A DNA stretch of 6,739 bases from Escherichia coli. Its GTDB lineage: Bacteria > Pseudomonadota > Gammaproteobacteria > Enterobacterales > Enterobacteriaceae. Numbering within the stretch: the first letter of the stretch is position 1; each line of letters starts with the position of its first letter. Below, one piece after another: positions 1 through 6,739 of this stretch. The notes under the pieces are model-generated. The model was not told where the DNA came from. It did no database searches and saw nothing but the letters and a program-made list of their open reading frames with translations. The stretch lies in NCBI RefSeq assembly GCF_003334255.1, contig NZ_QOWU01000099.1. The stretch is one strand, 5' to 3'. The position numbers were made by a program, and so were the translations under genes.

Positions 1-56
1 GAGAGCGGTTTTTCAATTGCCTCAATGGCATCAGACGGATTCATACATGTATTCCC

Positions 57-100
57 GGTGAAAAAAGACAAAACCCCGCGCACCGGAAAGGTGGCGGGGG
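57..100 (-). terminator. Rho-independent terminator, minus strand
   Basis: GC-rich hairpin: 74-79 pairs with 94-99 and 81-84 pairs with 90-93, with one bulged G at 80 and a 5-nt loop GGAAA. On the minus strand it is followed by TTTTGTCTTTTTT (reverse complement of 61-73). The plus strand has no T-tract after the stem, so it is unidirectional. Confidence 0.5.
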
Positions 101-163
101 ATTCACGGAGATAATATCTGTCTGAAATTGTTTTGAATCGATGGGATTGTTGCGTATTAACAT

Positions 164-204
164 GAAGGAGATCAGGACTTATCCGTTACTGGGTGATCTC
201 CTTC
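164..204. repeat. 11-bp perfect inverted repeat GAAGGAGATCA / TGATCTCCTTC with 19-nt loop
   Basis: 164-174 is the exact reverse complement of 194-204. Pairing can extend to 161-163 with 206-208 if C205 is bulged. The arm contains an SD-like AAGGAG and a GATC site. Confidence 0.8.
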
Positions 205-1199
205 CATGAAAATACGCCGTTATTGTTAAACAGCAGGCTGATTTCTCCGTAAAGGGGAAAATATTTATCGGCTGCATGATTATCAGGTGTGTCTGTGTTT
301 ACTGCTGTGAGTATTTTTCAGAGTATTGTGGGGGAGATGTCAGTGGGAGATATTAAATTTACGTTTATAATTATCTTACTTCTTCTGTGTGTTTTTTATA
401 AGAGTGCACACGTAATGATATCTGTTGATACCATGTGGTTAAGTGTTTCCCTTCCTGGTCATGCGTAATGATTAAATGCTTTTGTGACACCATTCTTCCG
501 GTCTGAATATTTATCCCGTTCTTTTTTATTTGTGCAGTGATACTGTCGGAAGAGAATTCAGTAATGTGAGGTGTCCTGGTCAGGATAATATCTGCTGAGA
601 TATTATTAGTTGAGAGTGTTTTTACTGAGCAAAAGCTGGCTTTTAATTCCTGTACTGAAACGCTGTCGCTCGTCCGGGGTTAACTGAAACTGGATGATGA
701 TGTAAAATGAAGGCTGTTTTTGTGTTTGTCGAAGAAGTGTTATTTTAATCCATTCTCATCATTGGCTGGCGATTATACAGAAGTATTTGAAGAAAAAATG
801 GTGCATTTTATCTGCGTCAGCAGGGAGGAAGTATTTTATTGATGTATCAGTATTAAATGGTTTTTGTTATTTATAAATATGTCATCCTGTCCATAGAATA
901 TTGTACTCAGCATTCAGTGCAGGAACTGTAGTCTTCTTTATTTTATTCTTCTTCAGGAGGGGGGGATTCCTGAAGGCGTTATTCCCGGTGTTCTGTTTAT
1001 GATTCTTCCCGGCAGGAAACCGGTATCTGCAATACCCGGGATGATGCTTTTTGTTCGTACGTGGTTGTGTAAAATTTGAATAGTGGATGTGCTCTGAAGG
1101 GAAGGAGGGGACACACAGATTCATTTTGTCTTTCTTCAGCAGCAAAACACACTGTGGTTATTATTTAACCATTAAATCAACAAAAATTTTTACCTCATA

Positions 1200-1227
1200 T
1201 TGATTTGACTGCTATTTTTGCTATTAA
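1200..1227 (+). promoter_or_regulatory. candidate sigma70 promoter for the yfjI-like gene
   Basis: TTGATT at 1200-1205 (4/6 to TTGACA), 16-bp spacer, TATTAA at 1222-1227 (4/6 to TATAAT), about 45 nt upstream of ATG 1274. Called by eye in AT-rich DNA, where such matches are common. Confidence 0.25.
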
Positions 1228-1273
1228 TAGCCAGAATTGCAGTGCTTTTATATCTGTGTGTAGTGAGGTTACT

Positions 1274-2758
1274 ATGTCATTCGGTCAGCCTTGTGATGAG
1301 TTTCCCCTGAGTTCGCTGCCTCCACTCATTCGTGATGCCGTTATTGAAGCTCAGCAAATTACGCAGGCTCCCCTTGGGCTTGTGGCAGCGTCTGTCCTGG
1401 GCGCTGTTTCACTTGTCTGCCAGAATCTGATTGATGTCTGCAGACTGAATACACTGCGGGGGCCGGTCTCTCTTTTTTTCCTGACGCTTGCCGAGTCCGG
1501 AGAACGAAAAACCGCAGTGGACAAATTATTAATGAAGCCCCTGTACCAGCAGGAGATGCAGTTATATTCCAGATACAAAAGTGAACTGGCTGTCTGGAAA
1601 AACAAGGAAGAGCTTTTAAAGGCTCAGAAAAAAGCATTGTTGTCAAAACTGAATAAAGAACTCCGCAAAGGCGCGGATGAGTCAGAAACCCTCAGACAAC
1701 TGGAAGTACTTCAGAAAAACAGTGCGGAAGAACCTGTGAGGTATAAATTCATTTTTAATGATGCCACGACTGCGGCAATTAAGAATCAGCTTTGTGGTAA
1801 ATGGCGTTCAGTGGGTATTATGTCAGATGAAGCCGGTATTATATTTGATGGATATACCCTGTCTGAGTTGCCTTTTATTAACAAAATGTGGGATGGCTCT
1901 GTATTGTCGGTGGACAGAAAGAATGAACCCGAACAGATGATTGAAAATGCCAGAATGACGTTATCCCTCATGGTGCAACCCGGTCTTTTTGACCGATATA
2001 TGGAGCGAAAAGGTTCTGTTGCCAGGGACAGTGGTTTTCTTGCCCGTTGTCTTATCAGTAAACCTGCAACCACGCAGGGGAAACGCTTTATTAACGGAGC
2101 TGTGATTCCGGGAGGATCATTAACGGCATTTCATGAACGATTAATGGAACTGGCCAGAGGCAGTATTGAAAAATCCAGTGAGGATGAACGGTATTGTCTG
2201 CATTTTTCGCCTGAAGCGCAAAAAATATTTATTGAGCACTATAATGTTCTGGAGCAGGATTTATCCCCTTCCGGACCCTTAAGCCCGTTTCGGGGACATG
2301 TTTCAAAAAAAACAGAAAACATTGCAAGAATTGCAGCGTTATTTCAGTATTTCAGCTATGGTGAAGGGAAAATCTCTGCCGATATCATGACGTCTGCTGT
2401 CGTAATAAGTTCGTGGTACACAGATGAATATAAAAAATTATTTGCGTTACCTGATGAATCTGAACTGCAGCAGAAGGACGCCGAGGAGCTGTTCGACTGG
2501 CTCATTGAGGAGTGCCGCGGAGAATGCCCGCCCCGTGTCAGGAAAAATTATATTCTCCAGTGTGGCCCGGGCCGGTTCAGAAACAGGAAAAAACTGAACG
2601 CATTGCTGAACATTCTTGAATCTCAGTTCAGGCTTTCTGTCGTGCCGGAAGGAAAAACCATGTATGTTCTGCTTCCCCAGATAGCCAGTTTAAAGTTGTC
2701 TGATGTCTCAGGTATTTTTACCTCGGGTTATCACTACAATAAGCTGAGAGCGAAGTAA
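1274..2758 (+). CDS. yfjI: DUF3987 / YfjI-family protein, 494 aa
   Basis: Longest ORF in the window (track 1205..2758, which begins at TTG). I place the start at ATG 1274 because GAGG at 1265-1268 sits 5 nt upstream. The N-terminus (FPLSSLPPLIRDAVIEAQQITQAPLGLVAASVLGAVSLV ... LTLAESGERKTAV) matches the pattern I recall for DUF3987/YfjI proteins, including the SGERK[ST] motif. Family call is from memory, not a search; the symbol is family-level, not a claim of orthology. Confidence 0.8.
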   Translation: MSFGQPCDEFPLSSLPPLIRDAVIEAQQITQAPLGLVAASVLGAVSLVCQNLIDVCRLNTLRGPVSLFFLTLAESGERKTAVDKLLMKPLYQQEMQLYSRYKSELAVWKNKEELLKAQKKALLSKLNKELRKGADESETLRQLEVLQKNSAEEPVRYKFIFNDATTAAIKNQLCGKWRSVGIMSDEAGIIFDGYTLSELPFINKMWDGSVLSVDRKNEPEQMIENARMTLSLMVQPGLFDRYMERKGSVARDSGFLARCLISKPATTQGKRFINGAVIPGGSLTAFHERLMELARGSIEKSSEDERYCLHFSPEAQKIFIEHYNVLEQDLSPSGPLSPFRGHVSKKTENIARIAALFQYFSYGEGKISADIMTSAVVISSWYTDEYKKLFALPDESELQQKDAEELFDWLIEECRGECPPRVRKNYILQCGPGRFRNRKKLNALLNILESQFRLSVVPEGKTMYVLLPQIASLKLSDVSGIFTSGYHYNKLRAK

Positions 2759-2817
2759 CCGGTGAGCAGTTTTTCTCCATTATGCTTCAGACTTAGATGA
2801 TTGATTATTATGGGGAT

Positions 2818-2857
2818 TTCATCACCGATATTCAGATGTATGAATATCGGTGATGAA
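2818..2857. repeat. 17-bp perfect inverted repeat with 6-bp spacer (TTCATCACCGATATTCA-GATGTA-TGAATATCGGTGATGAA)
   Basis: 2818-2834 is the exact reverse complement of 2841-2857; the spacer is 2835-2840. It lies between the convergent 3' ends of the yfjI-like gene (stop 2758) and the 197-aa gene (stop 3096). The stem is AT-rich and no T-tract follows on either strand, so it is not a classic intrinsic terminator. Confidence 0.9.
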
Positions 2858-3095
2858 CTAAAGCTCAGGAGCTGCGTGGTGGTGATGAATCAACAGGCAT
2901 ATAACTGATACCCGCCGGTCAGAAGTTCCAGCCTGCGACTTTCCTGTCTGCGTGCCCGCAGTCCGGCGTTCAGGTGCAGCGTGTGACAGAACGCACGGAG
3001 AGCGAAACGGCAGGCAGACAGGCCGTTCAGTCAGCCCTGGCACCCTGCCCGGATACCAGCTTCCCTGAAACAACTGGCATCAGGTGCGCTTATCG

Positions 3096-3689
3096 TCAAC
3101 CGTTGTGCGGTATGCCAGGAGCAACGTACTGATCCATCAGATCCGTCAGTGCTGCGCTCTGCTTCTGACGGTTGATGATCCATTCCTCCAGCTCTTTTTC
3201 TGATTTCCGTTTCAGATTCTCCGTCCAGTCGTCAAGGCAGTTTCCGGTCATTAAATCAAGCCAGCAAAGCCAGACCAGTTTGAGGCGCAACTCCGTGCCA
3301 CCAAACTGACGGAAGAGGCTAATCAGTTTATTTGCCAGAGAACGCTGCCTCAGACGTTCACATTCAGACAGGAGAATGCCTTCCAGCATCGGATGATGAA
3401 CCAGCAGATGTTCACTGGTGCATAAATTCACGATCAGATCATCATCCAGGGGCGGCGTGGCCCGTTTGTCAGGGCCATAAATCAGCCGGTGCAGGCTCTG
3501 GGGTACGATGGCAATCTCCGGTTTTTCACCATTGAATGACACCCACCCGGGCGTCAGATTATGGAAGTAGTAGATATTCGGATGACACACGCCCCAGGAT
3601 ACGGCGTGCCGGGTGAAGCCGGTCAGCCATTTCTGGTAGCTTTCGTGGAGCAGCTCGTAACGGGTCTGATACTGTGGTTTCATTTTCAT
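3096..3689 (-). CDS. hypothetical protein, 197 aa, unknown function, immediately downstream of alpA
   Basis: Track ORF 3096..3830 (-). The first 47 codons are low-complexity and overlap the alpA 3' end, so I trim to the internal MKMKPQYQ start. GAGGA (reverse complement of 3692-3696) lies 2-3 nt before ATG 3689 and 8-9 nt before ATG 3683, so 3683 is an equally plausible start. The body is protein-like, but I recognise no family or catalytic motif. Confidence 0.7.
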   Translation of the reverse strand: MKMKPQYQTRYELLHESYQKWLTGFTRHAVSWGVCHPNIYYFHNLTPGWVSFNGEKPEIAIVPQSLHRLIYGPDKRATPPLDDDLIVNLCTSEHLLVHHPMLEGILLSECERLRQRSLANKLISLFRQFGGTELRLKLVWLCWLDLMTGNCLDDWTENLKRKSEKELEEWIINRQKQSAALTDLMDQYVAPGIPHNG

Positions 3690-3710
3690 ATTCCTCACGG
3701 GGGATAACAG

Positions 3711-3752
3711 GCAGCAGAACGCCGCCGGCAGGCCGGAGACTGCGTCTGCTGC
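3711..3752 (-). promoter_or_regulatory. GC-rich intergenic hairpin between alpA and the downstream 197-aa gene
   Basis: GCAGCAGA at 3711-3718 pairs with TCTGCTGC at 3745-3752; the stem can extend to about 11 bp with one bulge, and the loop holds a CCGGC/GCCGG sub-palindrome. No U-tract follows on the minus strand, so read-through into the 197-aa gene is likely. Confidence 0.35.
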
Positions 3753-3769
3753 AGATGAACGGTTAAGAA

Positions 3770-3976
3770 TTACGGACGGGACTGTGCAATACGCGCCTGC
3801 AGCCAGGCTTCCACTTCGCTTTTCAGCCATCGGGAGCTGCGGCCCAGCTTGATGGGCGCAGGAAAGTCACCATCCTTGATGAGTTTGTAAAACCACTTAT
3901 CGGTCAGGCCGGTCAGTTGAGTGATAAATGCCATGTCGACCATCTGGTCATCCATCAGTGAAACTGGGGTGATCAT
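3770..3976 (-). CDS. alpA: AlpA-family phage-type transcriptional regulator (excisionase-like DNA-binding protein), 68 aa
   Basis: Track ORF 3770..4048 (-), trimmed to the internal ATG at 3976, which is preceded by GGAGG (reverse complement of 3986-3990) with a 9-nt spacer. The sequence FITQLTGLTDKWFYKLIKDGDFPAPIKLGRSSRWLKSEVEAWLQARI matches the AlpA family pattern (TGL...W.Y.LI..G.FP.PIKLG.R...W...EVE.WL) and the size is typical. Confidence 0.8.
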   Translation of the reverse strand: MITPVSLMDDQMVDMAFITQLTGLTDKWFYKLIKDGDFPAPIKLGRSSRWLKSEVEAWLQARIAQSRP

Positions 3977-4102
3977 GAGAATGTTCCTCCGGATGTTGTT
4001 AAACCAGCCGGTGTGGTCATGAAAACAACGCACCACCTTCACCGGCATAACAACCGGGGAGAAACGTAAAAAATAATCGGGAATGTGACCGCCAGGAGAT
4101 AA

Positions 4103-4120
4103 ACGGGGAGGTTACGGTGG
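4103..4120 (+). repeat. direct repeat copy 1: ACGGGGAGGTTACGGTGG
   Basis: 17 of 18 positions identical to copy 2 at 4248-4265. Flanks show weaker similarity (AGCCGTACC versus AGCCCGTGCC), giving about 35 bp of imperfect repeat. Each copy can form a GGTTACGG / CCGT(A/G)CC stem. Located 130-290 bp upstream of the alpA start, on the promoter side. Confidence 0.8.
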
Positions 4121-4247
4121 CTGAGCCGTACCGGTATGCCGGGTGGTTGTTACGAAACGATGCTTCCGCACGCGCGCGCTATAAAGAAGGGATGATTTTC
4201 GTGAGGAAGAGGGGAAAACTGGCGTTCTGATAATTGCAGAGTTATTT

Positions 4248-4265
4248 ACGGGGCGGTTACGGTGG
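4248..4265 (+). repeat. direct repeat copy 2: ACGGGGCGGTTACGGTGG
   Basis: Second copy of the 18-bp element, 145 bp from copy 1, with a single mismatch (A/C at position 7). Confidence 0.8.
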
Positions 4266-5196
4266 GGCAGCCCGTGCCTTGTGGGCAGGGACAGGTATCA
4301 CTGGTGGGATAAGGCTGTCTGATTGGTATTATAAATATAAGAAGTTATCAGAGAGTAACGTAAAGGATTTGCCAGAATAACCTAAGAGAGTAAATCTCTC
4401 CGGTAACAGAGCGCTGTGAAGCATTCTGTATCAGAGTGCAAATACATGAACGCTGATGCGTAAAATCAGCAGTGACACGCCAGCTCCCCCTGTGCCCATT
4501 CCTGTATAAGACATGAACTGAGCGTATTAATGCTCCTGCCCTGAGACTGAGCCGGTGAGTGAGGGGCTGAGAAATCCCTCTTGACACTGCTCTAAACCAG
4601 AAATACTTCCCCGGTTGTTGCGGTGCGTCCGGATCCCCGATAACGGAACACTAAGGCTGTATTGCGGGACACCAGGTAAGTGGCAGCCCGTAATACGTCA
4701 GGAGACGCGGGAAAAGTGAATTCCCACACGCGTTATAAACTTACCCTAGCGGAGCTGGAAGCCTTTAACTCTGCCGTTGACAACCGGCTGGCAGAACTAA
4801 CCATGAACAAACTTTACGATCGCGTTCCGGCTTCTGTCCGGAAATATGTCACCTGAACGTTCGGTAATCACAGCGGTATTGCGCCAGGTGTTATCTGCTC
4901 TGTGTGATTCTTTTTAGGGTTTCTCAGATTGTTAAAAGCTGAATATGTTCCTGTTGTCGGGAACCAGGATAATACAGGGAACATTAAGCGGTATAGCGAC
5001 AACAAAGCATTCGAAATCAAAAGGGAATGGTGTACGGAGTTGTGGGCAGTAATGGGCCGATTTTCGGGCATTACCGATCTCTGTTGAGGTTTTCTCGTAT
5101 TTGCCGGGGATCCGGTGCGTTACTGTCTGGCACAGCAAACGCAGAGGTGGCGGGGCGCTCTGCTCCGCTGATTCCGGATAATCCCTCCCCTGTAAC

Positions 5197-5394
5197 CTAC
5201 GGCAACAGTACAAATACACTGACGCCTGAAACGACAGCCAGAATCAGCACAGGCAGTAACGTCAGTAGACAAAGCAGACGATCGGTATTCCGGTAATAAT
5301 CGAAGGGATCTGCTGACACGTAGCCCGGGCAACATTCCGTATTATGAGGGATGGCGTTATCACAATCCCTGCACACCGTTTTGCGTATCACCAT
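5197..5394 (-). CDS. candidate small protein, 65 aa, Cys-rich N-terminus and hydrophobic C-terminal segment
   Basis: Track ORF 5197..5397 (-). Minus-strand sequence upstream reads TTGTGAGGAGGACGTG-ATG: a strong AGGAGG core 5 nt before ATG 5394. Product MVIRKTVCRDCDNAIPHNTECCPGYVSADPFDYYRNTDRLLCLLTLLPVLILAVVSGVSVFVLLP has CxxC-x9-CC followed by a ~25-residue hydrophobic stretch. It overlaps other short ORFs in a messy region, so the coding status is uncertain. Confidence 0.3.
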   Translation of the reverse strand: MVIRKTVCRDCDNAIPHNTECCPGYVSADPFDYYRNTDRLLCLLTLLPVLILAVVSGVSVFVLLP

Positions 5395-5488
5395 CACGTC
5401 CTCCTCACAATCTTATCCGTAACCGGCTTTTTGCATTAAAAAAACAACGCTGAAAATTCAGCCGTCAGTCCGGAGACGACAGTCGGGT

Positions 5489-5509
5489 TATCTCAGAGTG
5501 CCTGAGATA
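5489..5509. promoter_or_regulatory. 8-bp inverted repeat TATCTCAG-agtgc-CTGAGATA in the intergenic region upstream of the yagK/yfjJ-like gene
   Basis: 5489-5496 is the exact reverse complement of 5502-5509, with a 5-bp spacer. It sits about 90 bp upstream of ATG 5598 and about 95 bp upstream of the candidate divergent small ORF start at 5394. Short enough to occur by chance; position is what makes it operator-like. Confidence 0.3.
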
Positions 5510-5597
5510 TTGCCTGGTTGGAGATCACTTCAGGGACTCTGCGCATTTTTTACGGCGTGGTTAATCCGTATGAACGAAACCATACGGAGATTTAACC

Positions 5598-6167
5598 ATG
5601 ACCTACAAATGCAACCCCTTCTGGCAGCAACGTATTCGTGAGACGGTGCTGCACGCACTGGATGTTCATCCCCGTCTGACGGCATTGCGGGTTGATCTGC
5701 GTCTCCCGGATGTACCGGCAGCAACGGACGCGGCTGTGATATCCCGCTTCATCAATGCCCTGAAAGCCCGAATCGACGCTTACCAGAAACGTAAGCATCG
5801 GGAAGATAAACGCGTGCATTCCTCGACCCTGCATTACGCCTGGGCCAGGGAGTTCGGGGAGCTTAAAGGCAAAAAACACTATCAACTGCTGCTGCTGGTC
5901 AACCGGGATACCTGGTGTCGTGCAGGCGATTACCGCGCTCCGGGGTCACTGGCCGGGATGATTAAACAGGCCTGGTGCAGTGCCCTGGGGGTGGATGCCG
6001 GATGTTATGCCACGCTGGTGCATTTTCCGGTCAGGCCGGCGGTGTGGCTGGAACGCGATGATGATGCTGGTTTACGGGATATGCTGAAGCGTGCTGACTA
6101 TCTCGCGAAAGAGTACACCAAAGTCAACGGTACCGGTGAGCGCAATTTTGGCTGTAGCCGGAGTTGA
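5598..6167 (+). CDS. YagK/YfjJ-family protein (inovirus Gp2-like), 189 aa
   Basis: ORF 5598..6167 with GGAG at 5586-5589 and an 8-nt spacer to the ATG. Motifs RVDLRLP, VISRFINALKARI, HYAWAREF, HYQLLLLVNRD, LVHFP and the C-terminal NFGCS match what I recall of E. coli YagK/YfjJ proteins. Family call is from memory, not a search. Confidence 0.75.
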   Translation: MTYKCNPFWQQRIRETVLHALDVHPRLTALRVDLRLPDVPAATDAAVISRFINALKARIDAYQKRKHREDKRVHSSTLHYAWAREFGELKGKKHYQLLLLVNRDTWCRAGDYRAPGSLAGMIKQAWCSALGVDAGCYATLVHFPVRPAVWLERDDDAGLRDMLKRADYLAKEYTKVNGTGERNFGCSRS

Positions 6168-6425
6168 ACACGACAGGCGCACCAATACCCGGCAAACCAA
6201 AAGTATGGGTTGTTGTCTGGCGGCAACGATGTATCCACTCGCCCACTGACTGTTTTTTACGTCAGTGTTCCATTGTGTGACAACCACAGTGCTGTAACAG
6301 CAACCAGCCTGCTTTACCCAAACTCCAGTCCAGATTTTAACTGAACCGCCATTCACACCTGACCACACTGCCCGTACCGGGACGGCTGTTGCCTGCGTGT
6401 CGTCTGGCGGCTGAGGAATATGACT

Positions 6426-6739
6426 ATGTACGCTAAATCCTTTCTCGCACTTGATGGCAACGGGCGTCTGACGGGTGCCCGTACCGCACAGACTGCACCT
6501 TACGATCGCTACACTTGCCACCTCTGCGGCAGTGCGCTCAGATACCACCCGCAATACGACACTGAGCGTCCCTGGTTTGAACACACTGACGACGGGCTGA
6601 CAGCGCACGGTCAGCAGTGTCCTTATGTCAGACCGGAACGCAGGGAGGTACGCTTGATTAAGCGTCTGCAGCAATTCGTACCGGATGCCTTACCCGTGGT
6701 GCGTAAAGCCAGCTGGCACTGCAGACAATGTCACCACGA
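6426..6739 (+). CDS. Zn-ribbon protein, 5' part only (truncated by window edge), CoiA-like N-terminal pattern
   Basis: Reading frame open from ATG 6426 to the window end (104 codons, no stop). GAGGA at 6413-6417 gives an 8-nt spacer to ATG 6426; the ATG at 6420 is too close to it. The translation MYAKSFLALDGNGRLTGARTAQTAPYDRYTCHLCGSALRYHP..RPWFEHTDDG...CPYV...WHCRQCHH has CxxC, WFEH and a second CxxC, resembling the CoiA-type N-terminal zinc finger (CxxC ... HFxH ... C). Resemblance is by eye. Confidence 0.6.
   Translation, partial: MYAKSFLALDGNGRLTGARTAQTAPYDRYTCHLCGSALRYHPQYDTERPWFEHTDDGLTAHGQQCPYVRPERREVRLIKRLQQFVPDALPVVRKASWHCRQCHH

Follow-up and report, generated by a model that had tools for sequence, protein, structure and literature searches.

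The hairpin on the minus strand near the left end of the window (the whole stretch of 6,739 nucleotides of Escherichia coli DNA that was analysed) is probably a promoter-proximal and intercistronic intrinsic terminator, which would block read-through from upstream and attenuate transcription of the GTPase gene that starts just beyond it. It forms part of a conserved cassette of about 100 nt, which would be the control unit preceding YeeP/YfjP/YkfA-family GTPase genes in CP4-57-type genomic islands. On the minus strand, the proposed order of the cassette is a sigma-70 promoter, a transcription start near G104 or A103, the hairpin (99..74), the U-tract (73..61), a weak Shine-Dalgarno (SD) sequence and the ATG at 44. 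The features, with the evidence for each, are the following:

1..44, minus strand: 5' end of the GTPase coding sequence, start ATG at 44..42 (RefSeq, translation, YfjP/YkfA alignment and 80 homologous loci)
52..56, minus strand: weak SD-like GGGAA, 7 nt before the ATG (sequence)
54..62, minus strand: 3' arm of a possible outer helix (UUCAC.GGG), pairing with 110..102 (MFE fold)
61..73, minus strand: U-tract UUUUGUCUUUUUU (sequence and relatives)
74..99, minus strand: predicted terminator hairpin, 5'-CCCCGCCACC-UUUCC-GGUG(C)GCGGGG-3' (sequence, folding, relatives and covariation)
102..104, minus strand: predicted transcription start region, G104 or A103, 7-8 nt after the -10 and inside an invariant TGAA (spacing)
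102..110, minus strand: 5' arm of the possible outer helix (CUC.GUGAA), overlapping the discriminator and the start site (MFE fold)
111..137, minus strand: putative sigma-70 promoter, with -35-like TTCAAA (137..132), spacer ACAATTTCAGACAGA (131..117, 15 bp) and -10 TATTAT (116..111)

Hairpin and U-tract in the window

The sequence-only reading had claimed a minus-strand hairpin followed by a U-tract, and this was borne out by the sequence, the folding energy and 78 of 80 homologous leaders. The hairpin at 99..74 consists of ten pairs, nine of them G-C, with one bulged C and a loop of 5 nt, and the U-tract abuts the stem. Its folding energy was -18.5 kcal/mol on its own. The 61-nt stretch 110..50 folded with -24.4 kcal/mol, corresponding to z = -3.1 against dinucleotide shuffles, of which one in 200 was as good. 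In the plus-strand reading, GAUUCACGG comes after the hairpin in place of a U-tract, indicating a one-directional terminator. The polymerase reads a G+C-rich stem as a terminator when 8-9 U follow directly within 10 nt. The traits of an intrinsic terminator were found together: a G+C-rich stem, a short loop, a U-tract on one strand and compensatory change. A generic terminator scan listed 8 sites in the window when 7.2 were expected by chance, and at this position it scored only a sub-hairpin of 5 pairs. Since such a consensus scan is uninformative, the case for a terminator rests on the comparison with relatives.

The gene downstream of the hairpin

In a 99.9%-identical locus (L001), the RefSeq annotation of the minus strand has a 'GTPase family protein' of 290 aa, whose coding sequence begins at ATG 44..42 and is translated as MNPSDAIEAIEKPL... 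The distance between the U-tract and this ATG is 17 nt. Aligned with YfjP and YkfA of E. coli K-12, N-terminus included, the protein was 51-59% identical. By sequence similarity it is a TRAFAC-type small GTPase of the YeeP/YfjP/YkfA family, with weak similarity to LeoBC/LeoA. According to the L001 annotation, agn43 comes after the GTPase gene and a plus-strand YfjI-family gene at 1274 is the next one on the right, which places the hairpin 5' of the GTPase gene, in a 1.2-kb divergent intergenic region. The first 1300 bases of the window matched more than 4000 E. coli genomes, and RefSeq puts the minus-strand GTPase at the left end of the window in thousands of them.

It had been suggested that the hairpin insulates a minus-strand gene beginning to the left. 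Such a gene exists, and this was the closest of the three options offered; the element is not simply an insulator, since a conserved box lies upstream of it in the same module. The ATG at 31..29 that had been named as the gene start belongs to another frame, the actual start being ATG 44..42 as judged from RefSeq and the translation. A further option was a plus-strand gene reaching in from the left in frame 1 (stop at 112-114), whose 3' end would contain the hairpin. The frame is indeed open from 1 to 114, but the sequence leftward is the annotated and conserved N-terminus of the minus-strand GTPase, which refutes it; the annotation in thousands of genomes, the translation, the alignment with YfjP and YkfA and the 80 loci, in which homologues begin at the same distance from the hairpin, rule out a plus-strand coding sequence at 1-114. 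Moreover, the variation of the hairpin preserves pairing and not a reading frame. The probability left to this option is practically negligible.

The K-12 paralogues carry a strong GAGGAG where the window has GGGAA. In this weak variant (window 45-60, minus strand) the segment after the terminator was unlike that of all other genera (compared with L006, 7690-7710).

Differences were also observed in the surrounding island content. In another E. coli locus (L002), a dynamin-family protein follows the GTPase gene instead of Ag43 (1-1954 and 2172-3044, both minus strand), and the GTPase and dynamin-family proteins gave weak matches to the LeoBC and LeoA models of the Eleos defence system. The remainder of the island segment in L001 (12697-12876, about 4697-4876 of the window, and 13623-14192 and beyond) is of the decayed kind typical of CP4-type islands: it includes a truncated hha gene, a YagK/YfjJ-like gene of the 'inovirus Gp2 family' and zinc-ribbon genes, of which one is interrupted by an internal stop.

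Conservation of the cassette among relatives

A scan with one genome per species gave 80 loci from about 30 enterobacterial genera (Enterobacterales). The box, hairpin, U-tract and ATG were kept in the same order in 78 of the 80 GTPase leaders. A hairpin of -10 kcal/mol or lower, followed by at least 6 U in 10 nt, was likewise found in 78 of the 80, as against 4 of 320 shuffled leaders. The exceptions were L085, with no U-tract, and L087, whose stem has decayed.

The hairpin sequence itself was highly variable (72 distinct sequences among the 80 leaders). The two arms of one hairpin folded with a mean of -15.9 kcal/mol, while chimeric hairpins with arms swapped between loci reached only -7.6 kcal/mol. 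Two groups of leaders can be told apart: in the short-leader group, to which the window belongs, the stem begins 11-12 nt after the -10, versus about 20 nt in the long-leader group of K-12. With 35 long-leader sequences aligned by MAFFT and no fitting, pairing held in 91% of the cells, 8 of 12 pairs changed on both sides and none of 500 shuffles reached the score. A covariance model made from this group matched the copy in the window (46-133, minus strand) with 32.7 bits. When 60 sequences were aligned by fitting to the covariance model, pairing was 91% and 11 of 12 pairs had double changes, compared with 31-49% pairing for slid controls. RNAalifold on the plain MAFFT alignment of short leaders was left out, the stems being mis-registered. 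Among the relatives, the distance from stem to ATG was constant at 26-30 nt.

Within E. coli, the homology of the different copies to the window ended at about 133-142 regardless of what lies beyond, which may be an R-M system, IS remnants, a group II intron or a co-directional gene. When five E. coli contexts were aligned, AATAATTTCAGACAGATATTAT...GTGAAT, the hairpin and the U-tract were all conserved, even where the coding region was only 78% identical. In that copy, a compensatory change of CCACC/GGTG to CCTCC/GGAG was observed in the stem. The layout at K-12 yfjP and ykfA also matches, with TTGAAAAAATCTTCAGATAGATATCAT, a quite different stem (AACGGCAGAACC/GGTTCTGCCGTT), a U-tract, GAGGAG and the ATG.

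Among 5426 complete E. coli genomes, 4271 had the leader, the median being 2 copies. The cassette was rare on plasmids and the GTPase was absent from phage records, so the cassette is regarded as an island feature. In L054, a second and degenerate leader was observed at 491-590, after the end of a gene described below as X and about 900 nt upstream of the intact leader. It keeps the hairpin and U-tract, its box has decayed, and it is followed by the first codons of a truncated GTPase gene; it looks like the relic of an insertion.

The conserved box as a putative promoter

About 10 nt upstream of the hairpin, a near-invariant box was found at 137..111 on the minus strand, with the layout TTCAAA-15 bp-TATTAT. 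This box is best read as a putative sigma-70 promoter of the cassette. Its core TTTCAGACAGATATTAT was unchanged across the five E. coli contexts, including the one whose coding region is only 78% identical, and 63 of 88 loci contained a single exact match to TTCAGAYAKATATYAT. When loci were aligned in pairs, about 95% of the 2330 alignments stopped at the box, 88-110 nt upstream of the ATG, indicating that the conserved module begins there. Column conservation extended from the -35 position (TTnnAA) through the near-invariant 15-bp spacer and TATYAT to the TGAA 6-9 nt past the -10. At the predicted start, this TGAA was at least 90% conserved. The 22-nt box averaged 83% identity to that of the window, and the proteins were 47-62% identical.

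Binding data are available for the K-12 copies. By Genomic SELEX, with a resolution of a few hundred bp, RpoD holoenzyme was found to bind in the perR-ykfA and rnlB-yfjP spacers, and in both of them the authors predicted the promoter TTGAAA-15-TATCAT (Shimada et al. 2014, PMC3946193). This cassette is the only thing that the two spacers have in common. The start sites predicted for yfjP and ykfA would lie at about 2767642/3 (plus strand) and 269027/8 (minus strand) of K-12.

The putative promoter departs from the consensus in the window by its short spacer of 15 bp and by a -35 matching at 4 of 6 positions. The local promoter scan, which takes spacers of 16-18 bp only, did not list it. Compared by eye, the box resembled no Fur, LexA, CRP or PhoB site. 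A second copy, as a mark of a regulon, was found neither in the window, nor in any locus, nor in the K-12 intA-alpA region. The RNA predicted from 104 begins with GAAU and enters the hairpin, so that in the window about 4-5 nt separate the predicted start from the stem. The fold of 104..30 was the terminator alone, with no competing structure.

The upstream side

In 25 of the 76 genome loci, and also in E. coli L002, the box is preceded by a co-directional gene, here called X (310-410 aa), whose end falls within the -35 part or adjoins it. Examples are L002 3128-4279 (minus strand), L047 245-1396, L074 163-1392, L061 428-1399, L034 481-1413 and L085 326-1414, among others. The gene is very divergent and occurs with every leader type; probably, X, box, hairpin and GTPase constitute an old arrangement. 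Conserved motifs of the protein, of which WP_000514100.1 is an example, are W.K.D.RA, PFSW.D and ATFD.W. No match to X was obtained in Pfam, NCBIfam or PADLOC, and the C-terminal 45 residues or so are ribbon-helix-helix-like, of the DNA-binding type, with weak CopG/RHH matches. The conservation of the box was equal with and without an adjacent X.

In the window, a 1.1-kb AT-rich stretch (143-1273, G+C 0.32-0.45) lies between the cassette and the YfjI-family gene. A remnant of X was searched for by tblastn at 140-1270 and none was matched. RefSeq annotates nothing in this stretch in 19 of the 20 best-matching genomes, and the remaining one has a minus-strand hypothetical protein of 100 aa at about 371-673. 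In the window, X is replaced by unrelated AT-rich DNA, and for that reason the terminator looks orphaned there. The statement that the 1.1 kb to the right has no convincing minus-strand coding sequence thus agrees with both the annotation and the tblastn result. That no gene feeds into the hairpin holds within the window and does not hold for the family, since X feeds into it in about one third of the loci. A non-coding transcript from the AT-rich region, proposed as the source, found no support: there was neither an Rfam match nor an excess of promoters.

Proposed role and alternative explanations

In the mechanism that we favour, promoter-proximal and intercistronic termination, the hairpin would have two roles. 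It would stop polymerases arriving from upstream, either from gene X or from variable cargo, and it would act as a promoter-proximal attenuator of GTPase transcription. Any GTPase transcript would have to pass the hairpin, which is placed about 5 nt past the predicted start site, with 17 nt between its U-tract and the ATG. Most transcripts would end as RNAs of about 40 nt, and only the polymerases that read through would make GTPase mRNA. The ATG side of this position is observed; for the start-site side, we infer it from the predicted promoter, the conservation and the SELEX binding. The start site itself, termination in vivo and its efficiency are likewise predictions. Neither an alternative antiterminator fold nor a leader peptide or ligand domain was found, 104..30 folding as the terminator only and no riboswitch or leader of Rfam being matched. 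A promoter placed directly before an efficient terminator, with no sensor, would be odd unless some factor modulates the read-through.

Three explanations would give the hairpin another meaning. It may be a relic, namely the 3' terminator of the upstream gene (X or cargo), which was carried along with the GTPase module and has no role in GTPase expression; the latter would then come from a start site downstream of the hairpin or from rare read-through. Where a co-directional gene lies upstream (L002 and 25 genome loci), 30-60 nt separate its end from the hairpin, as is usual between a gene and its own terminator, and the window lacks that gene. This reading is doubtful, given that hairpin and U-tract are kept, with compensatory changes, in about 50 X-less loci of many genera. 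Furthermore, only 26-30 nt separate the stem from the ATG, with no conserved -10 or -35 in between, and the promoter-like box is found upstream of the hairpin, not downstream. The stem may also not terminate in practice and could guard the GTPase mRNA from 5'-end-dependent decay, the U-rich stretch being an S1-bound translation enhancer. Both ompA-type stabilisation by a 5' stem-loop and enhancers bound by ribosomal protein S1 are established in E. coli. The stem of short leaders does start about 4-5 nt from the predicted 5' end, and the SD in this group is weak, so that an enhancer would help. However, in long leaders (K-12 yfjP and ykfA) some 14-17 nt lie between the predicted start and the stem, a distance at which it could not serve as a 5' stabiliser, and stem and adjoining U-tract are kept there just as strictly although the SD is strong; in addition, a stem of this kind next to 8-9 U in 10 nt reads as a terminator. 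We therefore consider stabilisation highly improbable. Still less credit can be given to an independent gene for a trans-acting small RNA, in which the box would be the promoter of an RNA of about 40-60 nt with its own terminator and the GTPase would merely lie downstream. Promoter and terminator with a U-tail have the form of an Hfq-type small RNA, and in long leaders about 17 nt at the 5' end are single-stranded. Nevertheless, in leaders of the short group, the window included, unpaired RNA amounts to about 4 nt and a conserved seed is lacking, the hairpin is free to change in sequence, and the cassette is always fused to the GTPase ATG at 26-30 nt. No Rfam family was matched and no ncRNA is annotated in K-12, which makes this a very remote chance.

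The remaining alternative refines attenuation by the hairpin. It proposes processive antitermination of the lambda Q or Pseudomonas AlpA type, where an island protein would load at the spacer TTTCAGAYAGA and allow the polymerase to pass the terminator; when the factor is lacking, only the short RNA would be made. PalpB-tB is built in the same way (PMC7969949): a binding element occupies the space that separates -35 from -10, and the first ORF is immediately preceded by an intrinsic terminator. The promoter spacer is better conserved than the coding sequence, and an ordinary promoter needs none of that. The 4 nt or so between predicted start and stem leave no space for an RNA sensor or an antiterminator fold. 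As for the factor, a gene at 3770-3976 of the window, which is oriented like the GTPase gene (minus strand), codes for an HTH protein of 68 aa that is AlpA-like, with 23% identity to K-12 AlpA (pairwise E = 3e-5) and a sub-threshold match to an excisionase domain; X, which is often adjacent, has the ribbon-helix-helix-like DNA-binding tail. On the other hand, this AlpA-like protein is only a candidate, nothing ties its gene to the box, and the conservation of the box is independent of the adjacency of X. K-12 intA is a known AlpA-responsive gene, and no second copy of the box was found near it, in the window or in any locus. No convincing sigma-dependent pause element was seen, and the box is unrelated to the Pseudomonas motif GGGACGN5GGTA (PMC7969949). 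Antitermination is unlikely on this evidence, although more probable than the other alternatives.

Possible outer helix

The SD region after the U-tract was found to be complementary to the discriminator and start region and, in several lineages, over 11-17 bp to the box and promoter spacer. Complementarity of one or the other kind was noted in L011, L016, L021, L023, L042, L050 and L077, at about 1405-1500. The cassette is an imperfect palindrome, and the covariance model matched some leaders on the reverse strand too. The outer helix appeared in the MFE folds of many leaders and was strong in some lineages. In a fixed register, 70% of the cells paired, with little covariation. The shuffle z averaged -1.7, the asymmetry between sense and antisense was marginal (p = 0.047) and the link with the presence of X was not significant (p = 0.08). 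Because the 5' arm overlaps the discriminator and the start site, it would be largely absent from transcripts of the box promoter. One idea, by analogy, is that fold-back masks the SD in read-through transcripts, as both arms would be present only in transcripts from upstream.

Fold-back inhibition of read-through transcripts is well established for IS10 and IS50. As in those elements, sequence upstream of the own start is complementary to the ribosome-binding region, over 11-17 bp in L011, L016, L021 and L042 and 8 bp in the window. In contrast to the cassette, the IS elements have no terminator at that position, and the support in the cassette is uneven.

Box, hairpin and SD-complementary arm could also be viewed together as one undescribed cassette that gates a CP4-57-type island module (GTPase, Ag43/YfjQ and downstream genes). 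Polymerase started at the box would be licensed at the spacer by the AlpA-like protein or by the RHH-tailed X, whereas polymerase from upstream would be terminated, and any mRNA that leaked through would have its ribosome-binding site folded away. This combined scheme is speculative, and we consider it rather unlikely as a whole.

Comparison with known systems

Intercistronic attenuators are known to set expression ratios, as in the case of the rplL-rpoB attenuator, rpsU-dnaG T1 and the toxI-toxN terminator of a type III toxin-antitoxin system. When X is present, the cassette resembles them in having a terminator between two co-directional genes that travel together. It differs by the promoter-like box between the upstream stop and the terminator, and by its persistence after loss of the upstream gene.

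With lambda PR'-tR' and Q, and with P. aeruginosa PalpB-tB and AlpA, the cassette shares a constitutive-looking sigma-70 promoter, an element between -35 and -10, a leader terminator before the first ORF of a mobile-element module and the lack of an RNA sensor (PMC7969949). In contrast, its box is unlike the Q or AlpA elements, no sigma-dependent pause signal was recognised, and its terminator, known here from sequence alone, is far closer to the start (about +5 to +44).

The 5'-UTR premature-termination RNAs described for E. coli by Adams et al. (2021, PMC7815308) resemble the RNA predicted here, being short and ending before an ORF at an intrinsic terminator. The short-leader group of the cassette differs from them by having almost no unpaired RNA. 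No 3' end was present for the K-12 yfjP and ykfA leaders in the accessible portion of the Term-seq tables of that study, a weak negative because prophage genes may be silent and RNAs of about 40-60 nt are easily lost (PMC7815308). The Cappable-seq supplements contained nothing for these leaders, and no ncRNA is annotated at them in K-12.

The whole window was searched against Rfam 15 with E up to 1 and gave no match. A full-text literature search with six leader sequences retrieved no paper, and in the literature on yfjP, ykfA and yeeP only the SELEX paper (PMC3946193) was relevant. The cassette seems to be previously undescribed; as a leader or intercistronic terminator, it seems ordinary in form and unusually well conserved.

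Implications

For annotation, the case shows that a terminator which seems orphaned may belong to the gene that follows, as its 5' control element, and need not mark where a missing gene ended. The YeeP/YfjP/YkfA GTPase genes mark the edge of a conserved module in very common enterobacterial islands. This module includes Ag43 and toxin-antitoxin genes, and how it is switched on is poorly understood. The copies at yfjP and ykfA offer a simple experimental handle in K-12. With its roughly 100 nt conserved more strongly than the protein encoded downstream, the cassette points to an unstudied regulatory step in these islands.

Follow-up and report, generated by a model that had tools for sequence, protein, structure and literature searches.

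An AT-rich intergenic region between divergent modules of a CP4-like Escherichia coli island, probably non-coding and with candidate regulatory elements at both ends

Here we describe positions 45 to 1273 of a 6,739-nt stretch of Escherichia coli DNA (the window throughout), which we consider quite probably a non-coding AT-rich spacer between two divergent modules of a CP4-like genomic island, its function concentrated at the two ends. One end carries a predicted promoter and leader hairpin before a GTPase gene and the other a conserved palindrome before yfjI; the ~850 nt between them would have evolved approximately neutrally, gaining small indels (including a 67-nt palindromic unit) and encoding nothing detectable. 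The roles proposed for the ends are drawn from homology and sequence logic. As an ordinary AT-rich intergenic region of an acquired island, non-coding and near-neutral, the stretch would no longer be suspected of concealing a gene or an RNA.

The region is 1229 bp long with 38.6% G+C, as delimited by the annotation of a matching locus and a composition count. To its left, at 1 to 44 on the minus strand, lies the 5' end of a GTPase family gene of the YkfA/YfjP/YeeP type with its ATG at 44-42, placed via the RefSeq annotation of a 99.9%-identical locus (L001, CDS 11172-12044 on the minus strand, ending at window position 44) and with its AUG also visible in the folded leader. To its right, at 1274 to 2758 on the plus strand, lies yfjI (494 aa, from the RefSeq annotation of the matching locus), residues 31-391 of whose product form a DUF3987 domain (Pfam, E = 1.9e-95). 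An earlier note on this DNA had begun the region at 101 and called it a leader upstream of the yfjI-like gene; with a divergent neighbour whose ATG sits at 44-42 on the minus strand, the left boundary moves to 45, and the stretch is instead a divergent intergenic region shared with the GTPase gene, nothing pointing to transcription of yfjI from far upstream. The same two flanking genes, GTPase on the minus strand and YfjI on the plus strand, are found in every lineage examined. The left module comprises the GTPase gene, Ag43 and YeeS/antirestriction genes on the minus strand, and the right carries yfjI (DUF3987 helicase-family) on the plus strand; the host element is a CP4-like E. coli genomic island, whose Ag43 and antirestriction genes and IS elements mark the DNA as horizontally acquired.

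Of 5426 complete E. coli genomes, 1857-1868, about a third, carry at least 80% of the length of the intergenic region, which makes this an accessory island. The matched stretch is almost always unannotated, with no feature under any full-length match among those listed. Full-length matches in a plasmid collection came only from E. coli records of 1-5 Mb, which have the size of chromosomes or of large pieces of assemblies and are not true plasmids; the remaining matches there were confined to the 67-nt palindrome described below. Across three lineages the region measures 1184, 1229 and 1327 bp despite divergence of up to 26%; that ~1.2 kb is kept in all three suggests that its presence or length may be under some constraint, beyond what the spacer reading holds.

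G+C content is 37.7% (442/1173) over 101-1273, compared with 45.1% in the yfjI CDS (1274-2758) and 52.6% over 2759-6739 (chi-square p = 1.3e-15 for 101-1273 against the rest of the window), and a 200-nt profile gives 0.315-0.445 inside the region and 0.40-0.605 outside it. Expressed as A+T, this is 62.3% in 101-1273 against 47.4% in 2759-6739, an AT-richness that H-NS-silenced DNA would show. Uniform composition is ruled out, and the earlier description of an AT-rich stretch in a compositionally mosaic window is upheld by the sliding profile and the counts; of the 60-nt hand counts offered with it, those at 301-360 (23/60) and 3301-3360 (29/60) stand, and those at 361-420 (17, not 18) and 5701-5760 (37, not 38) are corrected by one. 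The plus strand is also skewed over 145-1150 (T > A, p = 2.7e-6; G > C, p = 1.3e-5), which is unusual for neutral intergenic DNA and counts against the spacer reading.

The core at ~146-990 behaves as near-neutral DNA, diverging about as much as the synonymous sites of the flanking genes or more: Jukes-Cantor (JC) distances over 146-990 are 0.09 to lineage L003 and 0.26 to lineage L004, with flanking Ks of 0.10-0.16. The same interval holds 112 and 161 gapped columns, respectively, and indels between lineages are of 1, 2, 4, 29, 71 and 73 nt, many of them not multiples of three. An imperfect palindrome of 67 nt at 151-217 (inverted repeats I7 and I8) is an inserted or deleted unit, missing in the ETEC4079 lineage, whose homologies elsewhere are confined to the palindrome itself, in unrelated contexts on other E. 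coli chromosomes and plasmids. The remainder, at 218-990, is a fast-evolving AT-rich tract with a strong plus-strand G+T skew and no conserved ORF or RNA-structure signal. Inside the region there are no tandem repeats or iterons, the dispersed direct repeats are short and chance-like, and promoter-like sites are not enriched (5 vs 3.3 +/- 2.2 expected).

The alternative that survives best would give this core a function. H-NS prefers AT-rich horizontally acquired DNA in E. coli, and since the region has more than 62% A+T within such DNA, it is likely an H-NS target. It is a serious possibility, somewhat short of an even chance, that the region is a platform for xenogeneic silencing on which H-NS (with StpA or Hha) would nucleate and spread across the two divergent promoters and hold the GTPase/Ag43 module and yfjI silent, with length and AT-richness as the selected features. 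The A+T content (62.3% over 1.17 kb against an island average of ~50%), the accessory distribution of the island, the length kept in three diverged lineages and a partial hha gene 3.4 kb away in the same island are all consistent with silencing, as is the observation from RpoD gSELEX that 36% of 178 RpoD-holoenzyme sites in one tabulated group overlap H-NS sites (PMC3946193). However, the K-12 ykfA and yfjP promoters are not flagged for H-NS in that same table (PMC3946193), the core evolves no slower than synonymous sites, and the published high-affinity H-NS motif TCGATAAATT shows no enrichment (5 matches vs 6.8 +/- 2.6 expected), which is weak evidence either way. Silencing was also the view of the earlier note; it is compatible with the spacer explanation and differs from it only by a functional core.

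Coding potential is low throughout. Within 45-1273 the longest run free of stops spans 102 codons, compared with 82 +/- 17 in shuffles, 11% of which reach 102, and each of the six frames contains 15-30 stops across the region. The single ORF in the supplied track (882-1145, minus strand, 87 aa, TTG start) is not a gene: a -1 frameshift brings a stop at codon 21 in L003 and a length difference of -10 nt a stop at codon 64 in L004, and with its frame broken in both sister lineages we agree with the first impression that this Lys/Asn-rich ORF is translated non-coding DNA. Only two ORFs of at least 25 aa are intact in all three lineages, and these overlap the GTPase or yfjI start codons; there are none within the intergenic region proper, where each core ORF of this size is disrupted in either L003 or L004, leaving no small protein with a conserved start and Shine-Dalgarno sequence, and a long ORF in the core is absent from every lineage compared. 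The Shine-Dalgarno-like block at 955-965 on the plus strand (AGGAGG plus a G-run, AGGAGGGGGGG) likewise serves no start codon, as had been proposed, with no ATG, GTG or TTG 5-12 nt downstream and a G-run that varies in length and sequence in other lineages. A hidden CDS at 901-1300 was also considered, given a period-3 signal in 901-1200 (z = 3.7) and zero indels over 991-1273 at 24% divergence; it was rejected because the three codon phases have near-equal numbers of substitutions in 991-1273 (24/22/22, compared with 13/45/18 in yfjI, a one-phase peak with p = 8e-6) and because all six frames are stopped in both lineages.

We find it unlikely that the core is instead an eroded AT-rich cargo gene, most likely plus-strand and encoding a hydrophobic protein, that has decayed beyond recognition. 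AT-rich genes do fill equivalent slots of similar size (~1.15 kb) in related islands: in O55:H7 a 383-aa gene lies directly upstream of the GTPase gene and stops at the same conserved ~84-nt block, and in other genera alpA-yfjI is preceded by ORFs of 260-350 aa. Moreover, the plus-strand G+T skew is the kind of trace expected from a coding strand that was T-rich or hydrophobic, and the period-3 signal in 901-1200 is consistent with the same history. Yet tblastn against the equivalent-slot genes found no significant similarity beyond the palindrome region: a decayed copy of the O55:H7 gene was rejected after an empty search of 1-1300, and a remnant of alpA or of the cargo genes that precede yfjI in 16 further genera after tblastn and sensitive blastn returned the palindrome only. 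Translations in all six frames found no credible match in NCBIfam or PHROGs (best NCBIfam E = 0.078, 11.9 bits against a 400-bit cut-off), no lineage keeps a long ORF here, substitutions show no codon phase, and period-3 signal is absent over 100-900. Homology to a decayed known gene, which the earlier note had raised as an objection to its own account, was thus not found in these searches, and the objection falls.

The suggestion that the region conceals a small RNA or small protein gene now appears very improbable: a ~40-45 nt RNA could be released from the promoter at 137-111 if termination at the hairpin and U-run (99-61; both minus strand) were efficient, and one genome carries an annotated 100-aa hypothetical protein at 371-673 (minus strand), but such a leader RNA would be an attenuation by-product rather than an independent gene, the annotated ATG was made by a single substitution (G672A) in a frame broken in other lineages, Rfam covariance models gave zero matches at E <= 1 over the whole window, fold z-scores over 280-1080 are near 0 on both strands (-1.75 to +1.5), and no small ORF is conserved. 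Structural outliers are limited to the 67-nt palindrome (fold z = -4.5 on the plus strand and -5.7 on the minus strand) and the GTPase leader hairpin.

Returning to the spacer with functional ends, the GTPase-proximal ~100 nt contain a predicted sigma-70 promoter at 111-137 on the minus strand, with a -35 element TTCAAA (137-132), a 15-nt spacer and a -10 element TATTAT (116-111). The element aligns with the TTGAAA-15-TATCAT of K-12 yfjP and ykfA, homologous hexamers at the same 15-nt spacing, which are listed as RpoD-holoenzyme constitutive promoters (Shimada et al. 2014, PMC3946193) and for which RNA polymerase binding has been shown in vitro (PMC3946193). Between this promoter and the Shine-Dalgarno/ATG sits a leader hairpin with a U-rich run (61-99, minus strand; hairpin from 99 to 74 with 10 pairs and one bulge, U-rich from 73 to 61), reported as a terminator-like site by scan and with a centroid fold of -19.5 kcal/mol; a GC-rich hairpin with an immediate U-run is the sequence pattern of an intrinsic terminator or attenuator. 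K-12 yfjP (z -3.4) and ykfA (z -4.3) have a hairpin and U-run at the same place, with different stem sequence. If the promoter is used in this strain, a sigma-70 transcript would start ~5 nt before the hairpin and U-run, which may terminate or attenuate transcription or serve as a 5' stabiliser upstream of the GTPase ATG. The broader idea, taken jointly with an operator or origin role for the yfjI palindrome, that promoter, hairpin and U-run form a conserved transcription attenuator before YkfA/YfjP-type GTPase genes, is in our estimate unlikely. The conserved promoter and hairpin leader of these widespread island GTPase genes suggest attenuation control.

At the opposite end, the conserved 37-bp palindrome ACTGCTATTTTTGCTATTAATAGCCAGAATTGCAGTG (1208-1244, inverted repeat I2) lies 30-66 nt ahead of the yfjI ATG and consists of four GCTATT-type hexamers, the first two direct and the last two inverted. 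All of the yfjI homologues inspected, at ~20 loci in Enterobacterales genomes and IMG/VR contigs, carry it immediately upstream; it is kept across Enterobacterales and in K-12 CP4-57 and is the only block shared with the upstream regions of yfjI homologues of ~50% identity. The pattern TGCTATTT...TAGC...TAGC is invariant in 17 diverse sequences, K-12 CP4-57 included; matches to the palindrome pattern in IMG/VR lie upstream of yfjI in 4/4 cases, and the site is single in 25 kb of the island. Repeated words arranged beside a gene and conserved in its homologues are what operator or iteron sequences look like. In 90% of cells the dyad symmetry is preserved, by sequence invariance, with a covariation score that 104/500 shuffles reach, and such invariance without covariation is more in keeping with a DNA site than with a folded RNA; a reading as RNA hairpin or terminator was rejected on this ground together with the lack of a U-run after it in most homologues and a fold z of only -1.2. 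AlpA is not favoured as the partner because the site is unchanged beside AlpA proteins of 90% and ~35% identity to K-12 AlpA, and also where no alpA lies upstream. A literature search for the palindrome returned no paper carrying the sequence, and a sequence search of YfjI against solved structures gave no informative match.

The yfjI-proximal ~75 nt also appear to hold the only plausible core-promoter hexamers for the gene. The two candidates, read from the sequence, are P1 (1200-1227, plus strand; TTGATT at 1200-1205, 16-nt spacer, TATTAA at 1222-1227) and P2 (1224-1253, plus strand; TTAATA at 1224-1229, 18-nt spacer, TTATAT at 1248-1253); both overlap the palindrome, and neither was reported by a stricter promoter consensus scan. 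They are followed by a GAGG Shine-Dalgarno sequence at 1265-1268 (plus strand), invariant in 17 sequences. The palindrome may be an operator-like or origin-like site of the yfjI module; we read it as a putative protein-binding operator that travels with the gene. That it is the recognition site of the DUF3987 helicase itself or of a partner, serving control of its own gene and possibly the start of replication of the excised island, is a more speculative and improbable extension. If true, it would represent an undescribed operator or origin for CP4-57-type elements, and in this lineage the adjoining AT-rich tract would be an easily melted or H-NS-covered flank. The palindrome thus offers a testable handle on the control of an uncharacterised DUF3987 helicase gene, or on a replication site, of CP4-57-type islands.

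When considered among known systems, the region resembles the H-NS-silenced island intergenic regions of Enterobacteria in its low G+C relative to the host, its place in an accessory island, its divergent promoters and its lack of genes; it differs in that H-NS binding is here a prediction and the high-affinity motif is not enriched. A second likeness is by analogy only, with no sequence or protein homology claimed. Plasmid replication-initiator genes have inverted-repeat operators upstream, and the SV40 core origin has four inverted pentamers; the palindrome would share with these sites short inverted words and an AT-rich centre beside or over the promoter of a replication gene, DUF3987 proteins being helicases of mobile elements.

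Closer relatives are found in the cryptic prophages of K-12. The promoter regions of ykfA (CP4-6) and yfjP (CP4-57) have homologous -35 and -10 elements with the same unusual 15-nt spacer, and follow the same order of promoter, hairpin and U-run, Shine-Dalgarno sequence and GTPase ATG; they differ by one base per hexamer (TTCAAA and TATTAT here) and in an unrelated hairpin stem, and their homology to the present region ends upstream of ~145. The alpA-yfjI spacer of CP4-57 is 128 nt long, with alpA directly upstream on the same strand, whereas here 1.2 kb of unrelated AT-rich DNA and a divergent GTPase gene stand in the place of alpA and a gene for a 68-aa AlpA-like HTH protein lies downstream on the other strand. 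Even so, both spacers bring the palindrome (CCTGCTATTTCCGCCATTAATAGCGGAATAGCC in CP4-57) similarly close upstream of the start of yfjI (DUF3987), and both carry the GAGG Shine-Dalgarno sequence.

The AT-rich stretch at 101-1273 is a near-neutral, non-coding spacer between two divergent modules of a CP4-like genomic island of E. coli, a kind of feature already well known, and its conserved cis-elements are confined to the spacer ends. Positions 1-1300 are matched at 99.9% identity by megablast in many complete genomes, whose annotation places the 5' end of a minus-strand 'GTPase family protein' gene at 44 and the start of a plus-strand 'YfjI family protein' gene at 1274. The stretch thus belongs to a divergent intergenic region of 1229 bp (45-1273), shared with the GTPase gene, and is not the leader of yfjI alone as the earlier note had it. 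Leftward lie further minus-strand island genes (agn43, IS elements, DUF905, DUF932, antirestriction, YeeS), and rightward a hypothetical gene, an AlpA-like HTH gene, an hha fragment and YagK/YfjJ-type genes. DUF3987 spans residues 31-391 of YfjI (E = 1.9e-95), and proteins with this domain are helicases belonging to replication modules of mobile elements (PMC11724360, PMC5862659). The C-terminal ~100 residues of YfjI fall outside this domain; across its last ~50 codons (2600-2758) nucleotide identity between lineages is 29-78%, with indels, far more divergent than the remainder of the gene (100-nt bins at 88-100%). In the matching RefSeq locus a partial hha (hemolysin expression modulator) pseudogene is annotated; its counterpart in the window is an ORF at about 4680-4856 (+), flanked by more AT-rich stretches near 4300-4500 and 4850-5100.

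The AT-rich composition is borne out by measurement, with 37.7% G+C in 101-1273 vs 45.1% in yfjI and 52.6% in 2759-6739 (p = 1.3e-15), and the four 60-nt hand counts behind the original observation were correct to within one base. On the plus strand, 145-1150 has an excess of T over A (366 vs 249, p = 2.7e-6) and of G over C (239 vs 152, p = 1.3e-5), an asymmetry far exceeding E. coli replication skew. On general grounds, silencing of this putative H-NS target may reasonably be expected; neither promoter-like sites nor the H-NS motif TCGATAAATT were enriched in the region.

Of 5426 complete E. coli genomes, 1857-1868 contain at least 80% of the region, and at full length it was found in E. coli only, with no annotated feature beneath it in any of the full-length matches listed; the full-length matches in the plasmid collection are to E. 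coli records whose size (1-5 Mb) is that of chromosomes or large assembly pieces, not of true plasmids. Three lineages can be told apart by identity (98-100%; about 85-88%, including ST131 and Nissle-type strains; about 78-80%), separated by indels of 1, 2, 4, 29, 71 and 73 nt. Between lineages the flanking genes stay 95-99% identical; within the region, identity in 100-nt bins falls to 40-88%. With the Ks of the flanking genes (0.10-0.16) as neutral yardstick, Jukes-Cantor distances to L003 (85-88% lineage) and L004 (78-80% lineage) are 0.09 and 0.26 in the core (146-990) and 0.29 and 0.03 in 991-1273, and the intergenic region is a recombination mosaic that changes roughly as fast as synonymous sites, or faster. 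L003 carries a 71-nt insertion with a perfect palindrome, GATCACGGTTTGGCCAAACCGTGATC, between positions homologous to 468 and 469, and another insertion, of 29 nt, near 578. Within the region itself, a 67-nt imperfect palindrome, GCGTATTAACATGAAGGAGATCA...TGATCTCCTTCCATGAAAATACGC (151-217; fold z -4.5 and -5.7), has ATTGTT on both sides; the ETEC4079 lineage lacks it. Copies whose limits coincide exactly with the palindrome stand in unrelated contexts in other E. coli chromosomes (in O104:H4, next to a PerC-family regulator gene) and on large plasmids, among them pVir68 and a Yokenella plasmid; the unit has the look of a mobile or recombination-prone element of low copy number.

The suggestion that the region may hide small RNAs or small proteins found no support: Rfam gave no match at E <= 1, fold z-scores in 120-nt windows over 280-1080 lay between -1.75 and +1.5 on both strands, six-frame translations had no credible match in NCBIfam or PHROGs, and no ORF of at least 25 aa inside the intergenic region proper is intact across all three lineages, the sole two that are intact overlapping the GTPase or yfjI start codons. 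'ORF-poor' holds only insofar as nothing rises above chance (longest stop-free run 102 codons vs 82 +/- 17 in shuffles). The sequence does contain, as first described, the ORF at 882-1145 (-) and, at 955-965, AGGAGG plus a G-run; in each of the two sister lineages the ORF has a frameshift or is cut short. Prompted by a period-3 signal (z up to 4.3) at 901-1300 and by the freedom of 991-1273 from indels, we tested for a hidden coding sequence, an idea dropped because substitutions in 991-1273 are spread evenly over the three phases (24/22/22, p = 0.94, vs 13/45/18, p = 8e-6, in yfjI) and stops occur in all frames in both lineages. A 100-aa hypothetical protein annotated at 371-673 (-) in one RefSeq genome is an annotation artefact, its ATG being made by a single G672A and its frame disrupted in other lineages. 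In strain RM10042, the locus-tag number RS25765 is missing exactly at the intergenic region, between I3W_RS25760 and I3W_RS25770, which suggests an earlier gene call later withdrawn by the annotation pipeline.

Nor is there evidence of a recognisable decayed gene. In E. coli O55:H7 CB9615, the GTPase gene is immediately preceded, on its own strand, by a 383-aa hypothetical gene (L005 2584-3735) whose end falls within the conserved block, 84 nt short of the GTPase ATG, so that the slot is a variable cargo position in CP4-like islands. Upstream of yfjI, 16 loci of other genera carry AT-rich ORFs of 260-350 aa plus alpA. Genes from these equivalent slots, in O55:H7 and in the 16 loci, showed no resemblance to the window.

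For the yfjI end, 1-1300 was compared by sensitive blastn with the sequences that precede yfjI homologues of about 50% protein identity in Dickeya, Pectobacterium, Brenneria, Erwinia, Citrobacter, Kluyvera, Siccibacter, Mangrovibacter and others. Consistent similarity was confined to 1208-1244; two further matches were weak and at chance level (E > 0.1). An inverted-repeat search places the palindrome ACTGCTATTTTTGCTATTAATAGCCAGAATTGCAGTG here, with the consensus TGCTATTTCYGCYATTAATAGCGGAATAGCA in other loci, that is, four GCTATT-type hexamers, two direct then two inverted. It also occurs in the K-12 CP4-57 alpA-yfjI spacer, is with the GAGG Shine-Dalgarno the only invariant block of the yfjI 5' region in a 17-sequence alignment, and lay about 45 nt upstream of a yfjI homologue in all four matches of an IMG/VR pattern scan. 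The copy at 1208-1244 is single within 25 kb of the island, and no good second copy was found in 20 kb of CP4-57. Dyad symmetry, seen in 90% of cells, comes from sequence invariance instead of covariation (104 of 500 shuffles reach the covariation score observed), and in most homologues no U-run follows; a putative protein-binding DNA site therefore fits better than an RNA hairpin. The palindrome stays the same whether the neighbouring AlpA shares 90% or only about 35% identity with that of K-12, and in the window no alpA lies upstream of it; on the sequences compared, it travels with yfjI. Overlapping this putative protein-binding site are the hexamer pairs TTGATT-16-TATTAA and TTAATA-18-TTATAT, in our reading the only plausible candidates for a yfjI core promoter. 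A literature search found no paper containing the palindrome sequence.

At the opposite end, the 85-98 nt adjoining the GTPase gene recur in >4000 genomes before paralogous GTPase genes of other CP4-like islands. On the minus strand, a predicted sigma-70 promoter, TTCAAA-15-TATTAT (137-111), aligns within this shared block with TTGAAA-15-TATCAT of K-12 yfjP and ykfA, the exact sequence listed as an RpoD-holoenzyme 'constitutive promoter' of both genes (Shimada et al., PMC3946193). About 5 nt downstream of the expected start, a predicted hairpin (99 to 74) is directly followed by the U-rich run UUUUGUCUUUUUU (73 to 61), and then by the Shine-Dalgarno and ATG. Conservation here extends to the architecture but not to the stem sequence, suggesting a leader attenuator or a stabiliser of the 5' end; a conserved leader terminator/attenuator before island GTPase genes seems a likely reading and appears to be so far undescribed. 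This promoter-hairpin leader and the palindrome upstream of yfjI are small but testable by-products of the analysis. Like 61-137 (-) of the window, K-12 yfjP (L022 12640-12713) and ykfA (L032 2959-3060) present a 15-nt-spacer promoter, a GC-rich hairpin close behind it, a U-run and a start codon, the hairpin plus U-run standing at the same place (z -3.4 in yfjP, -4.3 in ykfA) with unrelated stem sequences.

Follow-up and report, generated by a model that had tools for sequence, protein, structure and literature searches.

We found that the hairpin at positions 151–218 of the window (the whole stretch of 6,739 nt that was analyzed) is very probably the collapsed remnant of an IS21-family insertion sequence (IS) closely related to ISEc12, the interior of which has been lost. 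The hairpin is a mobile-element scar of an ordinary kind, and it adds a new example to that kind. The DNA of the window comes from a CP4-like genomic island of E. coli, as also indicated by the annotation of an almost identical locus. In this island, a GTPase-family gene (yeeP/yfjP-like) starts at position 44 and runs leftward on the minus strand (MNPSDAIEAIEKPL), with Ag43 located further downstream of it, and a YfjI-family gene runs rightward from ~1205 to 2758. The AT-rich spacer of ~1.16 kb that separates these two divergent genes holds the hairpin, at a distance of 107 nt upstream of the GTPase start codon, and the IS left end of the remnant faces the GTPase gene. A similarity search with the intergenic region revealed two independently conserved blocks. 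The first, from 45 to ~140, is common to thousands of GTPase-upstream regions, and the second is the hairpin alone, which was also found at unrelated places in plasmids. The remaining ~1 kb of AT-rich spacer (220–1200) contains no annotated gene, and the ORFs listed there are short (at most 87 aa). A 40-aa minus-strand ORF at 41–163 was rejected as a gene; its product is not Hok-like, and the frame crosses a terminator-like hairpin that is described below.

Structure of the hairpin and identity of its arms

The perfect 11-bp inverted repeat reported by the first-pass annotation is present exactly where it had been placed (164–174 and 194–204), and it forms the core of a longer stem whose extent had been under-called: pairing spans 152–174 and 194–217, with 21 pairs, one bulged base and a 2×2 internal loop. 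The AAGGAG motif occupies 165–170 on the plus strand and 203→198 on the minus strand. The predicted folding energy was −30.0 kcal/mol for 74 nt of the minus strand (z = −5.9, with 0 of 200 shuffles as good) and −28.0 kcal/mol for 81 nt of the plus strand (z = −4.55). In random 6739-nt sequences generated by a first-order Markov model, perfect inverted repeats of at least 11 bp with a loop of 3–40 nt are expected 0.06 times per sequence, and 4.5% of the sequences hold at least one. The 11-bp repeat is therefore beyond chance, and the extension of the stem makes chance far less likely. The sole other perfect inverted repeat of at least 11 bp in the window is a 17-bp repeat (TTCATCACCGATATTCA ... 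TGAATATCGGTGATGAA) at 2818–2834 and 2841–2857, which lies ~60 nt past the stop codon of the YfjI-family ORF and is not followed by a T-run.

The features of the remnant and of its immediate flanks are listed below.

151–218, minus strand: whole 68-nt remnant, made up of left end, 1 nt and right end; each half aligns with one end of full-length ISEc12, and the segment is missing in ETEC H10407
202–218, minus strand: left-end terminus GGCGTATTTTCATGGAA; the canonical form is TGCGTATTTTCATGAAA, with the outermost T changed to G in the window
185–201, minus strand: L1 subterminal repeat GGAGATCACCCAGTAAC, with one GATC; L1 of ISEc12 is GGAGATCACTCAATAAC; architecture as in PMC10122671
167–183, plus strand: R1 subterminal repeat, which reads GGAGATCAGGACTTATC from the right end inward, with one GATC; R1 of ISEc12 is GGAGATCGGTGAGTAAC
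151–166, plus strand: right-end terminus TGCGTATTAACATGAA, 1 nt shorter than the left terminus; that of ISEc12 is TGCGTATTACCGTGAA
164–174, no strand assigned: 5' arm of the perfect 11-bp inverted repeat, GAAGGAGATCA
194–204, no strand assigned: 3' arm of the perfect 11-bp inverted repeat, TGATCTCCTTC
146–150, no strand assigned: ATTGT, directly adjacent to the right end of the remnant and possibly one copy of the target duplication
222–226, no strand assigned: ATTGT, a possible second copy, 3 nt (GTT) from the left end
Flanks of the remnant at the window site: ..AATCGATGGGATTGT and GTTATTGTTAAACAGCAGG..

The parent element was traced through matches to half of the remnant, which led to a 2581-bp ISEc12 that interrupts a DUF4942 gene in plasmid pMPTEM-30 (L013, 722–3302). 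This element begins with TGCGTATTTTCATGAAAGGAGATCACTCAATAAC... (left end) and finishes with ...TCACCGATCTCCTTCACGGTAATACGCA (right end), and its genes encode an IS21-family IstA (310.5 bits, with an NCBIfam cutoff of 160) and IstB (270 bits, with a cutoff of 200). Parents of the Tn402/Tn7/Mu type or of the IS3 family (IS2 group), which had been considered on the basis of 5-bp duplications and TG..CA ends, were dropped because the half-element match was an ISEc12 end. Read along the minus strand, the order in the window is left terminus (218→202), L1 (201→185), 1 nt, R1 (183→167) and right terminus (166→151), giving a left end of 34 nt and a right end of 33 nt. As the two ends are mutually inverted, the remnant is a hairpin-forming palindrome. 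The shorter right terminus explains the bulge, and the bulge together with the internal loop reflects the left/right asymmetry of ISEc12's own ends (TTTTCATGAAAGGAG vs TTACCGTGAAGGAG). The window copy shares this asymmetry with a 62-nt remnant of ISEc12 itself (TTTTCATGGAAGGAG on the left vs TTAACATGAAGGAG on the right), to which it aligns over its whole length. Judging from these alignments, AAGGAG/CTCCTT and the two GATC sites belong to the conserved sequence of the IS ends (..CATGRAAGGAGATC..) and not to a ribosome-binding site.

Terminal inverted repeats are the sequences bound by the IS21-family transposase IstA (PMC10122671). The alternative idea of a protein-binding palindrome was thus partly borne out, in that the arms are IS terminal repeats and hence an IstA-recognized sequence in origin, but only one repeat per end is left. 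ISEc12 has L1/L2 and R1/R2 at 23 bp spacing, and the window holds only L1 (185–201) and R1 (167–183); with a single nucleotide and no istA/istB between its ends, the remnant is not an autonomous IS. Since integration in vitro by an IS21-family IstA required two complete repeats at each end (PMC10122671), the window remnant, which lacks L2 and R2, is probably inert and immobile now. Its right end begins with TG (151–152), and its left end has GG (window) or CG (CFT073-type copies) in place of the expected TG, which is consistent with decay of one terminus.

ISEc12 itself is common. The full-length element was present in 1366 of 5426 complete E. coli genomes and was found inserted in varied genes, and it is apparently active. 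IS21-family elements generate target duplications of 4–8 bp, and those of full-length ISEc12 were 5 bp (CAGGT, ACTGC), with one case of 7 bp. Duplications of 5 bp were also found in a study of this family (PMC10122671). A search for a full-length parent with exactly window-type ends found none. This subtype was seen only as ISEc12-like solo left-end relics (terminus, L1 and L2) in other CP4-like islands (L011 and L012, 6001–~6100), where they sit between a DUF932 gene and an Ag43/Cah gene.

Distribution of the remnants and their probable formation in place

At the locus of the window, the orthologous GTPase-YfjI spacer of ETEC H10407 lacks a 73-nt block that holds the hairpin, while the GTPase gene is intact, and this empty site contains a single ATTGT. 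With the second ATTGT offset by 3 nt on one side, the target duplication at the window site appears imperfect or ambiguous. CFT073-type copies have ACATC where the window has ACAAT. Window-like copies were detected in 2834 of the 5426 complete E. coli genomes, at a median of 2 places per genome, and the window copy itself is kept in more than 2200 genomes. These copies travel mainly with CP4-like islands, and their wide retention is explained by inheritance along with the island. Diverged copies were found on a few enterobacterial plasmids, one of them from Yokenella. When one genome per species was scanned with a degenerate pattern covering both ends, no copies were found outside E. coli DNA, and only two matches were obtained. 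Both (L017 and L018) are short contigs in Lachnospiraceae and Collinsella MAGs, ~99% identical to E. coli island DNA; they are mis-binned E. coli contaminants, and so the scan adds no taxonomic breadth.

The origin of such hairpins is best seen in a 62-nt unit, TGCGTATTTTCATGAAAGGAGATCACTCAATAACTCACCGATCTCCTTCACGGTAATACGCA, which was found in L004, L008 and L027 and consists exactly of the 34-nt left end of ISEc12 joined to 28 nt of its right end. Identical copies of this unit occupy three unrelated sites, each with its own perfect 5-bp duplication (TCTTC, CCAGG and CTAAT). In addition, a diverged copy is flanked by an ACGTT duplication, and further copies are located in islands and plasmids beside IS debris. 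The CCAGG-site remnant is carried by ST131, Nissle 1917 and others; in 39 genomes, the flank of this site continues into the ISEc12 left end for more than 90 nt. Similarly, the CTAAT flank runs into more than 90 nt of this left end in 57 genomes, and strain NCTC86 (L031) has a full 2581-bp ISEc12 there with CTAAT on both sides. At the third site (TCTTC), which lies in a leader of the srnB gene, no longer ISEc12 copy was found in 72,556 plasmids. The occurrence of longer ISEc12 copies at the same position and with the same duplication in other strains implies that the remnants at CCAGG and CTAAT formed in place. This strain comparison indicates that at least two of the three identical 62-nt remnants arose in situ from a resident IS, and such hairpins arise by recurrent in-situ internal deletion.

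The remnants at the CCAGG and CTAAT sites share the same junction (AATAAC joined to TCACCG), with a 3-nt ACT microhomology directly inside the paired ends. In the proposed mechanism for the window, a full-length element of ~2.6 kb, with istA (transposase), istB (AAA+ helper ATPase) and terminal inverted repeats, would have inserted 107 nt upstream of the GTPase gene, and its interior of ~2.5 kb would then have been deleted between points just inside both terminal repeats. The leftover would consist of 34 nt of left end and 33 nt of right end with a single nucleotide between them, each end keeping its terminus and its outermost repeat (L1, R1). We infer that the deletion occurred by slippage or through microhomology and that pairing between the inverted ends promoted it, as in Tn10, although a 3-nt ACT repeat is a weak driver for simple slippage at a recurring junction. 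The copy of strain 55989 has the same 68-nt architecture as that of the window (L1, 1 nt, R1). Because the 68-nt subtypes share this L1-spacer-R1 arrangement, the window copy and the 55989 copy probably have the same in-situ origin as the 62-nt remnants. The recurrence of one exact L1-R1 junction at two or more independent sites, and the like architecture of older subtypes, might also point to a dedicated and deterministic excision pathway of the IS21 family, with a reaction at the edge of the outermost repeats that depends on IstA or on an IS-excision enhancer, or to scars that are still transposable as minimal substrates; we regard this as unlikely. Transposable scars would count as some of the smallest mobile DNAs of bacteria, at odds with the two-repeat requirement seen in vitro.

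An active or recently active MITE of 62–68 bp that moves as a short form and is mobilized in trans by the IstA/IstB of ISEc12 would likewise leave identical 62-nt copies between perfect 5-bp duplications at three unrelated sites. The abundance and apparent activity of ISEc12 (1366 of 5426 genomes, varied genes) would fit this possibility, as would the copy in the srnB leader, an insertion seen in 1 plasmid, with more than 3000 related plasmids lacking it and no longer parent found. However, in other strains two of these three positions are filled by a full-length or longer ISEc12 flanked by the identical duplication, and these same-site copies reduce MITE mobilization to a minor rival. Besides, only L1 and R1 are kept, where IstA required two complete repeats per end in vitro (PMC10122671), intramolecular synapsis of ends ~15–20 bp apart would be physically demanding, and the one-genome-per-species scan gave no copies outside E. 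coli DNA. On balance, a MITE origin appears quite improbable, although at the srnB site, with no longer ISEc12 in the plasmids searched, the short form may have transposed. No miniature ISEc12 derivative is mentioned in the titles and abstracts of the listed papers that name ISEc12, nor in those of papers naming IS21 together with MITE.

The srnB-leader copy is located in the IncF plasmid pKSE-C30_1 (L004, ~4000–4066), in the mRNA leader of an srnB/hok-family gene ~30 nt upstream of the toxin start. Alignment of filled and empty sites defined a 67-nt insertion composed of the 62-nt unit and the duplicated TCTTC. A connection of the hairpin with hok/sok, suggested by this location, was rejected; the hairpin is an insertion in 1 plasmid, and more than 3000 plasmids with the srnB locus lack it. 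The insertion probably disturbs the srnB toxin-antitoxin locus of pKSE-C30_1.

Several other arrangements of ISEc12 ends were observed. In an O177:H21 strain (L029, 3271–5146), the CCAGG site holds a 1876-bp ISEc12 with CCAGG on both sides; this derivative has lost IS positions 1778–2476 (istB) and has kept istA and both ends. The chromosome of E. coli 4/1-1 (L028, 1501–1567) contains two ISEc12 elements in direct tandem, with the right and left ends 2 bp apart (..AATACGCA AC TGCGTATT..), which we take to be the reactive junction known for tandem (IS21)2. A copy in pVir68 (L002, 4001–4064), beside cdtC, is a near-perfect palindrome (−36 kcal/mol) with left-end-type sequence in each arm (..CCATGAAAATA on either side), suggesting a left-left rather than a left-right pair of ends.

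RNA and regulatory readings of the hairpin

The first-pass annotation had raised the possibility that the hairpin is an RNA element which sequesters a Shine-Dalgarno sequence for translational control. AAGGAG is indeed perfectly paired, and a stable stem is predicted on either strand. However, the annotation itself had remarked that no start codon follows at a functional distance on the plus strand; this is true, and no ATG, GTG or TTG occurs within ~15 nt after AAGGAG on either strand. The segment is also absent at the orthologous H10407 locus, where the GTPase gene is intact. In CFT073-type orthologues the arms show uncompensated decay (GGAGATC→GGATATC and, in the opposite arm, GATCTCC→GCCCTCC), and the predicted stem stability is −13.8 and −19.6 kcal/mol vs −30 for the window copy. 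The 55989 copy has TATG/TATG in both arms, a parallel change that creates two G-T pairs and is not compensatory. Among 11 copies, two-sided changes were found in none of 21 pairs, there were zero compensatory pairs, and the covariation score equaled the shuffle mean (405 of 500 shuffles reached the observed score). Arms that did not covary in homologs had been named in advance as the result that would speak against control by the stem, and the arms proved to be conserved across copies with no covariation. Thus, there is no selection for pairing of the stem. A scan of the whole window on both strands against Rfam 15 gave no match at E-values up to 1, and the sequence is an IS end wherever it was found. 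With no covariation, uncompensated changes in orthologues and no Rfam family, the translational-control reading was rejected, and we assign it next to no likelihood. For annotation, this means that the Shine-Dalgarno/anti-Shine-Dalgarno hairpin, which more than 2000 E. coli genomes have upstream of a gene, is best recorded as a transposon scar and not as a riboregulator.

A nearby terminator, at which a non-coding transcript might end, had been proposed as well. A terminator-like hairpin with a T-run is present at 62–100, but on the minus strand only, and so it could stop only a minus-strand transcript. The analysis gave no support for a structured non-coding transcript. This hairpin reads CCCCGC..GCGGGG followed by TTTTGTCTTTTTT on the minus strand and ends 17 nt before the GTPase start codon. 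It is ~95% or more conserved in thousands of GTPase-upstream regions, whether the IS remnant is present or absent. In strain SF-088, an upstream gene ends ~28 nt before it. The 62–100 hairpin may be the terminator of this upstream gene or an attenuator for the GTPase gene.

The remnant could in principle have been co-opted after its formation, either as the structured 5' part of a minus-strand transcript ending at 100→62 or as a Dam-methylation-sensitive protein-binding palindrome that modulates GTPase-Ag43. The direction of the IS left end toward the GTPase gene, the conserved terminator-like hairpin 50 nt downstream on the same strand, the symmetrical placement of two GATC sites and the retention of the copy in more than 2200 genomes are in line with this. 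However, a scan of the nearby minus strand gave no sigma-70-like promoter, islands without the remnant also conserve the terminator-like hairpin, the CFT073-type orthologues have lost both GATC sites (changed to TATC and GCCC), and inheritance with the island accounts for the retention. Co-option is accordingly very unlikely in our assessment. An outward hybrid promoter leading from the IS end into the GTPase gene was also considered and was rejected, as neither inspection by eye nor a scan gave an acceptable −35/−10 pair. The promoter scan and the orthologue comparison gave no evidence of a present function of the remnant. The remnant is dispensable, being absent from H10407, and the copies of the CFT073 lineage are in decay; transcripts that read through it may conceivably still be subject to a polar or structural effect.

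Read as scars, these hairpins mark past ISEc12-type insertions in CP4-like islands and plasmids, including the one in the srnB toxin leader. Their reproducible junction offers a convenient natural system for the analysis of how genomes lose IS21-family elements.

Comparison with known systems

One of the closest known systems is ISEc12. Both halves of the window remnant are homologous to its terminal inverted repeats, each with a terminus and the outermost subterminal repeat (GGAGATC-N6-TAAC), the same 1-nt difference in length between left and right is present, and remnants related to the window copy bear the 5-bp target duplication of the family (cf. PMC10122671). In contrast to ISEc12, the window remnant lacks istA/istB and the L2/R2 repeats, belongs to a diverged subtype with ~10 mismatches to the ISEc12 ends over the shared positions, and has one mutated terminus and an ambiguous target duplication. 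With regard to hok/sok (srnB), the likeness is limited to location: one copy lies in the leader of an srnB/hok-family toxin mRNA, but the inserted hairpin is no part of the hok/sok system. Bacterial MITEs such as Correia, RUP and ERIC/MITEEc1 resemble the remnants in being short and hairpin-forming, in carrying the terminal inverted repeats of a parent IS, and in having target duplications and several copies per genome. They differ in that, at two of the three sites tested here, the short form was made in place from a resident full-length IS; in addition, the remnants of 62–68 bp are smaller than typical MITEs and lack the inner transposase-binding repeats.

In the nearly precise excision of Tn10, the element loses its interior, a step favored when its inverted ends pair, and a short palindrome flanked by the original duplication stays behind. 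This process was reportedly described by Ross, Swan & Kleckner (1979, Cell 16:733) and by Foster et al. (1981, Cell 23:215), both of which are cited in bioRxiv 10.1101/2023.06.07.543989. The element here belongs to IS21 and not to IS4/IS10, and its microhomology is only 3 nt. Otherwise the remnants resemble those of Tn10/IS10: the interior is lost and a short palindrome of both inverted ends is left, joined reproducibly at a short direct repeat directly inward of the inverted repeats (here the ACT microhomology). The 62-nt ISEc12 remnant thus has the features by which a scar of this type is recognized, with both ends present, the original target duplication still flanking it, a reproducible junction, and an intact element occupying the same site in relatives.

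Follow-up and report, generated by a model that had tools for sequence, protein, structure and literature searches.

A standalone YfjI-family protein with a conserved variant P-loop in a widespread Escherichia coli island

Introduction

Does the yfjI-type gene of this Escherichia coli island encode an ATPase, and does its separation from alpA set the island apart? Both questions arise from a 6,739-nucleotide stretch of contig NZ_QOWU01000099.1, referred to here in its full length as the window. An earlier note on this DNA had described a YfjI-like protein with a "degenerate" Walker A motif, hinting at an NTPase-like fold, and had taken the distance between yfjI and alpA as a sign that the island backbone is rearranged.

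DUF3987, the family in question, has been assigned to superfamily 6 (SF6), as MCM-related proteins with a C-terminal wHTH and an association with primases (PMC4889955, PMC5862659). Its classification as MCM-like helicases dates from 2016, and biochemical characterization is available for one member: AgaPH, a PriCT-DUF3987 helicase from an integrase-bearing Seonamhaeicola mobile element, which unwinds DNA in an ATP-dependent manner with 5'-3' polarity, is inactivated by the Walker A change K213A and the Walker B change E297Q, and is the only DUF3987 member for which such unwinding has been demonstrated (PMC11724360).

Results

The gene and its product are as follows.

1274 to 2758, + strand: yfjI-type gene, encoding a 494-aa DUF3987 / SF6 (MCM-like AAA+) helicase-family protein with a C-terminal winged helix

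The open reading frame runs from an ATG at 1274 to a stop at 2758, with a GAGG Shine-Dalgarno sequence about 8 nt 5' of the start, and has a GC content of 45.1%, against 52.6% for the remainder of the window. The proposed DUF3987/YfjI identity was borne out by a full-length Pfam match (PF13148, E 1.9e-95), in which residues 31-391 correspond to model positions 1-363 of 364. The product is identical to the RefSeq "YfjI family protein" WP_001297234.1 at 493 of 494 residues (99.8%), and it is also matched by PHROG 2373 ("DNA helicase") with an E value of 1.9e-82. An NCBIfam search returned a sole match, a spurious sub-threshold coiled-coil hit to MscM, and PADLOC returned no match. YfjI thus belongs to the DUF3987 (YfjI) family as a standalone protein, and the family assignment is already in its annotation.

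A primase of the AEP or DnaG type, fused or adjacent, is a frequent but not an essential companion in the family: 30 of the best 149 representatives are fused to Toprim, Prim-Pol, PriCT or other primase domains. The Pfam search found no primase domain in YfjI itself, no primase is encoded in the window, and none is annotated within 12 kb on either side in a near-identical locus (L001), so no full replication module is apparent there.

Two segments are candidates for the nucleotide-binding site.

1490 to 1513, + strand: variant Walker A motif (P-loop), A73-E-S-G-E-R-K-T80, with Arg78 at the canonical Gly position, as placed by an AF2 model and homologue columns
1811 to 1837, + strand: Walker B segment VGIMSDEAG, residues 180-188, modeled as strand 179-184 followed by D185-E186

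Both motifs named in the earlier note are present, SGERKT (tcc gga gaa cga aaa acc) at nt 1496-1513, residues S75-T80, and VGIMSDEAG at nt 1811-1837; D185-E186 corresponds to nt 1826-1831 and the candidate catalytic glutamate, E186, to nt 1829-1831. A loose Walker-A-like pattern arose in 6% of shuffled YfjI sequences (0.4% when a preceding hydrophobic strand is required) and hhhhDE in 10.6%, while the two together, in the right order and spacing, arose in 5e-5 of shuffles. The decisive support for these putative Walker motifs is conservation, with K79 kept in 114/114 and E186 in 113/114 homologues.

Strictly, YfjI does not carry the canonical Walker A motif (GxxxxGK[ST]), as Arg78 rather than Gly precedes the lysine. 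Among 114 aligned standalone YfjI homologues (31-52% identity range), the P-loop columns contain A in 99, S in 107, G in 111, E in 99, R in 108, K in 114 and S/T in 114. Because Arg78 is thus the norm for the family, the loop is a variant rather than a canonical one. SGERK, arginine included, is invariant in 30/30 primase fusions, and a phage "DNA primase/helicase" that is 28% identical to YfjI carries AEPSERKS. To judge from these columns, [AG]xSGERK[ST] is the consensus of the YfjI branch, including the primase-helicase fusions, and represents a conserved variant, not decay; the description of the motif as degenerate does not hold. P-loops of the MCM and MoxR types also lack a Gly before the Lys (motif GxxGxAKS), MCM having Ala or Ser there. 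At the Walker B segment, D185 is poorly conserved, being D in 67/114 homologues and otherwise S, N or A.

The AF2 model of YfjI (pLDDT 93.1, pTM 0.89) supported the suggested NTPase-like fold. It places a strand (68-72), a loop (73-78) and a helix beginning at K79 around the P-loop, and a strand leading into the DE pair. The model predicts an MCM-like AAA+ core with a winged helix at its C-terminal side, a fold that is SF6 / MCM-like in that the core is most similar to that of MCM and has a beta-hairpin before sensor-1. In addition to these features, YfjI shares a lid with the archaeal MCM and eukaryotic MCM2-7 helicases. It differs from them in having no N-terminal OB-fold/zinc domain, the AAA+ core starting by residue about 50, and in an insertion following the P-loop helix, where residues 79-148 form a long helical hairpin. 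At the sequence level, neither Pfam MCM nor any PDB chain matches YfjI: PDB sequence searches with the single protein and with a family profile found no relatives, and the equivalence of MCM motifs is therefore not readable from sequence alignment. Comparing the family profile with the single E. coli RavA and YifB sequences in hhalign gave no significant result (probabilities <1%); the YifB alignment placed AeSGERKS over GPPGTGKT, which we did not count as evidence.

Further active-site candidates come from the conserved columns and the model.

1976 to 1978, + strand: Q235, candidate sensor-1 by analogy with MCM, at the end of strand 227-234 (ARMTLSLMVQP); Q in 113/114 homologues
2045 to 2047, + strand: R258 in GFLAR-CLIS, candidate arginine finger directly before strand 259-262; 114/114
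2327 to 2329, + strand: R352 in ENIARIAAL, inferred candidate sensor-2 of the helical lid, in helix 337-362; 114/114
2534 to 2671, + strand: C-terminal winged-helix-like domain, residues about 421-466

Invariant across the 114 homologues are K79, G254, R258, G269 and R352, and at least 90% conserved are S75, G76, R78, E186, N203, R215, Q235 and R271. Q235, R258 and R352 lie at the places expected of the sensor-1, arginine finger and sensor-2 residues, respectively, and are likely candidates for them. The first assignment draws, by motif analogy, on the MCM sensor-1 motif A-R-x-S-h-h-A-A-A-N-P, and the second on the MCM "SRFDL" motif.

The genetic setting of yfjI involves a spacer on its 5' side and three genes on its 3' side.

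164 to 1273, no strand: gene-free AT-rich 1.1-kb spacer (GC 37.9%) between a divergent GTPase (yeeP/yfjP-like) gene and yfjI
3096 to 3683, - strand: 195-aa ORF, annotated "hypothetical protein", 3' of the alpA-like gene and in the same direction
3770 to 3976, - strand: alpA-like gene (Phage_AlpA / excisionase-type wHTH; Pfam PF05930, E 2.3e-9), convergent with yfjI
5598 to 6167, + strand: yfjJ-like gene (YagK_YfjJ_C / "inovirus Gp2 family"; RefSeq name, PHROG 25019), the third member of the usual trio

The alpA-like gene, whose product carries the PHROG label "excisionase and transcriptional regulator", ends 1011 nt past the yfjI stop on the opposite strand. The intervening 195-aa ORF had no match in NCBIfam, PHROGs, PADLOC or Pfam. 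Also lying 3' of yfjI is a perfect 17-nt inverted repeat; a second E. coli allele lacks it, so that it does not belong to the conserved module.

The comparison with K-12 drawn in the earlier note proved accurate, as did the uncoupling of yfjI from alpA in the window. In MG1655, alpA (+) ends 129 nt before yfjI (+), which is followed by yfjJ, and the trio lies beside intA; alpA, yfjI and yfjJ also stand in a row in most of the diverse relatives sampled. The window does not have this co-directional adjacent arrangement: its alpA-like gene is convergent and 1 kb downstream, its yfjI is preceded by the 1.1-kb spacer, and its yfjJ-like gene is 2.8 kb away. The proteins have diverged as well, with whole-length identity to K-12 YfjI (b2625, CP4-57 prophage) of 52%, and identities to the CP4-57 counterparts of 25% for AlpA and 37% for YfjJ (E 2e-35). 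The two YfjI proteins nonetheless share the LAESGERK[ST] and VGIMSDEAG segments, and both loci are P4-like islands with GTPase, DUF932, antirestriction, RadC-like and toxin-antitoxin genes.

What does not stand is the idea that a rearranged backbone is something special to this locus. Of 5426 complete E. coli genomes, at least 1173 carry the window layout at 97-99% identity, whereas 384 carry the K-12 layout, which makes the former three times commoner. These comparisons mark the window island as an old, separate lineage that is common in E. coli pathogenicity-type islands.

The putative leader of yfjI is AT-rich, as had been noted, but it is not featureless, since a palindrome shared with the alpA-yfjI spacer of K-12 is kept in its last 60 nt. 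A total of 1858 of the 5426 E. coli genomes contain at least 80% of the spacer. None of the E. coli records inspected annotates a gene at positions 164-1273, no ORF in the spacer is conserved between two alleles, and no degraded alpA was found in it. Rfam searches, run over the full window with the gathering threshold and over bases 1-1300 with E values up to 1, gave nothing credible, and a promoter/terminator consensus scan of the sequence performed no better than on shuffles.

1211 to 1240, no strand: palindrome of four hexamers, GCTATT ttt GCTATT|AATAGC cag AATTGC, 34-63 nt 5' of the yfjI start

In its general form, the palindrome spans roughly 30-42 bp and consists of two direct and two inverted GCTATT hexamers with a 9-bp period. 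A search by DNA pattern alone retrieved 17 genomic loci, in 15 of which it adjoins a yfjI homologue. It is also present in the alpA-yfjI spacer of K-12 and in Edwardsiella, metagenomic and plasmid loci, the versions in K-12 and Shewanella being perfect; phage genomes yielded no copy. Across Gamma- and Betaproteobacteria it accompanies yfjI homologues, its symmetry covaries, and its hexamers are conserved where the proteins are only ~30% identical.

We considered several readings of this element. As regards an RNA hairpin, G-T and A-C mismatches are equally frequent (17 vs 19). Given this balance, the lack of a consistent T-run and the conservation of the hexamers, a plain terminator was set aside as the main reading, if not rigorously. 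An AlpA operator was also rejected: the P. aeruginosa AlpA element, GGGACGN5GGTA (PMC7969949), is unlike the palindrome, and ABE-like motifs lie elsewhere in the window. Our tentative suggestion, which we hold to be rather unlikely as it stands, is that the palindrome serves the YfjI module as a cis-acting site not described before, most plausibly an origin or loading site for the MCM-like helicase, or alternatively a hairpin for the G2P-like YfjJ. The origin/loading-site reading takes its cue from SV40 and papillomavirus, whose origins contain inverted pentamer/hexamer arrays.

Discussion

We consider it probable that YfjI is a ring-forming MCM-like (superfamily 6) AAA+ ATPase that couples ATP to DNA unwinding and serves as the replication helicase of its island. 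AESGERKT would form the ATP-binding P-loop, with K79 contacting the phosphates, and E186 of SDE would be the catalytic Walker B residue. By analogy with AgaPH and the many primase fusions, YfjI most likely unwinds DNA using ATP, and it may do so in replicating a P4-like integrative island once this has been excised. AgaPH belongs to the same Pfam family and has a comparable spacing of Walker A Lys and Walker B Glu (K213/E297, against K79/E186 in YfjI), but it also carries a PriCT domain at its N terminus and is encoded next to a primase-polymerase partner, and neither of these accompanies YfjI in the window. Its 5'-3' polarity contrasts with the 3'-5' polarity of MCM. The Cch (DUF927) helicase of staphylococcal SCCmec belongs to another Pfam family, and YfjI is structurally closer to MCM. 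Gram-negative PICIs have a replication operon headed by alpA. The window locus differs from SaPI/PICI replication modules in that no capsid-hijacking or packaging genes were seen there.

Modules of integrase, AlpA, YfjI and YfjJ recur in diverse bacteria, and YfjI is usually partnered by an excision/transcription factor of the AlpA type and a G2P-like YfjJ protein. The window lineage has all three genes, but they no longer form one operon; yfjI stands alone behind the spacer and keeps only the proximal palindromic element, whose right arm has partly decayed in each of the two E. coli alleles.

Such a setting raises the possibility, which we judge unlikely on balance yet worth serious weight, that yfjI is a relic: a gene that keeps its helicase fold, has no job in a scrambled, non-mobile island and is drifting toward a pseudogene, its conservation mostly reflecting recent spread of the island. 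The uncoupling from alpA and yfjJ and the decay of the palindrome arm are consistent with this. The surrounding island is large and full of IS elements and pseudogenes, E. coli often carries shortened copies of yfjI (for example, a 312-aa cluster of 1667 sequences and a 340-aa cluster of 328) or IS-interrupted ones such as the IS66 insertion in H30, and dN/dS is 0.38 for a pair of E. coli alleles whose proteins are 88% identical, which indicates moderate rather than strong constraint; together, these observations are why yfjI may be a relic. On the other hand, that value is clearly below 1, the layout is kept at 91-99% identity in more than 1100 genomes, and the window ORF is intact with every family-invariant residue, even though its nearest non-E. 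coli relatives are only 52-55% identical.

A standalone helicase-like ATPase might instead have been exapted for a non-replication role, such as anti-phage or plasmid interference, as is the case for other island-borne AAA+ proteins and neighboring CP4-57 genes. YfjI-type genes do lie in islands rich in defense and toxin-antitoxin genes (abpAB and rnlAB in CP4-57; nSTAND, ParDE and a type I restriction system near yfjI homologues in loci L007 and L033), and the window locus offers no primase partner. We nevertheless regard exaptation as very improbable: PADLOC did not recognize YfjI, close relatives are fused to primases, and the conserved partners (integrase, AlpA, YfjJ or relaxase) are mobility and replication genes rather than defense effectors. 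That the Gly-to-Arg change in GK[ST], together with the variable Walker B Asp, abolishes hydrolysis and leaves only a DNA-binding or scaffolding factor is hardly credible, given that the Arg is conserved beside an invariant Lys, the Glu and two Arg in the pattern of an active site under selection, that primase-helicase fusions have the same loop and MCM and MoxR-type relatives also lack this Gly, and that unwinding by AgaPH requires the Walker A Lys (PMC11724360).

The finding from which we started is correct but ordinary, because the odd P-loop is normal for the family and a common E. coli island has yfjI and alpA apart as its standard arrangement. With the protein already annotated and the gene order standard for a widespread island, it adds little by itself. 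It does yield two useful corrections: what looked like a degenerate P-loop is a conserved family signature, which calls for caution in assessing Walker motifs by eye, and K-12 makes an untypical reference for this island backbone. The yfjI-linked palindrome, conserved in sequence and symmetry across Proteobacteria, might matter more. If the origin reading were true, very common "cryptic" islands would carry a recognizable, testable replication origin, and the palindrome would provide a concrete handle on whether abundant P4-like islands replicate autonomously after excision.

Gene order around yfjI in the window and in related islands

Comparison of the window with K-12 and with related loci supported the earlier view that yfjI is uncoupled from alpA, which lies here on the other strand. 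The uncoupling is evident from the gene order.

Features of the window (coordinates, strand where recorded, description)
Ends near 44, minus: GTPase gene
164-1273: gene-free spacer of 1.1 kb
1211-1240: palindrome of four GCTATT hexamers just 5′ of the yfjI start, GCTATT-ttt-GCTATT followed by AATAGC-cag-AATTGC
1274-2758, plus: yfjI-type ORF, ATG to stop, 494 aa
3096-3683, minus: 195-aa ORF directly 3′ of the alpA-like gene, same strand
3770-3976, minus: alpA-like gene, Pfam Phage_AlpA (E 2.3e-9), 25% identical to K-12 AlpA
4680-4856, plus: Hha/YmoA-family gene, 58 aa (nucleoid-associated H-NS co-regulator family)
5197-5397, minus: Cys-rich ORF, 66 aa (CRDCDNAIPHNTECCPGY), flanking the yfjJ-like gene
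5598-6167, plus: yfjJ-like gene, 37% identical to K-12 YfjJ
6420-6739, plus: start of a 'putative zinc ribbon / DUF7828' protein gene, flanking the yfjJ-like gene

The 195-aa ORF had no match in Pfam, NCBIfam, PHROGs or PADLOC and is annotated as 'hypothetical' in more than 1000 E. coli genomes. The Cys-rich ORF and the zinc ribbon/DUF7828 start are annotated in relatives, and the window copies gave no family match. The Hha-family gene is part of the island backbone, near AT-rich regions, and survives only as a truncated pseudogene in L011, a second E. coli allele of the locus. Between the alpA-like and Hha-like genes we also observed two direct repeats, ACGGGG[A/C]GGTTACGGTGG, at 4103-4127 and 4248-4272 (plus strand, 145 nt apart). 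Both fit GGGRNG-N5-GGTR and resemble the Pseudomonas aeruginosa AlpA element GGGACGN5GGTA (PMC7969949); this pattern, picked after the repeats were seen, occurs nowhere else in the window (2 matches against an expected 0.23).

In MG1655, intA is followed by alpA (plus), 129 nt, yfjI (plus) and yfjJ (plus), in agreement with the earlier note, which placed yfjI directly 3′ of alpA on the same strand. Our synteny comparison with CP4-57-type islands found this alpA-yfjI-yfjJ adjacency to be absent from the window. Diverse relatives share the MG1655 order.

Relative loci (YfjI identity to the window, gene order)
Edwardsiella, 53%: AlpA, DUF3987, YagK_YfjJ_C, GTPase
Two metagenomic loci, 41% and 36%: AlpA directly upstream
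SGEGKT-variant locus, identity not recorded: AlpA gene upstream, overlapping
Citrobacter plasmid-borne island, identity not recorded: integrase, further genes, AlpA, YfjI, Gp2-family

Two further loci have small unassigned ORFs 5′ of the YfjI homologue and a convergent YfjJ or MobA relaxase. The suggestion that the island backbone is rearranged stood in part: the layout does differ from that of K-12, but it is not unusual, as one collinear stretch covers 80% or more of window positions 100-4100 in at least 1173 of 5426 complete E. coli genomes, against 384 for the K-12 alpA-yfjI-yfjJ block and 1067 for the entire window. The entire window is ~97% identical to many E. coli chromosomes, and in the annotated relative the element belongs to a large pathogenicity-type island that carries Ag43, haemolysin and two-partner secretion genes along with numerous IS elements. 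YfjI of the window type falls in a cluster apart, with identities from 81% upward in E. coli and dropping to 55% in Dickeya, Yersinia and others, and is an old, separate lineage. The second allele (YfjI 88% identical) has the same layout, a dN/dS of 0.38 over the gene and unchanged motif segments; truncated or IS-interrupted yfjI copies are common.

YfjI is a DUF3987 protein with a conserved P-loop segment

A GAGG lies ~8 nt 5′ of the yfjI ATG. Direct reading of nt 1496-1513 (tcc-gga-gaa-cga-aaa-acc) gives S75-G-E-R-K-T80, and VGIMSDEAG occupies residues 180-188 (nt 1811-1837). The Pfam search returned DUF3987 as the sole, full-length match (model positions 1-363 of 364, E 1.9e-95) and PHROGs returned family 2373, 'DNA helicase' (E 1.9e-82), while NCBIfam and PADLOC gave no meaningful match. 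YfjI of the window is one residue away from WP_001297234.1, which is named 'YfjI family protein' in one of the matching chromosomes, and the gene therefore has an existing annotation; the window protein is a known member of a family published as MCM-like helicases. Kazlauskas et al. related DUF3987 to MCM at an HHsearch probability of 98%, described a C-terminal wHTH in the family, reported that it is associated with AEP and DnaG primases, and suggested that its members serve as replicative helicases (PMC4889955); the relation to MCM is also covered in PMC5862659. AgaPH, a PriCT-DUF3987 relative, oligomerises, binds a primase-polymerase partner and unwinds 5′-tailed and forked DNA with ATP or dATP, an activity abolished by K213A (Walker A) and E297Q (Walker B); its authors give Walker A as 'GxxxxGKT/S, with some variation' (PMC11724360).

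Chance levels were taken from shuffles of the window YfjI protein. The loose pattern [AG]x4[GR]K[ST] occurred in 6% of shuffles (0.4% with four hydrophobic residues required before it), hhhhDE in 10.6%, and both motifs in correct order and spacing in 5e-5. Neither SGERKT nor hhhhDE singly is above chance, and the deciding evidence is their conservation. With phmmer, 1.84 billion representatives yielded 11,059 relatives at E up to 1e-3; among the best 149 of these (32-47% identical), ~130 have [AG]xSGERK[ST] at the same site and a handful the SGEGK[ST] variant. Across 114 aligned standalone homologues, K79, G254, R258, G269 and R352 are invariant and S75 (107), G76 (111), E77 (99), R78 (108), E186 (113), Q235 (113), R215 (113) and R271 (112) nearly so. 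SGERK is also invariant in 30 long representatives in which DUF3987 is fused to Toprim, Prim-Pol, PriCT_2, BT4734-like, AEP-TOTE or RepB-primase domains, and a Streptococcus phage 'DNA primase/helicase' (28% identity) has AEPSERKS. The segment had been called a degenerate Walker A, a description at odds with the retention of R78 in homologues and fusions alike; this conservation marks Arg at the canonical Gly position as a feature of this DUF3987 branch, not a degeneration. Position 185 is variable (D 67, S 21, N 11, A 9 of 114; Asp 59%) ahead of the conserved Glu, and the acidic P-loop residue E77 is conserved (E 99, D 10) beside a conserved Arg, so this family may contact metal and phosphate in a way that departs from the textbook scheme.

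In an AlphaFold2 model built from the 114-sequence alignment (pLDDT 93.1, pTM 0.89), the SGERKT region adopts the strand-loop-helix topology of a P-loop (strand 68-72, loop A73-R78, helix from K79). At 79-131 this helix is exceptionally long, and together with helix 137-148 it makes a helical hairpin. D185-E186 follow strand 179-184 at the Walker B position, strand 227-234 comes after a beta-hairpin (211-223) and terminates in Q235, G254-R258 precede strand 259-262, R352 lies within a helical lid, and residues 421-466 form a winged-helix-like unit. The NTPase hint drawn from the two motifs is thus upheld by fold and conservation, as the family-level literature already says. A PDB sequence search with YfjI detected no chain, and therefore no solved DUF3987 family member. 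MCM proteins carry GDPGxAKS, ARxSxxAAANP and SRFDL motifs, which AESGERKT, ARMTLSLMVQP and GFLARCLIS of YfjI presumably match in kind and spacing. By this alignment, Q235, R258 and R352 are likely sensor-1, arginine finger and sensor-2, respectively.

Noncoding regions flanking yfjI

GC content is 37.9% in the spacer (164-1273), 45.1% in yfjI and 52.6% in the remaining window. The spacer is found in 1858 E. coli genomes and annotated in none of the E. coli records inspected; it held no ORF conserved between the two E. coli alleles, no alpA remnant and no Rfam family, and a promoter scan of the region upstream of yfjI did not outperform shuffles. One spacer block (~696-894) is 97-98% identical between the alleles with YfjI 88% identical, and the adjacent 398-596 is indel-rich. 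The block had no conserved ORF or Rfam match and may represent either a mosaic produced by recombination or a non-coding element that has escaped annotation. Sixty nt 3′ of the yfjI stop, between convergent genes, 2818-2857 holds an inverted repeat with perfect 17-nt arms around a 6-nt centre (TTCATCACCGATATTCA gatgta TGAATATCGGTGATGAA), bounded by neither an A- nor a T-run; the near-identical annotated relative (L001) shares it and L011 lacks it.

A palindrome is linked to yfjI across genera

The palindrome just 5′ of yfjI has a perfect left arm and a decayed right arm in the window lineage. The same palindrome occurs in the K-12 alpA-yfjI spacer, in Edwardsiella and in a metagenomic locus with YfjI only 36% identical, and 3′ of the helicase gene in one further locus.

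Palindrome copies in relative loci
L002: 5910-5938
L007 (Edwardsiella): 5926-5954
L009: 2626-2654
L014: 2817-2846
L016-L033 (L033, the Citrobacter island)

We searched 100,044 species, each represented by a single genome, for GCTATTNNNGCNATTANTAGCN{2,3}AATAGC, for which a hand estimate from 22 specified bases puts the chance expectation well below one match. The scan found 17 loci, in Escherichia, Enterobacter, Siccibacter, Pectobacterium, Shewanella, Pseudomonas, Rhodoferax and a Burkholderiales MAG, and in 15 of them a YfjI homologue (29-90% identical) lies within ~50-1300 nt. In the remaining two the stored locus ends early; both are in islands, one with a P4-type integrase and the other with RadC. 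The site itself varies, from the alpA-yfjI spacer to upstream of alpA, between divergent alpA and yfjI, or downstream of yfjI.

In 22 copies, 87.6% of cells retain the symmetry versus 79.9% in shuffles (0/500), and the covariation score is 0.242 versus 0.123 (0/500); slid controls gave 27-66% symmetry. The spacer triplets covary (TCT/AGA, TCC/GGA, TTT/AAA, CCT/AGG), one locus has a GCGATT/AATCGC version, and in several loci symmetry reaches 42 bp through flanks unrelated in sequence. An RNA hairpin on one strand is the less favored source of this symmetry, because G-T mismatches (17) are no commoner than A-C mismatches (19), which argues for symmetry at the DNA level. The P. aeruginosa AlpA binding element (PMC7969949) was considered as the identity of the palindrome and bears no resemblance to it, and the exact palindrome sequence was not found in the searchable literature.

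Two distant DUF3987 loci (L005, 77-112; L008, 942-977) are without the GCTATT element and have unrelated perfect palindromes with 16-bp arms and a 4-nt centre, 30-80 nt 5′ of the helicase start. The module may thus generally include a long palindrome, with a clade-specific sequence. The main alternative for the yfjI-linked palindrome is a candidate operator; the most attractive reading is a candidate origin or helicase-loading site. With the yfjI gene itself already known, this palindrome is the sole potentially new element.

Follow-up and report, generated by a model that had tools for sequence, protein, structure and literature searches.

The DNA analysed here, called the window throughout, is a 6,739-nucleotide (6.7 kb) stretch of an Escherichia coli contig (NZ_QOWU01000099.1) that carries on its minus strand an AlpA-family regulator gene, alpA (3770-3976), and downstream of it an unassigned gene, here called X (3096-3689). 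A YfjI-family (DUF3987) gene (1274..2758, plus strand, RefSeq annotation) is convergent with X; its product is 52% identical to K-12 YfjI and its best phage-family match is phrog_2373 (E 1e-82), which carries the label 'DNA helicase'. Upstream of alpA and on the opposite strand lie a small Hha/YmoA-family ORF (4680-4856, plus strand), which corresponds to orf40 of the SRL pathogenicity island (SRL PAI) and is missing at the corresponding position in other genera, and an inovirus-Gp2 / YagK-YfjJ-like gene (5598..6167, plus strand), the third of the conserved set, assigned from its RefSeq name, phrog_25019 and synteny and with homologs matched by Pfam PF23343 and PF11726. Of two 'putative zinc ribbon' genes (DUF7828 / Zn_ribbon_11), the first (6420-6739, plus strand, from the RefSeq neighbour) runs past the window end and is counted in the same conserved gene set because such a gene lies between alpA and X in other lineages. 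Positions 1-1273 form a stretch of about 1.2 kb between the island GTPase gene, which is outside the window, and the YfjI gene; they hold no long ORF, the RefSeq neighbour annotates no gene there, and a search of positions 1-1204 gave no remnant of the ~337-aa backbone gene found at this place elsewhere among the genera. Within the 700-nt region upstream of alpA there is also a 25-nt direct repeat, ACGGGGAGGTTACGGTGGCTGAGCC, at 4103-4127 and 4248-4272, the second copy being 84% identical and the spacing 145 nt. Its core, GGTTACGGTGG, occurs among 46 loci only in the E. coli-type locus, and the repeat could be an operator or binding site.

In a genome search the window matched thousands of E. 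coli chromosomes over its whole length, with at least 80% of it covered in 1067 genomes and the best full-length matches 97.3% identical. In an annotated RefSeq neighbour the genes follow the order CbtA/YeeU toxin pair, RadC-like (JAB) protein, antirestriction protein, DUF932 protein, Ag43, YfjP-like GTPase, YfjI (plus strand), X (minus), AlpA-like protein (minus), Hha/YmoA-like protein (plus), small hypothetical protein (minus), inovirus-Gp2-like protein (plus) and two zinc-ribbon proteins, which is the gene order of orf39-orf47 of the Shigella flexneri SRL PAI (table in PMC6980539). The island is of the SRL-PAI / CP4-44 / CP4-57 kind. Its assignment to the P4 type, as in the original prediction, was not borne out, as no product in the 36.7 kb annotated about the closest E. 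coli match is named as a P4 capsid-redirection or polarity-suppression gene (sid, delta, psu) or as an alpha primase, and the only match to a primase PHROG is a weak one on YfjI (E 0.087).

The first cistron of the pair encodes a small helix-turn-helix protein of 68 aa. Both Pfam (Phage_AlpA PF05930, E 2.5e-9, residues 12-59; HTH_17, E 2.2e-7) and PHROGs (phrog_66, 'excisionase and transcriptional regulator') bear out its earlier reading as an AlpA-family regulator. It shares only 25% identity with the AlpA of K-12 CP4-57, of which it is a paralog, and by gene order it corresponds to orf41 (Vis/AlpA-like) of the SRL PAI. The known excision factor of the SRL PAI, Rox, is a separate gene, orf3, adjoining int (PMC6980539), and orf41 is therefore a second AlpA-family gene of that island.

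Gene X is separated from alpA by 80 nt in the window. Counted from the first ATG, its ORF (3096-3689, minus strand, from the ORF list and ortholog alignment) encodes 197 aa. The homologous start is the second ATG at 3683 (MKPQYQ...), chosen by RefSeq and aligning with the MK of all orthologs, and gives 195 aa. A ribosome-binding site, GAGGAA (3691-3696, minus strand), lies in conserved columns of the intergenic alignment and is kept as AAGGAA in orthologous loci. The ancestral 3' end of the gene covers 3080-3124 on the minus strand, with the canonical stop at 3080-3082. Relative to the common E. coli allele (pairwise alignment with locus L001) the window has one extra base at 3123/3124, which causes a +1 shift 12 codons short of the normal stop and replaces the last 13 residues. 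The normal protein has 200 aa and ends in ...MDQYVLLAYRTTVDDKRT, as opposed to ...MDQYVAPGIPHNG in the window, the window product closing with ...QYVAPGIPHNG where ...QYVLLAYRTTVDDKRT is normal; the canonical C terminus is present in protein P0002. Either a true mutation or an error of sequencing may account for the extra base, and the copy in the window is possibly not fully functional because it is frameshifted. Of the 197-aa gene first described here, the ORF, its strand and the 80-nt gap thus stand, and its start and C terminus are revised.

The family of X is an orphan. Zero families were matched at E <= 0.1 in Pfam, NCBIfam or PHROGs and zero of the 5027 defence-protein models of PADLOC-DB 2.0 at the same threshold, and there was no PDB sequence match; these searches used the single sequence and profiles A1 and A3. 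At E <= 0.001, Pfam has no match to any of 37 diverse members of the family. When 5.8 billion proteins were searched, 211 clusters were obtained, all 'hypothetical' and all from Enterobacterales. A profile run against 1.84 billion representative proteins found only 122 matches, mostly fragments, and a broader profile in a word-indexed search gave 254 clusters, with Enterobacterales as every organism name among the 120 best matches listed; both profile searches yielded family members and fragments from Enterobacterales. The gene is under strong purifying selection, with a median pairwise dN/dS of 0.10 among 30 orthologs, equal to that of its AlpA partner; that this is a real but unassignable protein-coding gene, as originally proposed, is thereby confirmed. 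Identity with YfjH, the alternative named at the outset, is rejected (hhalign probability 0.12%), as is identity with YfjI (0.1% for YfjH/YfjI). The UniProt names 'Malate transporter' and 'Secretoglobin family protein' on members of the family have no profile match and were treated as annotation errors. Two longer proteins, P0130 (319 aa) and P0279 (358 aa), join the C-terminal half of X to a phosphotriesterase-like N terminus or to a transposase; these chimeras are probably deletion or insertion products at the island and no true domain fusions.

An AlphaFold model of X, computed from an alignment with distant paralogs added (pLDDT 88.5, pTM 0.87), predicts a long N-terminal helix, a short helix, a beta-hairpin, a less confident linker at about residues 70-90 and a six-helix C-terminal bundle. 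A fold search with this model gave no fold match and no toxin fold, so that the search for a family and the search for a fold, both suggested for X at the outset, each ended without a match. Sixteen positions are invariant in 37 sequences (Q17, L43, P61, L64, G102, L104, S106, E107, R110, L111, L120, L139, C140, W141, L144 and Y186), and the invariant motifs G-x-L-x-SE(C)-x-RL and LCW fall in the predicted C-terminal bundle. The pI of about 6.5 is near neutral, which is atypical of a DNA-binding protein, and neither a signal peptide nor a membrane segment is seen on reading the sequence. X is likely a cytoplasmic two-domain protein whose modelled fold is not recognised.

The position of X beside alpA is conserved far beyond E. 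coli. For this comparison 32 loci were taken from one genome per species and further loci were added by exact protein look-up. In each of the 37 loci for which upstream sequence exists, X is directly preceded by a co-oriented alpA homolog; these loci represent about 25 Enterobacterales taxa including Escherichia, Salmonella, Yersinia, Serratia, Hafnia, Photorhabdus, Pectobacterium, Providencia, Morganella and others, and contiguous alpA-X is present in 3338 E. coli genomes of the 3347 that carry X. The conservation of X beside alpA, on which the original prediction had staked its reading of the pair, is thus established. The gap between the two genes mostly measures 71-103 nt across loci. Among complete E. 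coli genomes 63% have X, the median being 2 copies and the maximum 6; the gene is absent from genuine plasmids, and among 50,697 phage records it appears in one odd 3.6-kb record. Clustering of ORFs over the loci gives a common layout with genes for a DUF932 protein, a 229-aa protein, a GTPase and a ~337-aa protein on one strand and, on the other, a Gp2-like gene directly before alpA or directly after X, X often standing between the two backbone genes AlpA and Gp2. A YfjI homolog is found in X loci of the E. coli type only. The family has at least three sub-branches, all with the same operon context: distant paralogs (23-32% identical) also lie within a Gp2-AlpA-(DUF7828 zinc ribbon)-X operon, and in distant branches 1-3 other genes separate alpA from X, as does a zinc-ribbon gene in locus L034.

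The AlpA homologs upstream of X are 66-93% identical to that of the window, while X itself spans 36%-99% across the same loci. A tight, specific AlpA-X complex is disfavoured by this lack of co-divergence. In one locus (L037, 3576-4440) an AlpA 93% identical to the window's stands beside an X of 36% identity that lacks the near-invariant Cys108 (SELHRL vs SECxRL), a sequence pattern suggesting that alpA and X lineages have been shuffled as modules. A second, diverged X (27-35% identical) is present in some islands, either in tandem or a few kb further down, the positions recorded being 8001-8576 and 11028-11579 in L010, 6273-6848 and 7001-7525 in L041, 14683-15111 in L024 and 8580-8861 in L023. 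Three loci (L019, L021 and L037) come from metagenome bins labelled Bacillota, Clostridiales and Collinsella; their island backbone is 60-90% identical to enterobacterial copies, and binning contamination rather than transfer to Gram-positive bacteria is the most likely explanation.

The gap between alpA and X contains a two-tier hairpin (3707-3755, minus strand), found by folding and by a covariance model, R1, built on a hand-annotated seed of 12 sequences. It consists of an outer stem, GCAGCAGA/TCTGCTGC, and an inner stem, CCGG-loop-CCGG, is followed by the conserved CTGCCTGT and has no U-tract; it is GC-rich and folds with -30.3 kcal/mol (z -2.2). In most loci the gap folds into this common hairpin, followed by the conserved ...CTGCTGCCTGT and the AAGGAA ribosome-binding site. 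R1 finds one match per locus, confined to the alpA-X gap and to the sense strand, detects the diverged E. coli form (29.8 bits for the copy in the window) and has no match in CP4-57, and Rfam has no family anywhere in the window, hairpin included. Pairing holds in 87% of cells once the alignment is fitted to the model, against 33-50% with the partners slid, changes on both sides affect 7 of 17 hairpin pairs (reached by 8 of 500 shuffles) and the covariation score reaches 0.222, the shuffles giving 0.133 (0 of 500 attain the observed score). The fitting biases the pair counts towards the structure, and the sequences are related. Exchanges of GC to CG, AU and UG in the inner stem are seen even in an unfitted alignment, and RNAalifold on a MAFFT alignment recovers the inner stem alone, missing the outer stem because it is out of register there. 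Many of the pairs are G-U on the sense strand, which would be A-C mismatches on the opposite strand, and a role at the RNA level in an alpA-X transcript is therefore indicated. The gap holds no T-tract and no terminator-like site, and no sigma-70-like promoter was found in 2700-4700. Owing to the missing U-tract, a processing, stability or pausing element seems more likely than a terminator. The hairpin without a U-tract that had been noted earlier is thus present and fits co-transcription; it is, however, a conserved structured element with compensatory changes and not an incidental one.

Taken together, we consider it somewhat better than an even chance that X forms the second cistron of an operon headed by alpA, belongs to the backbone of widespread Enterobacterales integrative islands and is accessory to the island life cycle. 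The islands concerned are of the kind of the Shigella SRL PAI, E. coli AGI-3, CP4-44 and CP4-57. According to this model, alpA and X would be expressed from one transcript, and the hairpin would set how much AlpA is made relative to X, either through processing or stability of the RNA or through attenuation. As an accessory protein, X could then take part with the Gp2-like initiator in the excision, replication or transfer that AlpA controls, and would act for the island's own cycle and not for the host. This part is inferred from the gene neighbourhood alone. The Gp2-like gene is of the replication-initiator type. The lack of co-divergence between AlpA and X and the near-neutral pI of X weigh against the model. 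By analogy, the presence of YfjI at the position of X in CP4-57 hints that X may cooperate with the Gp2-like initiator when the island replicates or is mobilised, but the hint is weak, as YfjI and X are both present in the window.

The gene had initially been put forward as a candidate for uncharacterised cargo, that is, as variable accessory cargo, perhaps anti-phage, that stands in the alpA operon by chance. Its function is indeed unknown and the island family does carry anti-phage genes. X, or X followed by Gp2, directly borders a variable slot in which the downstream genes differ by locus and are mostly anti-phage. The cargo, assigned in part with PADLOC, comprises DndBCDE and Dpt genes (in loci from exact protein look-up), Gabija (L007), ZacABC (L008), PDC-M27 (L015, L018), type I restriction (L032, L041), PDC-M54 (L033), Shango (L036), Hachiman (L038), Ppl (L024), LlaJI-type restriction (L042, L043) and a VgrG effector cluster (L044). 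The slot also holds an HNH protein with type I R-M and, in one locus, fimbrial genes, and further loci show interchangeable cargo after AlpA-X(-Gp2) (L002-L006, L023/L025/L026). X follows alpA in 37/37 loci and remains constant while the island cargo changes, the variable anti-phage genes beginning beyond the backbone, and X is therefore not cargo. The synteny contradicts the cargo reading, as X is present in every island examined, often stands between AlpA and Gp2 and has no match among the 5027 defence-protein models, so that we regard this reading as highly improbable. The same adjacency admits another reading, in which X is a gatekeeper, that is, a regulator or anti-termination-type factor that enables expression of the downstream defence genes once the alpA operon is on. 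X or X-Gp2 directly adjoins the slot, 15 of 20 distinct cargo types have their first gene on the strand of X, and the conserved hairpin, which lacks a U-tract, might work as a regulated pause or attenuator. We judge this reading unlikely. A yet more far-reaching proposal, which we rate as quite unlikely and offer as speculation, is that X founds a fold family of mobile defence-slot switches: made with AlpA from a structured bicistronic RNA, it would sense a phage or island-life-cycle signal and license either island replication driven by the Gp2-like protein or downstream defence expression. If this were true, X would be a general control part for very common defence-carrying islands of enterobacteria.

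AlpA-like and X might also stabilise the island as a toxin-antitoxin-like or abortive-infection pair, with a small DNA-binding antitoxin and a larger effector. This arrangement would account for the two-gene layout with the small helix-turn-helix gene first, the invariant polar residues Q17, S106, E107, R110 and Y186 of X could form an active site, and CbtA/CbeA addiction modules are already present in these islands. However, the genes are separated by a structured gap of ~70-100 nt in place of the typical short or overlapping junction, 1-3 genes intervene between alpA and X in distant branches (a zinc ribbon in L034), X has no PADLOC match and AlpA and X do not co-diverge; these points speak against a pair of this type, which we rate as unlikely. 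A further question concerns the window copy itself, which could be a decaying pseudogene with no functional gene at this site. The frameshift removes the near-invariant A190, R192 and T193 among the last 13 residues, and the databases hold many truncated X copies. However, 93% of the window's X is intact and keeps all positions that are invariant across the 37 aligned sequences, purifying selection on the family at large is strong, and most 'partial' database entries are cut by contig ends; decay of the window copy is accordingly judged rather unlikely.

The alpA-X gene pair itself is not new, because it is annotated in thousands of genomes and its second gene is listed as unassignable for the SRL PAI (PMC6980539). 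Within the literature searched, four aspects look new, namely X as an invariant backbone partner of an AlpA paralog, X as an apparent orphan fold restricted, on the model and the searches made, to Enterobacterales, the conserved structured RNA that links X to alpA, and the position of X at the flank of a rich defence slot. X is present in 63% of complete E. coli genomes and yet has no name, domain, recognisable fold or literature beyond ORF labels, and it is among only three genes fixed beside the defence-exchange slot of SRL-PAI/CP4-type islands. No mechanism can be derived for it from sequence or structure. Published surveys class many such islands as having an integrase or recombinase gene and no other known mobility genes. 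The AlpA-X-Gp2 module with its RNA element offers a handle on how these islands excise, replicate and move, and the module is a practical marker for locating Enterobacterales defence slots.

Arrangements resembling that of the X islands occur in several known systems. For instance, Pseudomonas islands integrated at tmRNA (IntY, cargo, RadC, Gp2-like, AlpA) likewise have a Gp2-like gene beside AlpA and RadC in the core; most of them carry defence systems and they are mobilised non-obviously by jumbo-phage transduction (PMC12595487). They differ in belonging to another bacterial order, and no X homolog was found outside Enterobacterales. P4-like satellites, in the part of Rousset et al. 2022 that is reported in PMC12595487, also have an AlpA/Vis-type regulator and interchangeable anti-phage systems at a fixed position between conserved genes. 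In contrast to these satellites, the X island has no product named sid, delta, psu or alpha primase, and X has no PHROG match. In CP4-57 an AlpA-family regulator likewise heads a co-oriented set, alpA-yfjI-yfjJ, with the Gp2-like YfjJ, the backbone shared after the module comprises the YfjP GTPase, DUF932, RadC-like, antirestriction and CbtA-type toxin-pair genes, and defence cargo, AbpAB and RnlAB, adjoins the module. However, CP4-57 has neither X (no tblastn match below E 1) nor the hairpin, and YfjI between alpA and yfjJ takes the place that X has in AlpA-X-Gp2 islands. The UniProt entry Q5K5T0, 'Aec62', is 100% identical to the modelled X allele. 'Aec62' is presumably an ORF label from an avian E. 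coli island (AGI-3), and nothing relevant to the function of X was found in the literature searched for Aec62, WP_000804452 and Q5K5T0. The SRL PAI shares the gene order, with a YfjJ/Gp2-like gene followed in turn by an Hha/YmoA-like gene, the Vis/AlpA-like orf41, orf42, entered as 'No similarity / hypothetical protein', further hypothetical genes, a YfjP-like GTPase gene and Ag43 (PMC6980539). Between SRL PAI orf42, Aec62 and X there is no difference, and they are the identical gene under ORF labels.

Follow-up and report, generated by a model that had tools for sequence, protein, structure and literature searches.

What occupies the roughly 1.6 kb between alpA and a yagK/yfjJ-like gene in this Escherichia coli island is the question raised by the locus, positions 3977-5597 of the window (the whole 6,739-nt stretch of DNA that was analysed). 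The initial annotation had seen no convincing long CDS there and had proposed structured RNA, a dense regulatory region or a decayed gene. The lack of a long CDS was borne out, since the longest stop-to-stop frame is 103 aa, within the range of 500 shuffles (112 ± 24 aa), and random sequence with a GC of 0.50 would have the same ORF content. Each of the three proposed explanations fits a small part and none fits the whole stretch: structured RNA or regulation applies to a leader of about 110 nt before alpA and, more weakly, to one of about 120 nt before the yagK/yfjJ-like gene, but not elsewhere, while decay applies to an hha paralogue only, with no remnant of a larger gene found by NCBIfam, PHROG or tblastn. 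The region is largely ordinary. With good though not full confidence, we read 3977-5597 as the composite region between two back-to-back operons of an island widespread in E. coli, made up mostly of neutral spacer, with a hairpin on the Shine-Dalgarno sequence (SD) in the alpA leader.

The labels given to the flanking genes were correct. For the left one, the match is to the excisionase/AlpA-type HTH family, with PF05930 present in its homologues; the right one matches Pfam YagK_YfjJ_C with an E of 3.6e-44 and, weakly, REP_ORF2-G2P (E 0.042). Homologues of the latter are named 'inovirus Gp2 family' by PGAP, and it is called Gp2-like below; a DUF3987/YfjI protein is encoded nearby. alpA and orf196 read leftwards, and the YagK/YfjJ (inovirus Gp2-like) and zinc-ribbon genes read rightwards. 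Of 5426 complete E. coli genomes, 3701 (about two thirds) contain the stretch, with 9152 occurrences in all, and its GC is 0.46-0.56, with about 0.5-0.56 in the DNA upstream of alpA. In RefSeq homologues of 96% identity, the CDSs called by PGAP are two small ORFs only, 4680-4856 (+) and 5197-5397 (-), which together make up 23% of the stretch. These are the small coiled-coil-like ORF and the Cys-rich ORF with a strong SD (GAGGAGG) that had been pointed out before, and since both carry CDS calls, the longest truly unannotated run is about 700 bp (3977-4679) and not 1.6 kb. The following segments were distinguished:

3974-4086, minus strand: alpA leader, the most conserved block, with the span of the covariance model and a nested hairpin
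4087-4340, no strand: non-coding DNA of E. coli-type islands only (identity 0.874, folding z about 0 to +1)
4341-4679, no strand: non-coding region upstream of the hha paralogue, 'type A' allele
4680-4856, plus strand: truncated, scrambled Hha paralogue of the hha2/hha3 type, 58 aa, GTG start
4857-5196, no strand: spacer rich in indels, with the hha-like ORF and the small ORF converging on it
5197-5397, minus strand: small ORF of 65-66 aa, PGAP start ATG at 5394, SD GAGGAGG
5439-5480, minus strand: U-run and two hairpins resembling terminators, shortly before the small ORF (identity 0.955, fold z -2.4)
5494-5600, plus strand: leader of the Gp2-like gene (folding z -3.8, identity 0.956)

Conservation was compared among 13 E. 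coli island copies, a mosaic and recombining set on which the neutrality of the middle part rests. Identity is 0.959 in the alpA leader, 0.955-0.956 in the Gp2-proximal part and 0.874 in the middle, with third-codon-position values of 0.877 for alpA and 0.870 for the Gp2-like gene. Constraint above the synonymous level is found only at both ends, in about 110 nt before alpA and about 160 nt before the Gp2-like gene; judged from these alignments, the middle 1 kb or so evolves neutrally, at the synonymous rate. The alpA-proximal block is the sole part in common with islands of Yersinia, Klebsiella, Salmonella, Hafnia, Cronobacter, Serratia and Pantoea, and in every one of these it is predicted to fold alike. 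A blastn search with 3977-4345 gave no match in phages and nine plasmid records, at least six of which are 0.8-4.9 Mb in size, chromosome-like and filed as plasmids. A contig search with the Gp2-like protein returned a single 683-nt contig, probably a contaminant. An Rfam scan, which the initial annotation had suggested as a check, matched no family to the stretch: nothing appeared at E ≤ 1 in the whole window or in eight loci of other genera, and at E ≤ 10 in 3900-5700 PYLIS_3 alone was obtained (E 8.5, in 4857-5196), a chance match.

The most conserved end, before alpA, is predicted to fold into one long nested hairpin, composed of the following elements:

4068-4073, minus strand: U-run followed by AC, in the 5' part of the leader
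4065-4058, minus strand: anti-SD arm GUUUCUCC, pairing with GGAGGAAC at 3989-3982, with the SD inside the latter
Inner helices, minus strand: GUUGUUA:UAACAAC; GCCGGUG:CACCGGC (the latter 4046-4040 with 4016-4010)
Apical helix, minus strand: GUGGU:ACCAC
3976-3974, minus strand: alpA AUG

The minimum free energy (MFE) is -37 to -40 kcal/mol, with z-scores of -3.8 to -4.0, and positions 4037-4066 are invariant across the 13 E. coli copies. When the alpA leaders were folded separately, all 16 of 16 gave the nested SD-pairing hairpin (z -1.5 to -4.6 for ten of them), and the SD bases were paired in every MFE structure. Covariation in the sequence-only MAFFT alignment was 0.243 vs 0.148 in shuffles, none of 500 being as high, although such covariation statistics are inflated because the tested structure was derived from the same 19 distinct leader sequences, which are related by descent. 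Under the same limit, 86% of the cells were paired (79% in shuffles and 28-48% in slid controls) and double-sided changes reached 20 cells vs 8.1 expected, whereas the number of pairs with a double-sided change, 5 vs 4.6-4.9 in shuffles, was not above expectation. Similar values were obtained with a model-fitted alignment. The basal helix shows compensatory variants, with GUUUCUCC:GGAGGAAC in E. coli, GUAUCUC:GAGAUAC in Klebsiella, GUAUC:GAUAU in Salmonella and GUUCU:AGAAU in Y. ruckeri. In addition, 57 G.U cells were counted vs 24 A.C cells, which favours an RNA of the alpA sense.

A covariance model built on the leaders gave exactly one strong match per locus, ending each time at the alpA AUG (3974-4086 in the window), and four loci outside model building were also matched (E 1.6e-8). 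Default RNAalifold on the MAFFT alignment found a weak structure of -4.9 kcal/mol, since indels shift the helices, and alternative pairings exist in the leader because CCGG is self-complementary. A pattern scan of viral contigs for the leader motif gave 18 matches, all due to chance, with the resemblance ending at the pattern itself. Altogether, the predicted folds point to the alpA-proximal block as probably a translational-control leader, previously undescribed.

Two other candidates were discarded for this block. The local hairpins CCGG-N8-CCGG and TCCGG-N13-CCGGA showed no covariation support as independent units. An N-terminally extended alpA of 92 aa (ATG at 4048) is contradicted by leader indels that are not multiples of three, by the lack of an in-frame extension in other genera and by conservation of the SD before the 68-aa start.

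At the opposite end, the leader of the Gp2-like gene contains:

5494-5541, plus strand: first hairpin
5545-5554, plus strand: motif ATTTTTTACG
5559-5572 with 5581-5597, plus strand: second hairpin, GGUUAAUCCGUAUG pairing with CAUACGGAGAUUUAACC, with the SD GGAG (5586-5589) inside it and the AUG at 5598 immediately after it

Ten copies give a consensus fold of -31 kcal/mol, with almost no variation among them and one compensatory pair. Two further loci (L017 and L028) have, by eye, SD-enclosing hairpins of unrelated sequence before the Gp2-like gene. The arrangement TTTTTTAC-N14/15-TATG is invariant upstream of both the alpA and the Gp2-like genes. A weak sigma-70-like reading of it would place the start site inside the alpA hairpin, in which case the 5' half of the hairpin would exist as DNA only.

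The mechanism that we propose from these predicted structures is as follows. The alpA-proximal block would be the 5' leader of the alpA mRNA, in which a C/U-rich anti-SD segment of the basal helix pairs with the SD and the spacer. In this default state AlpA, an excisionase-type regulator, would not be translated, and opening or cleavage of the helix would relieve the block; candidate triggers are RNase III, a small RNA, a protein and a ribosome standby site at the invariant U-run. By the same logic, the SD and AUG of the Gp2-like gene would lie within a hairpin. The remainder would be spacer with candidate promoters, perhaps a target of H-NS/Hha silencing by analogy with CP4So of Shewanella. 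That the alpA leader acts as an undescribed riboregulator of a whole family of Enterobacterales integrative islands with defence and virulence cargo, gating translation of AlpA and hence excision and replication, with the Gp2-like leader behaving alike, is put forward tentatively, at somewhat less than an even chance.

The conserved palindromic blocks could instead act as DNA, the imperfect palindrome near alpA as an operator for AlpA or another repressor and the Gp2-side hairpin as a replication origin (rolling-circle or other) of the excised island, with the 18-bp repeats as iterons. This is compatible with the YagK_YfjJ_C and weak REP_ORF2-G2P matches of the Gp2-like protein, the DUF3987/YfjI protein nearby and the motif shared by both genes, and 3975-4074 folds about equally well on both strands (z -3.6 and -4.0). 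The excess of G.U over A.C cells speaks against it, as some helices are kept by wobble pairs only (three in L030, for example), and the helices covary rather than stay fixed like a protein site. The repeat is no help either. The pair noticed in the initial annotation is real, 17 of 18 nt being identical between 4103-4120 and 4248-4265 with a local-alignment score of 31, above every shuffle (16.2 ± 2.5, maximum 29), but as a signal it is not conserved beyond the neutral level: among islands its copies are 0.81-0.85 identical and diverge independently of each other, and copy 1 is half-deleted in two of them (L009 and L010). An iteron-type origin finds just two such 18-nt copies, unconserved and about 1.4 kb from the Gp2-like gene. 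We regard action as DNA as unlikely, and the RNA leader remains the preferred reading of the alpA-proximal block.

A tandem duplication around the repeat was also considered and rejected, as the alignment is limited to 18 nt. The CG run noted in the same segment is present as CGCGCGCG, at 4171-4178 and not at 4167-4174; like the repeat, it is not conserved beyond the neutral level, and (CG)4 is interrupted in most paralogous copies. An 88-aa ORF that PGAP calls in some copies of 4087-4340 (WP_000840364.1) was examined as a hidden gene, but it has stops in 10 of 13 copies and an amino-acid identity (60%) far under the nucleotide identity; the call is probably spurious.

The segment 4087-4340, with an AT-rich block at 4320-4345, probably holds candidate promoters of alpA and/or hha. 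On both strands the highest-scoring promoter-like hexamers fall together at 4328-4364, and they are not above chance, the PWM search giving a best score of 9.5 vs a shuffled best of 8.6 ± 1.5. A recombination breakpoint lies near 4340, and beyond it 4341-4679 occurs as two deeply diverged alleles, about 49% identical in alignment, between which ORFs are not preserved; its frames gave no NCBIfam or PHROG match. The roughly 700 bp between alpA and hha, or even the whole 1.6 kb, might be a large structured ncRNA or encode trans-acting small RNA(s), being non-coding, not AT-rich and retained at thousands of island copies, with one 100-nt window (4375-4474, plus strand) that reaches a z of -3.4 with four small hairpins. 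This is quite improbable: folding z is about 0 to +1 over 4075-4350 on both strands, so that no RNA-structure signal is seen across the repeat region, identity is at the level of synonymous sites, 4341-4679 falls into the two very diverged alleles, 3977-5400 has no intrinsic terminator-like site, and neither an Rfam match nor a homologue in related islands of other genera was found.

The small ORF at 5197-5397 combines an N-terminal CxxC...CC(P)xC zinc-ribbon-like motif with a hydrophobic, membrane-type C-terminal tail. Ten of the 13 copies keep this frame intact; two tail variants occur that are equally hydrophobic, and variable columns fall on the three codon positions in numbers of 28, 28 and 40. 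Pfam zinc-ribbon matches are weak (E 0.014-0.3): the paralogues have CxxC-N10-CCPxC with a best E of 0.014, and the window allele, CRDC...CCPGY, in which the last Cys is absent, has an E of 0.29. All 28 of 28 clusters of homologues are E. coli 'hypothetical protein', and PADLOC gave no defence-system match for the small proteins. The hairpins upstream, at 5439-5480, may belong to an attenuator or mark where a short antisense transcript ends; the terminator scan found two sites vs 1.8 ± 1.5 by chance. A toxin of a type I toxin-antitoxin-like pair, with its antisense RNA in the adjacent conserved DNA, would suit the small size and hydrophobic tail of the protein, its strong SD, its place on a mobile island and the conserved hairpins and U-run that precede it on the same strand. 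It is nevertheless very improbable, given that the ORF matches no known toxin family, that 3 of the 13 copies have a disrupted frame and that antisense promoter candidates are not above chance. To our knowledge, 65 aa with a cytoplasmic zinc-ribbon-like head are unlike the known type I toxins.

The ORF at 4680-4856 is named Hha/YmoA family by PGAP, with a pseudogene mark in one copy (L012). It scored 61.8 bits (E 5.2e-17) against NCBIfam Hha NF008191, in which membership means at least 90 bits and full coverage of the 72-position profile; the ORF is below this cut-off and is not a full member, its residues 13-57 matching profile positions 27-71 only. The C-terminal helices are homologous to Hha, with 89% identity to residues 24-69 of a 70-aa allele (L005), relative to which it shows deletions of 35 nt and 1 nt (a net loss of 36 nt) and 7 scrambled codons. 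Since the N-terminal helices are lost, function of the truncated Hha appears doubtful. The frame is broken by frameshifts in six of the 13 copies, full length in three and of this 58-aa form in four, and the alignments suggest a gene that is probably decaying. A putative hha terminator hairpin at 4866-4915 was not significant (z -0.28), and in the spacer 4857-5196 identity is 0.47-0.81, as many as 46% of the columns are gap columns, some copies carry insertions of roughly 100 nt and no ORF is preserved. That the whole region is what frameshifts have left of a larger known gene is scarcely credible, for beyond the visibly decayed hha paralogue and the indel-rich segments, ten stop-to-stop frames (48-103 aa) match Hha alone in NCBIfam and PHROG, tblastn with neighbour proteins of related islands gives nothing, no frame bar the two small ORFs is preserved across copies, and PGAP pseudogene flags are limited to those two.

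For annotation purposes, a seemingly empty 1.6 kb carried by about two thirds of complete E. coli genomes can thus be treated mostly as neutral spacer. Islands of at least eight genera, with Dnd, BREX, restriction-modification, TIR and McrBC among their cargo, have the alpA leader in common; it would, if functional, offer a handle on the silencing of an excision regulator and would be a candidate Rfam-type family. A specialist will find little surprise in it, as leader hairpins that cover the ribosome binding site and decaying island regulators are both common.

Hairpins in the 5'-UTR that sequester the SD are familiar as translational operators and as RNA thermometers of the ROSE and fourU types. 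As in these, the base of the leader hairpin is formed by the SD and a C/U-rich segment, immediately ahead of the start codon; the alpA leader is much longer and more stable than typical thermometers, with -25 to -40 kcal/mol and five stacked helices. The island of the window shares the gene families AlpA, YfjI/DUF3987 and YfjJ/YagK with CP4-57 of E. coli K-12, in which, unlike here, alpA-yfjI-yfjJ are contiguous and co-directional with short gaps, and the leader covariance model gave no match in the K-12 alpA upstream region. The int-alpA RNA motif, an Rfam family, is associated with integrase/alpA genes. It is listed among the Rfam matches in STEC genomes (PMC12370729). Both it and the predicted window leader are conserved RNA structures accompanying alpA-type genes of integrated elements, but the window leader, which has no Rfam match, belongs to a different sequence and structure family, one lying against the AUG and pairing the SD.

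The chromosomal hha2 and hha3 paralogues of pathogenic E. coli are linked to flu-yeeR islands in EAEC 042 and, like the ORF of the window, are small Hha/YmoA ORFs in an island bearing Ag43 (flu) (PMC4864382, PMC6480617). Full-length 70-aa alleles of the hha2/hha3 type occupy the same position in other island copies, whereas the window allele has about 25 N-terminal residues missing or scrambled, scores below the family cut-off and is often frameshifted elsewhere. In Shewanella oneidensis, H-NS binds the alpA promoter, as shown by EMSA, and controls excision of CP4So at the transcriptional level (PMC5148205). The evidence in the window is instead a predicted RNA hairpin over the SD, and the DNA upstream is not AT-rich; beside CP4So, the window also encodes a paralogue of the H-NS co-regulator Hha divergently from alpA. 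In both elements, the region upstream of the AlpA-type excisionase gene would be the control point for a quiescent element.

The window covers part of a genomic island of the E. coli type, with the following layout.

Genes of the window, from left to right.
Leftmost gene, + strand: YfjI-family gene
3096-3686, - strand: 196-aa gene (orf196), no known family
3770-3976, - strand: AlpA-type HTH gene (alpA)
3977-5597: stretch in question, between alpA and the Gp2-like gene
5598-6167, + strand: YagK/YfjJ gene, 'inovirus Gp2 family' (Gp2-like gene)
Right of the YagK/YfjJ gene: zinc-ribbon gene

The longest stop-to-stop frame in 3977-5597 is 103 aa, and shuffling the stretch gives 112 ± 24 aa. Its ORF content therefore equals that expected of random DNA with GC 0.50, which confirms the initial annotation that no long CDS is present. 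Ten frames (48-103 aa) scanned against NCBIfam and PHROGs gave no match apart from an Hha frame, and tblastn with proteins encoded next to alpA in related islands found no remnants of them in the stretch. A hidden gene was rejected; there is no long gene, and two small ORFs are present. Two other parts of the window also lack a convincing CDS: the AT-rich 1.2 kb left of the YfjI gene (1-1200, GC 0.32-0.45) and a GC-rich (about 0.6) segment of 337 bp between the convergent YfjI gene and orf196 (2759-3095). The 196-aa gene itself, taken as co-transcribed with alpA, is conserved beside it across Enterobacterales islands (56-67% identity), yet had no match in Pfam, NCBIfam or PADLOC, and is thus regarded as a backbone gene without assigned function.

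The first small ORF (4680-4856) matched positions 27-71 of the 72 in the Hha profile with 61.8 bits, under the 90-bit cut-off. Relative to the 70-aa allele of other copies, it has a 35-nt and a 1-nt deletion, after which the homologous start codon is GTG instead of ATG, seven codons are out of frame and the C-terminal two thirds is intact. Across 13 copies, hha is frameshifted in six, full length in three and in the 58-aa form in four; the gene is decaying. These copies are hha2/hha3 paralogues, known from EAEC 042 and there connected with the flu-yeeR cluster (PMC4864382, PMC6480617). The second small ORF (5197-5397, - strand) keeps its frame in 10/13 copies and combines a CxxC...CCPxC head with either of two tails equal in hydrophobicity. 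Its zinc-ribbon matches are weak and all homologues (28/28 clusters) are E. coli 'hypothetical protein'; it probably encodes a genuine small membrane protein that evolves fast. An 88-aa frame annotated by PGAP in two comparison loci (WP_000840364.1; L003:3141-3407 and L004:3141-3407, window 4117-4380) was rejected as a gene because it contains stops in 10/13 copies, the window included, and its amino-acid identity is 60% where nucleotide identity is about 88%. Its substitutions have no codon pattern, and the PGAP call is probably spurious.

Megablast against 5426 complete E. coli genomes found the stretch in 3701 of them, at 9152 places altogether and at most nine per genome; at least 80% of it is covered at 448 of those places. 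In 96%-identical RefSeq copies, PGAP places two CDSs inside it, 'Hha/YmoA family' (4680-4856) and a 65-aa hypothetical protein (5197-5397, - strand), so the true unannotated gap is about 700 bp beside alpA plus about 340 bp and 200 bp further right. Islands with such copies also bear Ag43, a GTPase and cargo such as McrBC. A fragment 97% identical to the E. coli Gp2-like protein is encoded on a 683-nt, low-coverage contig of a Paenibacillus tengchongensis assembly (NZ_WACP01000054.1), most likely through contamination of that assembly.

Conservation was profiled by aligning the alpA-to-Gp2 interval across 13 copies, with third-codon-position identity of the flanking genes as the neutral yardstick (alpA 0.877, Gp2-like gene 0.870).

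Mean pairwise identity across 13 copies.
3977-4085 (alpA-proximal): 0.959
4086-4340: 0.874
4341-4679: about 0.72
hha ORF: 0.84
4857-5196: 0.77, indels numerous
Small ORF (5197-5397): 0.79
5398-5597: 0.92; sub-blocks 5439-5480 and 5546-5597 about 0.955

The middle evolves neutrally, and 4341-4679 occurs as two alleles with about 49% identity in the alignment. By these identities, constraint is confined to the two ends, and the part with the direct repeats and CG run changes at the neutral rate. The 18-bp direct-repeat pair reported in the initial annotation is genuine (4103-4120 and 4248-4265, 17/18 identical, scoring 31 where shuffles reach at most 29). Identity across island copies is 0.85 and 0.81 for its two members, and two paralogues have lost half of copy 1. 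The CG run also exists, at 4171-4178, four bases to the right of the 4167-4174 first given. A sliding 100-nt folding scan across 4075-4350 gave z of about 0 to +1 on both strands, no terminator-like sites were found in 3977-5400, and promoter-like matches were not above chance, the best clustering on both strands in an AT-rich block at 4328-4364. A large RNA was rejected as a reading of the stretch.

The alpA end behaves differently. By blastn, loci of other genera share nothing of 3977-5597 beyond a block that lies about 30-100 nt ahead of the alpA start. Sixteen distinct leader sequences (about 110 nt) share an invariant TTTTTTAC, retained in every genus compared, an invariant TATG, four CCGG-containing segments and the SD. 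Folded singly, 16/16 form the same single nested hairpin: a U-run, then a basal helix joining a C/U-rich anti-SD segment to the SD and spacer, and above it CCGG:CCGG, GGUA:UACC, GCCGGA:UCCGGC and an apical GUGGU:AUCAC, the last lost in Pantoea. Ten representative leaders gave z of -1.5 to -4.6 (window: -37.4 kcal/mol, z = -3.8). Helix sequences vary among lineages with pairing retained, as in the basal helix (E. coli GUUUCUCC:GGAGGAAC, Klebsiella GUAUCUC:GAGAUAC, Salmonella GUAUC:GAUAU, Y. ruckeri GUUCU:AGAAU) and the middle helix (GCCGGUG:CACCGGC, CCCGGA:UCCGGG, and a 9-bp GCCGGAGAG:CUCUCCGGC in Pantoea). These comparisons point to constraint and conserved foldability at this end.

In a sequence-only MAFFT alignment, the 23-pair structure had 86% of cells paired (79% in shuffles, 28-48% in slid controls), 20 cells changed on both sides where 8.1 were expected, and covariation scoring 0.243 (0.148 in shuffles, 0/500 of which reached the observed score), for sequences that are related by descent and a structure derived from those same sequences. 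A model-fitted alignment of 19 distinct leaders agreed; pairs with double-sided change (5) were not above shuffles (about 4.7). The main rival explanation gives the palindromic blocks a role as DNA, either as an operator or as an origin for the Gp2-like initiator. It is disfavoured by the covarying helix sequences and by the wobble bias, since G.U cells (57) exceed A.C cells (24), favouring an alpA-sense RNA.

A covariance model built from the leaders gave a single strong match in each locus, including four loci kept out of its building (E 1.6e-8), and no match in the K-12 CP4-57 alpA region. In every case the match ends at the AUG of alpA. A weak second match (22.6 bits, E 0.078) was seen in three comparison loci (L003:1502-1608, L004:1209-1315 and L013:693-799, all +), in intergenic DNA adjoining a ~300-aa gene. 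As this is the place of alpA in other genera, it may be a relic leader from rearrangement.

At the opposite end, the fold of 5480-5650 (+) has z = -3.8 and places the SD inside a hairpin, GGUUAAUCCGUAUG...CAUACGGAGAUUUAACC, that adjoins the AUG of the Gp2-like gene; ten E. coli copies give a consensus fold of -31 kcal/mol with almost no variation, too little for a covariation test. Upstream of this gene in other genera, apparent SD-enclosing hairpins of unrelated sequence were recognised by eye. Both leaders of the window share the 10-mer ATTTTTTACG (4074-4065, - strand, and 5545-5554, + strand), followed by TATG 14-15 nt on and each ahead of its SD-enclosing hairpin; candidate roles are a promoter element, a 5'-end motif or a binding site. 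On the minus strand, just upstream of the small ORF, 5480-5439 holds two terminator-like hairpins with a U-run (identity 0.955).

Related loci, reached through homologues of the 196-aa gene (56-67% identity), were found in Yersinia, Klebsiella, Hafnia, Salmonella, Cronobacter, Serratia and Pantoea. Their usual backbone is GTPase<-, ~300-aa gene<-, ~0.5 kb non-coding, alpA->, orf~198->, YagK/YfjJ-> and then cargo, except in Y. ruckeri, Pantoea and loci L051-L054, where the YagK/YfjJ gene lies directly upstream of alpA. In E. coli, alpA-orf196 is inverted relative to the Gp2-like gene. Cargo in the other genera (loci L017-L032 and L051-L054) includes Dnd genes (DndB together with PAPS reductase), BREX genes (BrxA/B/C), type I restriction-modification (HsdM/HsdR) and a TIR protein; an E. 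coli copy carries McrBC (L002:10022-13358). Since anti-phage cargo trails it in eight genera, the alpA / orf~198 / YagK-YfjJ backbone marks a family of defence-cargo islands.

The stretch is control and spacer DNA between the operons of a mosaic island backbone. The initial annotation had offered structured RNA, a dense regulatory region or a decayed gene; the conserved fold at the alpA end and the decay of hha agree with parts of this proposal, but the bulk of the stretch is ordinary. The alpA leader would be transcribed in full and repress translation through SD occlusion, and the Gp2-like leader would do likewise. Promoters would lie within the neutral-looking DNA, where H-NS/Hha silencing perhaps acts with them, by analogy with Shewanella CP4So, in which the alpA promoter is bound by H-NS (PMC5148205). 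No Rfam family was matched, and this holds also for the int-alpA motif listed among Rfam hits of STEC genomes (PMC12370729). The SD-pairing alpA leader is probably a new, if modest, instance of a well-known type of cis-regulatory element.

Follow-up and report, generated by a model that had tools for sequence, protein, structure and literature searches.

A probable pseudogene, truncated at its 5' end, of an Hha paralogue carried by a CP4-44-like genomic island of Escherichia coli

In a window of 6,739 nucleotides from Escherichia coli (the whole stretch of DNA analyzed here), a short plus-strand reading frame is open from position 4680 to a TGA at 4854-4856, raising the question of whether it represents a small gene or the 3' end of a disrupted one. 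A preliminary description, made from the sequence alone, had named both possibilities. It had also placed an AGGAG at 4700-4704, a GTG at 4716-4718, a TTGACA at 4581-4586, and a hairpin (arms at 4866-4872 and 4903-4909) with a TTTTT at 4911-4915, and all of these elements were recovered at those positions. The window contains 68 ORFs of at least 30 aa, and therefore an ORF of this size is meaningless by itself. Judged by Pfam and PDB E-values, the resemblance of this ORF to coding-derived DNA is nevertheless far beyond chance. Of the two possibilities the remnant is retained: the frame holds the C-terminal part of a Hha/YmoA-family gene whose 5' end is gone, and it is very probably a 5'-truncated, non-functional pseudogene of an island-borne Hha paralogue of the hha2 type. 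The coordinates of the features that bear on this reading are collected in Table 1.

Table 1. Features of the Hha-related locus and its neighbors in window coordinates.
Feature	Position	Strand	Remarks
AlpA/excisionase-like HTH	3770..4048	-	RefSeq call covers 207 nt of the ORF; same neighbor in EAEC 042
Allele block, 361 bp	4340..4700	n/a	Replaces ~400 bp of intact loci
Mechanically called 58-codon ORF, GTG start	4680..4856	+	First 10-12 codons not Hha-derived in this frame
hha2-homologous part	4701..4856	+	From ~codon 19 to the stop (70-aa protein)
1-nt deletion relative to intact alleles	4708..4709	+	GAGACGC-GGG versus GAGACGCTGG
Val25-Thr70 codons	4716-4853	+	Stop codon at 4854-4856
Trp->Arg codon CGG	4839..4841	+	TGG in 14/14 full-length relatives
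Imperfect long-loop hairpin and TTTTT	4866..4915	+	7-bp arms, 30-nt spacer, AT-rich; inherited hha2 3' flank
Inovirus Gp2 family (YagK/YfjJ-like)	5598..6167	+	Adjoins hha2 in EAEC 042 too

Family membership was established by profile, structure, and sequence searches. The peptide matched the Pfam HHA family (PF05321) with an E-value of 1.4e-16 over model positions 14-56 of 57, and a PDB search aligned the structures of Hha (1jw2, 4icg) and YmoA (2k5s) at residues 26-71 (E ~1e-10). Identity to E. coli Hha over residues 26-71 was approximately 54%. Against the NCBIfam Hha model NF008191 the peptide scored 61.9 bits (profile positions 27-71 of 72); being partial, the match stays under the cutoff of 90 bits. 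A full-length family member would be expected to have approximately 67-72 aa and to reach this curated family score; the homologous part of the remnant amounts to 46 aa. The homology search that had been proposed for the peptide proved productive, since the protein database contains 70-aa relatives beginning MEVKTKEDWLYQFRRCSSRETLEKVISHTRYKL that are 87-96% identical across the 46 shared residues, alongside many shorter, partial versions. An alignment with 14 full-length relatives revealed no N-terminal homology to Hha relatives in the first codons of the ORF.

Intact Hha-family proteins bind H-NS at its N-terminal domain and strengthen DNA bridging and the silencing of genes gained by horizontal transfer (review PMC6936261), and residue D48 of Hha is reported to be essential for H-NS contact (PMC4519777). 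The remnant resembles helices 2b-4 of the H-NS co-regulators of this Pfam family, namely core Hha (72 aa), YmoA, and YdgT/Cnu, and carries their helix-3 motif with the D48 equivalent. Unlike these proteins, it is partial, falls below the family cutoff, lacks helix 1 and the RRC motif, and is island-borne rather than core. The peptide had been labeled coiled-coil-like; this appearance comes simply from the long helix 3 of the Hha fold.

The window is up to 99.5% identical to several E. coli chromosomes, and one sister locus (L001) is 95% identical to it over 4000-5600. The genes follow one another in the order YfjI-family gene (+), 200-aa hypothetical (-), AlpA-like HTH gene (-), Hha remnant (+), 66-aa hypothetical (-), inovirus-Gp2/YfjJ-like gene (+), and zinc-ribbon genes; the GTPase gene and Ag43 are close by, in what is a CP4-44-like island. 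According to the annotation of L001 and of the EAEC 042 locus (L013), this is the position of an hha2-type locus, between a divergent AlpA-like HTH gene and a Gp2-like gene in a CP4-44-like island with the GTPase gene and Ag43. EAEC 042 has the same arrangement, including the AlpA-like HTH gene, hha, and the Gp2-family gene beside a GTPase-Ag43-yeeR-irmA cluster, with an intact 213-nt hha gene (L013 48505-48717) a few genes from an Ag43 copy. A few genes separate it from Ag43 copy EC042_4511, and on this positional ground it is presumably hha2 (EC042_4516). In EAEC 042, hha2 near that Ag43 gene encodes one of two island-borne Hha paralogues, the other being Hha3 (Prieto et al. 2016, PMC4864382), and these two paralogues have been linked to the flu-yeeR-irmA cluster (Bernabeu et al. 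2019, PMC6480617). The 042 protein and the window peptide are identical at 43 of the 46 shared residues. [quoted passage not shown] Three regions of E. coli K-12 MG1655 were searched with blastn and tblastn, namely the beginning of CP4-44 (yeeH, yoeG, yoeH), the CP4-6 end around yagK, and the beginning of CP4-57 (alpA-yfjI-yfjJ); no Hha remnant was found in them, in agreement with the reported absence of hha2 and hha3 from this strain (PMC4864382).

Several further observations were made on the surroundings of the remnant. Positions 1-138 match EAEC 042 at 98% identity, over the 5' end and upstream region of its YeeP-like island GTPase gene, and the following ~2.6 kb (139-2758, including the YfjI-family/DUF3987 gene at 1205-2758) have no counterpart in the 042 island, where a different hypothetical gene is found; the island backbone is mosaic. 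The mechanically called minus-strand ORFs at 3096-3830 (244 aa) and 3770-4048 (92 aa) are longer than the corresponding RefSeq calls (a 200-aa hypothetical and a 68-aa AlpA-like HTH, respectively) and overlap by 61 nt, and therefore their true starts are probably internal. On the plus strand, 4117-4380 has 87% nucleotide identity to the gene of an 88-aa hypothetical protein of other strains (WP_000840364.1), with two consecutive in-frame stops at ~4228-4233 that divide the frame into ORFs of 37 and 48 aa; this region is either another pseudogene or was never a gene. An ISEc20 element (IS110 family) is inserted in the AlpA-hha intergenic region of two sister loci (L004 3160-4356 and L010 1380-2576) at a point equivalent to ~4147-4153, and none is present in the window. 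A conserved 66-aa minus-strand ORF (5197-5397; RefSeq hypothetical WP_000236754.1), with a CxxC...CC pattern followed by a hydrophobic C-terminal tail, is flanked by the Hha remnant and the Gp2-family gene at every locus examined and has no NCBIfam match. The 200-aa minus-strand ORF at 6072-6674 is antisense to a plus-strand 'putative zinc ribbon protein' gene of other strains, which runs from ~6425 beyond the window end, and is probably spurious. NCBIfam scans of the neighboring ORFs, including an antisense ORF at 4348-4587 and the ORF at 4234-4380, yielded nothing useful.

Comparison with intact loci (L005, L007, and L013 of EAEC 042) by blastn and MAFFT located the lesion. Homology extends over 4000-4339 and is taken up again at 4701, with the intervening block skipped. 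From 4701 to 4857 the window is 92-94% identical to positions 4057-4214 of L005 and L007, and from 4701 to 5121 it is 89% identical to L013 48561-48978, 3' flank included (blastn). In the intact loci, the ~400 bp that the block replaces comprise the hha2 upstream region, the RBS, the ATG, and the first 56 nt of the CDS. The first ~19-23 codons of the intact gene are gone from the window copy, and an ATG of its own with an RBS and the native upstream region were not found in the window. Global alignment of the block with its intact counterpart gave weak, patchy similarity (z ~2 against shuffles). The block was also considered as a merely diverged hha2 upstream region; this was rejected in view of the z-score and the absence of a counterpart for the RBS and 5' coding part. 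A replacement, or a deletion in a divergent allele, appears to stand on these alignments.

Two smaller changes accompany the loss of the 5' end. Just past the junction a single base has been lost, between 4708 and 4709, and therefore the ancestral frame, which after the deletion reads ..RQETREK* in a three-frame translation (ORF 4615..4719), stops at 4717-4719, and the surviving ORF is entered from a non-ancestral frame. The Trp lost at 4839 is W66 of Hha2 and W68 of Hha; the change is visible in the PDB alignments as well and is also a nucleotide difference from the sister loci L014 and L015. Owing to the missing 5' part, the 1-nt deletion, and the Trp->Arg change, the 70-aa protein cannot be encoded.

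The distribution of conserved residues follows the same boundary. Among the relatives R14 is invariant and R15, C16, T21, and L22 are at least 90% conserved; all are missing from the window peptide. The near-invariant RRC...TL(E) motif, along with helix 1 and the beginning of helix 2, is absent from the remnant. The helix-3 motif and D46 (Hha2 numbering; equivalent to Hha D48) are invariant in the relatives and kept in the window peptide. Helix boundaries were taken from the AlphaFold model of intact Hha2 (pLDDT 76), in which the helices span residues 6-13, 19-30, 35-60, and 63-66. Beginning at residue ~24, the remnant would be left without helix 1 and approximately half of helix 2.

Signals for expression were sought in and around the ORF. 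A promoter scan returned no plus-strand promoter within 4000-5700, and the TTGACA had correctly been described as lacking a good -10, since the hexamer 17 nt 3' of it is TACTTC, a poor match. The AGGAG and GTG had been offered as start signals, a role that the comparison with intact alleles takes from them: the AGGAG belongs to internal codons (Arg-Glu-Thr) of the ancestral gene and the GTG is its Val25, so that both are ancestral codons rather than dedicated translation signals. We infer that the hha remnant is not expressed, and it most likely has no activity.

A role of the hairpin and T-run as a terminator found no support; a terminator scan reported nothing on the plus strand near the remnant ORF. 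The two arms, AATCACA (4866-4872) and TGTGATT (4903-4909), are perfectly complementary to each other. The predicted RNA fold of 4850-4925 has an energy of -17.5 kcal/mol compared with -15.1 +/- 2.4 kcal/mol in shuffles (z=-0.99), and 33 of 200 shuffles were as stable. A 7-bp inverted repeat followed by TTTT occurs once in the window versus 0.43 +/- 0.96 times in shuffles. In both frequency and stability, the hairpin and T-run are thus no better than chance, and the structure, with its AT-rich 7-bp arms and 30-nt spacer, falls short of an intrinsic terminator, which would combine a GC-rich stem, a short loop, a U-tract immediately after it, and a stability above background. The arms are kept 3' of intact hha2 in EAEC 042 and also in L002 and L003, with a T-run of only 4 nt there, and are therefore part of the ancestral 3' flank. 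In L003 one arm carries an uncompensated mismatch, and no covariation was seen. Where the gene is intact, the hairpin may or may not aid termination of hha2 transcripts.

The truncated allele is common. Of 5426 complete E. coli genomes, 1787 (about a third) carry its exact junction (4655-4765) at an identity of at least 95%. The 361-bp block occurs in 2828, and in ~2820 of these the identity reaches 95% or more. For the native upstream region together with the gene, 1893 of the 5426 matched at a coverage of at least 80%, and many genomes carry several paralogous islands. The prevalence of the junction is consistent with one ancestral event that would have spread with the island. Among the eight loci compared that carry the 361-bp block, the 58-codon frame is open in five (the window, L001, L014, L015, and L016) and broken in L004, L008, and L010. 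In L008, which has the block, the coding remnant is only ~75% identical and contains stop codons and deletions of 4 and 7 nt. L004 and L010 are mosaics, with the 5' end of the remnant similar to the window and the 3' end similar to L008, including both the 4-nt and 7-nt deletions.

A further type of lesion was found in L002 and L003, where PGAP annotates a 49-aa 'Hha/YmoA family' CDS (5008-5157 in each). These copies share the locus and the 3' coding part with the window and are likewise inactivated hha2-type copies; their lesion is independent, as the native upstream region and ATG are kept and a 14-bp deletion in codons 7-12 breaks the ATG frame. In each, the annotated start codon is CTG, and the gene is listed as though intact. 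At least three inactive forms therefore exist at this locus: the window type, the 14-bp deletion type, and the old decayed type of L008.

Values of pN/pS between the remnant and intact alleles ranged from 0.14 to 0.23. This low ratio was weighed as a sign that the truncated ORF is under selection, and rejected, because most of the differences also separate intact alleles from one another; only a handful of changes are private to the window allele. The differences are mostly older than the truncation.

A history can be proposed on the basis of the pattern seen in L004, L008, L010, and the window-type copies. The block at 4340-4700 would derive from a pseudogene lineage of this locus that is older and has decayed heavily. 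Through recombination or gene conversion between paralogous CP4-44-like islands, its inactive 5' part would have become linked, close to 4700, to a 3' part that was fresh and resembled intact alleles. The window allele would accordingly be a chimera of an old pseudogene 5' part and an intact-like 3' part. A fresh 3' part would account for a frame that is still open and protein-like, and for a low pN/pS, with no selection on the truncated ORF.

One alternative is that of a real small gene, in which an N-terminally truncated Hha-like protein of 46 or 58 aa, made from GTG 4716 or GTG 4680, would keep a helix-3 contact to H-NS and might work as a modulator, weak or dominant-negative, in analogy to H-NST (see below). 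The open frame in five of the eight block-bearing loci, the junction allele in 1787 genomes, the retained D48-equivalent Asp, and the 58-aa CDS of some RefSeq records (WP_001344112.1) are in its favor, as is the AGGAG 11 nt 5' of GTG 4716. However, that spacing is long and both the SD-like and GTG sequences are ancestral codons, the promoter scan found none, and the invariant Trp is replaced in the window. Loss of helix 1 and half of helix 2 from a compact four-helix protein would also make stable folding doubtful. Furthermore, approximately 11 of 40 sampled genomes match in the manner of the L004 copy with its two frameshifting deletions, and a literature search found no paper on a truncated Hha. 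Overall, a functional small gene is quite improbable, and the truncated pseudogene remains the preferred reading.

A more specific version holds that the truncated allele is kept for a micro-protein of 46-58 aa ('Hha-T'), with helix 3 and the H-NS-contacting Asp and no helix 1, that competes with full-length Hha or YdgT for H-NS. If true, Hha-T would locally relieve silencing of the island, as the Hha counterpart of H-NST, a truncated H-NS derivative from pathogenicity islands (review PMC6936261). The likeness is one of analogy, both being shortened homologues of nucleoid proteins on E. coli genomic islands. H-NST is equipped with expression signals of its own, and its activity against H-NS has been demonstrated, whereas the sequence of the remnant suggests nothing similar, and we regard Hha-T as very unlikely.

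A role as RNA or cis-element, either as a hairpin and T-run terminating upstream transcription or as a small RNA made of the 361-bp block and remnant, is extremely unlikely: hairpin arms and T-run are conserved 3' of intact hha2 in EAEC 042 and other loci and the block is highly identical in the ~2820 genomes, but an island allele of recent spread would be expected to show such identity, the AT-rich stem encloses a loop of 30 nt, the fold is no stabler than shuffles, the terminator scan was silent, the mismatch in L003 is uncompensated, no promoter was found, and Rfam gave no match in the whole window at E<=1.

As a pseudogene, the remnant falls within what is already known, since the literature or RefSeq annotation already covers the gene family, its paralogues on islands, and the status of this sequence as a pseudogene. 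In many RefSeq genomes PGAP labels the locus 'Hha/YmoA family nucleoid-associated regulatory protein; incomplete; missing N-terminus'. The annotation is inconsistent, the same sequence being a pseudogene in some genomes (L001 6313-6456; L014 2654-2797) and a CDS in others, of 58 aa in L015 and L016 (WP_001344112.1, 2526-2702 in each) or of 49 aa elsewhere. The remnant itself carries little biological weight: it adds a further decayed regulator gene to a CP4-44-like island of mosaic make-up. Surveys of hha2 and hha3 as virulence markers (PMC4864382), when performed by PCR or BLAST, are open to confounding because the three inactive forms (5'-replaced, 14-bp deletion, and old decayed) are very common.

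Follow-up and report, generated by a model that had tools for sequence, protein, structure and literature searches.

A widespread small gene of Escherichia coli integrative islands and its predicted tail-anchored, zinc-ribbon-derived product

The 6,739 nt stretch of Escherichia coli DNA analysed here (contig NZ_QOWU01000099.1), referred to as the window, carries on its minus strand a 65-codon reading frame that, as judged by sequence comparison, is a genuine E. coli island gene, annotated before as a 'hypothetical protein' in RefSeq and uncharacterised. On balance, we think it probable that the frame is translated and belongs to the accessory genes of an integrative island in the chromosome, encoding what is predicted to be a tail-anchored membrane protein derived from a zinc ribbon, in which a cytoplasmic head would do the work and the helix would be merely a generic anchor. 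The gene is widespread, and has no name, Pfam family or literature. It is laid out as follows:

5197-5394, minus strand: coding sequence of the 65 aa protein, ending in the TAG stop codon at 5197-5199 (from translation, the PGAP call and selection)
5278-5394, minus strand: polar, Cys-rich head, codons 1-39, containing C8, C11, H17, C21, C22 and a juxtamembrane YYRNTDR motif; putatively zinc-ribbon-derived (from family consensus and selection)
5200-5277, minus strand: predicted C-terminal hydrophobic membrane anchor, codons 40-65 (from hydropathy, AlphaFold2 and the replacement of the tail in class-B alleles)
5400-5405, minus strand: Shine-Dalgarno sequence AGGAGG, 5 nt (ACGTG) upstream of the ATG

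The translation of 5197-5394 on the minus strand is MVIRKTVCRDCDNAIPHNTECCPGYVSADPFDYYRNTDRLLCLLTLLPVLILAVVSGVSVFVLLP, corresponding to 65 codons followed by TAG. The first-pass annotation had placed AGGAGG 5 nt ahead of the ATG, as is borne out by the sequence; this hexamer is found no more often in the whole window than anticipated by chance (three occurrences against 2.5 expected), and the length of the open reading frame is likewise unremarkable, as the window holds 42 of at least 40 aa. It is the comparative evidence, namely the retention of frame, Shine-Dalgarno sequence and synteny together with purifying selection, that raises the frame above chance. Among the 5,426 complete genomes of E. 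coli, 3,498 (around two thirds) contain related DNA, at a median of two copies and a range of one to six, amounting to roughly 6,500 genomic places; pathogenic lineages carrying hha2/hha3-type islands are among the sampled strains. Public contigs encoding the identical protein number at least 1000, and those encoding a sister variant 704. Conservation of the reading frame in related islands had been proposed as a check on the gene: it is intact in ten of the 13 sampled copies (being disrupted in L009, L010 and L013), and the indels found in intact copies, a 3 nt deletion in L012 and a 10-residue gap in the proteins P0026 and P0027, are all in frame. Frameshifted forms, of the P0001 and P0007 type, occur among the close relatives. 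All 12 related copies retain the GAGG core of the Shine-Dalgarno sequence, even where the ATG is replaced by ATC and translation could initiate at the GTG codon directly after it. PGAP calls the same frame at 11 of the 12 related loci, one of them flagged as frameshifted, and makes no call at L013.

Only the coding frame is open across the intact copies, the other five carrying stop codons, with the exception of one antisense frame that is open solely in class-B copies. Over codons 1-39, deep comparisons give pN/pS ratios of 0.09-0.26 (Fisher p ~1e-5): between L007 and L014 there are nine synonymous and three non-synonymous differences (pN/pS 0.09, p = 3.5e-5), and between the window and L014 the ratio is 0.23 (p = 1.4e-5). 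Neither of the remaining sense frames does as well by this measure, and the plus-strand frames have stops in most copies. The whole-gene dN/dS of 0.45-0.7 is uninformative by itself because the gene is a mosaic, a matter resolved by splitting it at codon 39/40. Comparison of the copies thus establishes a protein-coding frame that is conserved, with a head under purifying selection, and the initial proposal of a real gene with a conserved ribosome binding site stands on frame, Shine-Dalgarno sequence and selection alike. Against its nearest alleles, the window copy has a pN/pS in the head of 0.58-1.0, and hence may be drifting; the ratio reaches about 1.6 for codons 12-33 relative to L004. Positive selection in this variable loop was considered and is unsupported, the ratios ranging from 0.3 to 1.6 on counts that are too small.

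At codon 39/40, the same head is joined to two near-unrelated hydrophobic tails, marking a recombination break. In the class-B alleles, DNA identity drops to about 48% over the tail and 3' flank, with the open frame, length and hydrophobicity all kept and the tail still encoding a helix (Kyte-Doolittle mean 2.99); between the alleles of this comparison, the head has a pN of 0.03 against a pS of 0.36. The finding of two near-unrelated tails on one head suggests that function resides in the cytoplasmic head, for which the tail would serve as a generic anchor.

The description of the C terminus in the first-pass annotation, as a hydrophobic tail of around 25 residues in a tail-anchored or single-pass architecture, is supported by both hydropathy and structure prediction. 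The tail comprises the 25 residues L40-L64, has a best 19-residue Kyte-Doolittle mean of 2.82 and a crude Hessa sum of -1.9 kcal/mol, and is followed by a single residue past the hydrophobic core; across alleles, a core with a mean of 2.8-3.0 precedes between zero and eight uncharged residues. AlphaFold2 places a helix at residues 30-63 of the window protein, with pLDDT values of 74-85 across the 41-60 blocks, and at 33-63 of the canonical paralogue. Residues 1-39 are polar, 11 of them charged; the best hydrophobic window is 46-64, and an N-terminal signal or anchor sequence is absent. Cysteine ligands require a reducing compartment such as the cytoplasm; given this, the flanking of the helix by R35 and R39 and the net-positive charge of canonical heads, the N terminus is likely to be cytoplasmic. 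The product is therefore predicted to be a tail-anchored inner-membrane protein, with a head of around 39 residues in the cytoplasm, residues 40-64 spanning the bilayer and almost nothing in the periplasm.

The head carries the CxxC-x9-CC pattern reported on first inspection, as C8-x2-C11-x9-C21C22, with an additional cysteine, C42, lying within the tail; the broader label of a Cys-rich N terminus can be refined to a zinc-ribbon motif on the basis of the family consensus, CxxCG-x9-CCPYCG. In full, this reads K-K-C-x2-C-G-x9-C-C-P-Y-C-G, a classic two-knuckle motif followed by a membrane helix, and some sources name the paralogues 'zinc-ribbon domain-containing protein'. Canonical paralogues read C8xxC11...C22PYC25, so that all four cysteines of the two knuckles are found in the family, whereas the change of CCPYC to CCPGY has deprived the window allele of the fourth, Cys25. 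This residue is also missing from several independent allele groups, which have GY, GF, CY or YF instead. Invariant across the family are C8, C11, H17-N18-T19, C21-C22-P23 and the juxtamembrane YYRNTDR, and the window allele retains C8, C11, H17, C21, C22 and YYRNTDR. Metal binding by this allele, if kept, would have to use C8, C11 and C22 along with H17 or C21, and it may represent a weakened variant. The net charge of its head is -1, against +4 to +5 in canonical alleles. AlphaFold2 models this head with low confidence (pLDDT 49-63), whilst in the canonical paralogue short beta bridges are predicted at 6-7/14-15 and 21/28, at a pLDDT of only 61-69, compared with 49-57 in the window copy; the mean pLDDT values are 62.8 for the window allele and 69.9 for the canonical paralogue.

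Profile matches beyond the family are only to generic CxxC...CPxCG zinc-ribbon proteins, some of which continue into a membrane helix; P0066 (67 aa), P0065 and P0067 share this layout. The two-knuckle consensus resembles those of the generic families Zn_Ribbon_1 (PF13240), Zn_ribbon_3 (PF13248), DZR (PF12773) and UPF0547 (PF10571). The small protein differs from these in having no significant Pfam model and, in the window allele, in being without the second cysteine of the second knuckle, whilst the H17-N18-T19 motif, the doubled C21C22 and YYRNTDR are specific to the family. No significant match to the window protein was found in Pfam, NCBIfam, PHROGs, PADLOC or the sequences of the PDB: its best Pfam match was UPF0547 (E = 0.29) and its best in the PDB had an E value of 0.65. 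Across 17 family members, the best Pfam match was to Zn_ribbon_3 (E = 2e-3), with none at or below 1e-3. A canonical paralogue weakly matches three PHROGs with no assigned function, none being a holin family. Two candidate assignments were rejected, these being the CCPGW family of putative bacteriocins (NF047792), which scored 12.5 bits (E = 0.11) against a cut-off of 80 bits, and TraP, a weak match far under its cut-off. Searching PADLOC-DB with the small protein, its class-B paralogue, the YagK-like protein and the zinc-ribbon neighbours produced no match, and with the AlpA-like helix-turn-helix protein only weak, generic helix-turn-helix matches; no Rfam family was detected anywhere in the window at E values of up to 1. 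The gene is not mentioned in the literature found for YfjJ/YagK, hha2/hha3, tail-anchored zinc ribbons or five protein accessions, nor is it listed in the supplementary tables for strain 042.

Upstream of the small gene lie a divergent neighbour and the region that separates them:

5598-6167, plus strand: 189 aa YagK/YfjJ-like gene, annotated by PGAP as 'inovirus Gp2 family protein' (Pfam YagK_YfjJ_C; phrog_25019)
5395-5597, either strand: divergent intergenic region between the two genes, the presumed site of both promoters
5489-5509, either strand: palindrome with perfect 8 nt arms, perfect in the window and L001 only
5494-5609, plus strand: two predicted hairpins, one at 5494-5541 followed by a T-run and one at 5547-5609 pairing the Shine-Dalgarno sequence and ATG of the YagK-like gene (from folding against shuffles)

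The divergent arrangement with a yagK/yfjJ-like gene was correctly recognised at the outset. This neighbour adjoins the small gene at all 12 E. coli loci and is itself intact in all 13 sampled copies; relatives of its product match PF11726, and its orthologues in other genera have a weak match to PF23343 (REP_ORF2-G2P). The order of the island module is YfjI, AlpA, an hha paralogue, the small gene, the YagK/YfjJ-like gene and zinc-ribbon proteins. The hha paralogue is truncated in the window, and the small protein is not detectably homologous to either of the zinc-ribbon proteins encoded downstream, both of the Zn_ribbon_11/DUF7828 type (hhalign probabilities of 7.6% and 0.4%).

The intergenic region is 84-97% identical to that of the window in 11 divergent copies, and 100% identical in the near-identical L001, a tighter conservation than that of synonymous sites in the head of the small gene. 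A promoter scan of 4600-5700 found no sigma-70 consensus match for either divergent gene. The intergenic palindrome pointed out earlier does exist, as TATCTCAG-5 nt-CTGAGATA, but it is not conserved as such, being perfect solely in the lineage of the window and L001. Elsewhere the arms mostly read TATCACAG...CTGAGACA (6 of 8), and the changes are non-compensatory. On the plus strand, 5494-5609 folds with a minimum free energy of -45.6 kcal/mol (z = -4.1), equalled by none of 200 shuffles. Indels in these hairpins sit in loops, and there is a single compensatory pair, with a covariation term of -0.06. They are probably the leader of the YagK-like gene, and not of the small gene, whose own minus-strand leader shows no folding advantage over shuffles (z = +0.3). 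Minus-strand hairpins resembling terminators, at 5449-5480, were discarded, as two were found against 1.6 expected by chance and the L007 class does not preserve them.

Several known systems offer partial parallels. Membrane-anchored anti-sigma factors of the ZAS type have the zinc motif H-x3-C-x2-C, and by analogy the logic would be similar: a small cytoplasmic zinc-binding head, predicted in the present case, one helix and a sequestered partner. The small protein differs from them in its metal motif, in having no adjacent sigma factor gene or extracytoplasmic sensing domain, and in the absence of detectable homology. ElaB, YqjD, YgaM, DjlC and Flk, tail-anchored inner-membrane proteins of E. 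coli, likewise lack a signal peptide and pair a single helix at the extreme C terminus with a polar N-terminal domain of predicted cytoplasmic location; however, they are unrelated in sequence, and their heads are of the ribosome-binding or J-domain type rather than a Cys-rich ribbon. YohP is an example of a small membrane protein that is inserted post-translationally (PMC7549839). Type I toxins resembling Hok/Gef have an N-terminal transmembrane helix and a polar C-terminal extension (PMC12648545). These are also small hydrophobic products of mobile elements, in which cysteines can matter for toxin function, but in the small protein the order is the opposite, Rfam gave neither a known antisense RNA nor a toxin leader, and selection is on the head and not the helix.

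If the head is the working part and the helix a generic anchor, then the protein would tether a cytoplasmic partner at the membrane. Such a partner, either a protein or a nucleic acid, might be held or recruited there, making the product a small adaptor or regulator of the anti-factor type rather than a membrane-damaging peptide; the pattern of selection is what points to this adaptor or tether function. A more elaborate proposal, which is speculative and improbable, would have the gene found a lineage-restricted family of modular, tail-anchored zinc-ribbon proteins that serve the island as sensors or anti-factors tethered to the membrane, with the swappable anchors, the variable loop at 24-33 and the alternative ligand sets (C4, or CCHC-like C8, C11, H17 and C22) being signs of an arms race. 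Examples of targets that might then be sequestered at the membrane are the Rep-like YagK/YfjJ protein or a component of an incoming phage.

The suggestion in the first-pass annotation of a toxin, lysis or holin-like factor is not upheld. A membrane-damaging peptide, whether a type I-like toxin, a holin or lysis factor or an abortive infection effector whose helix permeabilises the inner membrane, would fit the small size of the product, its strong Shine-Dalgarno sequence and its very hydrophobic helix. Small membrane toxins are well known on prophages (PMC12648545), the island is horizontally acquired, and in strain 042 H-NS/Hha silences duplicated island regions, an hha paralogue among their genes (PMC6480617); the fairly frequent disruption of the gene, in three of 13 copies, could also reflect a cost of expression. 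However, we regard this as unlikely, because the helix comes last, the reverse of Hok/Gef and most type I toxins, and lacks a charged C-terminal tail (ending ...FVLLP); there is no endolysin or spanin gene among the neighbours, no known antisense RNA or toxin leader in Rfam, no promoter-like plus-strand site within the frame, and no PADLOC or PHROG match, holin families included, to the window protein. Selection, moreover, is strongest on the soluble head, whilst the sequence of the helix has been freely exchanged.

Slightly more can be said for the window allele being a decaying or neutral relic that is carried clonally with the island, in a family that is or was functional, although on the whole we find this doubtful. 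The loss of the fourth zinc ligand, the shift in head charge from around +4 to -1, the relaxed pN/pS against the nearest alleles, the AlphaFold2 confidence of the head falling under that of the canonical paralogue, the Pfam E value of 0.29 where the best canonical paralogue reaches 2e-3, the truncated hha paralogue nearby and the frameshifted forms among close relatives would all be expected of such decay. Yet the frame, start codon and perfect Shine-Dalgarno sequence are intact, the remaining conserved head residues and YYRNTDR are kept, the ratio against L014 is still 0.23, and the same protein and its sister variant recur on large numbers of contigs; as several independent groups are without Cys25, this residue may be dispensable. 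That the open frame is no gene, and has arisen by chance within conserved DNA serving the YagK/YfjJ-like gene as a leader or regulatory region, is extremely improbable. The adjacent intergenic DNA is indeed highly conserved and structured, and frames of this length are common in the window, but the synonymous excess falls in exactly the coding frame (p ~1e-5), the other five frames carry stops bar the antisense one of class B, and the zinc-ribbon signature, the conserved Shine-Dalgarno sequence and a hydrophobic tail kept over non-homologous DNA would not follow from it.

Were the membrane tether model true, a zinc-ribbon-plus-anchor adaptor would join the repertoire of bacterial small membrane proteins, and the poorly understood YfjI/AlpA/YagK island module would gain its first functional handle. 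Even if the gene is merely a drifting accessory, the reading frame is real, the toxin interpretation is unsupported and the intergenic structure is probably that of the neighbour.

In Klebsiella, Salmonella, Serratia and Edwardsiella, the orthologues of the YagK-like gene (60-66% identical) have no copy of the small gene upstream, which is hence a lineage-restricted accessory gene. Nor was it found beside yfjJ and yagK in the two K-12 island segments, an absence that may explain the silence of K-12 small-protein surveys. A profile search of genome contigs gave only a 683 nt contig from a Paenibacillus assembly, at 100% identity, which is most likely contamination. A single 20-residue fragment was matched in the phage collection, and eight matches in the plasmid collection, several of them in records of 0.8-4.9 Mb that resemble chromosomes.

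The 65-codon minus-strand frame picked out in the first-pass annotation is present in the window with each of the features ascribed to it, namely an AGGAGG motif close to the ATG, a cysteine-rich N terminus with CxxC and CC motifs, a hydrophobic C-terminal stretch and a divergent yagK/yfjJ-like neighbour:

5394 down to 5197, minus strand: small ORF, ATG to TAG, encoding MVIRKTVCRDCDNAIPHNTECCPGYVSADPFDYYRNTDRLLCLLTLLPVLILAVVSGVSVFVLLP, 65 aa
5400-5405, minus strand: Shine-Dalgarno (SD) sequence AGGAGG, 5 nt 5' of the small ORF's ATG
5598-6167, plus strand: YagK-like gene (YagK/YfjJ, 'inovirus Gp2 family'), 189 aa, the divergent neighbour of the small ORF

An alternative GTG start at 5397, returned by an ORF finder, has the SD just 2 nt away; the ATG is also the start chosen by PGAP. 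By themselves, both the length of the frame (the window holds 42 ORFs of at least 40 aa) and the hexamer (three AGGAGG seen, 2.5 expected) are within chance. The small ORF is nevertheless a real gene, already annotated, but unnamed and unstudied. The window protein is UniProt entry A0A192EUY0, 'Uncharacterized protein', and occurs identically in at least 1000 public contigs; some sources call its paralogues 'zinc-ribbon domain-containing protein'.

A 301 nt query spanning the small ORF had matches in 3,498 of 5,426 complete E. coli genomes, nearly all of them chromosomal, at a median of two and a maximum of six places per matched genome. Gene order was constant in all 12 loci chosen across the identity range: an AlpA-like HTH gene (minus), an hha paralogue (plus; truncated or missing in some loci), the small ORF (minus), the YagK-like gene (plus) and two zinc-ribbon proteins (plus). 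PGAP labels the small ORF 'hypothetical protein' at 11 of these loci, once marked as frameshifted, and makes no call at locus L013. The check that the first-pass annotation had proposed, conservation of the frame, came out in its favour: the frame is kept in 10 of 13 sampled copies and is the only one free of stops across the intact copies, the five others having stops in most copies, except that one antisense frame is open in the class-B copies (L011-L014, defined by their tail type) only. Indels in intact copies are in frame (3 nt in L012; a 10-residue gap in related proteins P0026 and P0027). The gene is disrupted in L009, L010 and L013, in all three of which the YagK-like neighbour is intact. 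The SD core is retained in all copies compared, and where the ATG has become ATC, the following GTG codon is usable as a start. In two such copies (2548-2745 in both L007 and L008) the PGAP CDS starts at the ATC; initiation is more plausible at the neighbouring GTG, with a GAGGGAG motif 6-9 nt away.

The whole-gene dN/dS of 0.45-0.7 is unimpressive, and carries little information because the gene is a mosaic; the head (codons 1-39) was therefore scored separately. In a block alignment the head is the most divergent DNA segment, with 72-90% identity to the window in divergent copies. Among class-A copies, whose tail type (codons 40-65) the window allele shares, the tail and 3' flank are 89-96% identical, whereas in class-B copies all DNA 3' of codon 39 is only around 48% identical, in effect another sequence attached where head meets tail. 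Three classes of head allele (GY-VSADPFD, SC-ASTASSG and YC-GSVDPFG) are paired with these two near-unrelated tail classes, and the mosaic breakpoint, at codon 39/40, falls exactly on the domain boundary (window 5197-5394 against L011-L014, e.g. L014 2417-2617). Scored alone, the head has mostly synonymous substitutions:

Substitutions over codons 1-39 between pairs of copies
L007 vs L014: 9 synonymous, 3 nonsynonymous; pS 0.36, pN 0.03, pN/pS 0.09; Fisher p 3.5e-5
Window vs L014: pS 0.59, pN 0.14, pN/pS 0.23; Fisher p 1.4e-5
L005 vs L014: pS 0.59, pN 0.15, pN/pS 0.26; Fisher p 1.9e-5

The other two sense frames score worse over the head, and plus-strand frames have stops in most copies. As judged from these sequence comparisons, the small ORF is protein-coding and its head is under purifying selection. 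The two tail classes are about equally hydrophobic (Kyte-Doolittle 2.8-3.0) and the gene versions near-equal in length, at 65-66 aa. We infer that constraint and function reside in the soluble head and that the helix serves as a replaceable anchor.

The window protein has cysteines at 8, 11, 21, 22 and 42 and a histidine at 17. The consensus of the aligned family members, MVIRKKKCRDCGNAITHNTvCCPYCGSVDPFGYYRNTDR, has the two knuckles of a textbook zinc ribbon (CxxCG-x9-C-CPxCG) and then a juxtamembrane motif, YYRNTDR. Whilst the family thus has the four-cysteine motif of zinc ribbons, the window allele (CCPGY) has lost the fourth cysteine. Other allele groups have CCPGF, CCPCY, CCPYF, CCPGC or CCPSC at the same spot, a variety that places position 25 within a variable stretch, 24-33. 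C8, C11, H17, C21 and C22 vary little or not at all across the family, and a CCHC-like site, C8-x2-C11-x5-H17-x4-C22, might speculatively provide an alternative ligand set.

No curated profile is significant for the family: the best Pfam E-value was 2e-3, for a paralogue, and 0.29 for the window copy. NCBIfam and PADLOC gave no significant match to the small protein, on which grounds identities as a CCPGW bacteriocin and as a known defence gene, respectively, were rejected. In PHROGs the window protein had no match and a canonical (CCPYC) paralogue weakly matched three families of unknown function; a PDB sequence search found nothing significant. Searching 1.84 billion representatives with a profile of the family alignment returned fragments and variants of the family itself, and generic zinc-ribbon proteins (E 1e-4 to 1e-3), three of which combine a ribbon with a membrane helix (P0065, P0066 and P0067). 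AlphaFold2 models had mean pLDDT values of 62.8 (window copy) and 69.9 (canonical paralogue), with heads at 49-69, and were confident for the helix only.

That helix is placed at residues 30-63 of the window protein, in which residues 40-64 are hydrophobic (best 19-residue Kyte-Doolittle mean 2.82), leaving one residue past the core. The protein has no N-terminal hydrophobic segment, and in the copies compared the helix lies at the extreme C terminus, with 1-8 uncharged residues beyond it. R35 and R39 are on its N-terminal side, and the net charge of the head is +4 to +5 in canonical alleles, compared with -1 in the window allele. Metal-binding thiols are compatible with the cytoplasm. The protein is hence predicted to be tail-anchored with its head cytoplasmic; tail-anchored and very small membrane proteins of E. 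coli are reportedly inserted post-translationally. The gene appears to work like a tail-anchored zinc-ribbon protein: the head would bind a partner, with the helix merely tethering it, and the product would act as a small membrane adaptor or anti-factor, possibly an accessory of an H-NS/Hha-silenced island. It is widespread and tractable, and mechanistically unsurprising so far.

The suggestion in the first-pass annotation of a toxin, lysis or holin-like factor fares poorly. A membrane toxin or holin is distinctly improbable, as the architecture is reversed, no lysis partner lies nearby, an Rfam search of the window gave no antisense partner, and selection acts on the head, not the helix; a Hok/Gef-type identity was rejected on the reversed architecture, and a holin on the lack of lysis partners near the gene. 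Loss of Cys25, and a pN/pS of 0.58-1.0 over the head against the nearest alleles, which looks relaxed, would suit a window allele that is a drifting relic, but the intact frame and SD and the very wide distribution make this unlikely. That the small ORF is not a gene at all is scarcely credible, being contradicted by the stop-free annotated frame and the synonymous excess in the head.

Across the divergent copies, identity to the window in the intergenic region (5395-5597) is 84-97%, closer conservation than at synonymous positions in the head (pS 0.22-0.59). The palindrome previously noted at 5489-5509 exists, but of the copies compared just the window and L001 have it in perfect form; elsewhere both arms differ without compensation. 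The plus strand of 5480-5610 folds at -45.6 kcal/mol (z = -4.1, far beyond shuffles) into two structures:

5494-5541, plus strand: 12-bp hairpin, then a T-run
5547-5609, plus strand: second hairpin, in which the YagK-like gene's SD and ATG are paired

Indels among copies are located in the loops of these hairpins; covariation amounts to one compensatory pair (term -0.06), variation being too low for real support. On the minus strand, the small gene's own leader folds no better than shuffles (z = +0.3), so the conserved structure is assigned to the leader of its YagK-like neighbour. There it might serve in attenuation or translational control or, for the Rep-like YagK protein, as an origin or operator. 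A promoter scan identified none for either gene.

The host island is of the type that houses the pathogenic E. coli paralogues hha2/hha3. Strain 042 has three duplicated island regions, two of which, one of them including hha2, lose repression in hha and hns mutants; the text and tables of that study do not mention the small gene (PMC6480617). The small gene is not adjacent to K-12 yfjJ or yagK, a tblastn search of those two 14-kb segments being empty, and is essentially absent from phage records; several of its plasmid matches are chromosome-sized records. A scan of species-representative genomes gave a single match, a probable contaminant: a low-coverage, 683 nt Paenibacillus tengchongensis contig (NZ_WACP01000054.1) whose product is 100% identical to the E. 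coli protein over residues 1-41; E. coli DNA almost certainly contaminated that assembly.

YagK-like orthologues 60-66% identical are found in Klebsiella, Salmonella, Serratia and Edwardsiella (L018-L021), where gene order differs, AlpA lying downstream of the YagK-like gene. The 800 nt 5' of these orthologues contain no ORF with CxxC plus a tail, so the small gene appears to have been added in the Escherichia lineage, and the YagK module can occur without it. Such an arrangement points to a Rep-like module that is conserved across these genera but lacks the small membrane gene. These orthologues have weak Pfam REP_ORF2-G2P matches, and in Klebsiella and Serratia Zn_ribbon_11/DUF7828 proteins also lie 3' of them. 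In Serratia, an uncalled 45-aa ORF (L020 2178-2315, minus) occupies the corresponding place 5' of the YagK-like gene; it has a hydrophobic C-terminal tail (Kyte-Doolittle 2.1) and no CxxC, and may be there by chance or be a positional analogue. The called 70-aa Edwardsiella gene 5' of the YagK-like gene (L021 1914-2126, plus) consists entirely of an (LEL)n-type tandem repeat (MVVLLELLELLELL...) and is probably a repeat array, not a real protein. In the window itself, the hha paralogue (4680-4856, plus) is truncated to a 58-aa ORF with the N-terminal third missing, which matches residues 24-70 only of the 70-aa island Hha of E. coli locus L004, at 91% identity.

Follow-up and report, generated by a model that had tools for sequence, protein, structure and literature searches.

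The last two genes of a 6,739-nt stretch of Escherichia coli DNA (here called the window) lie on the same strand, separated by a long spacer, and raise the question of whether they work together. The original prediction took the upstream protein to be replication-initiator-like and the downstream one to be a putative CoiA-like nuclease, with its catalytic domain past the end of the window, the two possibly forming a functional module. Our best explanation, to which as a whole we would give an even chance, is that these genes stand at the end of an island core, that the spacer is the control region of a zinc-ribbon operon, and that the zinc proteins are putative nucleic-acid-binding accessories, with no nuclease involved.

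The locus and its island

The region belongs to an Enterobacterales integrative island of the CP4-57/P4-like type, where it forms the distal end of the conserved core; genes for YfjI, AlpA, a GTPase, an antirestriction protein, and RadC lie nearby. About 70% of complete E. coli genomes contain CP4/P4-like islands, frequently as several copies, and these islands carry phage-defense and virulence genes as cargo; a Rep-like gene followed by a zinc gene is an ordinary arrangement, very widespread in enterobacteria. Islands with an alpA and Gp2-like core have been described (bioRxiv 10.1101/2024.08.29.610337): like CP4-57, the Pseudomonas I23, I44, and I55 tmRNA/tRNA islands (int-alpA-Gp2-like-RadC core, defense cargo) have this core beside variable cargo, as here. 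That description does not mention zinc-ribbon genes, and the zinc pair seems to be an Enterobacterales addition to such islands.

The upstream Rep-like gene

The first gene (5598–6167, + strand, 189 aa) is of the YagK/YfjJ or “inovirus Gp2 family” type, exactly at the coordinates first proposed for it: its product covers the Pfam profile YagK_YfjJ_C (PF11726) over its full length (model positions 3–170 of 170, E 3.6e-44). The description of this protein as replication-initiator-like is borne out by its fold, a Rep-type α/β fold with a central antiparallel sheet, and the protein (~190 aa) has both this fold and motifs resembling those of HUH replication initiators. In the window copy these motifs are LRVDLRLP, HYQ-LLLL (HYH in relatives), and YLAK; among homologues, HYH is present in 113/120 and YLAK in 80/120, while other paralogues, many of them in these clusters, have neither the His nor the Tyr residues. 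HUQ variants are also found in circovirus Rep.

YagK and YfjJ of the E. coli K-12 cryptic prophages CP4-6 and CP4-57 share the domain, the island type, and the neighbors alpA and yfjI. They differ in that the HYH motif reads HYQ in the window copy, and in that the abpAB defense genes, not zinc genes, come after yfjJ in K-12. A T-run downstream of K-12 yfjJ appears by eye to belong to an ordinary terminator (a stem, then a T-rich run), and was therefore left uncounted. Compared with HUH initiators and nickases (SIRV1 ORF119, parvovirus NS1/AAV Rep, pMV158 RepB, circovirus-type Rep), YagK has no helicase domain, any origin or nicking activity is putative, and several of its paralogues have lost the catalytic residues. 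In a second Rep-like subfamily, 8/8 members match REP_ORF2-G2P in Pfam; since the profile-profile score between the two subfamilies is weak (probability 3%, E 0.015), the link between them was taken from the Pfam matches. PHROGs places YagK only in a family of unknown function.

The downstream zinc-ribbon gene

The downstream open reading frame begins at ATG 6420 or ATG 6426, with an in-frame stop at 6360 upstream of both, and runs past the end of the window. The start is most likely at 6426, because a GAGGA at 6413–6417 fits it and because RefSeq and most homologues start with MYAKSF; given this start, the predicted 258-bp spacer (6168–6425) is right. The window then holds, from the start codon on, 104 complete codons and two bases of the 105th of a gene annotated as “putative zinc ribbon protein” (6426–6739, + strand), 127 aa in full.

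A complete copy of the gene, from an E. coli locus with 98.7% identity, encodes 127 aa with DUF7828 and Zn_ribbon_11 domains, so that the earlier call of a Zn-ribbon gene agrees with Pfam. DUF7828 (PF25165; E 9.1e-31, model positions 1–87 of 87) is encoded wholly within the window. The CxxC ... WFEH ... C pattern picked out originally is there as well (C33, C36, W52–H55, and C67 in 129-aa numbering), with C33, C36, H55, and C67 as the ligands of this domain. The C-terminal C4 zinc ribbon (PF11682) is matched at E 5.6e-9 by the 98.7% identical full-length copy; the window holds only its first CxxC. The product is a complete small protein of two zinc-binding modules, the C2HC-type DUF7828 and the C4 ribbon, with no catalytic domain. 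It is a member of the RefSeq “putative zinc ribbon protein” family (PF25165 + PF11682, formerly DUF3279; UniProt name Ybl85), with the same domains, length, and Cys/His ligands, and 91% identity to the commonest cluster. A second zinc gene, encoding a 141-aa paralogue, normally comes next, overlapping the first by 4 bp (13028–13411 and 13408–13833 in locus L001).

The AlphaFold model of the zinc protein (pLDDT 86) has no Foldseek match below E 1 in the PDB, and the 50 matches listed from AFDB50 are all from its own family. PHROGs gave only a family of unknown function for the second zinc protein, NCBIfam and PADLOC searches over all proteins returned nothing useful, and a literature search on the DUF7828/Zn_ribbon_11 family names found no functional study.

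The CoiA question

A Rep-like initiator paired with a CoiA-like nuclease, the catalytic domain lying beyond the window, was suggested by the cysteine and WFEH pattern. CoiA does have a small zinc finger at its N terminus (bioRxiv 10.1101/2024.02.06.579203), and CoiA (PF06054 with the CoiA_N finger PF25164) and the zinc protein share a small N-terminal CxxC ... aromatic-x-H finger. A minority of the family also match CoiA_N weakly: of 62 family representatives, 11 do so at E ≤ 0.1 and one at E ≤ 0.001 (best 3e-5). The likeness to a CoiA-type finger thus holds for the Cys/aromatic-His pattern but is weak at the level of the profile, the window protein having no CoiA_N match even at E ≤ 10, and the fourth finger ligand is probably Cys where CoiA has His.

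The nuclease domain expected further on is absent. The full protein stops at 127–129 aa, and a domain search of the complete frame, the check proposed at the outset, found the zinc ribbon and no nuclease. Neither the zinc protein nor any of the 62 representatives matches a Pfam nuclease family, the PD-(D/E)XK core (PF06054) included. The 340 close homologues (best 120 listed) are about 127–140 aa long, and the 225 more distant clusters, judged on the best 150 listed, are short as well. Only four proteins are longer, namely a false positive with heme repeats, a rare fusion, a duplication in tandem, and a degraded frame. Those 225 clusters came from a search of 1.8 billion proteins with the finger-domain profile; nearly all are short, and among the best 150 listed none is CoiA-like. 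The zinc protein is about one third as long as CoiA. Its gene lies in a mobile integrative island, and that of CoiA in the competence regulon. A CoiA-like nuclease at this locus is refuted by a protein that is complete without a nuclease domain; we regard a pairing with a nuclease as scarcely credible, and a wrong lead, that of a hidden nuclease, is removed.

Association of the two genes

The pairing itself is seen elsewhere, the two gene types being syntenic across genera. A co-occurrence check, also part of the original prediction, gave different answers in the two directions: the zinc gene has a Rep-like neighbor, but the Rep-like gene often has no zinc partner. In 16 of 19 species-representative loci, obtained by a genome-wide locus search with an orthologous alignment set, a Rep-like gene lies directly before the zinc gene or within about 1.5–2.3 kb of it; the three exceptions are truncated remnants, and every intact zinc gene examined adjoins a Rep-like gene. 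The same adjacency is found in four E. coli variants, in Klebsiella, Enterobacter, and Serratia contigs, and on one Klebsiella plasmid, and persists where the Rep-like gene is of another subfamily. The sole matching “phage” record is an unverified low-coverage contig. Many islands with the same Rep-like/AlpA pair have no zinc genes, which are therefore not needed for core function, and tight synteny within one mobile-island family may be inherited from a common ancestor and need not mean joint function.

The zinc genes might then be simply the first cargo genes, with a small phage-defense or anti-defense function unrelated to the Rep-like gene. They border variable, often defense-like cargo (McrB, SNF2/AAA/protease, methyltransferase), and their being dispensable in many islands would fit. 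Against this, PADLOC gives no match; the position and sequence of the zinc genes, unlike those of cargo, are conserved across genera together with the upstream region; and two rare fusion proteins (P0233 and P0288) join a zinc protein to a Rep-like domain. We consider a cargo role distinctly improbable.

The spacer

The spacer does contain the 7-bp hairpin originally proposed, displaced by one base (6244–6267, + strand, rather than 6243–6266): a perfect inverted repeat, CACTGAC / TGTTTTTTAC / GTCAGTG, with arms at 6244–6250 and 6261–6267 and a 10-nt loop. Such a hairpin is no more than chance would give: 17% of random 258-mers matched in composition have one, and there are 14 in the window. 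The stem shows no conservation (62.9% of cells pair, vs. 59.3% in shuffles, with 76 of 500 shuffles reaching 62.9%), and the hairpin was rejected as a conserved structure. It was also rejected as an intrinsic (Rho-independent) terminator, having no T-run after the stem, where the sequence is TTCCATTG; a terminator scan of 6168–6425 found none.

The loop lies inside an invariant box, GTTTTTTACG...GTGTGACAACCAC, and the spacer as a whole carries two non-coding blocks that are conserved across genera. Box 1 (GTTTTTTACG-N-CA ... CCATWGTGTGACAACCAC; 6252–6287, + strand) has invariant columns in E. coli, Enterobacter, Salmonella, Mixta, Enterobacillus, Klebsiella, and Citrobacter, regardless of the upstream Rep-like gene, and includes a conserved dyad, TGTG-N7-CACA. 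Box 2 is a 67-nt leader (CCGCCATTCAC ... GGGACGGCTG..GCCTGCGTGTCGTCTGGCGG; 6346–6412, + strand) directly 5′ of the ribosome-binding site. Pairwise identity across it averages 0.77 (0.87 when Serratia is left out), vs. 0.50 for third codon positions and 0.49–0.62 further upstream. This equals the conservation of first codon positions. With indels and no start codon, the leader is not coding. A structured, riboswitch-like RNA was rejected for it: the leader is not unusually stable (MFE z-score −0.07), the RNAalifold covariation term is −0.65, no position pair in either candidate helix has changed on both sides, and Rfam has no match to the window at E ≤ 1. Two further features seen by eye, a GG-N10-GC in the leader that resembles a sigma-54 site and a dyad, TCACAC/GTGTGA, are too poorly conserved or too short to claim.

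Box 1 contains (6253–6261) the third of three exact copies of TTTTTTACG in the window, where 0.069 would be expected (P about 5e-5). Another is upstream of alpA (4065–4073, − strand; alpA ORF 3770–4048, − strand, with the RefSeq start corresponding to about 3976), with TATGCC 14–15 nt further on, and another is 44 nt upstream of the yagK start (5546–5554, + strand), with TATGAA 14 nt further on. The motif thus precedes alpA, yagK, and the zinc gene in the same orientation, and the same three classes of site are present in other genera: the alpA-upstream box recurs in Klebsiella, Enterobacter, Salmonella, and Mixta loci, and the yagK type in Siccibacter, in Pectobacterium (relaxed TTTTTAC[GA]), and in Hafnia (the relaxed form with A).

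The RepB and circovirus origins, where Rep cuts single-stranded DNA in a hairpin loop, suggest another function for box 1: the hairpin with its invariant loop could serve the HUH Rep-like protein as nick site or origin. The HUH fold, the HYH and YxxK motifs of relatives, and the position of the box directly after the Rep-like gene are consistent with this, as is the variation of the stem, with a few compensatory changes, around a loop of invariant sequence; the box upstream of yagK is likewise a loop sequence, between the arms (CTGCGC/GCGTGG) of an imperfect hairpin. However, alpA is preceded by the same box without a hairpin, box orientation always follows the downstream gene, stem pairing is no better than in shuffled controls, and the His and Tyr are missing from many of the Rep-like paralogues. 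The box is also kept with the zinc gene under either of two very different upstream Rep-like subfamilies, which argues against a Rep-specific site. A nick site is in our judgment unlikely.

We prefer to see in the spacer a 5′ control region, comprising promoter/operator and leader, for a separate operon of zinc-ribbon genes, as the conserved blocks, the excess of TTTTTTACG, the lack of a terminator, and recombination breakpoints suggest. These breakpoints with other island variants fall inside the spacer, at about 6227, 6248, 6294, and 6339, and the proximal 80–175 bp travels with the zinc gene. Two observations speak against a control region: a sigma-70 scan of the spacer found no consensus promoter, and the spacing from TTTACG to a −10-like hexamer is only 14 nt. 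On this reading, a single factor acting at the TTTTTTACG boxes would co-regulate the zinc operon, alpA, and the Rep-like gene; AlpA itself or a host protein would be candidates.

A possible role for the zinc proteins

Several properties of the zinc proteins recall the Ogr/Delta-like zinc-finger transcription activators, which would make them switches for island or helper-phage genes. The island, which resembles P4, has int, alpA, and a YfjI helicase; the small zinc proteins come in tandem, much as P4 Delta consists of two or more Ogr-like units in a row; and box 1 holds the conserved dyad. On the other side, the Pfam Ogr_Delta profile is not matched even at E ≤ 10, the cysteine spacing differs, and the first zinc paralogue has no match in PHROGs. 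Such an identity is unlikely.

The zinc proteins are read here instead as putative nucleic-acid-binding accessories of the AlpA/Rep-like module: dispensable accessory or specificity factors, perhaps, of the island's excision-replication switch, with their genes placed just ahead of the variable cargo. A DNA-binding role is weakened by the lack of a structural neighbor in the PDB and by the acidity of one paralogue (pI 5.9).

In a stronger form of this proposal, which we hold only as a speculation with the chances well against it, the DUF7828 pair would form one co-regulated cassette with alpA and the HUH Rep-like gene, marked by TTTTTTACG boxes, and this cassette would be the induction/replication switch of the defense-carrying CP4/P4-like islands of enterobacteria. 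If so, the two zinc proteins would be accessories of a new kind, either directing an HUH protein to its site on the DNA or sensing, or activating in response to, a helper phage. The Rep-like gene, AlpA, and the zinc pair travel as a group with a common upstream motif, which gives testable handles on the switch of these islands.

Genes and island setting

The yagK-type gene of the window (5598-6167, + strand, 189 aa) is followed on the same strand by an ORF that begins at an ATG at either 6420 or 6426 and runs past the window end. Since a GAGGA at 6413-6417 is in good position for a start at 6426, the resulting MYAKSF beginning is that of the RefSeq annotation of near-identical loci and of most homologues, and there is a stop in this frame at 6360, the spacer between the two genes is taken as 6168-6425, the 258 bp originally predicted. 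A 200-aa antisense ORF (6072-6674, - strand) covers the spacer and the ends of both genes; it is very likely not a gene, because in L001, the best-matching locus in a complete E. coli genome (98.7% identity), it is broken in two, with pieces of 129 aa and 112 aa.

A 1340-bp region has matches in 3781 of 5426 complete E. coli genomes (median two places per genome, best identity 98.7%), and the whole window is matched at up to 97.3%. The neighbors in L001 (YfjI, an AlpA-type regulator, an Hha-like protein, a GTPase, Ag43, DUF932, an antirestriction protein, and a RadC/JAB protein) are those of a CP4-57/CP4-44-type integrative island. The window itself includes a 517-aa ORF matching a phage DNA-helicase family (1205-2758), an alpA ORF matching AlpA/excisionase families (3770-4048, - strand), and, between alpA and yagK, a 58-aa ORF (4680-4856, + strand) annotated in L001 as "Hha/YmoA family nucleoid-associated regulatory protein." Downstream of alpA, a 244-aa ORF (3096-3830, - strand) has no match in PHROG or PADLOC. 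Its product is homologous to a conserved 197-aa protein whose gene, in other genera, separates alpA from the Rep-like gene; it is another uncharacterised core gene.

The downstream zinc-ribbon protein

The original prediction likened the downstream protein to CoiA, with a nuclease domain expected beyond the window. In L001 the ORF is complete, at 129 aa counted from the first ATG (127 aa in RefSeq, as a "putative zinc ribbon protein"), and Pfam assigns it DUF7828 (residues 4-89, E 9.1e-31) and Zn_ribbon_11 (residues 96-125, E 5.6e-9); even with a cutoff of E ≤ 10 it assigns neither CoiA nor any nuclease family. The nuclease domain is thus absent, from this protein and from its family: in a per-member Pfam scan of 62 representatives, DUF7828 was found in 61, Zn_ribbon_11 in 43, and any nuclease family in none. 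CoiA is described with a small putative C2H2 finger preceding its PD-(D/E)XK core (bioRxiv 10.1101/2024.02.06.579203; PMC1189080), and the resemblance in pattern is real but marginal, CoiA_N being detected in one representative at E ≤ 0.001 (best 3e-5) and in 11 at E ≤ 0.1. The conserved residues, C33, C36, F53, (E54), H55, and C67, followed by C101, C104, C114, and C117, indicate a putative C2HC finger (C33, C36, H55, C67) and a C4 ribbon.

A word-indexed search found 340 homologues, of which the best 120 share the two-domain make-up, measure about 127-140 aa, and come from Enterobacterales throughout. A profile of the N-terminal domain reached just 225 clusters among 1.84 billion representative proteins, the best 150 being almost all short. 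Four longer proteins appeared in the homologue searches: a false positive with heme repeats, a tandem duplication, a protein of 203 aa that ends in what resembles a degraded frame, and the fusion P0233. The AlphaFold model is confident (pLDDT 86); it has no PDB neighbor below E 1, and its 50 listed AFDB50 matches are members of its own family throughout, under such names as Ybl85, DUF3279, and a spurious "RNA polymerase beta subunit."

The zinc genes are paired in most loci. In L001 the second encodes a paralogue of 141 aa built on the same two modules, and overlaps the end of the first by 4 bp. Downstream of the pair there is often a further YagK-type gene without the His and Tyr residues; in L001 the stretch beyond the two zinc genes (14082-16193) is a tandem array in which the cassette (alpA, Rep-like gene, and zinc genes) recurs in decayed form: a fragment of YagK, a YagK paralogue of 188 aa that lacks the His/Tyr motifs, a pseudogene in which an AlpA-like part is joined to a piece of zinc ribbon, and a YagK gene with a frameshift. 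Fusions of the two kinds of protein are known from single records, P0233 (454 aa; L034 2797-4161, Logan SRR28251006), a zinc protein with a degenerate Rep-like C-terminus (hhalign E 6.4e-4, probability 28%), and P0288 (279 aa, E. coli), with PF11726, PF25165, and PF11682 in one protein; these could be real, or artefacts of assembly or frameshift.

The upstream Rep-like gene

The description of the upstream protein as replication-initiator-like is borne out by its fold. It matches Pfam YagK_YfjJ_C from end to end (E 3.6e-44) and REP_ORF2-G2P weakly, and its AlphaFold model (pLDDT 85, from 27 homologues) has the HUH fold. In the sequence, LRVDLRLP, H-Y-Q with LLLL after it, and YLAK come in the order expected. 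The HUH motif of the window copy (5877-5885, codons 94-96) is HYQ, while among the 120 best homologues HYH is found in 113 and HYQ in none; the change at the second metal-binding histidine is therefore private to this copy, and may be inactivating or a tolerated HUQ variant. The yagK part of the locus, up to window position ~6235, also occurs in L041 (OR844780.1, 66-902), a 4468-bp, low-coverage "UNVERIFIED_ORG" phage record, where it is probably host DNA in the phage preparation.

Co-occurrence of the two genes

In a species-level scan (one genome per species), 16 of 19 zinc-gene loci have a Rep-like gene on the same strand, directly upstream or within ~1.5-2.3 kb; the other three (Erwinia, Citrobacter, and one metagenome-assembled genome) are truncated zinc-gene remnants. 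The arrangement also occurs in Klebsiella, Enterobacter, and Serratia contigs, in four divergent E. coli variants, and as a whole cassette (YagK - AlpA - Zn - Zn - YagK') on the Klebsiella pneumoniae IncFIB/IncHI1B plasmid NZ_CP110517.1 (73958-76674). The Rep-like gene is of two quite different kinds, that of the window and a second, of ~190 aa, with invariant LR.D, H..H.H..F, and Y..K motifs. All eight tested members of the second match REP_ORF2-G2P at E ≤ 0.001, and seven match YagK_YfjJ_C at E ≤ 0.1; compared profile to profile, the two kinds are weakly linked.

The proposed pairing holds in one direction: Rep-like genes often lack a zinc partner. K-12 yfjJ is followed by abpAB instead, and loci of Rouxiella, Pectobacterium, and Edwardsiella have YagK-AlpA-cargo without a zinc gene; Klebsiella variicola has YagK-AlpA-Zn-cargo. 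This makes the zinc genes a dispensable extra, always attached to the AlpA/Rep-like core. They could themselves be cargo, except that their position is too conserved; what follows them is variable and often defence-like (McrB; SNF2 with AAA and S8 protease; DNA methyltransferase; arsenic resistance). Five loci differ in the defence-like cargo just after the Rep-like/zinc genes (L002 6609-12387; L030 4758-6193; L035 5426-7570; L039 5606-7570; L033 6352-12356), the kinds seen being SNF2 helicase with AAA and S8 protease, McrB, OLD-type ATPase with UvrD, DNA methyltransferase, and K-12 abpAB with rnlAB.

Conserved blocks and repeated boxes in the spacer

The predicted spacer hairpin is present, one base from its proposed position (arms 6244-6250 and 6261-6267, seven perfect pairs, loop TGTTTTTTAC), but is no more frequent than by chance: such a hairpin occurs in 17% of random 258-mers of the same composition, and there are 14 in the window. 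On its own it is unremarkable. No T-run follows it, and a terminator scan of 6168-6425 found nothing. Nor is the stem conserved: over 10 distinct sequences, 62.9% of cells pair vs. 59.3% in shuffles (a level attained by 76 of 500 shuffles), with a few compensatory changes.

Conservation across genera extends into the non-coding DNA ahead of the zinc gene. In BLAST searches against all fetched loci, homology starts at ~6246, 6338, or 6368, depending on the locus, and E. coli variants have breakpoints at ~6227, 6248, 6294, and 6339. In alignments, a first block (6252-6287), which includes the hairpin loop, consists of GTTTTTTACG, a few variable bases, and CCATWGTGTGACAACCAC; its columns show no variation from E. 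coli through to Enterobacillus, regardless of the Rep-like gene in front, and in loci of the second Rep type it begins 3-10 nt past the stop codon of that gene. The second block, a 67-nt leader (6346-6412) that runs up to the ribosome-binding site, has a mean pairwise identity of 0.77 over 12 lineages (0.87 without Serratia); the values for comparison are 0.50 for third and 0.86 for first codon positions, and 0.49-0.62 for the sequence further upstream. A coding function is ruled out by indels and the lack of a conserved start codon. Nothing points to a structured RNA: the leader has no Rfam match, an MFE z-score of -0.07, and negligible covariation; in its two candidate helices 81-90% of cells pair, yet these never changed on both sides.

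Within the first block is one of three exact copies in the window of TTTTTTACG (0.069 expected, Poisson P ~5e-5), each oriented as the gene after it: 4065-4073 (- strand), upstream of alpA; 5546-5554, 44 nt before the yagK start; and 6253-6261, upstream of the zinc gene. About 14 nt downstream of these are TATGCC, TATGAA, and TGTGAC, respectively. The same three classes of site are found in other genera, in places in the relaxed form TTTTTTACA. The invariant loop might possibly be a Rep nick site; against this, the box tracks the gene downstream of it, not the type of Rep, and also stands upstream of alpA. The pattern is that of a putative shared promoter or operator, although it does not fit the sigma-70 consensus. 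The spacer also has two copies of GTCTGGCGG (6215-6223 and 6402-6410), with a variant GTCTGACGG in the coding start (6466-6474) and a similar CCTGGCGG upstream of the alpA box; this repeat could be a candidate protein-binding site.

Possible roles

The spacer would then be the control region of a separate zinc-ribbon operon, which the shared boxes suggest may be co-regulated with alpA and the Rep-like gene. AlpA is the key activator of excision in related satellites (PMC10803314), and in Pseudomonas an alpA and Gp2-like pair belongs to the core proposed for islands that carry defence genes (bioRxiv 10.1101/2024.08.29.610337). The zinc proteins may be nucleic-acid-binding accessory factors of the island's excision-replication switch. 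They could alternatively be Ogr/Delta-like activators, for which there is no sequence support. No study of the function of either the yagK-type or the zinc family was found in the literature searched.

Both genes belong to catalogued families and carry these annotations in thousands of genomes, and the finding is one more ordinary case of a known type of island. The value of the finding lies in correcting the idea of a nuclease, and in providing the boxes and the cassette as testable handles.
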